Of a DNA stretch of 64,000 nucleotides, positions 1 to 64,000 are shown in pieces. Every line of letters begins with the position of its first letter. Position 1 is the first letter of the stretch. Both the position numbers and the translations under genes were made by a program. The notes below the pieces were generated by a model, which saw only the letters and a list, made by a program, of their open reading frames with translations, ran no database searches and was not told the DNA's origin. Origin of the DNA: Eledone cirrhosa (taxonomy: Eukaryota); the NCBI GenBank assembly GCA_964016885.1, contig OZ024743.1, positions 144,026,001 to 144,090,000 on the forward strand, read 5' to 3'.

Positions 1-261
1 AACAACAAAGAATATGTTTTTGAATTCACTCTGTTGCAACTATTGAAACCACACCTCATCTTCCCACAGTATCCATCCCTGCCTATGTATTTCCTGCAGG
101 TGTTCAGCCAAGGTATCAGCCACATCAATATCTAGATGGGATTCAAAGGTTATGAGCACTCCTCCTCATACTCTTTCTTTGACTCGATCTACAAGAAATA
201 AAGCGTTAACCCCTCTGATACCAAACCCCATGATTCTATGATACAAAACTCTTCGTTTTAA

Positions 262-672
262 CCCTTTAGCATTTACATTACTCTATATATATTATTATAT
301 TTTCATGGTAAGGGCGGTGGATTGGCAGTATCGGTAGAGAGTTAGACGCCATGCTTTGCAGCATAGAGTTACGGCCCTTTACGGTCTGAGTTCAAATCCC
401 GCCGAGGTTAACTTTGCCTTTCATCCTTACAGAGTCGATAAAATAAAGTACCAGTAATGCACTGGGATAATTGCTGGCCTTGTGCCAAAAGTAGAAACAA
501 TTATATTTTCATGGTAAAGGCTTTATCTTACATAATATCAAATCGATGGGATTTTGATATTTATTTTGAGAAGAGTACCTTAACGTCAGTATGAGTGGCC
601 AGTTACAGCTGGTTTGAACAGAAAGAGGTGAGAAAATTCTGGCTGTATATGGCCAGTTTAAATGCTAAAGGG
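262..672. mobile_element. piggyBac-type MITE (inner)
   Basis: Perfect 14-bp TIR CCCTTTAGCATTTA / TAAATGCTAAAGGG, flanked by TTAA at 258-261 and 673-676. Confidence 0.8.
312..500 (+). mobile_element. SINE family A (tRNA-like head; central GCCTTTCATCCTTACGGGGTCGATAAAATAAAGTACCAG domain)
   Basis: A/B-box-like motifs TGGCAGTATCGG and GAGTTCAAATCCC; direct repeat TTATATTTTCATGGTAA at 295-311 and 501-517 (TSD); at least 7 similar copies in the window. Confidence 0.85.
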
Positions 673-2485
673 TTAAAGTATTTATCTTTATCTAAAAATC
701 TTCCATTGTAATTGTATATAAGAACCTTTGTTAAGTTATGTTCTAAACTCCAGCTTAATAATGAGAAAGTTATAATACAAAATCCCTCTAAAATCTTGAT
801 TATTTTCAATATTATTTGAAAATTATAAGTAACATCATTCATCAGAAAGAAATAAGGTATCAAAAGGGTTAAGGCTTCCATAGAAAGATATTTTAGCTTG
901 GGCATGTGTGTGTGTGGGTGGTGGGTGGGGGGTGGTGTATTTTGCTTATTTATTTTTTTGTTTTGTTTCATTTCTGTTCACTGATATTATGACAGAGTGT
1001 CACTGCATGCAGAAGTTAATACTCTCCCCTGCTAGATGTATGTTTGTTTTCTTTTCACTGGGGGTTTTCCTTTCCATTTTCCCTGTAAATAAAAATTTCC
1101 TAATGAAGTCGAGTCCTCTTTCAATGAGTCTAATTTTACTTTACATAATAAAAAAAATATGGGTGTTACCCAGGGATGCCAGCTGAAGAAGGTGTAATGA
1201 TGATGATGATGACCCCTTCCTCTCTTATCGTAGAGACTGTTTTGTAAATGTTATTTTTTAATTTTTTGCTCCTCCCAGCTCTGTATATCTTCTAGCATCT
1301 CTGGATCCGATCCCTGGGGTTACCTATTTCAAATATATAAAATCTAGAAGTAATAGCAGCTACTTAGGAGGAGAAAAATAGTAAATAAAAACATTGAAAA
1401 TTGTATAAAAACAATCATCATCTGATTGTAATAGGAGATGACTACAATTCTCCACCACCCATAACAGCTTTCATAATCAGTTGTGATCCTGTGGTCAGGT
1501 GATAATCCCTGGCCATCAGAAATATCTAAATTTCTATGAACACTCAAAATGCACAGAGCTTAATCAACAGATACCACAAAGCATCTTGTCTGATAGTCTA
1601 GCAATTCCACCAATCCACTGCCCTGAACTAATATTATATTTTATTGATCCTGTAAGTATGAAAGGCAAAGTTGACTTCAGTGGCATTTGAACTCGGAGTG
1701 CAGAGGGCCAAATAAAATACCATAAAGCATTTTAATCCAACACTTTAATGACTTCTATGTGAATAAAGAGATGATGAAGGAATGCAATAGGTGAAAGGAA
1801 GCTCTGTTGGAGGGGATATGTTTTACCCATGTGCAGTTATTCGTCTGACAACTATGGGGTTTCAGGTTCAGTCCTATTGTATGGCACCTTGGGAGTCTTT
1901 TACTGTAGCCTCAGGTTGATCAATACCTTAATAGACAGAAAGTGTGCAGAAGCCCATTATAGGTGTGTGCGTGTTGCCATGTTTATATCTATTGTTTGTT
2001 TATGTTCTGTAATTTAGTGATTGATAAAATAAGTACCATATTTGGAAAAAAATAATTACTGGTGTTTATATGATTGACTAAAATCCCTTCAATGTAGTGC
2101 CCCCAGCATGGCCATAGTCTAATGATTGAAACTAGAAAAAGAATAAAATAAACACCCTAAAAATGTTTTTTAAAATTTAGCTTTGATAAACTTTAGTATC
2201 TGTAATGAAACTCAAGCTATTACTTGATCTTAAAAATACTTTCTGTTTTTTAATTTTTTAATTTAACCTGTCTGTATATAATTTCCTACTAAAATTTACA
2301 TCAGAAAGCGTTAATTGGGAAGATAAGTATTTCTACTGCTTTATAACTGAATAGTTAGCATGGAGGTAAGTATATTGTTCTCCGGCCCCTACTCTAAGCA
2401 AGTAAACCATGCTGGTGCATGAATTTGAATAACTCAGGCTAGCTTGGAAAATTGATATAAAAATAATATAGTTTATAGTTAATAC

Positions 2486-2657
2486 TTTTGGCACAAGGCC
2501 AGCAATTACCCAGTGCATTACTGGTACTTTATTTTATCGACCCTGTAAGGATGAAAGGTAAAGTTAACCTTGGCGGGATTTGAACTCAGAATGGCAAGGC
2601 CCATAACTATGCTGCAAAGCATAGTGTCCGACTCTCTACCGATACTGCCAATCAACC
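2486..2657 (-). mobile_element. SINE family A copy
   Basis: Reverse-complement match to 312-500. Confidence 0.8.
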
Positions 2658-3379
2658 ATGATGGAACCAGAGTACAGTATTCTGTCAACTAGTTCCACTC
2701 TAATATTTTCTACTCTCATTGTACTGGCTTTCTTAATACATTCTTAATTATATGCACACATTTGAAATGTATGGAAAAATAGCAAAATTTATTACATATC
2801 TGGGTTTTTTCCATCCCTATTTACATAGAAATGATTATTGTTGTTTAGCCCAACTCTGTCCTGATTGAGTTAACCTCTGATGAAAAGCATGCTAGCCATC
2901 ACTGTTCCATCATTGTGTATATCTTGGCCTGTATTGTCCAAAGTGTCCTTCATGTTTTAAGTTAGTTAAGTATGTGATAATTTGAGGAAAATTTGATTGC
3001 TATTTCTATCCACTTTAGCAATCAGGTAGATCAGTGGTTCTTAACCTTTTCTTTAACCATGACATCTAAAATAATTTGATGTCCACCTCAATACAAATTA
3101 AAGTTTGGTGTTAAAAAGATTTAATAAATTTAGAAAATAATCAGATTGTACCCAATTTCAAAGTGATTAGCATAGAAGCTCTCGCGTTTTTTCCCCTACA
3201 AAATAAGAGTGCATCTTATACACTCACACATTTTATATTTTAGAAAATACAGTATGTACATTATACAAAAGCTGAACTTATTTAACATTAGCCAAACAGT
3301 TCATTATCATCATCATCATCATCTATTTCTATTATCAACTACAATTTGTACTTACACCAGGCATGTTGACATATGTGCC

Positions 3380-4310
3380 ACAGATTTCATTCTGCCATCA
3401 GTATCCTAGTTTCATTGTCTGTTGTGTGGCACTACTAGCTTTCATCAGGGTCTTGATTATGATTTTGGAAAGACACCAATAGTTTATTTTCTAATATGGT
3501 TGGTCCTAGATGATGACATAGTTGGCAGGCAAATTTGGGTATCTCAGACTGCAACCTTCTTATTGATCAATTAGTTGGGTTGCTCATTTGTCACTTTCAG
3601 CATACAGCGCTGGTGCTGAAGGTCACCTGCAGTATCTGAGTGCAGCAGACATCAAGGGACATAACCTTGTCTTCTTGAGTTGTTTGATGGGGTTGGAGGT
3701 CCATATATTCTTCATACAATTGAGTACTTTCCAGGCAAGGTCGTTATACACTTTGATGTTCCTTTTTGAGCCACCCATGAATGAGGACCTTCAACAGTTA
3801 TGAACAGCTTGTGGTCAGCTACATTGTAAATCACATATTCCATTGTTTTGGCATTAAGGTATAGAAGGACTTTGTTGCACTAAGTTTCTTCTCTTGGCAA
3901 ACGTGTCCGAGCATCTTGATTTCAGCTGATAGCAGTGTGATATTTCCAGCAAAGTCTAAATTAGTTAATGTCACCAAACTAACCTTTTGTGGCTTCCTTG
4001 CTGTAATGATGAAATCAAGCTTCCCATATTCTCTAGTTGCTAGCAGAAACATGACCCCAGTCTACAACTCAAACACTTTGATTTCACTGTCTGTTCTGAT
4101 TACTCATGCCATGTTGTGATATGTGGCCTCAATGGCTTGAAAGCTACAAGATGGGATTCCATATACCTTCAAGATCATTTTCCTCTCAATAGATTCAATC
4201 AACTGCTGTCTCCAACCCATACCAGCATGGAAAAAGAGACATAAAATGATGATGCTTTCTTGAAATTGATAAACGTTAAGACATTGGCTAAGTTGTTTCC
4301 TTTATCTCTT
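3380..4310 (-). mobile_element. Highly decayed RTE-clade LINE RT fragment (older subfamily)
   Basis: Minus-strand LTNLDFAGNITLLS resembles the RT motif DLDFADDIALLS; many stops and frameshifts. Confidence 0.55.
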
Positions 4311-4314
4311 CTAT

Positions 4315-4498
4315 GAATTGGCAGTATCGGTAGAGGGTTGGACGCCATGCTTTGACACATAGAGTTACGGCCCTTGCCATTCTGAGTTCAAATCCCGCGG
4401 AGGTTAACTTTGCCTTTCATCCTTACGGGGTCGATAAAATAAAGTACCAGTAATGTACTGGGTAATTGCTAGCCTTGTGCCAATAGTAGAAACAATTA
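4315..4498 (+). mobile_element. SINE family A copy
   Basis: Match to 312-500. Confidence 0.8.
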
Positions 4499-5087
4499 CT
4501 ATTTGAAGAGCCAGGATATGCATGACTTATCCCCATGTCAAGATGTCACTCTCGCCATTGAAAATGTAACAAACCAATTATAATACTAGTTGGAAATCTA
4601 TAACCAAAATGTATGACATACATTAAAAAATTAAATTTAAATTAATTGAAATACATTTATTTCTCTTCCTACACTTCAGTTCTGTAACAATTGGGCTATA
4701 TTACTATCTGTTCCCAGAATTTGCCATTTACCAAGCTGCGTTATCATTTTTGATACCAAACCAGCTGAAACCACACCTGGTTCTATGATACAAAATTTTT
4801 TATTTAAAAATGTTTATATTTACCTAAAAACCTTCCAACATAATTTTATGTAAGAAGCTTTATGTTCAAAGCACCAATTTAATAATGAGAAAGTTAGTTC
4901 TATTATTACTAAATCCCTCTAAATTCTTGAATTTTATCAAAATTAATTGAAAATTGTATAGAAATACAGTAATTAAAGGGTTAATATCTTAGAGCAACAC
5001 AAAGAAAATAATAATAGTTTCAAAGATAGACACCAGGCTATAAATTTGTAAAGAGAGAAACTGCAGATTGTATCGACCTCAGACTTA

Positions 5088-5258
5088 CTGTATTTCCCGG
5101 CACTGAAGACGCTTCGTCCTCGAGGATACACCCTAATTTTGACAACCAAAAATTTGAAAAAAAAACAGTAAACAACCTTCAGCCTCCAGGACGTATGGTA
5201 GATTTTTTTTAGACTTATTTTAGACAAAAAGTAGCATCTTCGATGCCGGAAAATACGG
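5088..5258. mobile_element. Tc1/mariner (Tc2/pogo-like) MITE
   Basis: About 25-bp imperfect TIR CTGTATTTCCCGGCACTGAAGACGC / GCATCTTCGATGCCGGAAAATACGG, with TA on both sides. Confidence 0.75.
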
Positions 5259-5635
5259 TAATTTACCTACCCTTAAGAGATTAACCCTTTTGTGACCATA
5301 TTTCTACCAAAAGACATTGCATAAACTTTGAAAATAACCAATAACCTGGAGGTATTTAAAATAATTTTTTCATTAAGCTTGTGTTTGAAACATAGCTTAA
5401 CAAAAGTACTTACATAAAATTATAATGGAATGCTTTTGATAAATATAAATATTCTAAAATAAAGTTTTGTATTGTAGAATTAAGGTAGTTGCAAGCAGTT
5501 AGGTATTGAAAGAGTTAAAAGAAGTAAAGTCAACTTTCAGCCAGATTTGAACTAAGACTATGAGGAGATACAATTAAACACTGCAAAACATTGACACATG
5601 CTCTAATAATCCTGTGAATCCAATAATAATAATAC

Positions 5636-5772
5636 TAACTAGCAGAATGGCCCAGCGTTGCTCGGAATTTTCTCTAGGGTTCTTATATATTTGATATATA
5701 TTTATCCTTATCGAGCCTCGTGAAATAAATACGTTTGTTTATATTTTGTTTATAAATCTGTACACAAATATA

Positions 5773-5815
<43 letters not shown>

Positions 5816-6205
5816 CAGTACAGAGAAGTATGGAATACCTCGGCCTCGGTCTACATTTTGTGCTTATAAAAAAATTTGTTGTAGATTACCAGGGTTTTTT
5901 CTGTGAGAAGAAAATCAATACTTTATCGCGAAATAAATACTTTTGTTTATATTTTGTTATTGTGTATGCAAAAATATCTGTACACGAATATATAATTATA
6001 TATATATTAAAATAACAAATTAAAGTTTAAGCAAAGAATCGCTGCTTTCACCCTTAACAGGATCTTCTGAAACTAAAAAAAATCAATCTATGAACGCAGA
6101 AGTAAATATTTCGAAAAACTTTACACACTATATATACATAGACACACACACACACACACTGCTCGAAAAACGTTATACACTATATATATATATATACACA
6201 CACAC

Positions 6206-6244
<39 letters not shown>

Positions 6245-6531
6245 TCATAATGTCGTAATGCAGACAGCCAGACATACAGACAGATATTACAAGAGCACAA
6301 CGTTATATCTATGTATCTATCTAAAAAGAAAGACTAGGAATTATAGAGAGAGATCGCTAAATCGTCTAATGCGGTCCCTAGGGCATTGAAAATTTTAAAT
6401 ATTTTTTGCTCAAAACACTCACATGACCATAAGTATTACATGTGTAAAGTTTGAAAACAATCAGTTAGATGGTTTTCAAGTTTTAGTGATCAGACAGGCA
6501 GACAGACATTCTCTGTTTTACATATATAGAT
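5636..6531 (+). mobile_element. Non-autonomous Helitron/Helentron-like element with internal microsatellites
   Basis: 5' end ACTAGCAGAATGGCCCAGCGTTGCTCGG; 3' end CATGTGTAAAGTTTGAAAA...ACAGACATTCTCTGTTTTACATATATAGA. A related 3' end lies at about 46960-47310. Confidence 0.5.
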
Positions 6532-7346
6532 AATGGTTTTAAATTTAGGTACAAGGCCATCCCTTTTGGAGTGGGGAAAATCAGTTAAATTTCAACCCCA
6601 ATACTTGGCTGGTACTTTATTTTATTGACTCTAGAGTGATGGAAGGCAAAGTTAACCTTGGCAGGATTTGATCTTAGTATGAAAAGGGCCATAACTAAAT
6701 GTTCCAGAGCCTTTAGTTTGATATTCTAACCATTCTGCCCATCTATCACCCTTCCAAACTATAACAACAACAATAATAATAGTAATGATTGATTGATTGA
6801 TCAGTTGCTGCAGAACTTTCATTGGTGACTACTGTGCTGAGAAGTAATTTGGTTGGAAAGAAAGTAAAGCCTGATACTTAGTGTTTAAGTTGAGGACATG
6901 CCATACAGTAGAACAGCTCTAACTTTAGTGGTTGAATATATATGATATGTGAGTGAGATTGCTGAAATTCTCATGTTTTCTTGCTGTTATGCATTAATAG
7001 CTATGTAGACAACTTAATATGCAAGTCTGGATTGAATAGCAAGAAAGTATATTGAAATAGTGTAGTGTTTGTGTGTTTGTCTATTTTGTGTTTTCCCTGC
7101 CGACCAATATATCTGTAACTATACATGCCTCATTGTTGCTCTTAAACTAATTGATGGTTCTCCAGTTTGTTTCAGTAAATATGTAATTACAACATAAAAC
7201 CAAGACAAGACAAAAAAATAAAGGACATACTAAAGTTATAAAATGCAACTGGTAGTCTGTCTTTATATGTGTGTCTGTGTGTGTAGGCTTCACCATTCTT
7301 AACATTGGTATGTGCATAGTTGTTTAAAAGAAAAAAAATGTTCACT

Positions 7347-7384
<38 letters not shown>

Positions 7385-7439
7385 GCACGATCCTGTAACC
7401 TGATTCTGTTGTTGCTTAACAAGTTTTTCCGTCCTCCTC

Positions 7440-8400
7440 TCTTCAAAGGTTTCTTGCTATTAGACTTTCCCCACAGTGTATACTCAATAATAAAAATACA
7501 AACTTATCTGCTAAACTTGTACTCCAAAATCTCCCAAAATCTTTCCTGAACATCATATACTTTCCTGTGGAGATAGGTATCAGATTCACTTTATGTACAT
7601 GCCTTGGACTAACTGCAAAGAAAAGAACACATATTCCGAGAAAATTGCCAGAGGCTGCTGAGAAAGTGAACTCCTACATCTGGCTCATAAGAGAGGATGA
7701 GTGCTGTGTCTAATAGAGTGAGGAACGTTTATTCAATAAAATTAAGTGTTTATATTGACTAAGATATTTAACTCTGGCACGTTAACTAACTCACATAATT
7801 TTGTGCTGCCATGCAGGTATTTTGTCACTAAAGTTGGTACATGACTTTCTAGATGAATATATTTAATATTTTCAAATCAGCAAAATTATGAAGTTATAGA
7901 TCCAGTTATTTTAATTGGATTAAATTGAAAAATATTATTATCATTAGCTTTATTTTCATTGCCTGCTGTCACTGTATTACCAAGCACAGCTCTGAATACC
8001 TATGGTGTATGGAGTGTTGTTTTTTGGTGTTATTGTTTCTGTTGTATTAAAAGTACTCTTCATAATATGTATGCAGTGTCTAGTAGTGCTATTTTCTGTA
8101 TGATGTATATATTCATGACTTATCATATACAGATATAAGTTTATTGTATACTTCAGCTGCTTAGTCCACAATTTAATATATATAAGTAACTATTAACGTA
8201 AGTGCTAATAATAAGCTAATTAATACATCTATTTCAGTGATACTATTTTATTTTATAGGGTTTATAAGCCCATCATTTATGTATTTTCTTGTGGTTGTTT
8301 AGCTGATAATGGTATCTTCTGATGAGGCCCCAATAAGCATGAAAAATACATTAAAGAGATTCATTATTTTTTCCAGTCACAATGGAAATATGAAATTCGA
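7440..8400 (+). mobile_element. Decayed Penelope-like (Naiad-type) 3' end: GIY-YIG relics plus degenerate hammerhead
   Basis: Peptide relics LGLTA, SYIWLIR and LTNSHNFVLPCRY resemble YIGLT, YIWxLK and LNxRSE..CRH. CTGATGA..GAAA at 8319-8344 with stem I TCTT/AAGA. Confidence 0.4.
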
Positions 8401-9959
8401 CATGTTTACATGTCTATATTCTCAATGTGTATATACACATTTATGCTGTCTTGGTTACCTCAGCACTGTATATATATATAGATACAAATTTGTGTGTGTG
8501 TCCTCACATAAACAAATGTATAAAAAGTATTTTATACACATTCTAAAAATATGCTTTGAGATTGATGATGATGATGATGTCGATGATTGAGTTAATACTT
8601 CATACAGCTAAGCTCAATGAAGCATGAGATGATGTTTGCTCACGCAGAACACACAGGGTCTATGAAACACCAACACCACTTATGATTAAACAAAAACCAT
8701 ATAAACAATGGGTGTTCTTAGACATAGCCAATTTTTGTTGCTATTGTTATGGTTCAAGTCAGCCATTACTCAGTTGACCTATTATCAAAGGCATTCCAAT
8801 CATGCCCATTGTGTTGCATAATATCTTGGAGTACATAGTATTTAATGTACCCCTTTCTTTTGAAGATGGCAAACATTCCTGCTGCGACCATCATATCCTT
8901 ATAGAAGTGTCTTGGATTACATTATACAATGTCTGTGGACACAGCTTTGTTGAAAAGTTAAGAGGTTCATTTTGTAATCATAAGCTCTCAGGTTCAATCT
9001 CACTTCAGCTAGTATCATTTACTATAGCTTAAATTTTATCCAGACTTCGTCAGTGAAATCGGGTAGAAGGACACTGTTTGGAAGTCTGTCAGATAGATTG
9101 TACCAGTAATTCAAAGGGCTAGCCTTGTTATACACTCTGTCATGCTTAATCTCTCCTATCTGTGGAATGCTCAGCAGTTGGACATTAATTTTACAAGCAG
9201 GCTGCCCCATTGATGAAACAACTAAAACATTCATTGTCAAAACTTGTGGTGATTCATAAAACAATTTCTTTTTTAAGAGATATTTCTAGAAATTTGAGCA
9301 ATGATGTATAAGCTCCCTCAAACCAATGCTAAATTCTATAGACATCTATGTTCAATTTGAAGTGAATCTATTATATTACACACAGGGAAGAGGGTAGAGA
9401 TATTTTGAGAAAGGCTCTTCATCAGAGAGAGAAACTTTAAATTGTTTATAATTCTTATTGTACTGACATTTGTGGTATGGATGAAATTGATGCTTCACAA
9501 TCATGAGGTCTCATATTTGATCAGCACTGTATGACATCTTGAGCAAGAGTTTTACTGTAGCCCTCAGTGACACAAGTGAAATACAAGACAATTGTTAAAA
9601 AAAAAATACATGAGAATTATTGCTATTCTCACCTGACTTAACAATGACTTCCTCCACCACCACTACCACCATCACACAGCCACACAACACAACCCCATTT
9701 AACTATACTCTTGCACACACTCATACTTACTTCCTCTTCCCCTCTCTCCATAATATTTCCATCATCACTGGTCCTATGGCTACCCACCTTATTCAACTAT
9801 AACAAAGCCTTGCGATGGCAATCACAACTCATCCTCTCCCACTGCATTAATACTTTTCACTACAAAATCCACATCACCCTACCCCCACATGCAGAGATAG
9901 ATTTGTTGTCATGGCAACTGGAAAAACATTACAACCATGACTGATGAAATGGACCTTGC

Positions 9960-10131
9960 CATATATATATATTTGTGTATGTGTATGTGTGTGTGTATAT
10001 ATATGTATATATATGTATGTATATATATATATATGTATATATATATATGTATGTATATATATATATATGTATGTATATATATATATGTATGTATATATAT
10101 ATATATGTATGTATATATATATATATGTATG

Positions 10132-10166
<35 letters not shown>

Positions 10167-10590
10167 GTATGTATATATATATATGTATGTATATATATAT
10201 GTGTGTATATATGTATGTATATATATATATATATATACATACATATATACACACATATATATACATACATATATATATATACATACATATATATATATAT
10301 GTATATATATATATATGTATGTATATATATATATGTATGTATATATATATGTATGTATATATATATATATATGTGTGTATATATGTATGTATATATATAT
10401 ATGTGTGTATTTATGTATGTATATATATGTTATTGTATATATATGTGTGTATTTATGTATGTATATATATGTTATTGTATATATATGTATGTATGTATAT
10501 ATATATTTATATATATATACATATATGTATATATATATTTATATATACATATATTTATATATACATATATATGTATATATATATATATAT
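9960..10590. repeat. (TA)n/(TATG)n microsatellite tract
   Basis: Direct inspection. Confidence 0.95.
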
Positions 10591-10654
10591 GTCGAATATT
10601 CATGTCGAATCTCGTTTATCGTGAACTCGTGCGCCGATTTTTCGATACTCGATC

Positions 10655-10692
<38 letters not shown>

Positions 10693-10696
<4 letters not shown>

Positions 10697-10929
10697 ATAA
10701 TAATAAATTTGAAGACTAAAATCCAAAGAGGGCTCGATAAGGATAAATATATATCAAATATATAAGAACCGTAGAGCAAATATTTATTAAAATAACAGAT
10801 TAAAGTTTAAGCAAAGAATCGCTGCTTTCACCCTTAACGGGATCTTCTGAAACTACTTTCAGAAGATCCCGTTAAGGGTGAAAGCAGCGATTCTTTGCTT
10901 AAACTTTAATCTGTTATTTTAATAAATAT
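10693..10929 (-). mobile_element. Fold-back element, family H1 (CAGAAGATCCC..GGGTGAAAG), inserted in a TA tract
   Basis: Palindrome 10780-10929 with 4-nt loop, plus a tail at 10693-10779. Near-identical single-arm copies at 21869-22028 (-) and 48911-49061 (+); fragments at 5672-5717 and 6005-6073. Confidence 0.75.
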
Positions 10930-10936
10930 ATATATA

Positions 10937-11032
<96 letters not shown>

Positions 11033-11713
11033 CATACAAATATAAATATATATGTACATATATATATATATATATACATACAAATATAAATATATATGTA
11101 CACATATATATATATATATATAAATATATTGGTAAACGGAATAGAAAATGCTGACAAATTGTTCACAGTTGAAAAATGGTTTAATTAGGAATAAAGGAGT
11201 ATTAGTGATTGTATGGGTTAGTATTCAGTTGTGGTTTTAAGTTTTTAAGTTTTTACCGGTTGCGCATTTCTAAATGCTTTTCAAAAATAATTTTGAGATA
11301 GAGTGTCCGTGCTGTTTGCTCTGATCTGATTAGTTTTGGGAATTCTACCTGTTTTTATGTTAAAAAAGTGGCTCCAGCGTTATTTTTGTGTTGCAAAAAT
11401 GCTTGTGGTCAAAACAATTTTGATTGGTCGGTAGAGGTCATGTGAATGTAAAAAGTTGATTTTGCGTCAAGACTGTTTTTATGTTAAAAAAGTGGCTCCA
11501 GCAAAAATTCTTGGTCAAAACAATTTTGATTGGTCGGTAGAGGTCATGTGGATAAAAAATTGGTTTTGCGCCAAGATTGAGAAATGACTCTTTCACAACA
11601 AATATGTGTGTATGTGTGTGTGTGTGTGTGTGTGTATGTGTGTGCGTGTGTGTGTGTGTAGTAGTAGTAGTACGGTGTTCGATGCTGCGACAATGGCCAG
11701 CAGCGATGTGTGT

Positions 11714-11730
11714 CAAATGGCTATTAAGAT

Positions 11731-11811
<81 letters not shown>

Positions 11812-12193
11812 GCAGAGTCATTCGAAGGTCAAAAGATATTTTTCAGCTTTTGTCTTATACGGAGAAGTGCGCGTGTGTGTGTATAAGTCTCTTTGTATGT
11901 TGATGTACGCGTGTGTATGTGTTTGTGTATATGTGTGTGTGTGTGTGTGGGTGGACCAGTATTTTTTTCCCCCTGGTAAAATGGTGTACATTATTCGATT
12001 TTTTCAGTAAAATCGGTTCTCTTAATAGAACATCAAAAATCTTAACAATAAAAGGTGTGAAATGATATTCACTATATATATATACACACATACATATATC
12101 CACTACATATATATATATATATATACATATATACATACATATATATGCACACATAAAAGCTGAAAAATATCTTTTGACCTTCGAATGACTCTG

Positions 12194-12263
<70 letters not shown>

Positions 12264-12280
12264 ATCTTAATAGCCATTTG
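11714..12280. repeat. Inverted repeat with ~130-bp arms (each containing GT/CA microsatellite) around a ~300-bp spacer
   Basis: 11714-11851 is the reverse complement of 12155-12280 apart from microsatellite length. Confidence 0.75.
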
Positions 12281-12319
12281 AATTCCTGATGATGATATAT
12301 ATATATATACAAATATATA

Positions 12320-12595
12320 TCATCATCATCATCATCATCACCGTTTTACGTCCGTTCTTCCACGCTAGCATGGGTTAGACGGGTTGTCCTGTTGTGGGCA
12401 GTGTCTGGTCGGCTGACCATGCCTTGCTCATACAGGAACTGATCTGGCTTGATTTCTACAGCTGGATGCCCTTCCTAACACCAACCTCATTTACAGTGAG
12501 TGCTGGGTGCTTTTTCGTGGCGCCTACACGTCCACTTTACAGTGTGGGCTGGGTGCTTTTTTGCCGTGGCACCTCCACGACCACCTTGCGGTGGG
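12320..12595 (-). mobile_element. 3' half of SINE family B with (TGA)n tail
   Basis: Reverse complement matches 40105-40325. Confidence 0.7.
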
Positions 12596-12604
12596 GGGGG
12601 GGGG

Positions 12605-13700
12605 CATATTGTTTATATGCTTCAGCATGTACCCATGGGAGGTCGGGTACCCTGTATTACTGCGTGACGCCAGAAGTCACGGTCGTGTGTCATTGACTTT
12701 GAGAGGTGTAGTTGGGTAAGGTCGGCTCTTATCACCTCATCCCAAGTCATCTTGGGTCTCCCCACTCCGCGGTTTCCATCAACTTCTAGTGCTCTGCACC
12801 TTTTTATGCAGCTGTCATCCTTCATACGCATCACATGTCCATACCAGCGTAACCGCCTCTCCTGCACGCAGCATTTGATTCCTCTTATGCTCAGTCTCTC
12901 TCTCAATTCATTTATGCTTTGTCGTTCACGTATATTACTGTTACACATCCATCGGAGCATGCAGGCTTCGTTTCTCTCTAATCTACGTAAGTCTTCCACC
13001 TTCAGCGCCCAGGTCTCACTACCATGCAACATCGCTGTTCGGATACACGCATCATACAGTCTGCCTTTCATTCTGAGGGAGAAGCCTTTTGCAGCTAGCA
13101 GTGGTAGTAGTTCCCTAAACTTCTTCCATCCCGTTCTTACCCTAGTTATTGTACTTTCTGAGCACCCACCTCCATTGCTAATTCGGTCACCTAGGTAGCA
13201 GAAGCTGTCTACTGTTTCTACAGGGCCCTCCCAGAGATTGGTGGTACTTGTTTCCTGTGGCTGTTTGCTTGCTGTTTCAGCACAGCTGCTGCATGTGAAT
13301 CCTACATTCTTAATTAAGCTTCCTGAGATCCCGCTACATCTCTTGTGTACCCATTGTTTGCATTTGGGGCAAAGAATGGAGTTCCTACCTACACCTTTCC
13401 TACATACTGAGCAAGGCCATTTCCCTGAGGGGATCTGGGTTCTGTTTTCTCGTCTACTTATAAGGACCTTAGTCTTTGTCATGTTGACTTTGAGGCCCTT
13501 TCTCTCTAGTCCCTGCTTCCAGGTTTGGAATTTATTCTCTAGTTCTACCATAGATTCAGCTATGAGTGCGAGGTCATCAGCATACAGGAGTTCCCATGGG
13601 CATCCAGTCTTAAACTCCTCCGTTATTGCCTGCAGGACTTTGATGAACAGGAGAGGGCTAAGAACAGAGCCGTGGTGGACCCCAACCTGTACGCTAAATT
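12605..13700 (-). mobile_element. 5'-truncated RTE-clade LINE (RT C-terminal half, embedded PHD finger, C-terminal domain)
   Basis: Uninterrupted frame 13700-12622: [26 protein letters not shown]4HC3 finger, FCYLG, MLHGSETW, RRLRWYGHV, GRPKMTW. Confidence 0.92.
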
Positions 13701-13701
13701 C

Positions 13702-15117
<1,416 letters not shown>

Positions 15118-15233
15118 ATAAGTTGAAAAAAATGAAAACGAAATTTCATTTCTCACTCTTAGTTTGGCACTTACTTAAATGTAAGTATGTATGTATACGT
15201 ACATACATATATGTATACAGACGTACAGTAGCA

Positions 15234-15286
<53 letters not shown>

Positions 15287-15432
15287 GTACACATACATAT
15301 ATGCACGCATCAGTTTAGCGGACGCTTATTATAACGCCGCTTTGTTCGTTTGTCAACAAACTGAACAGCCTGAATTTATGCCATACGGTGTTAAGGCAAC
15401 CACGTCACCTTTTTGTTTAACACTGACACAGG

Positions 15433-15477
15433 AACGATGTACTAGTTTCAAGCTTGTTAGCTATCATCAGCACCGTT
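15433..15477 (-). ncRNA. Minimal type I hammerhead ribozyme
   Basis: AACGGTG-CTGATGA-T-AGCT-AACA-AGCT-T-GAA-ACTAGT-A-CATCGTT: 7-bp stem I, palindromic stem III, GUA cleavage triplet. Confidence 0.85.
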
Positions 15478-15882
15478 TACCCATCTGCCAGATAGTTGAA
15501 CGTTCGAAAGTATATACTTTCCTTATGAAAATTAACGGCTGAGCAGCCTAATTTGCATAATGAGTGAGTTAAATCGGTCAGGCATACCGAAAACGATAAG
15601 TTGAAAAAAATGAAAACGAAATTTCATTTCTCACTCTTAGTATGGCACTTACTTAAATGTAAGTATGTATGTATACGTACATACATATATGTATACAGAT
15701 GTACAGTAGCATGCATATATATATATATACATACAGGTACACATACATATATGCACGCATCAGTTTAGCGGACGCTTATTATGACGCCGCTTTGTTCGTT
15801 TGTCAACAAACTGAACAGCCTGAATTTATGCCATACGGTGTTAAGGCAACCACGTCACCTTTTTGTTCAACACTGACACAGG

Positions 15883-15927
15883 AACGATGTACTCGTTTCA
15901 AGCTTGTTAGCTATCATCAGCACCGTT
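15883..15927 (-). ncRNA. Minimal type I hammerhead ribozyme (second unit; stem III ACGAGT)
   Basis: Identical to 15433-15477 except for one stem III substitution; 450 nt away. Confidence 0.78.
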
Positions 15928-16153
15928 TACCCATCTGCCAGATAGTTGAACGTTCGAAAGTATATACTTTCCTTATGAAAATTAACGGCTGAGTAGCCTA
16001 ATTTGCATAATGAGTGAGTTAAATCGGTCAGGCATACCGAAAACGATAAGTTGAAAAAAATGAAAACGAAATTTCATTTCTCACTCTTAGTATGGCACTT
16101 ACTTAAATGTAAGTGCAGCTAAACTGATGCGTGCATATATGTATGTGTACCTG

Positions 16154-16199
<46 letters not shown>

Positions 16200-16311
16200 T
16201 GCTACTGTACGTCTGTATACATATATGTATGTACGTATACATACATACTTACATTTAAGTAAGTGCCATACTAAGAGTGAGAAATGAAATTTCGTTTTCA
16301 TTTTTTTCAAC

Positions 16312-16945
16312 TTATCGCCATAGATCAGATATTATGGTTGTCCCTGGCAATATACGATGCTGTATAATGGTTAAAAGTGTCTCCGCGGTCCTGTCTTCTA
16401 CTGCTACTAAAATACATCTTCTGGTACCTCTTTCCAAAGCACCAAAACCCCACTGTGTTTTCACAGAATGGCCACGATGGTATTTCCTTCTCACGAATGC
16501 GCTTTCATCAATCTCGACAATTCGGTTTGGCCCGCTAAGCTTAATGTTTTGTGCCACATAGTACTCTGCACATAGATCACGGCAAAAATTTCGCCAATCT
16601 GCTACCGCCACATTCGCGATACAACATTCCTCTGAAATCTTCTTTTGCCCCAAAATATAATATATCAACTATTTGTTCACACTTCAAATTGCTATTTTCT
16701 AAAAATGTGCCTTTTCTAATAGAAACCTGTTTTCTACATGGTCCTTTACACGACCAGATAATCCCATCTGACACATTTTGTTTCGCTACTTCCAACATAC
16801 GTTGACCACATGAAGGGCAGACCTTTTGTGTATTCAGAAGTCCTTGAATTTTCAACCAATTGACGGTATCTGCTGTAGTAGCGGTAGCGATGGCAAGATC
16901 GCGATGGTTAATTCCCTTAACACTTGGGTATATTGTAGAACTCAT
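16312..16945 (-). pseudogene. Merlin (IS1595/IS1016-like DDE) transposase, frameshifted and 3'-truncated
   Basis: N-terminal CPSC..WSC..C..SIRKGTFLE zinc ribbon; VEIDESAFVRRKYHRG, QWGFGALER and ILPGTTIISDLWR. The frame ends exactly at the HHR-repeat junction. Confidence 0.88.
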
Positions 16946-17078
16946 TTTTCAACTTGCAGATGCGTGTATTATCACAAAGTGAAGATTAAAGTTTATTTAT
17001 TTACACGCGGTGTTGGTGATGATTGTTGCTGATTGGTGGGGATTATCTCCATGGGGACTGTATCCATGCTTTTGAATA

Positions 17079-17323
17079 AGGTTGGTGAAAATAATTTGTT
17101 TTCTAAACATTTCATACCATGAACTGTAAAAATACAGTTCATGGTATTAGCTGTCAGAAGTGAAAGTAGGGAAGATTGACGAATGACGTCACATATTTTC
17201 ATAGTTATGGTTATCAATATAAAAAACAAGTCATTTTCACCAACAGTGGAGTTAACTTAAATGAAAATATAGGTGGCCCTTAAAAGGGCCAAATTATGGT
17301 TATCAAATTTTTTTCACCAACCC
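17079..17323. mobile_element. mariner-type MITE
   Basis: TIR RGGTTGGTGAAAAWAATTTG at both ends with TA flanks (17077-17078 and 17324-17325). Confidence 0.65.
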
Positions 17324-17499
17324 TATATATTTATGAAGAAATGTTTAGAAAACAAATTATTTTAAGTAAGTCCACTTACATCGATATGCTTTATAACCAT
17401 GACTTGTTTTCTAATTTGGCCCTTTTAAGTCTTCCTTCTCTCTCTCTCTCTCTCTTCCCCTCCCCCTCTCAAAAAAACGCGTGAAAACTCCACTTACGC

Positions 17500-20085
17500 G
17501 TGGTAGTAATACGGAAATAAACGATGTTTGACGAGTGACGTTACCTTCGCCTGTTTCCATCGGCTGCTTGGACTGACAGCTAATAGCGTTGTAGTGCCGA
17601 TATCTGAATTAATTTCCAATACCATCGTCACATTTTCTACACTATCAGCTGATTTGCATTTTTTGCACCTTTTAGTATGGCGGATATTTAAATATATTTA
17701 CATTACCAATAATATTTAATACGACTCTAAAGTAGTATATGCAGGAAGTGCTGGACTCTGAAAAAAATTTCTTCTAGTTGTTTATAAATTTGCACCTTTT
17801 TCAGTAACCCCTAATATTTTAATATTATTATAAGACTTTAAATAATGTTTGCCATCCTAAAATGGAGAAATTTCAATTTTTAAAAATTAAAATTTTTTTT
17901 TTAACTAGTTAAGTTTTTCCAAATATCTAAAATTAAAGTTAATTTAAGTACTTTTTGTAATAAAAAAAACTTAATTTCTCTTGTTTATTAATGTCATATT
18001 AAAAATGTTAACTGTAGATAAATAACATTGATATGATGTCTACTGCAAAGAAGCTGAAGTTAGATACCAGCAGTAAGGTTAGACAGTGGTGTGATGATTA
18101 TGTTAGATATGGATTTCAAAAAGCTGACACTAAAAAAGATACACCAGATCAGCCCATGTGTTTGCTATGTTCAAATGTTCTATCAAATAGCTGTTTAAAT
18201 CCTGCAAAACTTAAAAGAGACCTTGATACTAATCACACCAATGATAAAAACAAGTCACTGGAATACTTTACTTCGCTGAAAAACAACATAAAAAATCACA
18301 AGCTAATATGTATGACTTGTTTTGTAAAAAGTCAGATAGAAATAAAGCTTTAACAAGAACATCTTTTGAAATTTCATATTTGATTGGTAAAAACAAGAAA
18401 CCATTTACATTAGGAGAACAGTTAATTCTGCCAAGTATAAAAATTGCCACAGAGAATCTTTTTGAAAGCTGCAGTATTAAGGACAAAGAAAAATTAAGCC
18501 AGTTACCATTGGCATCAAATACCGTAAAAAGAAGGATAATTGATATTTCTTCTGATATAGAAAATCAGATACTAACTGCACTGAAGAAAAGCATGTTTTG
18601 GTCTGCAAGTGGACGAAACTACAGATATTAATAACAAGGCTCAATTAATTTGCTATGTACGGTTTGTAGACCTGATAAAAAAGAATTAGTAGAAGAGTAT
18701 TTGTTTTGTCTGGTATTAGACATTACAAGTAAAGGTCAAGATATATTCAATAAAATTGAAGAGTATTCTTTAAAAAATGGTGTATCTTGGAGCAAGTTGA
18801 CTTCAATAACAACAGATGGAGCAGCTGCAATGACTGGTAAAAATTCTGGTTTGATTGCAAAAATTAAAGAACAGACCCCAAATTGTATTTCAAATCATTG
18901 TATGATTCATCGAGAGGTTTTGTGTTTAAAAACATTCAAAGACAGAGATGCTCAAATATTAAATGACCAGCAGCTGAAAGACATTGTCAAAATTATCAAT
19001 TTGATCCATACAAGAGCAAAAAATTCTAGAATGTTTGAATCTATTTGTGAATCTTCTGGAAGTAATTATAATAGATTGTTATTGAACAATGATGTGCGTT
19101 GGCTGTCTTTTGGGGATGCTATGAAGAGAGTTTTTGAACTGAGAGAAGAAATAATAGTTTTTCTAAAAAAACGGAATGATGAAAGAGCAAGTGTATTAGA
19201 AACCAATGAATGGAATGTGCAACTCGCTTATTCAGTAGACATTTTTGGTGAACTGAACAAACTAAATAAGTGTCTTCAGGGTAACAATGCAGATATTTTT
19301 ACTTCAATCAATTTTATTACATATTTTCAATCAAAATTAAACATCTTTATAAAAAGAATTGAATCGGACAATTACTCATTACTTTCAAACCTTGAAATAG
19401 AGCTTAAAAAGAGAAGATTTTGACTCCATCAATGTAAAGAAGATTATTCTTTCTCATTTAAATGTGCTTTCCACAAGTTTTTCAGATTATTTTGACTTGA
19501 TGGAAAAAGATATTGTTAGCGGAAATTTATGGATAAAAAACCCGTTCACCGAGATCGAGCAGTTAGTGTCAGAAAATGACGCTGGAAATTGTAAAAATTT
19601 ACTACCTGCACAATGCTTATATCAGTTGATGGATTTGAATTCAAACGAAGACCTGAAAGTGATATTCGAAAGCAGAAAGAAAGAACTATGGATCGACTTA
19701 TTCTTGATTGGGTAGTTTAATGAAATCAGCCAACTTACATTGAAATATTTGACTTTATTCCCATCTAGCTTCTAGCTACTTGTGCGAAAAAGGGTTTTCG
19801 CAGTTGGTAGAAATCAGCACAAAGAAGATGAATAAACTGTCAGCAATTGACGAGTGTATGAGACTGGCATTAACTAGTGTTGAACCTTGATTTTCTAAAC
19901 TCACTGATGAGGCGCAGCAGAAAAGCTACTAGTTAATTGTGTTCGATTACATACACACGCATGAAACACTAAAATAAATAAATACTTTATTATTTTTTTT
20001 TGAAAAGTTTTGTATTGTATAGGTTCCGTGAAGAATTCAAAATATTTAGAGGGTTCCTCGGTTTTAGAAAGGTTGGCGACCACTG
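17500..20085 (+). mobile_element. hAT Buster/Charlie element; 3' TIR present, 5' TIR not found (start approximate)
   Basis: Ends AAAGGTTGGCGACCACTG (reverse complement CAGTGGTCGCCAACCTTT), a typical Charlie-type terminus. Confidence 0.7.
18033..19915 (+). pseudogene. hAT (Buster/Charlie; ZBED5/SCAND3-like) transposase, several frameshifts and stops
   Basis: BED-like PMCLLCSNVL..KLKR..H; LQVDETTDI; TTDGAAAM; HCMIHREVLC; VRWLS; C-terminal YLCEKGFS dimerisation motif. Confidence 0.9.
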
Positions 20086-20367
20086 CACTAACCTATGTAA
20101 CTAAACAGCTTTAATTTTTTTTGTCTTTCCTCACAGCAGAAGTAAAATAATATATAGTAAAGAAGTATTAGTTGTTGTTCGTAGTACTGTTGATGTTTTG
20201 GCTGTTGTTTTTGTTGTTGTTATTATTGTTGATAATATCTTAAAGGAAATTAATGTGGTGTGTATGATTATCGTGGGTTGAATATCGCTACTACTGTGGT
20301 GACTAGGTGAAATTGTTACTTTATAAATCTAAATATGTTGTTACATATAATATACATATATACATAG

Positions 20368-20399
<32 letters not shown>

Positions 20400-20593
20400 T
20401 ATATTATATTTTGAGAATAAACTCTGTCGTTTACAATAATTAAGCTCCAGGAAGGGGCTCTTCCATATAAGCTTGTCTTTATTGACTTGTATCGAGACAG
20501 ACAAATTGTATTCACTTTTATTAGTTTATTTCATTAATAGCTAACTTTGTCTGTTGCAATGTAAACACATTTCGTGTTTATCATATACTTTAA

Positions 20594-20622
<29 letters not shown>

Positions 20623-20628
<6 letters not shown>

Positions 20629-20955
20629 ATTAAATAAATGGAAAACTATATTTATAAAACCATATCTATTTCATTATATATATTTCGGGGATATCATATT
20701 AACAATATGCTATGCCTTCATCAGACAAAATACAATATAAATATATATATATTTATATTGTATTTTGTCTGATGAAGGCATAGCATATTGTTAATATGAT
20801 ATCCCCGAAATATATATAATGAAATAGATATGGTTTTATAAATATAGTTTTCCATTTATTTAATATTGTAAATATACTCCAAATAATTGTCGAGTGCTTT
20901 TATATCAGTTATAAATATTTACTAGTTGTAACCCAACAATTTTAAATATAACTTT

Positions 20956-20958
<3 letters not shown>
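20623..20958 (+). mobile_element. Fold-back hammerhead element, family H2 (perfect 248-bp palindrome plus tail)
   Basis: 20623-20746 is the reverse complement of 20747-20870; tail contains ACTC..GAGTGC; (TA)n on both sides. Confidence 0.8.
20761..20826 (+). ncRNA. Type I hammerhead ribozyme (mirror copy on minus strand at 20667-20732)
   Basis: TATTTTGT-CTGATGA-long stem II-GAA-ATATATAT-A-ATGAAATA: 8-bp stem I with 2 G-U pairs; A-C at 10.1-11.1. Confidence 0.72.
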
Positions 20959-20991
<33 letters not shown>

Positions 20992-20995
<4 letters not shown>

Positions 20996-21116
20996 GTAGA
21001 ACACTGGAAGGTAATATCCGTAGTGGTAGAGCACTCAGTCCATGGGACGAGTTAGGTAGAAGCGGTTACACAACAGTTAGTTCTCGGTATGGTGAACTAA
21101 CTGTTGTGTAACCACT

Positions 21117-21119
<3 letters not shown>
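20992..21119 (-). mobile_element. Fold-back element, family H3 (26-bp arms 21058-21083 and 21094-21119, plus tail)
   Basis: Arm and loop match the sequence downstream of the HHR at 48366-48436; minus-strand tail contains ACTC..GAGTGC. Confidence 0.72.
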
Positions 21120-21156
<37 letters not shown>

Positions 21157-21159
21157 CAC

Positions 21160-21338
21160 GGTGGATTGGCAGTATCGGTAGAGGGTCGGACGCCATGCTT
21201 TCCAGCATAGTTACGTCCCTTTACGATCTGAGTTCAAATCCCGCCGAGGTTGACTTTGCCTTTCATCCTTACGGGGTTGATAAATAAAGTACCAGTAATG
21301 AACTGGGTATTTGCTGGCCTTGTGCCTAACGTAGAAAC
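21160..21338 (+). mobile_element. SINE family A copy
   Basis: Match to 312-500. Confidence 0.8.
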
Positions 21339-21652
21339 ATATATATATATACACACACACACACACAGACAGGGTGTCCCCTCAAAAAATTGTATACCAT
21401 ACTTCAACAGCATTCTAATAAATATTGTCTGTACAGGTAATCAAAGTGTGTATACATTTTTTGGGACAGCCTGTAGAAATGAGTTTACCCAACTACGGGT
21501 TAAATAGCCTCACCAACCAGCAATTGGCCAAGCATGGTGAGTACGGCTACATCCCTAACATGACCAAAATCAAAACAGAAAACAGTGGAGGTCAATCAGG
21601 GAGGGGTTCCTCTGGTAGGAATGAAAAAGCCCTGGATTGAATATATATATAT

Positions 21653-21856
21653 AGTGTTAGAAAGTTAAGGGAACACAAACAAGAGATAGATATTTTCCCT
21701 TCATCAGTTGTCTACTTCGGGTCACGGATGTTTCAGCGCATTATAGACCCGTAGTAGACAACTGATGAAGGGAAAATATCCATCCCTTGTTTGCGTTCCC
21801 TTAATTTTCTAACACTCGTTATCAGTAACCACGCAGCATCGTCCCTCTCAATCCAT
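21653..21856 (+). mobile_element. Fold-back element (~70-bp imperfect arms, 22-nt loop, tail)
   Basis: 21653-21723 versus 21746-21816; TA flanks; the loop carries a GAAAC half-core on the minus strand. Confidence 0.65.
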
Positions 21857-21868
21857 ATATATATATAT

Positions 21869-22028
21869 AGTAATAATAATAAATTTGAAGACTAAAATCC
21901 AAAGAGGGCTCGATAAGGATAAATATATATCAAATATATAAGAACCGTAGAGCAAATATTTATTAAAATAACAGATTAAAGTTTAAGCAAAGAATCGCTG
22001 CTTTCACCCTTAACGGGATCTTCTGAAA
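21869..22028 (-). mobile_element. Family H1 copy
   Basis: Near-identical to 10693-10852. Confidence 0.8.
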
Positions 22029-22926
22029 TATATATCATTTTCCACAAAAACAATATAAAAAATTAAAACCACAGGTTAAGAGGTTAAACACAGCTCAAAA
22101 CAGTGTAATTTATAAGTAAAACAAAAGGCTATGTATGAACCCTTCTGAAAGAATTTCCCAAAAGGGATGTATACAAACTCCTATTGTGCCAAAAATGACA
22201 AATACACTAGAAGCAAATTATTCATTAAAAAAAGACACCAAAAATACATTAATACATTAAATGTTGATTAACGAACGTTTCCTCCCCTCCTGGGACTTTT
22301 CAAATTCTGATATATATATATATATATGCGTGCGTGCGCGCGCACGCGTCTTCTTGCTACTACTTCTGATAAAAACTTCCACTTAGACCTCATGTTGACA
22401 TCAGATCTTGTAAACTTTATAATCTTTGTGTGTGTGTGTATGTGTGTGCGTGTAGGGTGTTTCATTTCTGAGTGGGAGTGCGTACATGTGTTTGTGTATC
22501 TGTATTTCAGTTGTGTGTGTTTACGTCTGTTTGTAGGTGCGTTGCGGTTCTGAATGGGGGAGTCTGTGTGTGTGTCAGGTGCTAGTGTGTGGGAGTGTGC
22601 GTATCTATGTATCTGTGTGCACGCACGGCGCGTGTGTGTCTAGTTTCCCCTCTCTGTTTTTCACGTTTATATCTGTCTATCTGAAGTTGTGTTTGAGATT
22701 TCCTTGGATTACTACTTTCTCCAATTGACTAACCAACCTTGCGGTGTTGTTGGTTAGTTAGTACTGAAGTAGTATGAATAGCTACTACTACTACTACTAC
22801 TACTACTACTGTAACAGTTCACCTGAGTACACAACAGTAGGGGTGGGCTAGATAGTGGTGCATACAGAAACAGTGAGAGAGAGAGCAGAGGGGTGATTGT
22901 GTTTGGAGATAAAGAGTGGTACTTAG

Positions 22927-23200
<274 letters not shown>

Positions 23201-23250
23201 AATTATTCAAAATATTAACAAATGGAAAATATTCTCATAATCAAAATATA

Positions 23251-23318
23251 TACTTTATTATATATATTTCGGATGTACTGTGTTGTTTTTTTTCAGTACG
23301 TCTTCATCAGACAAAACA
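23251..23318 (-). ncRNA. Type I hammerhead ribozyme in a diverged H2-related element (23201-23480)
   Basis: TGTTTTGT-CTGATGA-AGACGTACTG..CAGTACATCC-GAA-ATATATAT-A-ATAAAGTA. Stem II sequence is entirely different from 20761 but still pairs. Confidence 0.72.
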
Positions 23319-23852
23319 TATGATTTGATATATGATATACCACTACGGTCTTGATTGTTCAATTCCAGTTAATATTTTGAATAATATTAAAAACTCCAGG
23401 AAAACTTATATGTTGAGTGCTTCTAATCTATTGTAAAATTGTATTAATTGAGTATTCAACGTACCATACTAATCTTTGGTTTTATATATATATATATTTA
23501 TATTTTTATATATATATGTTTTTCATATATATATATATATAGATATATATATATATATATACACACGCACATACATAGAGAGAGAGAGGGGTGTATATAG
23601 AGAGAAAGAGAGTGGAAGGGATGAGTGTATATATACCTGTGTATGTATGTATGTATGTATGTGTGTGTGCATTGAGTCGAGCATATAGAAAGTGAGAGAG
23701 AAATAGAGTAGGGGTGGAGAGTGTGTGTCTATACTTTTGTATGTACTTATATGTATATGTATACGTGTGTTTGTATGTATAGGAGTAAGGCAGAGAGAGA
23801 GAAAGAAAAACAATTGAGGTAAAGTGTGTGCGTGCGTGTTTATTTATATATA

Positions 23853-23899
<47 letters not shown>

Positions 23900-24753
23900 A
23901 AGTGTGTGAGCAACACCCTGTCCGAAGAGATTCGGATTGTCCTGCCATAGTATACTGTGGTTGCTAGTACTGGCATGGCCCATGGACAACACTTGAGGAA
24001 TATTTTACCTGTCACAACAAATCCCCTCGCCCCACCACCACATACATCAACTTCCTTCCTAACTTTCTAAACAGACCACCATACACATGGAGTTTACATT
24101 CTTTAAAAACAAATTAAGATTTCATAGTGTTCTAACTTATGGTGGATTACGGCTTATTCTAGGCAATACTCTGACCGCAACTCGTTCGTAATCTTGTTTC
24201 TCTCCTCTCTCTCCAACTAGGACTTTTTCCAATATTAATTACTATCAACACACACTATAAAAAAAAAGAAGACATTTCGTAGTTATATAAATATCTATAT
24301 ATGTGATAATTACAGTTTTAAAATGTTTTTTTTAATTTGTGAAATTGTCTTACCATAAATATAATTTTATTTGAAACATTTTCTTTTTCTTAATCCAACT
24401 TTCCACACACGCATTAAACCCCCACACCCATATATATACGTGTATATTATGTGGGTCTTATATAATAATTACATGCATTAATTAATTTAAAGATCATTAA
24501 GAAAATTATTTATTACCTTTGTTGACTTATTTTTTTCTCGTTTTTTTTTTTAAATATTTATTTTAATAAATTTTAACAAAATAAACATGTAGCAATTTTT
24601 AGGTATGCTGTTGCATCCATTCTTTTAATACCACCATCATCATCAAACAGACAAAATAATCTCTGCATACTTTGACCAATTTCTCCTCAAATTCTATTCA
24701 ATCTCCAATTCTTTGAAAAGAGTAATCCTTTGCTCATTTTACATACACATTTT

Positions 24754-24804
<51 letters not shown>

Positions 24805-25618
24805 CTGTTTACTTTGAAGTTTTGTCGAAGTTACCGGTATATTGATTCTATAAACTCTATGAGTCCTTCCTTTAATTATGCTTGCTATATAAAACATACA
24901 CACATGTGTGTGGTTTAGTCGGATGAATTTCGTATTAATGGTGTGGTTAACATTCTTTAAATACATAAATCGTTATTTAACACCCTTATTAAAATATATA
25001 CTTTCTAAAGATTGTTCCGGTAAAGTTTATAACTTCTAGATAGTTACTTCTGTTTATCTATCTATCTGTCTGTCTGTTAATCTGTTTGTCTGTCTTTCTA
25101 ACTGTCTGAGTCTATCTGCCTCTATATATATATATATATAGTAGAATAATCGAGTATCGAAAAATCGGCGCACGAGTTCACATATATATAACTGTTATAC
25201 ATCTACCTGTTTGTCTATCTGTTTACTTACCTGTCTATCTACCTATCTCTCTCTCTCTCTATATATATATATATCTACCTACCTATCAATTATTTTCAGT
25301 TCTCTATAAAAATCTTTCATTTCAAACAAGTTTATGCCTAGGTCACTCAAACTTGTGAGCCAATAAGCTCACTGCAAATAGTAACCACCAACTTGTCATG
25401 TTGTTACGCCAAAATAATTTCACCTGTAATATACACATCATACACATGTAACATACCCATGCATCTTGTGCAACAAACAGGAATTCTATTACCATTATCG
25501 GAAAAATTAAATTAAAAAAAAAATTCTTTGAAGAAATAAAAAAAAATATTTTGGAAGTAAAATAAAATTCTTCATAACCAAAATCTTTGGAAATTACATG
25601 GTTTTGTAATATGGCATC

Positions 25619-25723
25619 ATGAATGGAAATAATACAAACACAAACATCCCTGTCCAACGTCGGACAGTCCGTTCTAATCAATCATCTCTCAATAGACGTT
25701 CTTGGCCAATTGCTCCGTTCAAG
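25619..25723 (+). CDS. Candidate first coding exon of an unidentified host gene (MNGNNTNTNIPVQRRTVRSNQSSLNRRSWPIAPFK)
   Basis: ATG with A at -3 and an in-frame upstream stop; 35 open codons with retained CpGs; strong donor AAG|GTAAGG; non-repetitive context. No homology recognised. Confidence 0.4.
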
Positions 25724-25792
25724 GTAAGGGACACTTAGATGATGTAGCAGATTTTTCTTGTATTCCATATATCTATCTATATGATACACACA

Positions 25793-25855
<63 letters not shown>

Positions 25856-25958
25856 CTATATATACACACATATCTATATATACATACTTATGCTCATACA
25901 TCTCTCCCTCTCTTTCTCATATATATATATATAATATATATGAGAGAAAGAAAGAGAG

Positions 25959-25999
<41 letters not shown>

Positions 26000-26281
26000 C
26001 GTTTTTTTTTTATTGTATTGTGGTAAGGTCATTTTAACTTATAGCACTCATGCACTGTTATATTCATTTATATATATATAATCATCATTTAATGTCCATT
26101 TTCTTAGACCATTCCAGTTATCAAACCGGTTTGGTAAAGGCACATATCTCTTGGGCCTCAAGTCACTGGAATGGTTTCACAGTTATAATAAATTATATAT
26201 CACCACTCATTTATTGAGTTTTGTTTCTCGCATTTGTACTATCAGACCTAAACACACACACACACACATCAAAATATGTTG

Positions 26282-26422
26282 CAGTCTTGAGCAAACTGCG
26301 GCCCATTTTGGTTTCTGAATGGCACATTTCAAAATTGCCTTGAATTTTTTGGTAGTCCGGCCTGCCTTATGTTGAACCACATCCTATGTGACCCACTGCT
26401 CAAAAAAGGTTCCCCATACCTG
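26282..26422. mobile_element. Decayed hAT-Charlie-type MITE
   Basis: 5' CAG..GCAAACTGCGGCCC and 3' AAAAAGGTTCCCCATACCTG termini; no TSD seen. Confidence 0.45.
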
Positions 26423-27069
26423 GTATTTTTTGTTATCCATATATATATTGCATTATATAAATTTTTTTCTACAATTTCCATACACTAAACTACTGGATTC
26501 AATGCACCAACTACTGAATATAGTGAATGGATTTTAAAAAAGAAATTATTTCTTCTTCAGTAGTTCAACATGAGACTATAAATATCTTTCCAATGTTTCC
26601 CTCAAATCTTTTGTATTAATTATTTGAAAAAAAAAAATGTTATTGTGATCAAGGAAAATAAAGTTCCTTTTACCAATACCGGTGACTGTGTGTCTGTGTG
26701 TATGTTTGTGTGGAGGAGTGGATGTAAAAAAAGCGATATATATTATTATAACGGCGAGTTTAGGAGGAACGTTGTAGATGGAGAAAATGATGTAAATCAA
26801 GTTGAAGACTCTCTCTCTCTCTCACATAATATATATGTAAGGTGGTCATTTTGGTGACAGAAAAAATGTACCCAGTCCAACCTGTAAGGTGGTTGTGTTG
26901 GTGACATGACAAAAAGTACCCTGTCCCTCTTGTAAGCGCCCAGTTCACCCTGTAAGGTGGTCATTTCAGTGCCATGATACAAAGCACTCAGTCTGCACTG
27001 TAACGTGGTTGGTGTTAGGAAGGACATCTAGCCATAGAAACCATACCAAATTACAGAGCCATATGAGCA

Positions 27070-27319
27070 TAACCTACTAATATAACCACCTGGTAAAGAA
27101 AAGGGTGGTTATATCCATAGTTGGTGAAGCACTCAGTCTAAAGGACGAGATCGGTATAGAGTTAGTTCCACAACAAATTAGCAAACCAAACTCGAGAATA
27201 CGCATTTCACCAAACAGATTTTCAACCCATCTATGGCTGCCGTGAGAATTGATATAAATCTGTCCAGTGAAATGTGTGTCCTCGAGTATTGTTTGCTAAT
27301 TTGTTGTGGAATTAACTCT
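27070..27319 (-). mobile_element. Fold-back element (arms span 27158-27319, centred on TTTC..GAAA) plus tail
   Basis: Imperfect ~60-bp inverted arms; GCACTC..GAG tail motif at about 27129-27148, as at 21031. Confidence 0.6.
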
Positions 27320-27649
27320 CTCTCTCTCTATCTATCTATACACACACACACATATATGGGCATGCAATAATAATTTTACATTTGTTTTCCATGTGGGAAT
27401 GGATTAGACTGGCCTGATCACTCTGGTTTAAATGAAATTATGTATATTTACAAACAGCATAAATCAGAAAAAATAGTGAATATTCTTCTTAACCATTTAC
27501 TGGTACCAGTCAACCAAAATACATATAATATACAATAAAGACCACTGTACTACATATATGGTGCCACTCCATCAGTAAATATTTGTTGTTATTTATATAC
27601 CCTTAATTCTACAACCCAACATTAACATCTGTTATATATATATATATAT

Positions 27650-27692
<43 letters not shown>

Positions 27693-28869
27693 CATTGGGT
27701 GGGTGGGTTTATCTGCTAACACACACATATATATATGTGTGTGTCCTTTTACTACTTTTAGTTATTAGACTGTAGCCATGCTGGGTGACTTCATTGAAAG
27801 TAATTTACCCAACCATTGCAACCCCAGTACTTATTTTTTCAAGTCAGGTATACATTTTTTGGATCTCTTTTTGTTGAATAGCAAAACCACAGGACATAAA
27901 CACAGATGCAAATGTTTACATGAACACACACACATACATATATAAACTTGTGTTGAAACATCCATCTTAACCCTTTTGATACCAAACTGCCTGAAACTGT
28001 CCTTGTTTTTTTGACACAAAACTGTTTTTAAATGTTTTTATTTATCTAAAGACTTATCATTTTATATATGAACCATTATGTTCAAATCACTAACTTAATG
28101 ACAAAGTTTGTTATATTACTAAGTCCCTCCAAATTCTTGATCATTTTTCAAAATTATTTGAAAATCTTTGGCAGCATGTTTCATTAGGAATATGATAAGG
28201 ATATGATTAAACACTTAGTATTATGTCTATTATGTAAATATAGGAATGGTGAATTCTAAGATGTCAAGATGACCTTCTGACCTTTAAAATATTGAACTAG
28301 TTATTCTATCTACTAAACATGTTTATTATTTATAAGACTTGTTGTTTTGGGGCTATATTATGCCAATTAATGACATTGTTCTGTATATGTGTATGATTTG
28401 TATGTTTAGTCTGTGTATACAGTGTAATGTAGAAGACAAAGCAGGACCGTATGGTTAAGAGGTTCACTTAACAATCGCTAGGTCCCAGGTTCGATTCGAC
28501 TCCATGGCACCTTGTGCAAATGGCATTTGCCATGGCCATGAGTCAACTGAAACCTTATGAGGGAAATTGTTTAGAAACCTGTCAGATGGACAGTACTTGG
28601 AATTCAAAAGGGCAGCCTTGTCATACATTCCCATACTGAATCTCCCTGAGAATTACGTTAGTGGTACAGTTTTCTACTCTAATACAAAGCCCCCTCCTCT
28701 CCATACACACACACACACACACCGTGGCCAGTTTGAACAGGAGATGGTGTCTTGTAAGTCATTTAACATGGGCCTACAATTTTTAGGAGTTACCAACTTA
28801 TTTCGAGTTTTAGTTCTTTTATTTTGTTCTGTTACTTGTAAGTGTATCATGTACATTCCATGTACAAAT

Positions 28870-29170
28870 ATATTCTTATCTGGCCTGAGCCTATTAACAG
28901 CTTTAAGGATCTACATTTCTTATCTGGCCTGGGCCTATTAACAGCTTTAAGGATCTATCTACATTTCTTATCTGGCCTGGGTCTATTAACAGCTTTAAGG
29001 ATCTACATTTCTTATCTGGCCTGGGCCTATTAACAGCTTTAAGGATCTACATTTCTTATCTGGCCTGGGCTTATTAACAACAGTGGGGTTTTACATTTCT
29101 TATTTGTCTTGGGCTTATTTTTTGTCTGCCTTGGACCTTTTACCAGCATTAGGGGGCCTACATTTCTATC
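28870..29170. repeat. 44-bp minisatellite, about 4.5 good and 2 decayed units
   Basis: Unit ATTTCTTATCTGGCCTGGGCCTATTAACAGCTTTAAGGATCTAC; no unique spacers. Confidence 0.9.
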
Positions 29171-29217
29171 TGGCTAGGGTATCTTACCATATTTGCACAA
29201 CCCTGCATGCACACGCG

Positions 29218-29290
<73 letters not shown>

Positions 29291-30069
29291 GCATGTTTTG
29301 ATTATTAATTTTCTCTTTCTTTATTGAGGGTTATAGAAATAAAAGATATAAACTTATTGACCATTAGCATATTCTTTGTTACAAATCATCAGCATCCTTA
29401 AGTAACCCTTTTGATACTCAACTGCCTGTAACCACTCCTGGTTCTCTTATGCAAATCTGTTTATTCAAAAATTTATCACGCCCACCACCACCATCATCAT
29501 CATCATCATCATCATTACCGCCCACCACCACCATCATCATCATCATTTTTACACCCTTTTCCATGCTGGCATAGGTTAGATAAAATGTTTTGGGACAATG
29601 TTTTACAGCTGGGTGCTATTTCTGATGCCAACCCTTTTTGTCACCTCATATGACATGCAGGGACATGATTTATGTATTCTAAAAACCAGGATACACACAG
29701 CATGAATTAAATATTTATCTAAAAAACTTCCATCATAACTTTATATAAAAACCTTGATCAAGTTATGTTCCAAATTTAGTTATATTACTAAATCGCTCCA
29801 AATTTTTCACTATTTTAAAAATTATTTGAAAATCATAGGCAGTAAAAAATCTGCATTAAGACAATTAACTTTATACTAGCATACATTCAAATATTCATAA
29901 TTCACTCAATACTTTGTAAATCTACGATTGTTTATAAACAATTTTGAATTATAGAACCAAAAGCAGTTTCAAACAATTTGTTTTCAAAAGGGCTCACCAA
30001 TTCATTGAATACCTTGCATTCATGCAGATAACACCACTGATTGATCTTAACTGATAACACCACTTGGCT

Positions 30070-30255
30070 GGAATTGGCAGTATCGGTAGAGGGTCGGATG
30101 CCATGCTTTGACGTATAGAGTTACGGCCCTTGCCATTCTGAGTTGAAATCCCGCCGAAGTTAACTTTGCCTTTCATCCTTACGGGGTCGATAAAATAAAG
30201 TACCAGAAATGCACTGGGTAATTGCTGGCCTTGTGCTAAAAGTAGAAACAATTAT
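30070..30255 (+). mobile_element. SINE family A copy
   Basis: Match to 312-500. Confidence 0.8.
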
Positions 30256-30659
30256 TTTATAAAGTTCAGAACAATTGGAGGACATAGTCAACCTTGGTGC
30301 TATTTGAAATCAGAACCTTAATCTTTCTGATATCAAGCCACCTGAGACCACCTCTAGTTCTACAATATCAAGCTTTCTTTTTAAATGTTTATATGTATCT
30401 AGAAGCCTTATCATAACTTATGTAAGAACCTTTTTTAAGTTATGTTCCAAACATCTTAACTAGAAAGTTAATTACATTACTAAATCCCCGTAAATACTTG
30501 ATTATTTTCAAAATCATTTGTCTTTCATTAAAAATACGGTAAGAAAAGGGTTAAAGGATGTAACTAAATACCACATAGCACTTTGTCTGCTGCTTGGCCA
30601 ATTCTGTTTGACAATGTCAGTTATTGAAACTACAGTAATTGCATTGCTGATTGGTGATT

Positions 30660-30925
30660 GACTAGTTGGTTGACTGGATCAGTGACTGATTGGTTGGCTG
30701 GTTGACTGGATTAGTTGACTGGTTGGTTGGCTGGTTGACTGGATCAGTGACTGGTTGGTTGACTGGATGGGTGACTAGCTGATTGGTTGGTTCACTGGAT
30801 GGGTGACTGGTCGGTTTGTTGGTTAGTTGGCTGGATGTCTGGCTGGTTGTTTGGTTGACTGGATCTGGTTGTTTGGTTGACTGGATCTGGTTGTTTGGTT
30901 GACTGGATGGGTGAGTGGCTGGTTG
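30660..30925. repeat. Degenerate GGTTGACTGGAT-based minisatellite
   Basis: Repeated GGTTGACTGGAT separated by (GGTT)n. Confidence 0.8.
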
Positions 30926-33669
30926 ATCCTTATTGATTAACCACTCCACTACCACTACATATTATATAATAATTATGTGTTGTAAGCTGGGCTTTGTCAT
31001 TGTTGCTTGGAAACTCACAGGCTATCATTGTATCCAAATTGATTTTTTTTTTTTCTGTACATATATATTTTATAAGTTATTTGTGGGAGTTTCATATGTA
31101 GATATTAAAATAGCAAATTCATTAGAGCATCGGATTAAATGCCTCTGTATTTATTCTGCCTTTCTTCACTCTGAGTTCAAATCCTGCTGTGGCAAACTTT
31201 GCCTTCTTTTCCAGATCAATAAATATAGTAGCAGTCTAGGGACAGTGAATTGGCAGAATTGTTTTGTGTTGTATGGATTACTTTGTAGTATCGGTTCTGA
31301 CATTATGCATCCTGAGTTCAAATCCCTTGCTTTTTTCCTTTTACCATGTAATAAGACATAACTGATGCTTTACTGATTCTGCCAATCCACTGCCATCAAC
31401 TTGGAATATTATAATATTAATTTTTTTATTTAGGCACAAGGTCAGCAAATTTAGGGGAAGGGAAAAATTGATTAAATCAACCTCAGTACTGGATTGGTAC
31501 TTCAACTTCGTTTTATTGATTCAAGAAGGATGAAAGGCAAAGTTGACTTTAGCAAGATTTGAGCTCAGAATGTAAAGAGCCAGAACAAATATCACAGCAG
31601 CTTTTTATACAATGCTCTACCAATTCACAACCTTGTAATTTTGATGAGTGACTCATTTACTTTCAGTACTGATATCACTTTTTTTTTCATGTAAATATAC
31701 CTTGGGGAGCTGTCCCTATGGGAGCAGTAACTATAAGCCATCCTTCCCTTGATACACTAAAAATCATGAAGTCTTCAGCTGTGCCTTTAAACACTGGTGC
31801 CTATGAGTAACTCTTTTGTTACTATATTTAAAATGAAAGACGCTGCATATGATTTTCACATAGGTCTGAAAATAGAGAATTTGAAGGATTTTGCAGTATT
31901 ACTAACTTTCTCATTAAGTTAGTATTAGGAACATAACTTAAATGCTTTTAGATAAAATTATGATGAAAGGTTTTTAGATAAATGTAAACACCTTAAAACA
32001 AACAACTTAATATCATAGGACAGGGGTAAATGTACCCTTTATTTAATTCTCAGGGAGATTCAGTGTAACACTGTATAACAAAGATGATTTTTTGAATTAC
32101 AGGTACAGTCCATCCAGTGGATTTTTAAAATGTTTCTGTCTAACAAATTTCACTCATGAAGCTTGAGTCAACTATAGGCTATTGTAAAAAAAGACAAAGC
32201 AAAAAAAAACGCACTTATTCAAGAGACCATAGAGTGGGACTGGATCTGGGATCTCATGATAGGGAAGTGAACCTCTTAAACAATCAGCAATGCTGCATCC
32301 TTATAGTTGTTATTCTGTAAGTGACTGAATATTACATGGGGCCATACTGGTATCATGACAAAAAAACTCCAATTCACTCTGTAAGATGATATGGCTGGTA
32401 CCATGAAAAGAAAAGCACCCAATTCATGCTGTGAAGTGGTTGACATTAGGAAAGACATCCAGACATACAAAACCAAGCAAGATATGGTCACCTGTCTTGT
32501 CTAGCCTCATAATATGACAGCCCGTCTAAGGCATGCAAATGAGGAAAATAGATGTTAAACAGTGAGGAGGACATGACTATATCATTGTTATCATTTTACA
32601 TCCATAAGATGGACAATTCATTACAGACCAAGTTAGTATTCAATTAGAGCTACTGTCCTCCAGTTTATGCATTGTTTCTAATTGCTGGTTGTTCTACCCA
32701 ACACCAACCATGTTACAGTGTAGTGGGTGCATTTTCTCATAGCACCAGCACTAGAGAGGTCATCAGGTTCAATGTAACATAACGTCATATTAATTGTGAA
32801 CACAATTTGTTTGTATAGCAGTATAATGGGAAATATGAAGCGATTTAATCCTGTTGTTATTTTGATGGTAGCTATGATTGATTTGCTGTTGTTGTCTCTG
32901 TTGTATTGTTGTCAGTGTTGGTGTTCATTGTTATAGTAATGGTCTAATTTATGACCTCTACTTTTGTTGGTGCTGCTTTGTTGTTGTTGCTTTGTTGCTG
33001 CTGCTTTGTTGTTGCTGCTTTGTTGTTGTAGCTTTGTTGTTGGTGATATTTTGTTGTTTTTGTGGTGTAGTTGTTGTGTTGCTGCTGTTACTATACTGTG
33101 CAACTAATCTTAGTACTTTACCAATTGTTTATGAAACATCATTGTAATTTATTTTAGCTAAACTTCTGCACCCAATCATTATCCACATTCACTCTAGACA
33201 CCTCCCACTATACTGCCAAGACACCTCCCACTATACAGACAAGACACCTCCAACCTTTCAGCCTAGGCATCTCCCACCATGGAAGACAGACACTTCACTT
33301 ACCATCATACAACCCTGAGACCTCTCAAAATGGAAGGCAGACACTTCTCACATGCAACACAGACACTTTCCACTGTGGAAGACAGCCATCTCCAACCATG
33401 TAAACCTGAGACCTCCCACCATGGAAGACACACTTCACAGCATGTAACCCTTTAATAACATTAAATAATTGAGGAATGAATTTCCCTAAAATATGAGATT
33501 CCAGAGTTGATTTTGTCTTTCGTTCTCCCTGAGTTAGTAAAATGAATAGTTAATACATTTTCAGTGCTATTGTCCTCAGAGGCAGTTTTATCAAAAATCC
33601 ACTTTAACAGGAAACTCCTGGCCCTTCAGTCATGGGTGTAGCTTCACAGTTATATATATATATATAAAA

Positions 33670-33864
33670 ATATTCAGAACCCCAACGGCTGAGCAGCGGT
33701 CATTTCAACAGCTAGATTCAAACTCCAAGTTCAGATCTAGCTGTCGAAATGGCTGGAGCTCAGCCATTGGGGCTCTGAATCTTTTCCTATTACCCACTCT
33801 ACTAACCCAAGTATCGAGTACTCTGGTGGGTTATGGTCCACCTGGTATTTTATCACACCCTTTT
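33670..33864 (+). mobile_element. Fold-back element, family H4 (diverged copy)
   Basis: Arms about 33673-33719 and 33735-33780; tail similar to 49985-50063; TA flanks. Confidence 0.7.
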
Positions 33865-34132
33865 TGATATATATATATATATATATCATCATCACCATTT
33901 AACGACCATTTTTCCACATATATATATTTTTTTGTTATGACCATGCTGTAAAATGGAGGGGTAGAGAGGGCCCATGAGTCCAGTATGACATCCTCTCTAG
34001 TGCTGGTGGCACGAATAAAAGCACCCAGTCCATGTTGTAAAGTGGCACTGGTGTTAGGAAGGGCATCCAACCAGTGTATCAATGCCAAAACAATTATGAG
34101 CACAGCAACAAATATATAGGAACAACAAAAAT

Positions 34133-37100
34133 ATGAAGAAGTCGCATCTCAGAGTTGCAACACTTAATGTTGGCACTCTCACAGGTAGATCTGGTGAAAT
34201 AGTGGAGATGTTGGAGAGAAGGTATGTGGATGTGTGCTGCGTGCAAGAGGTGAGATGGAGAGGTGCCTCTGCGAGACTAGTCGCAGGCAAACATCTGAGC
34301 TATAAGGTTTTCTGGGTAGGTAAGGATGATGGGTTAGGAGTAGGCATTTTCCTGGCTGAGGGATGGATCAATAAGACAATAGAGGTAGTTCAAGTTAATA
34401 ATCAAATAATTAAGCTTAGATTAGTTGTAGGCAGGAGACTACTGACAATCATCTCTGCCTATGCTCCCCAAGCAGGCCTTGGCAAAGAAGAGAAAGACTG
34501 CTTTTACGAGCAACTTTTACAAACAGCCGCAATGACAGGACGGAGACATCGTTATGCTAGCAGGGGACTTCACTGGTCATGTTGGACAGCTCCAGGATGG
34601 TTAAACTGGGGTACATGGTGGGTGGGCACGGTTACAGCTCAAGAAATGAAGAAGGGGTGAGACTTCTTGAATTTTGTGATGCAAGTACACTGATTATTTG
34701 CAACACTAACTTCCTGATACCTGCCAACCACCTAATAACCTACAAATCAGGCGAGCACATAAACCAGATTGACTTCTTACTGGTTAGGCAGCGGGACAGG
34801 CAGATGATGTCAAATACCAAGGCATACCCTGGGGAAGAATGTACCCCACAGCATAGGTCAGTCGTTAGTGATATCTCAGTAAGCAAGAGATGGAATGAGA
34901 CATACAGGAAGGTGTGGAGAAGAAAGGTCTGGAAGTTAAAAGACCTTTCACTAAAATACAAATTTAGGAAAGCCCTTCAAGATGTGTATGATGAAAAAGA
35001 TGATGATTTAGAGTCGTATGACATAGATAATAACTGGAATTTCTTACGTGACAACTTACTGCAGGCTACTGATGAAACTTGTGGTTGGAGCAGAGCTCCA
35101 ACCAGATAGAGAGTGACTTGGTGGTGGAACAGCACGGTAGATATGGCCATTAGAGACAAAAGACTAGCATGGAAGGCTTGGAAAAAAGATGGGAGTAGAG
35201 AAGGATATACAGCTGCTAAGAGAGAAGCTAGATGTCAGGTGTACTTAGCACGCAGGGAGTCTGAGAGTAGGAGGTTTGCCAATGTTCTGCGACGGGAAGA
35301 TCAGAGGCATGCGGTGTCCCACATTGCAAGGCAGTGTGTCAATGCAAATCAGGATGTTGTTGGAGATAAATGTGTCCGGAATGATGCCGGTGTACTTAGT
35401 GTCACGAATGATCAGAAAAAGGAGGCCTGGAAATGTCATTATGAAAGACTGATGAATGTGGAGAACAAATGGGAGAGAGAAATTACCCTCAGTAGATTCG
35501 ACAGAGGGACCAGCTATTGAGATTGACGAATATAGGGTCCAAGAGGCGATTAAGGAAATGAAAAATGGTAAGGCTGCTGGACCGTCGGGGATAGTTGCTG
35601 AGATGCTGAAGGCATCAGGGGACGTAAGCACTAAACTGGTTGCACGCATCATCAATCAGGCTATATATGGTGGTGTCATACCCAAAGACTAGTGCAGGAG
35701 TATTCTCATAAATTGCTACAAAGGTAAAGGGGATGCTCTGGAGAGGAGAAATTATAGGGGTATAAAACTGATGGATCAGGTTATGAAAGTGGCAGAAAGG
35801 ATTTTAGCACAACTAATTAGAGAAAGGGTCAAACTAGATGAGATGCAGTTTGGTTTTGTGCCTGGGAAGAGTACAACAGATGCCCTCTTCTTGGTGAGAC
35901 AATTGCAAGAGAGGTTCTTAGAGAAGAATAAGCCACTATACTTAGCCTTTGTTGACCTAGAGAAGGCCTTTGATAGGGTACCCTGATCTGTCATCTGGTG
36001 GTCCCTAAGGAAACTAGGTGTTGAGAAATGGCTTGTGAGGACTGCAAACTTTGTACAGAGGTACTCTCAGTAAAGTCAGGGTAGGAATGGAGTTTAGTGA
36101 GGAATTCCAGATACAAGTAGGAGTGCATCAAGGTTCGGTCCTCAGCCCACTCTTGTTCATTATAGTCCTCCAAGCCATAACAGAGGAGTTTAAGACTGGC
36201 TGTCCATGGGAATTTCTCTATGCTGGCGATCTGGTTCTTATAGCAGAATCAGTAGAGGAGTTAGAGAATAAATTCTGGCTATGGAAACAGCAGTTGGAAT
36301 CAAGAGGACTGAGAGTGAATCTAGTTAAGACAAAAGTGTTGATGAGTAGAAAAGAGGACAAAACTCTGATTCCGTCAGGGAAATGGCCATGTTCGATATG
36401 CAGAAAAGGAACTGGCATAAATTCTATAAAATGCACACAATGAAGATCCTGGGTACAAAAGAGATGTATGGGATAGCAGGCAAACTAACAGGTAGGGAGA
36501 AATACTTATGCAGTAGATGTACAGGGAAATTAGACAGTAGAAGTCACATTGATAGACACATTTTTCAAATGCAGGCAGGCGCTATAGAAGTGGTGGATAG
36601 CTTCCGGTACCTAGGAGATCAGATTAGCATGGGAAGGGGGGGGGGGGTTCCGAGGTCATAGTATCTAGAATAAGGACGGGTTGGAAGAAGTTTAGGAAGC
36701 TGCTTACTCTGTTGACGAAGAAGGGTTTCTCCCTGCATACGAAAGGCCAGTTATATGATGCCTGTGTGAGGAGCGCGATGCTGCATGGTAGTGAGACATG
36801 GGCAGCAACTGCAGAGGATATGCTACAGCTGGAGAGAAATGAGGCAAGCATGCTCCATTGAATGTGCAATGTCAATGTGCGTGAAAGACCCAGCATGGAT
36901 GTGTTGAGAGAGAAACTGTCTGAGAGGGATAGAATGTAGTGTGCGAGAGAGGAGACTGCGGTGGTATGGACATGTGATGTGCATGGAGGATGACCGATGG
37001 GTGAAGAAGTGCCAGGAAATGCCAGTTGAAGGAAAACGTGGCAGAGGTAGACCACGAAAAACATGGGCAGAGGTGATGAGAACAGACCTCAGATCACTGT

Positions 37101-37215
37101 AGCTCATGGTGGAGATGACGAAGGACCGTGACAAGTGGAGGGATGCTGTGCTGAATAAGACCTGTCCCACCCTTGCAAGCAGGGAAAGGCGGATGTAAAA
37201 TGATGATGATGATGA
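34133..37215 (+). mobile_element. Near full-length RTE-clade LINE (APE endonuclease + RT), inactivated
   Basis: ATLNVGTL, CCVQEVRW, SAYAPQ, QIDFLL, QHRSV (APE); KAAGPSG, NYRGIKL, QFGF, FVDLEKAFDRVP, GVHQGSVLSP, YAGDL, FRYLG (RT); (TGA)n tail; several stops and frameshifts. Confidence 0.95.
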
Positions 37216-37619
37216 TCATCATCATCACCATTTAACAACCATTTTCCCACACTAGCATGGGTTAGATGAGTTGTCCCGTTGTGAGACAAGCCAGATCAGA
37301 TGACCGTGTCTTGCTCATACAGAACTGTTTCTCGCTTGAGATCTATGGTTGGATACCCTTTCTAACACCAACCACATTTACAGTGTGGACTGGGCACTTT
37401 TTGTTGTGTCACCAACATGACCACTTTACAGTTGGACTGGGTGCTTTTTGTTGTGGCACCAAAATGTCTACTTTCCAGTATGGGCTGGGTTGGGGGAGAT
37501 GTGTCAGTATTGGAAAGGTAGATCTAGGGTGAGGCACTTATGTGGTGTACTGATCGATCACAAAACAGATATCACATGTGAATGAGAATAATGATACTAT
37601 ATTGATACCTAGTTCCTAC

Positions 37620-37815
37620 TGGCGATGGATTGGCAGTATCGGCAGAGGGTCGAACGCCATGCTGTCCAGCATAGAGTTACATCCCTTTATTGTCTGAGTT
37701 CAAAACCTGCTGAGGTTAACTTTGCCTTTCATCCTTACGGGGTCGATAAAATAAAGTACCAGTAATGCACTGAAATAATTGTTGGCCTTGTGCCAAAAGT
37801 AGAAACAATTATTAT
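37620..37815 (+). mobile_element. SINE family A copy
   Basis: Match to 312-500. Confidence 0.8.
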
Positions 37816-38027
37816 TAACATTTTGCTTCTTAAGGATACTGACTACGGTGTAACAACAAATATACAATACTACAATGGCAACCGGGCTCACTTTGGCACT
37901 GAGTGCTGAAACTGGTGAACCAATAGTAACTAAATGTTACACATCAATAAACTATATATATATGATATCTGTGTGATGTTGACAGACACAAGAATAAGTA
38001 CTCAGTACCGAAGTAGAGTTTAAATAT

Positions 38028-38078
38028 TAATGGCTGATGATCCTGTCAGTACACAGGTGAAACTCCACAGTAACATAA
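38028..38078 (+). ncRNA. Type I hammerhead ribozyme with slightly degenerate stem I
   Basis: ATGG-CTGATGA-T-CCTGT-CAGTAC-ACAGG-T-GAA-ACT-CCAC-AGT-A-ACAT, followed by an ACTC..GAGTGT tail motif. Confidence 0.6.
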
Positions 38079-38110
38079 CTCATCACTTAGCCATAATAAA
38101 GAGTGTGTCA

Positions 38111-38448
38111 TTTCATCATCATTTCATTTTATGCCCACTTTTCCCTGCTTGCAAGAGTGGGACGGGAATTGATTCTGGCTTGATTTCTACAGCTGGATGC
38201 TCTTCCTAACACCAACCTCGTTTGCAGTGAGTGCTGGGTGCTTTTTTGCTGTGGCACCTCCACGACCACTTTACAGTGGAATGATAGGGGCCCAAGTCCC
38301 TATCATCTCATTTCTACAGCTGAGTAAACTGGAGCAATGTGAAATAAAGTGTCTTGCTCAAGGAAACAACACATCACCCGGTTTGAGAATTGAACTCACC
38401 ACCTTTCGATTGCAAGGCCAATGCTCTAACCACTAAGCCATGTGCCTC

Positions 38449-38449
<1 letters not shown>
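38111..38449 (-). mobile_element. SINE family B copy
   Basis: Reverse complement of 55629-55960. Confidence 0.85.
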
Positions 38450-38519
<70 letters not shown>

Positions 38520-38523
<4 letters not shown>

Positions 38524-38890
38524 ATCAAGGTTTACCAAATAAGAAAAAGTTTAAAAATAAATTTCAAAAAATTCACTGTACTCACTATGGTTACCTTTAC
38601 CGAATCGGTTTCGAGTCTCAAAAATAAATGGACAGTCCTTGCGGCCTTCCATTGAAAAGATAAACTCTCGTCAGAAGGTTCTTTTCACTCGGAGAATATA
38701 AAATTCCCGAGTTCAAATTACGAACTGGCGCTATTCAAAATTCTTCCCGAGATGAGAATGAATGATGTGGAAGCAATTCAGTCCAGTGCCATGTGGCTTG
38801 TTAATTTATTAACCTGCCATTGAACCACATTGGCTTATGGTTGGACAATACATGTGTCCCTGGACGCTTTTTGCGTGTAGGGATATATAC
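38520..38890 (-). mobile_element. Penelope-like 3' terminal fragment (pLTR) between (TG)n and (TA)n
   Basis: GTGLN relic resembles the GIY-YIG C-terminal GLN motif and is followed by a canonical HHR. Confidence 0.55.
38593..38679 (-). ncRNA. Type I hammerhead ribozyme, canonical core, extended stem II
   Basis: ACCTT-CTGACGA-GAGT..ACTC-GAA-ACCGA-T-TCGGT-A-AAGGT; predicted cut between 38598 and 38597. Confidence 0.88.
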
Positions 38891-38892
38891 TT

Positions 38893-38985
<93 letters not shown>

Positions 38986-39584
38986 GTGTATGTGCATGTG
39001 TGTATTGGTTTGTAATTGCAATAATCGGCATATCAAACATGGTATTTAGATCTGTTTCAATTATATCTTTTTACGTTCAGTCATGTTTTCTCTTTGGTTC
39101 ACCTTTAAATTTGATGATATAAATTTGTGAACTAATATAATCTACTAGAAATCTTTGAAGGTGATGTCCCAGTATGACTCCAGTCTATGGACTAAAGCCA
39201 ATAAGAGCACAATATGATATAATACATAATATATAGAATATAGCAGTTATAGCTGCTCTTGTCTGTGTCACACTATTGATACTACACTGCTGTAGTTGTC
39301 TTATTAAACATTCAAACTTATTGTCAACTCCTTCATAAGCTTTCTGTTGTCTACAGAATGAATTTCTTTGTTATCAATATATTTGTAGCACTCAAAGGAA
39401 ACCTCTTTCTCTGTTCCACCATCACCACCATCATCGTTGCAGTTGCTACTTCAGGTGCTACAGGTGTTAGAATGACTATTGTTTGACCGTACCATAATTG
39501 ATTCTGTTAATTTGTGTTGCCTAGGCAACCAGCGACAGTTTTACCTATAGACCTCTGTTTCAACAAGCTCCTACCTAATATATC

Positions 39585-39935
39585 ACACACCACCACCACC
39601 TTCACCACATTATCATCACCACCACCACCACCTCACTATCATCATCAACAACCTCACCACCATCACCATCATAACTACCACACCAGCACCTTCACTACAT
39701 CACCGTCACCACCACCTCGCTACCTTTCATCACAACCTCACCACCATCACAACTACCACACCACCACCTTCACCAAATCACCACATTATCATCACCACCA
39801 CCACTATCACAACTACCACATCACCACCACCACCACCACCACTATCACAACTACCACATCACCACCACCTCACTACCATCATCACCTCACTACCATCACA
39901 ACTACCACAGAACCTTCACTACATTATCATCACTA
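39585..39935. repeat. CAC/CAT-rich low-complexity tract
   Basis: Direct inspection. Confidence 0.85.
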
Positions 39936-39937
39936 CC

Positions 39938-40325
39938 AGGCACATGACTTAGTGGTTAGAGCATTGGCAATCGAAAGGTTGTGAGTTCAATTCTCAAACC
40001 AGGTGATGTGTTGTTTCCTTGAGCAAGACACTTTATTTCACATTGCTCCAGTTTACTCAGCTGTAGAAATGAGATGATAGGGACTGGGGTCCCTATCATT
40101 CCACTGCAAAGTGGTCGTGGAGGTGCCACGGCAAAAAAGCACCCAGCACTCACTGTAAATGAGGTTGGTGTTAGGAAAGGGCATCCAGCTGTAGAAATCA
40201 AGCCAGAATCAGTTCCCGTATGAGCAAGACAAGGTCAGCCGACTGGACACGACTCACAACAGGACAACCCGTCTAACCCATGCTAGCGTCGAAGAACGGA
40301 CGTAAAACGATGATGATGATGATGG
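39938..40325 (+). mobile_element. SINE family B copy (alternative 3' tail)
   Basis: tRNA-like head, same body as 55629, (TGA)n tail. Confidence 0.85.
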
Positions 40326-40689
40326 TGACCATCTCACTACCATCATCACAAAATCACCACCATTAGCACCACCACTGTGACTCAGTGGCGAGGGCTAACC
40401 TGGAAAGCAGGACATGCAGTCCAATCGCCATGGCAGAAAGTGGGACTGTGCAGCCTTACCCCCCCCCCCCAATTCCCTCTAAATGACCCTCCCGGTCAAA
40501 GCCGCATGTAGTGTTATCTAGTGTGTGTGTGTGTGTTATCTTATTATATGTCTATGATTTAGTAAGCAGCCAAAATTCTGCTTGCTTCAACCGACGCAAT
40601 TGAACAACTCAAGATTCTATAACGCATGCACGCACCCTTCGCCCCTGCTGTGACTAACATAACCATTGTCACTACCACCACAACCACCA

Positions 40690-42790
40690 TCACTACCCTC
40701 TTCACTAAATCACCATTTACTAGCATTACCCCACCTTACCACCATCTCACCACAAATACAACTACTCCATCATCACCACCACTGCCGCTACTACAACCAC
40801 ATACACCACCTCACATTACCACCATCTCACCACAACTACAACTACCCCATCACTACAATTGCCACTATCACCTCCACCACATACATAACCTCACATTACC
40901 ACCACCTCACCACAACTACAACTACCCCATCACTACCATTGCCACTATCACCTCCACCACATACACCACCTCACATTGCCACTGCCTCACCACAACTACA
41001 ACTACCCCATCACTACCATTGCCACTACTACCACCACCACATACACGACCTCACATTATCACCATCTCACCACAACTACAACTACCCCACCACTACCATT
41101 GCCACTACTACCACCACATACACCACCTCACATTACCACCACCTCACCACAACTACAACTACCCCATCACTACCATTGCCACTATCACCTCCACCACATA
41201 CACCACCTCACATTACCACCATCTCACCACAACTACAACTACCCCATCACTACCATTGCCACTACTACCACCACCACATACACCACCTCACATTACCACC
41301 ACCTCACCACAACTACAACTACCCCACCACTACCATTGCCACTACTACCACCTCACATTACCACCACCTCACCACAACTACAACTACAACTACCCTATCA
41401 CTACCATTGCCACTATCACCTCCACCTCACACACCACCTCACATTACCACTACCTCACCACAACTACAACTACCCCATCACTACCACTGCCACTATCACC
41501 TCCATCACCTCACCACAAATTCAACTACCCCATCACTACCACTGCCAATACTACCACCACATACACCACCTCACATTACCACCATCACCTCAACACAACT
41601 AAAACATCACTACCATTGTCACTACTACCACCACCACATACACCACCTCACATTACCACCACCTCACCACAACTACAACTACCCCATCACTACCATTGCC
41701 ACTACTACCACCGCCACATACACCACCTCACATTACCACCACCTCACCACAACTACAACTACCCCATCACTACCATTGTCACTACTACCACCACCACATA
41801 CACCACCTCACATTACCACCACCTCACCACAACTACAACTACCCCATCACTACCATTGCCACTACTACCACCGCCACATACACCACCTCACATTACCACC
41901 ACCTCACCGCAACTACAACATCACTACCATTGCCACTACTACCACCAGATACACCACCTCACATTACCACCACCTCACCACAACTACAACTACCCCATCA
42001 CTACCATTGCCACTACTACCACCACATACACCACCTCACCACAACTACAACTACCCTATCACTACCATTGCCACTACTACCACCACATACACCACCTCAC
42101 CACAACTACAACTACCCTATCACTACCATTGCCACTACTACCACCACCACATACACCACCTCACCACAACTACAACTACCCTATCACTACCATTGCCACT
42201 ACTACCACCACCACATACACCACCTCACCACAACTACAACTACCCTATCACTACCATTGCCACTACTACCACCACATACACCACCTCACCACAACTACAA
42301 CTACCCTATCACTACCATTGCCACTACTACCACCACCACATACACCACCTCACATTACCACCATCTCACCATAACTACAACTACCCCATCACTACCATTG
42401 CCACTACTACCACCACATACACTACCTCACCACAACTACAACTACCCTATCACTACCATTGCCACTACTACCACCACATACACCACCTCACCACAACTAC
42501 AACTACCCTATCACTACCATTGCCACTACTACCACCACCACATACACCACCTCACATTACCACCATCTCACCATAACTACAACTACCCCATCACTACCAT
42601 TGCCACTACTACCACCACATACACTACCTCACCACAACTACAACTACCCCATCACTACCATTGCCACTATCACCTCCACCACTTACACCACCTCACATTA
42701 CCACCATCACCTCAACTACAAAAACATCACCATTACTATCATGACCACCACCATTACTATCAGCCCCATCACCATTAGTACTACTACCAT
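40690..42790. repeat. ~2.1-kb C/A-rich minisatellite (80-bp unit with ~60-bp deletion variants)
   Basis: Units recur at 41641, 41721, 41801 and 41881; shorter variants after about 42000. Confidence 0.92.
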
Positions 42791-43434
42791 CACATCACCT
42801 ACCACCACTGGTAGGATTTGAACTCAGAATATTGAAGTATGAAACTAAATATTGTAAGCTATATATATAATCTGGTATTGTACTGTTACATTCTTAGACT
42901 GGGTTAGCAGGATATATATCTACTTATATCTGTGTTCAACTTTTACCGAAGTCAACTCATTAAGACTTACACCTGTGCAGGTATAACTGGTTTCCTATGC
43001 AATTGTGGGACACTTTCTCTTCTACTATAGCTTCAGGCTAACCAATGTTTTTTGAGTGAAATTTGGAAGCTAAAAACTGTGGTGGCGGTAGTGGCTGCTG
43101 CTACTGCTGGTTATAGATCTAGTTGGTGACACTGCTCAACATTTTGACTTGTGAGAATTTATACCTGACTTAAGAAAAATAAGTAGTGGGTTGACGTCAT
43201 GAAGGACATTAAGATTAGGATACTCTCTTAAAATGTCTTGTAATGATTGTGGAGTTTCTAATGATATAAGATGACTAAGACATTTATGTTTTTGCCAATT
43301 CATCAACCCTCTCTCTCTATTTAAAAATAGAAAATTGTATAATGAGGCCCTATCCTTATTTTGTAATCTGCACTTGAATTATCTTATTTTCACAATAAAC
43401 CTTACAATTGATCAAGAAAAAAGGGATTGTCTTC

Positions 43435-43472
<38 letters not shown>

Positions 43473-44559
43473 TATATATAGATTACACGTGTGTGTTGGA
43501 TGTGAGAAATATCAGGACACACCCTGTAGCTTGAAGCAGTACACTTGAGGATAAAGATATTCTAGGTGTTTCGTATAAGCTATGACATAGATTCAATAGC
43601 TGACTATATGGGTCATATCATCATCATCATCATAAATTTGTTTTTCCATTCTTGTATAGGTTAGATACAGGCCAATTACTAGAGAAGTGGGGCACCGGAG
43701 GGCACTGATCCCCTCCCTACTTTTCAATGGTTCACCAGATTTAGAAAAATTTCTGGCGATATGCTTTTTTTGAAACTCTGCCTTAGTATTATTGTGAACT
43801 AGTGTCCATCCAGAATGTTCTGAAACAGTCCCCTCACCTCACCTCCCAAGCACCGATGACTGGTTATAGACCTAGTTGGATGGATCTTCTCTAGAACAGC
43901 TTCCCTACACTTGCTGATTTCTTTCATGATCTCTGATCCCACAGATCAGCTCACTATTTTCTCTTGGGTTTTCCTTGATCCTCCTCTTCCATATTCATAT
44001 GTATTTAGTCTCACTGTGAAGTTAAGCCCTATGATGGCCTTTTTGATTGCTAGAATTGAGGCTGGAACCAACTGGTCTGACTGTTATTTAACAATTCATA
44101 CGAATGCCAAGTGTAGGGGCTACTTATCACTAAGGTTGCACCATTTAATCAGCAAATAATTAGTAATGGCCTTATCGGCTACTTTACCACTTAATTAGTT
44201 TTGATAAGTAGCCATTATTGTTTTGGAGCTAGAAAACCATGGGTGACAGAGAAATTTATTAAACACATTGGATTCAACATGTAGAAATATATGAGAAATA
44301 TATTATTATTAAGTCTACCAGTGTAATATAACTCTGTTCTTAGTGCTTGAATGTGCTGATCTACACAACTGCAAATTATTTGGGATTGTCCAGGGAGCAT
44401 AACTTCAAGTAGGTTGTTAAAGGGTGTCAAAGGAGAAGAGAGACCTCCCACTCACCTGAGAGGTTATGTATTTAATTGGATCTTTTAAAAAGCAATCAGT
44501 TTTATTATTCTAAAGATTCCAATTACATGTTTATTTATAGGTATTTAAAATGTTTCCAG

Positions 44560-44743
44560 TAATAATTGTTTCTACTTTAGGCACAAGGCCAGCAATTAGC
44601 CAGTGCATTACTGGTACTTTATTTTATCGACCCCGTAAGGATGAAAGGCAAAGTCAACCTCGGCGGGATTTGAACTCAGATCGTAAAGGGACGTAACTAT
44701 GCTGGAAAGCATGGCGTCCGACCCTCTACCGATACTGCCAATC
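44560..44743 (-). mobile_element. SINE family A copy
   Basis: Reverse complement nearly identical to 21160-21338. Confidence 0.82.
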
Positions 44744-47709
44744 CTAAGTTACTAAAAACAAAAAATAAAACTTAATGATCCAATTTAAGAACTTATAAAT
44801 TATAATGTAAACATCAAAATTTCTCCCTATTTGGAGCATAGCTGATTTCTTGTAAAATCATACAATAAAATCAAACTAATTTTGTAATCATGTGCTCACA
44901 AATAGTAGCTTCATAATTGTGATTAATTATGAAATATTGTAATATATTACTTACTATTAATTATAATACAAATTTTCATATCACAATACATAATTGTATT
45001 ATAGATAATATGCAACCAAATAATTGGTATTGACTTATAAGGCAAGATCGATTAATTGGTCATCAGCCAATTTGCTTCTGGGTGCATCCCTACTTATGAT
45101 ACATGATCAATGGCCTGACAATAATTACTATTGTAATAATGTAGTGTGGATTATGAATAAAGAAATGTCTTTTTTTTATCACTTAGTCAAGAAGGTCATT
45201 GCCCGTAATCCTTTTCAAAGCCTTCGAGACTGGTGGTAGAGATGGCAGTATCTTCAAATTGGACACCTGGCCTGAATGGTTGCAACAAAGTAAACTCTGT
45301 TAAAGGTACTCAAAGGCCAATTAGTGATGCTAAACTGGACAGCAGATTAAGTCTACCACCCATGTAGGCCAGTGTGGAAATTGAACTCAGAATGGAACAA
45401 GTACTTCAAAACATTCCATTCAATGCTCTAACAATTCTGTCAGTCAACAGCTCTAGACAGGCACTTTATTTATTGACCTTGAAAGATGGAAACTTGGAAT
45501 GCAAGGACCTGGAATAAATACCAAGAGGTTTGCTGCTGCCAATTTGCCATTCGTCTCGCTATGTATTTAACCTCACTGAAAATTGACTCTACTGGGGCCT
45601 TTTTGGCAGTTTTGGTTGCTGTAGATTCCATTTGTTGAAAACTCACTTCCACATTTTTATGGTATTGTTGGTTATCTGCTTCTTTTGACCAAACCACAAC
45701 CAATACTTCAAAAAAGCATGTGGTTCCAGATTCAATCTCATTGTGCTGCGCCAGAGACAAACATCATTTCTCATAGTTAGCTACAGCAGGTATGCATAAA
45801 ATCAAAACAAATACTGTATAACATCTTATCTGATCCTCCTATAATTCCATCAATCCTCCAGCCTGGACTGCTACTATATTTTATCAATCTCAGAAGGATG
45901 AACAGCAAAGTTGACCTCAGAGATTTAAACTCAGGACACAGAGAGCTGAAATAAGTTCCACTAAGTATTTTGCCCTGTACTCAAATGACTACTTATTCTG
46001 CAATGGTTAACATTTCTCATTGGTGTTATATTTGTAACATGAGACGTTATGAATGATGACATGTGACCTCTTTTCTTTCTCAAATTGGTGCTTATAAATA
46101 TCTGATATCATTACTTTCTATTAAACAACCTTAGCTGTTCATTCATTCATAATATATTGGTATTCTCACAGAAAATTGTTGAAAATAGAAGAATGTTCTG
46201 TTAATAATCTCTGGAAGTCAAATTATAATTAATAGATCTGTAAGTTTTGATGATGTGTGTTCTTGTTGTTAGATCAATGGAACATTCTAAATCTTAATGT
46301 AATTGTCAAGAAGATTCAATGTGACAAATTTTGTGACAAGGCCGGCTATTTGAATTATAGGTATGGTCCATCTGATGGGCTTCCAAACAGTTTCCCTCTG
46401 CCAAGTTTCACTCACAAGATTTGGGTTGACCCGAGGCTATGATAAATGATACTTGACCAAGATTCCACACAGTGGGATTGAACCTGGAAGCTTAAAACTG
46501 TCAAGTGAACTTCTTAGATATTCCACCATGCTGAGTCCACACATGATAATGAATATATCTTAATGCTAGATGTCAGATAAGCTGCAAATGTGTGGAACCA
46601 AATGATTGATCCTCCATTGATTTCAACAGTAAGCATTCAGCTGTTTGATCAACTAAGCACCCAGCTCATGAATTAATAGGAAAATGGTTTTTAACTGACA
46701 CTCAGCATGGCTTTCGCTGAGGTAGAAATTGTCTTATGCAGCTCTTCCAACATTGACTGCATACTCAAACAGATGCTAGACCTTTTGGACATGGATGTTT
46801 TATATATATATTGCACAGGGTAGGAAATGTGAAATAGCAACACTCATATGCAAAGATTGAGGAATGTAGCTGTGTACTTTTTGAATTCCCTTATTCTCAG
46901 GGAATGATTGTTCATCCACTGGAAACATAGAACACCAGCACGCCCGAATCATGAAACATCTGCATGCATGTGCAAAATCTGAAGAAAATCAGCTGGATAC
47001 TCTTTAAGCATACTAAATCTTAAAGTATGATTTTTCTTCCATTTGGAGAAAATCGGTTAGGTACTTTTCGAGTTTCATAGATTTGCAGCCAGTCATCCGG
47101 ACAGACATCATCAGTTATGTCTATTACGCCTGCCTAAAAGATGCAGTTTTGCGCCTAATGCAGGCCCTAGAAAAAGTTAATTTTTTTTAGCCCATTGAAC
47201 TTCAAGAAATATAAGTAACACATGTGTAAAGTTTGAAAAAGATTTTTCCGGTACTTCTCGAGTTTTAGGAATTTACACAGACAGACATCCTCTGTTTTAT
47301 ATATATAGAGATATATGATAATAATAATAATGGTTTCCTATATAGGCACAAGGCCAGCAATTTTTGGGGGGGAGGGGAAAGTTGATAAAATCGACCCCAG
47401 TGCGTGACTGGTACTTTATTTTATCGACCCCGTAACAGAGGATAGAAAATAGAAAGCTGATTTTGATTTGGGGCTGGTCTGCCGATTCCGTGTCCTTGTA
47501 ACGGTAGGTCATTCCCGAATTATAAAGTTTCCAGGCCTTCTGTTGTCGATTTAAATAAATATTTCAGCCCCTCCCTGCGCCAACAACTAGATACCACATC
47601 TACGATGGAAGATCTGCATAACATCGAGTGCTTTAATTTATTGCATCATCGTTTACTAACCGGAACCACCAGTTCCACCAGTTGGTAAACAACATAACAT
47701 AAATGGTGT

Positions 47710-48230
47710 ATATACACACACACACACATGTATGTATGTATATGTACATATATGTGTGTGTATGTATATATATATATATATTTATATATGTGTGTGCATG
47801 TATATATTTATGTGTGTGTGATTATATATATATATGTGTATATATGTATGTGTGTGTGTGTACATATATATGTGTATGTATGTGTGTGTGTATATATATA
47901 TGTATGTATGTGTGTGTGTATATATATATGTATGTATGTGTGTGTATATATGTGTATGTGTATATATGTGTATGTATGCGTATATATATGTGTGTGTGTA
48001 TATATATATATGTGTATGTATGTGTGTGTATGTGTGTGTATATATATATATGTGTATGTATGTGTGTGTATGTGTGTGTATATATATATATGTGTGTATA
48101 TGTATGCGTGTGTGTGTGTGTATATATATATATGTGTGTGTGTATTATATATGTGTATGTATATGTGTGTGTATATATGTATGTGTGTGTATGTATGTAT
48201 ATTTATATATGTATGTATAATATATATATT
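47710..48230. repeat. (TG/TA)n microsatellite
   Basis: Direct inspection. Confidence 0.95.
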
Positions 48231-48365
48231 GCTGGCAAGGAACGATGTTAAAATGTCAACCCACATATCTCATCCAGCTCTCTTAAAATTGAAACTTGTG
48301 AAACCAGTAAAGTTGTCATTTTAAATAAACCTTATATACATACATACATATATGTATATATATTA

Positions 48366-48403
48366 CGAGCTGAGGATCCGCTAAGGTGAAACAATTGTTC
48401 TCG
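48366..48403 (+). ncRNA. Minimal type I hammerhead ribozyme (38 nt), family H3
   Basis: CGAG-CTGAGGA-T-CC-GCTAA-GG-T-GAA-ACAATTGT-T-CTCG: palindromic stem III, GUU triplet; whole insert 48364-48436 lies in a TA tract. Confidence 0.78.
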
Positions 48404-48432
48404 GTATGGTGAACTAACTGTTGTGTAACCAC

Positions 48433-48856
<424 letters not shown>

Positions 48857-48910
48857 ATGTGTTATTGTTTGCTGTGAGAAAAAGCTCATATATATATATC
48901 AAACAAAAGC

Positions 48911-49061
48911 TCCCGTTAAGGGTGAAAGCAGTGATTCTTTGCTTAAACTTTAATCTGTTATTTTAATAAATATTTGCTCTATGGTTCTTATATATTTGAT
49001 ATATATTTATCCTTATCGAGCCCTCTTTGGATTTTAGTCTTCAAATTTACTATTATTACTA
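48911..49061 (+). mobile_element. Family H1 copy (5'-truncated inside the hairpin)
   Basis: Reverse complement of 10693-10842. Confidence 0.78.
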
Positions 49062-49210
49062 TATATATATGTGTGTGTGTGTGCACATTTATCTATAGAT
49101 TGATCTAACTGATAATGGTGCATGTTCAATAGATAGTACTCTATGAGTACAAATATTTCCATATCATATATATATATGGTAGTTTTATATTTGTGTCTGT
49201 GTATATATCA

Positions 49211-49546
49211 TTTCATCATCATTTCAGTTTACGTCCGCTTTTCCCTGCTAGCAAGGGTGGGACGGGAACTGATTCTGGCTTGATTTCTACAGTCGGATGC
49301 CCTTCCTAACACCAACCTCATTTACAGTGAGTGCTGGGTGCTTTTATGCCGTGGCACCTCCACGACCACTTTGCAGTGGAATGATATGGACCCCAGTCCT
49401 ATCATCTCATTTCTACAGCTGAGTAAACTGGAGCAATGTGAAATAAAGTGTCTTGCTCAAGGAAACAACACATCACCCGGTCTGAGAATTGAACTCACAA
49501 CCTTTCGATTGCAAGGCCAATGCTCTAACCACTAAGCCATGTGCCT
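49211..49546 (-). mobile_element. SINE family B copy
   Basis: Reverse complement of 55629-55960. Confidence 0.85.
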
Positions 49547-49554
49547 ATATATAT

Positions 49555-49599
<45 letters not shown>

Positions 49600-49602
<3 letters not shown>

Positions 49603-49786
49603 CGAAGGAAATGTGGTAAGGAACCAGGTGGACCATAACGCACCAAAGTACTTAATACTTAGGGTAGTAGAGTGGGTAATAGGAACCAGTAAGATCCCGA
49701 CGGCTGAGCTCAAGCCGTTTCGATGGCTAATTCAGAATTAGCCGTCGAAACGGCTTGAGCTCAGCAGTCGGGGTCTTACTGGTTCC

Positions 49787-49790
<4 letters not shown>
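49600..49790 (-). mobile_element. Fold-back element, family H4
   Basis: Palindrome 49678-49790 centred on 49734; tail 49600-49677; TA flanks. Confidence 0.78.
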
Positions 49791-49837
<47 letters not shown>

Positions 49838-49838
49838 A

Positions 49839-49868
<30 letters not shown>

Positions 49869-49871
<3 letters not shown>

Positions 49872-50063
49872 GGAACAAGTATGAACCCGAACGGCAGAGC
49901 TCAAGCCTTTTCGACGGCTAATTCTGGATAGAATTAGCCGTCGAAACGGCTTGAGCTCTGCCGTCGGGGTCATACTTGTTCCTATTACCCACTCTACTAC
50001 CCTAACTATTGAGTACTTCGGTGCATTATGGTCCATCTGGTTCCTTATCACATTTCCTTCGTT
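49869..50063 (+). mobile_element. Fold-back element, family H4
   Basis: Palindrome about 49869-49986 with loop TGGATA, plus tail; TA flanks. Confidence 0.78.
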
Positions 50064-50087
50064 ATATATATATATATATATTATATC

Positions 50088-50495
50088 ATATAAGATCAAA
50101 AGATGGTTAAAGGAGTTCCATGTATTTTATTATGCGCATTTCAAAAACAAACATCATCATGCAATAATATTTGTGTTTTCATCAGATAAAACAGGAGAAC
50201 ATGATATGAAGGCTAAAAAACACTTGTGGATAGTGCAGTTTTAAATCAACTGCACTATCCACAAGTGTTTTTTAGCCTTCATATCATGTTCTCCTGTTTT
50301 ATCTGATGAAAACACAAATATTATTGCATGATGATATTTGTTTTTGAAATGCGCATAATAAAATACATGGAACTCCTTTAACCATCTTTTGATCTTATAT
50401 TATGTATACTCCAGTCCTACAAACTGTAGAGTGCTTCTTATCTGCATTGCTTTATTGTACTACAATAAAACTCACCTCCTACATTATATATATTA
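50088..50495 (+). mobile_element. Fold-back hammerhead element, family H5 (153-bp arms, 7-nt loop, tail)
   Basis: 50088-50240 versus 50248-50400 with one mismatch seen; ACTC..GAGTGC tail motif at 50408-50434. Confidence 0.8.
50295..50365 (+). ncRNA. Type I hammerhead ribozyme (mirror copy on minus strand at 50123-50193)
   Basis: TGTTTTAT-CTGATGA-15-bp stem II-GAA-ATGCGCAT-A-ATAAAATA. Confidence 0.82.
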
Positions 50496-52577
50496 TATCT
50501 ATAGTTTAAGCCAAAATTTGAGGACACATGTCCAGGAACCAATGGGAACTAGATACACACACACACACACTGTATTATTTTACACCCAGGTTTGTTGATA
50601 GTGGCAGTTGTCAGTCAGTCAGATTTAATTATTGTTCTCAATGGATATAGATGACAATGAGGCCTGGTTTTTTTCACTCAACTGTTTCAAGTCATTGATT
50701 ATAGCTCCCTGTTACACCATCACCACCATCCCTACCATTACTTCTGGCTGAACAACCACCATTACCATCACCACTACCTCCACTAATGGCATCACCACGG
50801 TCCAATCAGCAACTTTTGTGTATTTTCAATGTATGATTGCAAAGCTAGTTGAATCACAGTATTTTTTACATTGGAGGAGGCTACTCTAATAATATATATT
50901 ATCAATCTGCTGTGGTAAAGTGTTGGAAAATAGGGGGAAATAAAAGGAAGGAGATTAAAAAAGTAAGTAAAATTTAAAAACTTTACTTTCTCTTTTCCCC
51001 TCTCCACTAATATTTCAAGTGTTTTTATTCTTTCAATATGGTTTTGGCTCTGAATCTAATAGAGTTTTATATCGCAGTTTTAATTAAACTGGGGTCTCCA
51101 TTTTCTTTGTATTAAATTAAACTGCATGACAAAATATGTTGTTCAAGTACATACCATTTGCATATCAAGAATGTAGTTTTCCCTTTTCATACATTATCAA
51201 GCATGCACACACACACACACACACACACATACGCACACGCACACGTGCACGCACACGTGCATGCACACAAACACACACACACAAACACACACACACAAAC
51301 ACACACACACACAAACATACACACAGACACACACACACACACATTCACTAGCAAAAATATAAAATAAAGTAAAATAGATGCTTGGAAGGTGGTAATTCTG
51401 CTAGTTTTATATAAGAACATTTGTTATTTTATGTTTAATTATGACAAAGTTAGTTACTTTACTAAATCTCTTCAAATTTTCTTATTACTTTCAAAAGTAT
51501 TTGAAAATCATAGGTAGTGTTTTTCTTTCAAAAGGATTAAAGAATTACCAGAATTTCACATCACACTGATGAACCCCGGTTAAAAATAAAATACATATTT
51601 GTGATTAGAATTTTATGATTTTTATCATCAAGACTAAGAAGAGTTTACTTCTTAACATCCTATAATGATTTAGTAGAAAATATATAGAAACAGCTTTGTT
51701 AATTCAAATGTTTATAGTATCTTTCCTTGTGAGCAGATCTGTGTGAAAATTTGCAGTAAACTATATATAGACTATAATTTTTAATGTTGTGTAGTAATTG
51801 TGCTGTTTATTTTTACTATTCACGAATGTGGTTTCACATTCAGAGATAATAAACTAAACCAATTCTTCGGTTGAATTTTATTTTGAATTATTTTTAGTAC
51901 AAGATAACGAAATTCCCTCCCTATCATGAAACTTAAATGAATGGTGGGCCAATCAGAATGAAACAAATTGATGTTATTCCAGGAATATAGCACAAATAAA
52001 TCCCAAAACTCAGTCCTTAGCAAGTGGGCAGTATTAATAATAATAAATAGATAAATATCAATAGACAAAGATTCAACATTTAAAGAGGAAGATGTTGCTG
52101 TTAGAAACATGTAATGCATATAGATAATGATTGTTGGGTAAAGATGTGTCATGAGTTCCAAGTAGAAGGAAGCTGTAGAAGAGGAAAGCTAAGCAAGGCT
52201 TGAGCAGAAGTGGTGAAAGCTGATCTGAGACAGAGATAAAAGACTGCACAAGTGGCAGAACCTGTCCCAATACCTATACAAACATGAAGGAATGGATGTA
52301 AAAAATGACAATGATAATGCTATGAATGAGCTTGTGTGACATTAATGTTTTTCTCAAAAGCATAAGTGGTGTAGTTCATCATCATCATCATCATCATCAC
52401 CGTTTTACATAAGTTTTGTTTTTCTGTTTATGTCATGCATTTGTGTTGTTGGTTATAGGTTTCAAACAGGCTAATCATTATTTCACAGCATTTCCAATTC
52501 TGGCAGTAACAAAAGGTGTTTGTGCACTCAGCATTTAAAAGCCTGAATCTCATATGATTAGCTGTCTCTTGTGACAG

Positions 52578-52633
52578 TTTCTGGAATTTTGTTTCAAATT
52601 CTAATAGTTGAGTGTTGGAACCTCCTGTCCAGA
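52578..52633 (+). CDS. Candidate 56-nt internal exon (xSGILFQILIVECWNLLSR), or 26-nt micro-exon from 52608
   Basis: Acceptor CTCTTGTGACAG (alternative TTCTAATAG) and consensus donor GTAAGT; one open frame; no homology recognised. Confidence 0.22.
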
Positions 52634-52742
52634 GTAAGTTTCATCTTATAATTGAAAGCAGATCGCTGTCGCTGCTCATTAGATTTGGCTGTACATACAG
52701 AATAAACAATGATTAGTACAAGAATAGAGTGATCTATATTTT

Positions 52743-52975
52743 ATGACTGTGAAGCTATACCAGTGGCTTGAGGCCAGGTGTTTCATGTTTAAGAACGCTT
52801 ATTATTCTGCAAATGCTCTTAAACATGAAATGCCTGGCTCTCGAGTTACTGGTGTAGCTTCACAGCTATAATAAACTATAATAAAATATATCATGGCTCA
52901 TCAGAATCTCATACTACAGTTCCCGAGTGATGAAACCCAAGGAATGAAAAATTCAGTTTATTTATTCAAAACAAT
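52743..52975 (+). mobile_element. Decayed fold-back element centred on TTTC..GAAA, plus tail
   Basis: Arms about 52743-52794 and 52816-52870; a related single arm at about 33605-33652. Confidence 0.55.
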
Positions 52976-55157
52976 TATTTCCTTTTACCGTGTTTCAAAT
53001 TTCCATACATTTTGTATAAAGCTAAAATTATTAAAAGTTTCTTGTTGACTTATGCTTGCATTATTAAGATCCTTTTTTTCCTTAACCGTGTATATTAAGA
53101 CATCGCCCCTATGCCTCTACTGACACACCACCTCTATTTTATTACTAAAACACCATCATTGTATAATTACTAGTACACCATTTCTTTATAACTAACAGCA
53201 CACCATTACTATATAACTACCAACACACCATTACTATATAACTACCGACACACCACTACCGACACTACCACCACATTGTCACTATACAACTACCTTTATA
53301 TAGTTACTAGTTCATCACTTCTATATATGACGCTAATACATCATTACCTCTATACAACCACAGCAGGACTGCTATCACTACACTTCTCCAGCTGTAACTA
53401 AGCCCACCATAAATCTGCAGCCATCACATTTACACCTCATTAACCACCAACATTAGCAGCAAATATCCTTTATAGCCACTACCTACCTGTACAGACATTA
53501 CTTCCCTGTACACTCCACACTACTACCTTTCATATATGTTCATTAGAATCACATAAGGTGATATAATGCAGTAATAATTAATTCACCTACCAGGTGTAGT
53601 TAAATGGCTTAGGCAGGTTCTGCCTAGTGATACCTGAATTGTTTATTAGGTTTTTATAATATTTAATGTCTTGGAACCCTAGTTTTGTGTGGATAGGGGG
53701 CAGGGCCTTTCCTGTAATCTACATTTCACACTGCAATGCCTATTCAATAATCTTCACATTTTTCTGCTCTTCCCCACACCACTTTGGGTGTGGTTTCAAT
53801 CCTCTTTGTGAAGTAGATTCATTTAATTGCCACCACCACTCCCAACATCAGTCGATTGCTTCAGTTAAATTTATTCTTGTCATGCCTGTCTCCCCACCTC
53901 TGTCTGTATATATATTAAAGGCTCAGTGGTCCTTATCAAGTATAGGATTGAATAAGAGTGAACAGGTAAACATTTGTCTGTTAAAGAGATTAAACCTGGG
54001 TTTTAAAGGGTGATTAACTTTTAGTCTTTCAGACATTATATTTTGTTTACTTGTTTATTTATTTTATTTTATTTTATTTTTTATTTTGATTTATATATTA
54101 TTTCTTTTAAGAAAGGGCTGATATAAGAAATGAATTGCCCCTCCTCTACTTATCGGGCTTCTTGATAAATGAACCTTTTATATGATGGATGGAAGTTATT
54201 TCATAGGAACAGAGGCAGAACTGGTTTCAATACAGCTATGTAATTCTCACTCCGCATCTCTTTTGGTATCAAACCATGTGAGACTGCCCCTGAGTCTATG
54301 ATACATAGATGTTTCTTTGAAATTGTTTATATTTATCTAAGAACTTCCCATCATAATTTTATGTAAGAACTTATAAGTAATGCTCCAAATACCAGATAAA
54401 TAAAGGGAAAGCCTTACAAATTCTTGATTATATTCTAAATTATTTGAAAATCATGGGCAGTGTCTTTTATAAGAAACTAGGTAAGTATCCCATCGCTACT
54501 GGACAATTTTCACTCTAGAATGCCTTTCTTTCAAATTTTTTTTATTCTATGTCAAATCATGTCTCCTCTGTGCCTCATCTCCCTGTTACTTATTCCCCAT
54601 GGCCTGTCCTGTGAATTGTCAACTGTCCGCAAAGTAGTTTCTATGGAAATTTACTAAGTGGAGCTGTATGCTGAAGTGGCATGTTGTGTACTTCATATAA
54701 CATTGGGTAACCTCTGTGAGGAAAATTCTCTACCTCATAGTGAAAACAATACCTCCTGTTGATGGTATGGATGGACAGAATACTGTCATGTTGAAGGAAT
54801 GCATGAGACAATCAATAAAAGCCAGACTGCTTAAATTGTCACAGTAACAGTAATTTATAGTATTATAATTTCTATTTTTCATTTATTCTCTTCAGAATTA
54901 AGAAGCACTATGTGCCCCCAAACCTTCTTTTTGGGATGCAGATTTCGAAAATCAAATCCATATTTCTCTAGGATGCACCGTTTCAGAGCCTTTTGGCAAC
55001 ATACATACACTCTCAAATATATAGATGTAGTGACAAAAAGGTTAAATGAAAAAAAGTTTGTATTTTAAAACATATAGCAAGGATCATACACTCTATCATA
55101 ACACCCCTTCACAATATTGCCAGATAGGGTTAAAAGTAACTGATTGGCCCATGTTAC

Positions 55158-55232
<75 letters not shown>

Positions 55233-55628
55233 TCCAAATCTTGCTAGCAGGTGAAACAGATGTTAAATTATATATATAAAGAGTTGGGAGGACCCTTCAG
55301 TCATATCAAGGACATGACAGCATCCTAGTGTTTGGTGATCTACACAATAAATGTACCCAGTACATGCTGTAAAGTGGTTGATGATAGGAAGGGCATCCAG
55401 CAGTAGAAATCTTGCCACACAAAAGGGTCGGGGAGATTCTCAGAGTTATGTCAAAGACATGACAACCTCTCCTTTCTATTTGGTGGAGTGTCGACCTGGC
55501 CTACCTGGGAGATCAGTGGCTCCACTTCAGTACTGACTTGGTCTGTGTAGACATGTCCAACCCTTGATAGCAGGAAAAGAAGGCATTAAAATGACGATTA
55601 TGATTATATATATATATATATATATAAT

Positions 55629-55995
55629 GGAGGCACATGGCTTAGTGGTTAGAGCATTGGCCTTGCAATCGAAAGGTTGTGAGTTCAATTCTCAGACCAG
55701 GTGATGTGTTGTTTCCTTGAGCAAGACACTTTATTTCACATTGCTCCAGTTTACTCAGCTGTAGAAATGAGATGATAGGGACTGGGGTCCCTATCATTCC
55801 ACTGCAAAGTGGTCGTGGAGGTGCCACGGCAAAAAAGCACCCAGCACTCACTGTAAATGAGGTTGGTGTTAGGAAGGGCATCCAGCTGTAGAAATCAAGC
55901 CAGAATCAGATCCCGTCCCACCCTTGCAAGCAGGGAAAAGTGGACGTAAAATGATGATGATGATGATGAGGATGAGGATGATGATGATGATGATG
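55629..55995 (+). mobile_element. SINE family B (tRNA head, CORE-like segment, RTE-derived 3' tail)
   Basis: A box TGGCTTAGTGG, B box GAGTTCAATTC, CCTTGAGCAAGACACTT segment, internal hairpin ATGATAGGGAC/GTCCCTATCAT; tail matches the RTE 3' end at 37165-37215. Confidence 0.88.
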
Positions 55996-56346
55996 ATATA
56001 TATATATATATATAAAACTCTCCAAGCAAACACTACCAGCACAGTACCTCAACATACCACCCTCCATAACAACCACTACCATCGGATCTCTGGCTCAAAT
56101 GTCAAGATTATTCTCAACTAGAACAATTTTAACTGTGTGCACTCGATCAAGAGCTGACCTGGGAGTAAGCACCAACCAGCGTTACCATCATTATCATCAC
56201 CATAACAACAACAGTAAGAGTAACAGTAGCAGCAACAACTTACCCTTAGAAAACTAGGTGTTCCTCCTGTCTTATTTAAACTTACGAAAATAAATTTTAA
56301 TTAGCAACAAACTGATTTACTGAATTAGTCACTTTCACTGTTTTTA

Positions 56347-56533
56347 CCCTTTTAACATCAAACTGCCTGAAACCAGCCCTAGTTCTATGATACAAGGCTG
56401 TTTGCTTCAGTGTATATATTTATATGAAAATCTTAAAAGTTGTGCTAAAAAAACCAACTTAATAATGATTCTTTTAAAACTGATTTGAAAATTATAGACA
56501 GTGTCTTTCCTTAGAAATGTGACAGCAAAAGGG
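56347..56533. mobile_element. piggyBac-type MITE
   Basis: CCCTTTT..AAAAGGG termini with TTTA/TTAA flanks; body similar to 210-868. Confidence 0.6.
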
Positions 56534-59264
56534 TTAATCAGACAAATCAGATTAGTTAAATATGCTTAGTTAACATCAATTGTGGTACACAAGTTAACCT
56601 GACATACAATTTATCATAATCATCATTTTATGTCCGCCTTCCATGCTGGCAGGAGTTAGATGGGTTGTCACAGTACACAGCTATACAGATCGGAGAGACC
56701 TCATCTTGTTCATGTTCTTTCCATATTCTGCAGGATTTATGTGGCTGAATGCCCTTCTTAACACCAACCTCCTAGAAGATGTGCTCAGCATATTTTATCA
56801 TGACACCAGCACTACCACTTTAACAAGTGTACTGGATACATTTTATTGTGGAACCAGCACTACCACTTTATGCACTAGGTGCATTTTATTGTGGCACCAG
56901 TACTAGACTTTACAGAGCGTATTTGGTGCATTTCATGGTAGCACCAGCACTACCACTTTACCAAGTGTACTAAGTGCATTTTATCATGGCACCAGCACTA
57001 GGGAGGTTGTCATTTGTGCAGCCGGACAGAAAAGTCCTCTCAACCATGTTGTCTGCCTTGCCTTTGATTGGCAACCATATTACAAAGTGTACTGGGTGCT
57101 TTCTATCATGGTAAAAATGTTGTCTCAGTGTGTAAGGGCTCTCTTCAATCCATGTAGTCTCCAATCTCTTGCCATGTTCACTTTTAGTGTCAGTTATATA
57201 CTGTTGATATATACTGGACTTTCTTATTCTATATCACCAATAATATAGTCCTGGTGCCATGATAAATGCACTTAGCCTGTATTGTAAGATGATAATGCTG
57301 GTGCCATGAAAAAAGCACCCAGTCCACTCTGAGTCGTGATGAAATGCTCCCAGTGAATACTGTAAATTGGTTGGCATTAAGAAGGGCATCCAGCCTCAGA
57401 AACCAAGCCAAAACAGAGCATAAGAACAAGATATCGCCATCTGACCAGTGAAGCCTATTTATATCAACCCCTTAGTTTTGGGGAAATTTTGGCTGCAATT
57501 TACTAAATTACAAAATATTGATTTCTTTTCTTTTCTTATGCTTTTGTTGTTGAACCTACCATACTCGTATATAAGTGACAAAAATATGTGACAAAAAATT
57601 GATTATAATGAGGAGTCAGCTTATATTCAAGGTCAGCATTTTGCCAATTATTACCAACTTCAAATTCTAACTAAATAAGATGCTAGAATATCTGGAGTGA
57701 TTATTTTGCAATGAAACACTGTTTTCTACATTTACTACATCGTCATTGGTGTTATTTATGATTTCCCTTGAAAATATTTCCAATAAATTTTTTATTTGAA
57801 ATTTTAAATACACAAATATTCCATACATATGCATGCACACACATACACATATGCACATGTGCACACACACAAATATGCATGCACACACACACATACATGC
57901 TTTTCTCTGACTTAATTCCTTTTCTTTCAAGATTGAAATCTGACTTGTTATTTATTGTTCTCACTCTCTCTCTTTCTCGCTCTTGTCCTCTCTTTTTTTT
58001 TTTACTCAGCTTTTCTTCTCTCTTGCTTCCTATCTCCATCTTTCTTCTACTCTAGGAATCCCTATACAAAGCTCTCTTATCCGATCTCTTGCTTTCAAAA
58101 TATCCCTAGTAAATTTTATAAAATGGATGAAATGGTAAAAAAAGCATTGTGTAATGGGGTTGTTAAACAAAAACCATACTCTAAATGGCACTAACATTTT
58201 AAATGTCAAAATATTAAAACTTCATAAATATATTTTATACTCATGAGAATTTAAAAACCACACCATCTAAACATAATCTTGGCTTATAAATGGGATTTGG
58301 ATTTTTGCCCATTTCAAAAACATAAAATAGAGTGGAGGGTGGTTTATATTAGGATCAGCATATATTTGAGTATATATGGTAATTGTTGTGTATCACAAAC
58401 TATAAATCTCAAGAGACATTATAACCATTTACATAAGTGGCATTATAAATTTCTTCCACAGCTTGTTGGTTTCTTTTTTTTTTCTTCCTCTGGTCTGTCT
58501 CATTTTTCATGAATAATTAATGTCACTGAAAGACTTTCTATTAAATCAAACTGTAATTCAATGACTTCTTTCAAACATCCATAAATGAATAAGTAATACC
58601 TAAAAAAAAATATGTAAACCATGGTACCCCCAAAAGCATGCATTGAAAAATAAAAATAACTACAAACATAAAAAGATCATTAAAATATTATTTGGGTGGA
58701 GTGTCTAGTTGGGGAATTAAAGTAGCTTTTTAGATGGGATATTTTTTATTTAAAAATTAATTTAATTCTCCCTATTTCTTCCACTCTCTCCTTCCCTCTC
58801 TTACTCCCCCCCCCCCACTCTCCCATGCTCTCACCCCTCTCTCTCTCTATATATATATATATTTGATTGTCTTAGCATAGCGGTTCAGTGTGGTTGTCCG
58901 GTATACAGCAGGTGCATGATTTCATTCATGCAGATGGTACTGTCACATTTTTGCTATCATCTTTAGCTCATATGAATGTAGTATGTAGGTTTCTCATAAA
59001 ATATTATCCATTATATATACATACACATACATGCATGCATGCATATACAAATCATCATCATCAGCATTTTTATGTCAATTTTTCAATGCTGGCATAGGTT
59101 GGATGGGAGTTTTGAAGGCAATGTTTTACTGTCAGATGTCCTTCCAGACACCAACGTTTTAGTTGCTTGCGTGGTGTACCTATTCTAAACTGTATACACA
59201 TTGTTAATATATACATATTGTATTCATTACATGTAAGTCCTGTATATACAATTAGCAATGGAAG

Positions 59265-59430
59265 TTGCTCCTGAAATCATAGTAACTAAAATTAGAAAAG
59301 GATAGAAAAGTTGACAACAAAAGGTGTATGATACCTGCATGTGAAGTGCAATGTTGTATGGGAGTGAAACAGGAGCAGTAAATGCGGAGGGTATGTGAAG
59401 GTCGGAGAGAAATGAAGTGAGTATTTCCAC
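59265..59430 (+). mobile_element. RTE C-terminal fragment
   Basis: YDTCM*SAMLYGSET..ERNEVS, homologous to the other RTE copies in the window. Confidence 0.65.
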
Positions 59431-59434
59431 AAGG

Positions 59435-59875
59435 CTAAATTTTGTGTATAATTCTATCTAAAATTCTTTTACCTAAATCACACTTAGTGGGGTTAATGAA
59501 CTGAATAGCTGGATTGTTATTAAAGTTCAGTTTATGATCCTTCAGAGAAAAATGAAGAGTAACAGTCTGATCCTGGATATTAAGTTCTGAAATGATTTTT
59601 AGACCAGTGTTATTGATGTCATTAATTACAGTCCGATCAGTTTTCTGATTATCTTTGGTAACAGCATTAAGTAACAATTGGTGATATGTACTCTTCTTGA
59701 CTTTGTATAGATTACTGGTTTTATCGGAGTGAACATGCACTGCATTAGAATTCTTTGTCGGATTCTTTTCTTCAAATCCTATCAGAAGGGTTTGCTTCTT
59801 TTTCGAAATTTGATACTCCGTATGAGTTCAAGTACATCCTTTTCGAACTGTAATAAGTCCTCATCGACAACTTTA
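59435..59875 (-). pseudogene. Penelope-like element (Naiad-type) RT N-terminal fragment
   Basis: LLQFEKDVLELIRSIKFRK, SDKTSNLY, LKDHKLNF and FINPTKCDLG..ILDRI match the DKT / LKDHKxNF / RLINP motifs of Naiad PLEs. Confidence 0.75.
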
Positions 59876-61040
59876 TTGATAGATTTATAGGTCTGGCTAC
59901 CCCCAGGGAGAGATTTTTTTATTGATGAGAGATTGTGAGAAATTTTTTATTGATAGCATTCACTGTGATGTGTTTGGGGGCCAAGATTGCTCTTTCACAC
60001 AGCCACTACTCATTGGAATGGTGGATTTCGAAATTGGGGAACACTTGATTAAGTTTACAATGCTTTCCACAACAGTAGAAAATGATGAAGGATCAAAACA
60101 TACTTCAATATCAAGAGATTGCTTTTTAATAAATTTAAACAGCTGAGAGGTATTATATGTAACTGTGAGGGCCCCCTCCATCCCTACCTTTGTTATTGCC
60201 ACTGAAGAAATCTCCGAGTTTTAGAAAAACTGAGTCCCCTCCTCCCAATTTCGTTTTCGGAAAAGAGGCAATTGAAAGCATGTCAGGGGTCAGATTAGTT
60301 GAAAACATGAAAAAAAACCTAGGAAAAAAAGATTCCTCACTGATCTTGAGCCAGTGCATATCTGTAACTCAGAGGGTCTCCCTCACTCCCCACCTCTGTT
60401 TTTGGAAAAAGAAGTCATTGGTGAGTCAATCAGATGTTAGATCAGTTGAAAATAAATGAAAAAAAACCTAGAAAAGAAAAAAATTCCCACAGAAAAAAAT
60501 CTCCAAGGCTGGGAAAATCCAAGGGCCATGTTGGAAGTTGGACACTTCATTGGACATATTCCATTTTTGTTGTGCAAACATGGCAGCATTGGAATCATTG
60601 TTGATGGATTTGCACACATACTTTATAGGTCCCCTTGTCTCCCATTCTGTTTTCTGAAAAAAGGTGATTACGAGTATGTTGAAGGTCACATTAATTGAAA
60701 ACATGAAATACTTTAATTATTATCAATTTTATTTAGTGCTATTAGCAGTGAACGTGTAAACAAACATTTTTTTTATAAGTATATAGATATATGTATATAT
60801 ACATATGTATGTATATCATCATCATCATCATCGATTAACGTCTATCTTCCACGCTAGCATGGGTTTAGATGGGAATTATCCTACTTGAGGCAAGATTGGT
60901 CGGGTGACCATGTCTTGCTTGTATAGGACTGTCTAGCAGGTTTTCTATGGCTGGATGCCCTTCCTAACACCAACCACGTTTATATATGTACAGATGTATA
61001 TGTGTATGTAGATATGTATGTATATGTGTCACCAGTATAT

Positions 61041-61500
61041 GTCATGTCACCAGTTGGTGCTACTGGTAACATGTATCCCAGTACAACCTGTCTCATGGTC
61101 GGGTCGTTGGCGACTAAACTGGCAACCCCACCAAGGTTTCTTGGTGAGGAGGGTGACTTTGGACATCCTGCAGGACTAAAAACAAAACCTGTCAAAGGGC
61201 AAAGGAGCTCTTAAGAGTCAATGGCCATCCAAAATCACCGGGAGAGATGACCCCTTAGCGTTTGTCAAGGCAGAATTCTAGGAGAAGGAAAACTCTGATA
61301 TAACACCTGCAGCCCTGATGGTATCCAATGATGTTGACTTGTTCTTCTTTTTGGTAAATATCATCTTGGTTAAGAGAGTGGGACTGGTTTTTGTGCAGTG
61401 CCTTTGCTCACTATAAAAGCTTCATGGCACAGGTATTGCTTTGTATCTGGAGATCTCTCTGCACTTGTCACATGGTACCATGGGCCCAGCACTATGTGTC
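61041..61500 (+). mobile_element. Probable RTE 5' UTR fragment with a candidate HDV-like ribozyme relic at its 5' edge
   Basis: GC-richer insert containing GGAGAAGGAAAACTCTGA; nested pairings at 61041-61122. Confidence 0.4.
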
Positions 61501-61787
61501 AATAATTGTCACAAGTGTAGTGTTTGTACCAGAGTTTTCAAGTTGCTGGCTGGACTAAAAAGTCACACTCGTTCAGCGTATCGGTAGGGATTCTCCTACA
61601 TGGATATAAAGTAGTGGCCGTACTCGAAAACGAGTTGGCAGCCACCATATATATGTATGTATGTATGTATATATATATATATGTATGTATGTATATATAT
61701 ATATATATGTATGTATGTATATATGTATGTATGTATGTATATATATATGTAAATGTATATATGTATGTATGTATGTATATATATATA

Positions 61788-61819
<32 letters not shown>

Positions 61820-61820
61820 C

Positions 61821-61855
<35 letters not shown>

Positions 61856-62049
61856 TATATATATATGTAAATGTATGTATGTATGTATATAATATATGTA
61901 AATGTACATATGTATGTATGTGTGTGTATATATGTATATGTACATATGTATGTATATGTTTATATACATATATATATCATCATCATCATCATCGTTTAAC
62001 GTCCATCTTCCATGCTTGCATGGGTATATATATATATATATACACATAA

Positions 62050-62495
62050 ACATTGACCTCCTTAGGTTCAGCATTTCTACAACCTCGTTAGAGCGTCCTT
62101 TTAAGGTGCCTACATTCATGGTACCAACTCTGAAGTTTTGGATTGCGTTTGGTGGGTGGGAACGGTGGGGTGCAGGGAGGGGTGAGGGAGATGGGGTTAT
62201 GTTAGCCATCCGCAGCCGAAATAAAGAGGAGGGGTCCTTGCATTCTCGTCCGGCAGCATGAGGTGAATTTGTCTTTATCTTTGGCATTGTAGTGTCCAGA
62301 CTTTTTTTTTTTTTCAAACTCTCCAGAATTCCGTTGTCCATCCATCATATCGAAAGGCAACCAGGTCAAAACTTAAGAAGGGATAGCATAGGCCACTTAC
62401 TTATGATTGGTCCAAGTAATAAGGGTGGTGAGTGGAGGCGGGTGGGAGGGATATGGGGTAGTTAGCGAGAAGGTTGAAATAAAATCCTAGAATTT
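62050..62495 (-). mobile_element. RTE LINE 5' end (UTR plus APE N-terminus), inverted relative to the adjacent RT part
   Basis: [22 protein letters not shown] is homologous to the start of the 34133 ORF. Confidence 0.75.
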
Positions 62496-62499
62496 TGGG

Positions 62500-64000
62500 C
62501 GATCAAAGATATGAAGACAGGCAAGGTGGCTGGGCCTTCGGAAATAGTTGCTGAAATGCTGAAAGCATCTGGAATGGTGGGACACACTATGGTCACCTGG
62601 ATAGTAAACCAAGTCATACAGAATGGGGTCGTACCGAAAACTGGCGTAGCAACATCATCATTAACTGCTACAAGGGTAAAGGAGATGCCCTAGATAGGGG
62701 AAACTATAGAGGCATTAAATTAATTGACCAGGTCATGAAGGTCACAGAAAAAGTAATAGCGCAACTAATCAGAGAGCGAATTGATATAGATGAAATGCAG
62801 TTCGGGTTTGTGTCAGGTAAAAGTACCACAGACACTCTTTTCATTGTATGACAACTACAGGAGAAGTACCTAGCTAAAAGTAAACTCCTATACTTAGCTT
62901 TTGTTGAGTTGAGAGTCCACCATTATCTGGTGGGCTCTCAGAAAACTAGGTGTTGATGAATGGCTTGTGAGAGCTATACAAGCCATGTATAAAGAAACAG
63001 TCAGCAAGGTTAGAATTAACAACGAATATAGTGAAGAGTTTAGTGTAAAAGTTGGTGTTCATCGGGGCTCCGTCCTTAGCCCCCTCCTATTTATTATTGC
63101 CCTTCAGGCTATAACAGAGGAGTTCAAGACCGGCTGCCCATGGGAACTCTTATACGCAGATGATCTAACGCTCATAGCTGAATCAATGGCTGAACTAGAG
63201 AAGAAATTCTAAACATGGAAGCATGGCCTAGAATCAAAAGGCCTTAAAATTAAGACAGCTAAGACTAAAGTGCTAGTATGTAGGAAGGAAAATAAGCCAC
63301 TGGTCCCCTCTGGAAAATGGCCAAGCTCAGTGTGTAGGAAAGGAGTAGACAGAAACTCCATTTTATGTCCCAAATGCAAAGTATGGGTGCATAAATGATG
63401 TAGTGGGATCACATGTAAGCTAACTATGAATATAGATTTTATATGTGGCCGGTGCTCAGGTGCACTAAGTAGCAGCAAGCGCCCACAGAATACTAGCTCA
63501 TTCCATTGCACAGATGGTTCTATAGAAATAGTGGACACCTTCCGTTACCTGGGTGACAAAATCAGCAGTGGTGGAGGGTGCTCTGAAAGTACAGTAGCTA
63601 GAGTCAGAACGGGATGGAAAAAGTTCAGAGAGCTTATACCACTATTGGCCGCTAAAGGTTTCTCTCTAAAAATGAAAGGCAGGCTGTACGATGCTTGCGT
63701 ACGAACACCAATGTTACATGGCAGTGTGACCTGGGCATTGTGTGCAGAGGATCTACGCAGACTGGAGAGAAACGAAGCTTGCATACTCCGTTGGATGTGT
63801 AATAGTAATATATGTGAACGGCAAAGCATAAATGAACTAAGTGACAAATTAGGAATAAGAGGTATCAGATGCTGTTTAATCGAGAGAAGACTACGTTGGT
63901 ATGGTCACGTGATGCGCATTAAAGATGACAACTGTATAAAAAAGTGCAGGGCGATCAAAATAGACGGTAGCCACGGAGTAGGCAGACCCAGAAAAACCTG
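62500..64000 (+). mobile_element. RTE LINE RT and C-terminal region, inactivated, runs off the window
   Basis: [52 protein letters not shown]; stops and frameshifts. Confidence 0.93.

Follow-up and report, generated by a model that had tools for sequence, protein, structure and literature searches.

The window, meaning the whole 64-kb stretch of DNA that was analysed, contains a tandem array of non-coding units at 15118-16317. Head-to-tail units start at 15118, 15596 and 16046. Positions within the unit are given as q numbers, with q1 as the first base of the unit on the plus strand, and the RNA sense corresponds to the minus strand. The first full unit (15118-15595, minus strand) is 478 nt long and the second (15596-16045, minus strand) 450 nt, with a GC content of 37%. 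Compared with unit 1, unit 2 has 7 substitutions and a shorter internal TA tract (15237-15283 in unit 1). A third unit (16046-16114, minus strand) is 5'-truncated, covers q1-69 and stops at the inversion junction, whose sequence consists of 3 filler bases (16115-16117). The array ends with an inverted partial arm on the plus strand (16118-16317), which runs from q174 to q1 and has no hammerhead. The first-pass annotation, made from the letters of the window, had placed the unit starts and the inverted partial unit at these same positions. It had also denied the array any coding capacity; the open frames in the array are low-complexity TA read-throughs only, and the longest open frame of the unit has no match in Pfam.

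On the RNA 3' end side, the array abuts a (TA)n-rich microsatellite (13703-15120) of 710 TA copies and ~1.4 kb, which is the likely insertion target. The first 58 nt of unit 1 (15118-15175, minus strand) form a "tail" between q1 and q59, the preferred RNA 3' ends and the outer-end positions found family-wide. At the right end, the inverted arm adjoins a truncated Merlin/IS1595-like transposase with a 2-nt microhomology and no TA run.

Several other repeats surround the array. The Merlin/IS1595-like transposase (Pfam PF12762; 16318-17601, minus strand) is cut by the array inside its catalytic domain, and the downstream half of the transposon is absent from the window except for the other terminal repeat. 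This transposon family is itself repeated (86 candidates, 40 of them scored), with long terminal inverted repeats and some relatives in facing pairs. A Rfam Histone3 stem-loop match at 17250-17295 (minus strand; score 37, gathering score 34) lies within the Merlin terminal repeat and is likely a chance palindrome. A 5'-truncated LINE at 12320-13701 (minus strand), which we take to be RTE-like, encodes a reverse transcriptase (RT) and a PHD-like finger by Pfam, has an (ATC)n tail and sits between TA runs sharing a variant motif. An inverted arm pair at ~11716-11860 and 12156-12290 contains internal (TG)n/(CA)n tracts, resembles sequence beside locus L057 and is possibly another non-autonomous family of the Penelope-like element (PLE) type. 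Fragmented transposase frames at 18018-19715 (plus strand), presumably hAT/Buster-like, include a stretch at 18635-19423 without a Pfam match. A degenerate ACC-rich minisatellite with a period of 80 nt spans 40724-42721.

The hammerhead motif and its family in the genome

Each full unit carries a type I hammerhead motif on the minus strand. Motif 1 (15424-15490 with the extended helix I; core 15433-15477) has the palindromic loop III CUAG and a predicted cut at 15440/15439. Motif 2 (15874-15940; core 15883-15927) has its predicted cut at 15890/15889. The spacing is 450 nt, and the cores and cuts agree with those proposed in the first-pass annotation. Loop III of unit 2 reads CGAG through a rare change at 15894 that abolishes the palindrome, CUAG being the family norm. 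The motif is made up of helix I (6-7 bp, or ~16 bp when extended across two bulges), CUGAUGA, a U.U mismatch below a 4-bp helix II, GAAA, a single-pair helix III closed by a loop of 4 nt, and GUA.

The hammerhead had been described as minimal, a term that does not fit this architecture. According to the accessible text of PMC4209133, helix III and loop 3 are dispensable in the minimal hammerheads of PLE pseudo-LTRs (pLTRs), with a helix II of 7-8 bp and a short helix I in the Schistosoma examples, and the canonical type I layout of metazoans is at its most effective when two copies pair as a dimer through a palindromic loop III. With its 6-7 bp helix I, 4 bp helix II and palindromic loop III, the predicted motif of the unit is canonical rather than minimal by the definition in that text.

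A scan with hammerhead models had been proposed, and the Rfam scans matched none of these models to the window array. Rfam miRNA matches scored below the gathering thresholds and were dismissed as TA-repeat noise. For the isolated motif, folding z-scores of -0.63 to -1.55 do not stand out. Folded as a circle, the monomer reaches -144.9 kcal/mol against -92.7 for mononucleotide shuffles, which we discount as support because the TA repeats inflate this gap.

The family extends far beyond the window. In the 3.0-Gb genome searched, the exact 26-nt core occurs 10,858 times and the reversed control 0 times, so the hammerhead core is present beyond chance. A sister core with a changed position 7 has 14,322 exact copies, again with 0 for the reversed control, bringing the two cores together to more than 25,000. 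Sister subfamilies are mostly ~76-85% identical over most of the unit, are likewise ORF-less tandems and retain the hammerhead. After the last base of a unit, another unit begins 6,777 times, and a non-A base comes next 37 times. Of these 37 exceptions, 30 were inspected: 18 reflect a point variant, 10 a break at an inversion and 2 an end in TA, and none led into an ORF. No ORF was fused to a unit in the loci translated, where neighbouring LINE and PLE fragments were separate insertions. The family is neither confined to a single locus nor always attached to an RT/GIY-YIG ORF, two outcomes that the first-pass annotation had named as fatal to its reading, and the tandem arrangement it expected recurs genome-wide. 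Unit pieces were also present in contigs of four runs labelled as four organisms, three of them with few contigs (6, 21 and 28), and were not counted as support.

Variation within the motif was analysed in 86 distinct 67-nt hammerhead variants drawn from 324 matches in overlapping loci. Position 7 and loop II are the only parts of the core with recurrent changes, a constancy that is partly built in because the search pattern picked the 26 core columns. The covariation alignment covers 29 of the 86 variants: the 7 that recur, most of those from sister subfamilies and two more. It excludes truncated rows and the remaining singletons. In these 29 related rows with pre-selected core columns, 92.3% of the alignment cells are paired and the covariation score exceeds all 500 shuffles. 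Just 2 pairs changed on both sides in this alignment, which is not above the shuffles (465 of 500). One helix I pair was found as G.U, U.G, A-U and C-G.

Insertion ends and target sites

Taking 40 loci in the list order of the core matches yielded 42 insertions, of which 23 are two-arm inverted, 3 complex and 16 single-arm (26 of 42 inverted). Their 71 outer ends, corresponding to RNA 3' ends, concentrate at two sites 58 nt apart, with 34 at q1-10 and 23 at q55-69 (57 of 71). Another 10 fall at the internal TA tract, partly as an artefact of long tracts that broke the clustering, and 4 elsewhere. Among the 23 two-arm insertions, 14 combine one q1 with one q59 end, 9 have at least one unclassified end and none has two ends alike. 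The terminal ends in replicate loci (L001-030 and L071-100) comprise 28 of the q1 type, 22 of the q59 type and 9 others. The window array is atypical, with both outer ends at q1, compared to 0 of 23 two-arm insertions sampled, and with its right end outside TA. Simple twin priming on one RNA is not favoured, because the inner breaks do not fall at q1 or q59.

TA runs lie beside 56 of the 71 outer ends and beside 490 of 4546 background positions taken from these loci. Loci L172, L187, L189 and L192 show an identical variant TA pattern at both flanks. An addition of the TA tracts at insertion found no support, given that several loci have one pre-existing TA pattern on both sides and that the sole empty-site homologue, for 1 of 105 insertions, is uninformative; any target-site duplication, which in a non-LTR retrozyme should exceed 4 bp when there is one, is masked by the TA tracts. 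In some loci, including L010, L019, L021, L023 and L030, short repeats run from ~q59 to the internal TA tract and then restart at q59. Such repeats suggest that copying was re-primed or that the element inserted into a TA tract of its own.

The family hence combines partial tandems carrying an inverted 5'-truncated copy, two fixed 3' ends and a bias towards a microsatellite target, all of PLE type. The strongest of the PLE signs are the two fixed 3' ends, with their 58-nt tail, and the family-wide (TA)n targeting, both of which were absent from the first-pass annotation. Two RT start sites account for the PLE tail in the accessible text of PMC11167929.

Autonomous Penelope-like elements and described relatives

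The genome contains long open frames of a type with RT plus GIY-YIG. An ORF of 938 aa in L051 has GIY-YIG above and RVT_1 below the Pfam cut-off. The ORFs of L249 (1,240 aa), L250 (808 aa) and L251 (713 aa) have no Pfam match, and those of L249 and L251 align to L051 (E 8e-17 and 9e-6). The L249 element is presumably Neptune-like, going by its Cx4CxxC linker. L250 and L251 encode a CxCX5C linker, as described for Hydra in the accessible part of PMC8557442. The elements at L249:1452-5171, L250:1344-3767 and L251:1257-3395 represent young, abundant PLE families that are autonomous, have intact frames overlooked by Pfam, and all end in TA. Two 3' ends are seen in the L249 family, spaced by 60 nt, and likewise in the L250 family, spaced by 171 nt; TA follows in both cases, and inverted copies have one of each end. 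Autonomous PLE families in this genome thus show the same pattern of two ends, a TA target and one tail per insertion as the hammerhead unit family. The 60-nt tail of L249 also encodes the first codons of its ORF. Its length is near the 58 nt of the unit, a weak pointer to a partner and no stronger than that because no sequence similarity was found.

A search for an autonomous parent, covering a partial sample of the PLEs in the genome (20 + 20 GIY-YIG loci and 30, 20 and 20 loci of three PLE families), yielded separate neighbouring insertions only. Local alignments of the unit with 10 PLE loci stayed at or near the shuffle level (top score 31, shuffle maximum 27) except in L061, where a separate copy of the unit lies 2.6 kb away from the PLE ORF. 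An apparent fusion of an array with a PLE ORF in L076 turned out to be an array next to a 5'-truncated copy, with TA between them. As separate observations, the 3' UTR of a Hydra-like PLE in L103 and its relatives contains a hammerhead-like motif that has the variant first core CAGAAGA and shares with the unit the U.U at the helix II base, and U.U also occurs in another PLE family (L080).

These searches bear on whether the copies are truncated pLTR fragments of an unseen autonomous PLE instead of an independent non-autonomous family. The unit start leads to another unit in 6,777 cases against 37, with 0 of 30 inspected exceptions leading into an ORF, although this junction test is blind to a parent with an internal deletion. 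Xenopus retrozymes match PLE pLTRs in the available text of bioRxiv 10.64898/2026.07.22.740005, and PLEs are abundant in this genome and were sampled in part, which would leave room for such a parent. We consider a pLTR origin very unlikely given the lack of a fused ORF in translated loci, the lack of similarity to the sampled PLE families, and the several subfamilies that each have ORF-less tandem arrays.

The unit closely resembles animal non-LTR retrozymes. In the accessible texts of Cervera and de la Pena 2020 (PMC7229834) and Li et al. 2026 (bioRxiv 10.64898/2026.07.22.740005), these are non-coding tandems, low in GC, whose units measure a few hundred bp and each contain a type I hammerhead, and they coexist with PLEs. 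The unit likewise forms head-to-tail tandems in which two or more complete type I hammerheads follow one another, is non-coding, has no LTR around a different interior, measures a few hundred bp and has a GC content below 50%. Its 1-bp helix III and palindromic tetraloop are shared with HHR_Amex1 of the axolotl, and its U.U at the base of helix II with HHR_Amex2, as presented in the accessible portion of PMC7229834. The monomer had been called unusually long, but 450 nt falls within the repeat sizes of 150-450 bp (PMC7229834) and the consensus lengths of 51-972 bp (bioRxiv 10.64898/2026.07.22.740005) given in these portions. The first-pass reading as a retrozyme family consequently holds as a dispersed, non-coding hammerhead tandem with Penelope-type inverted ends, without the unusual length and the minimal type.

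The unit, known here from DNA alone, departs from the non-LTR retrozymes described in the accessible texts by its inverted arms, 58-nt tail, (TA)n targeting and internal TA tract, and it has no pLTR homologue among the sampled PLEs. The word "inverted" is absent from the main text of PMC7229834, while in the available text of bioRxiv 10.64898/2026.07.22.740005 "tail" is absent and "inverted" occurs in one reference only; supplements could describe similar ends. Inverted arms together with a tail and targeting of TA were not described for any retrozyme in the titles and abstract openings of the literature searched, a search that most subscription papers lie outside.

Autonomous EN+ PLEs (Neptune, Hydra and Poseidon), as far as the available portions of PMC8557442, PMC11167929 and PMC4209133 describe them, share with the unit the partial tandems, an inverted 5'-truncated copy, a tail at one end, the (TA)n bias and a hammerhead upstream of the 3' ends. 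They differ by an attached RT/GIY-YIG ORF, which the unit lacks, and by a quoted tail of 30-40 bp versus 58 nt. Non-autonomous PLEs of Chlamys, such as MRC1, are likewise ORF-less PLE derivatives with multicopy head-to-tail insertions in the accessible part of PMC8557442. These generally have 3' sequence in common with an autonomous family and mostly lack canonical hammerheads, whereas the unit keeps its hammerhead and no partner similarity was found. The cave-cricket satellite pDo500 resembles the family by a hammerhead per repeat and compensatory stem changes, but the accessible text of PMC2837043 describes it as satellite DNA, whereas the unit family consists of thousands of short dispersed insertions with PLE ends. 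By its genomic features, the element thus belongs with the non-LTR retrozymes, a class already known, and appears to work like a non-autonomous PLE.

The copying template and a proposed route

The position of inner breaks informs on the RNA that was copied. In the 42-insertion sample, which is blind to copies truncated at the cut, inner breaks are scattered and none falls in q272-q302, the predicted cut being at q294/295. Genome-wide, the cut triplet is intact in 14,637 cases and has a non-G first base in 213, of which truncations made up 6 of 30 inspected. Truncation at the cut site therefore amounts to ~0.3% over 3-4 positions and does not exceed the level of a control position (12 of 30 inspected among 37, against 6,777). 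The cut site is therefore not a stopping point for copies, and the template reads through it, which makes a circle or an uncut multimer likely. A linear cut monomer was rejected as template, since copies run through the cut site without a pile-up there.

Arrays are uniform inside and diverse between loci. At 20 family-polymorphic sites, discordance amounts to 13 of 926 comparisons within an arm and 7 of 607 across arms, compared to 22,186 of 56,317 between arrays. At locus L283, a single inverted insertion comprises ~19 near-identical units and has both kinds of end, one each. Such uniformity within arrays and diversity between them would imply a bottleneck of a single unit followed by amplification at insertion, and hence favours a circle over an uncut multimer. 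The argument is weakened because adjacent units in L284, three in number, have one variant in common and because the subfamilies are young. Uniform arrays also fit a homogeneous master array, and the shared variant in L284 fits multimer templates or local conversion.

Internal TA tracts vary in length inside some arrays, as expected if monomers inserted once and arrays then grew locally as a minisatellite by unequal crossing-over, with the hammerhead as a passenger. Local amplification has been proposed in the available text of bioRxiv 10.64898/2026.07.22.740005. Inverted insertions that are multi-unit in both arms with alleles common to both, the paired q1/q59 outer ends retained by arrays, and the helix I covariation make such growth very unlikely.

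The window array is very probably one copy of a non-coding, hammerhead-bearing tandem element with PLE-type ends, dispersed in thousands and probably mobilised in trans by the reverse transcriptase/endonuclease of a PLE, with a ligated circular monomer RNA as its probable template. As regards the template taken by itself, we lean slightly towards the circle; an uncut multimer is possible with a lower probability, and any other template is unlikely. A route through the circle would begin with transcription of arrays in the hammerhead strand. Ribozymes paired via the palindromic loop III would excise the ~450-nt monomer, which a host ligase may circularise. The association of ends with (TA)n could result from nicking of this target by a PLE enzyme. 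The pattern of ends puts the start of copying at two fixed internal positions with a spacing of 58 nt, which lie ~235 and ~295 nt downstream of the cut, and usually each arm uses one of them. The copies observed traverse the cut site, extend over up to ~16 units per arm and stop at scattered positions, and the two arms are often joined head to head.

Copying may also be PLE-driven from an uncut multimeric transcript of long master arrays, with the hammerhead being slow, protein-dependent or merely trimming read-through RNA, and with no circle. Long arrays that could serve as masters exist, and adjacent units in L284 have a common variant. For an element of the anole, uncut RNA was the main in vitro substrate and hammerhead mutants left insertion unchanged in the accessible text of PMC11167929. 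The weak helix III and the U.U at the base of helix II predict poor cleavage of the monomer (compare the available portion of PMC7229834), and 1 of 9 Xenopus retrozyme dimers cleaved in the accessible part of bioRxiv 10.64898/2026.07.22.740005. Retention of the hammerhead between subfamilies only ~76-85% alike is harder to reconcile with an uncut multimer, as is near-complete identity within arrays combined with high diversity between them, which would imply a single-unit bottleneck and then re-amplification. We regard the uncut multimer as a serious but less probable alternative to the ligated circle.

A bolder reading can be offered tentatively. A self-cleaving RNA circle of ~450 nt might be rolled by a dimeric PLE enzyme that primes on both nicked (TA)n strands at two fixed sites 58 nt apart, yielding inverted insertions of up to ~19 units per event. 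The internal TA tract would mimic the target and let copying restart, and the 1,240-aa Neptune-like PLE, with its 60-nt tail and the same target, would be a candidate driver. If true, this reading would provide genomic evidence linking the retrozyme circle model to the two-start-site mechanism of PLEs. In the accessible literature, the published link between retrozymes and PLEs consists of co-occurrence and pLTR similarity. The insertion junctions of this family add evidence of another kind, namely two fixed start sites split between the arms, the targeting of TA, and copies that read through the cut site. At stake are the identity of the enzyme that mobilises retrozymes in animals and the role of the circle as template. 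Because one genome contains more than 25,000 exact copies of the core, subfamilies that are young and candidate PLE ORFs that are intact, these questions could be addressed with the existing in vitro PLE assay.
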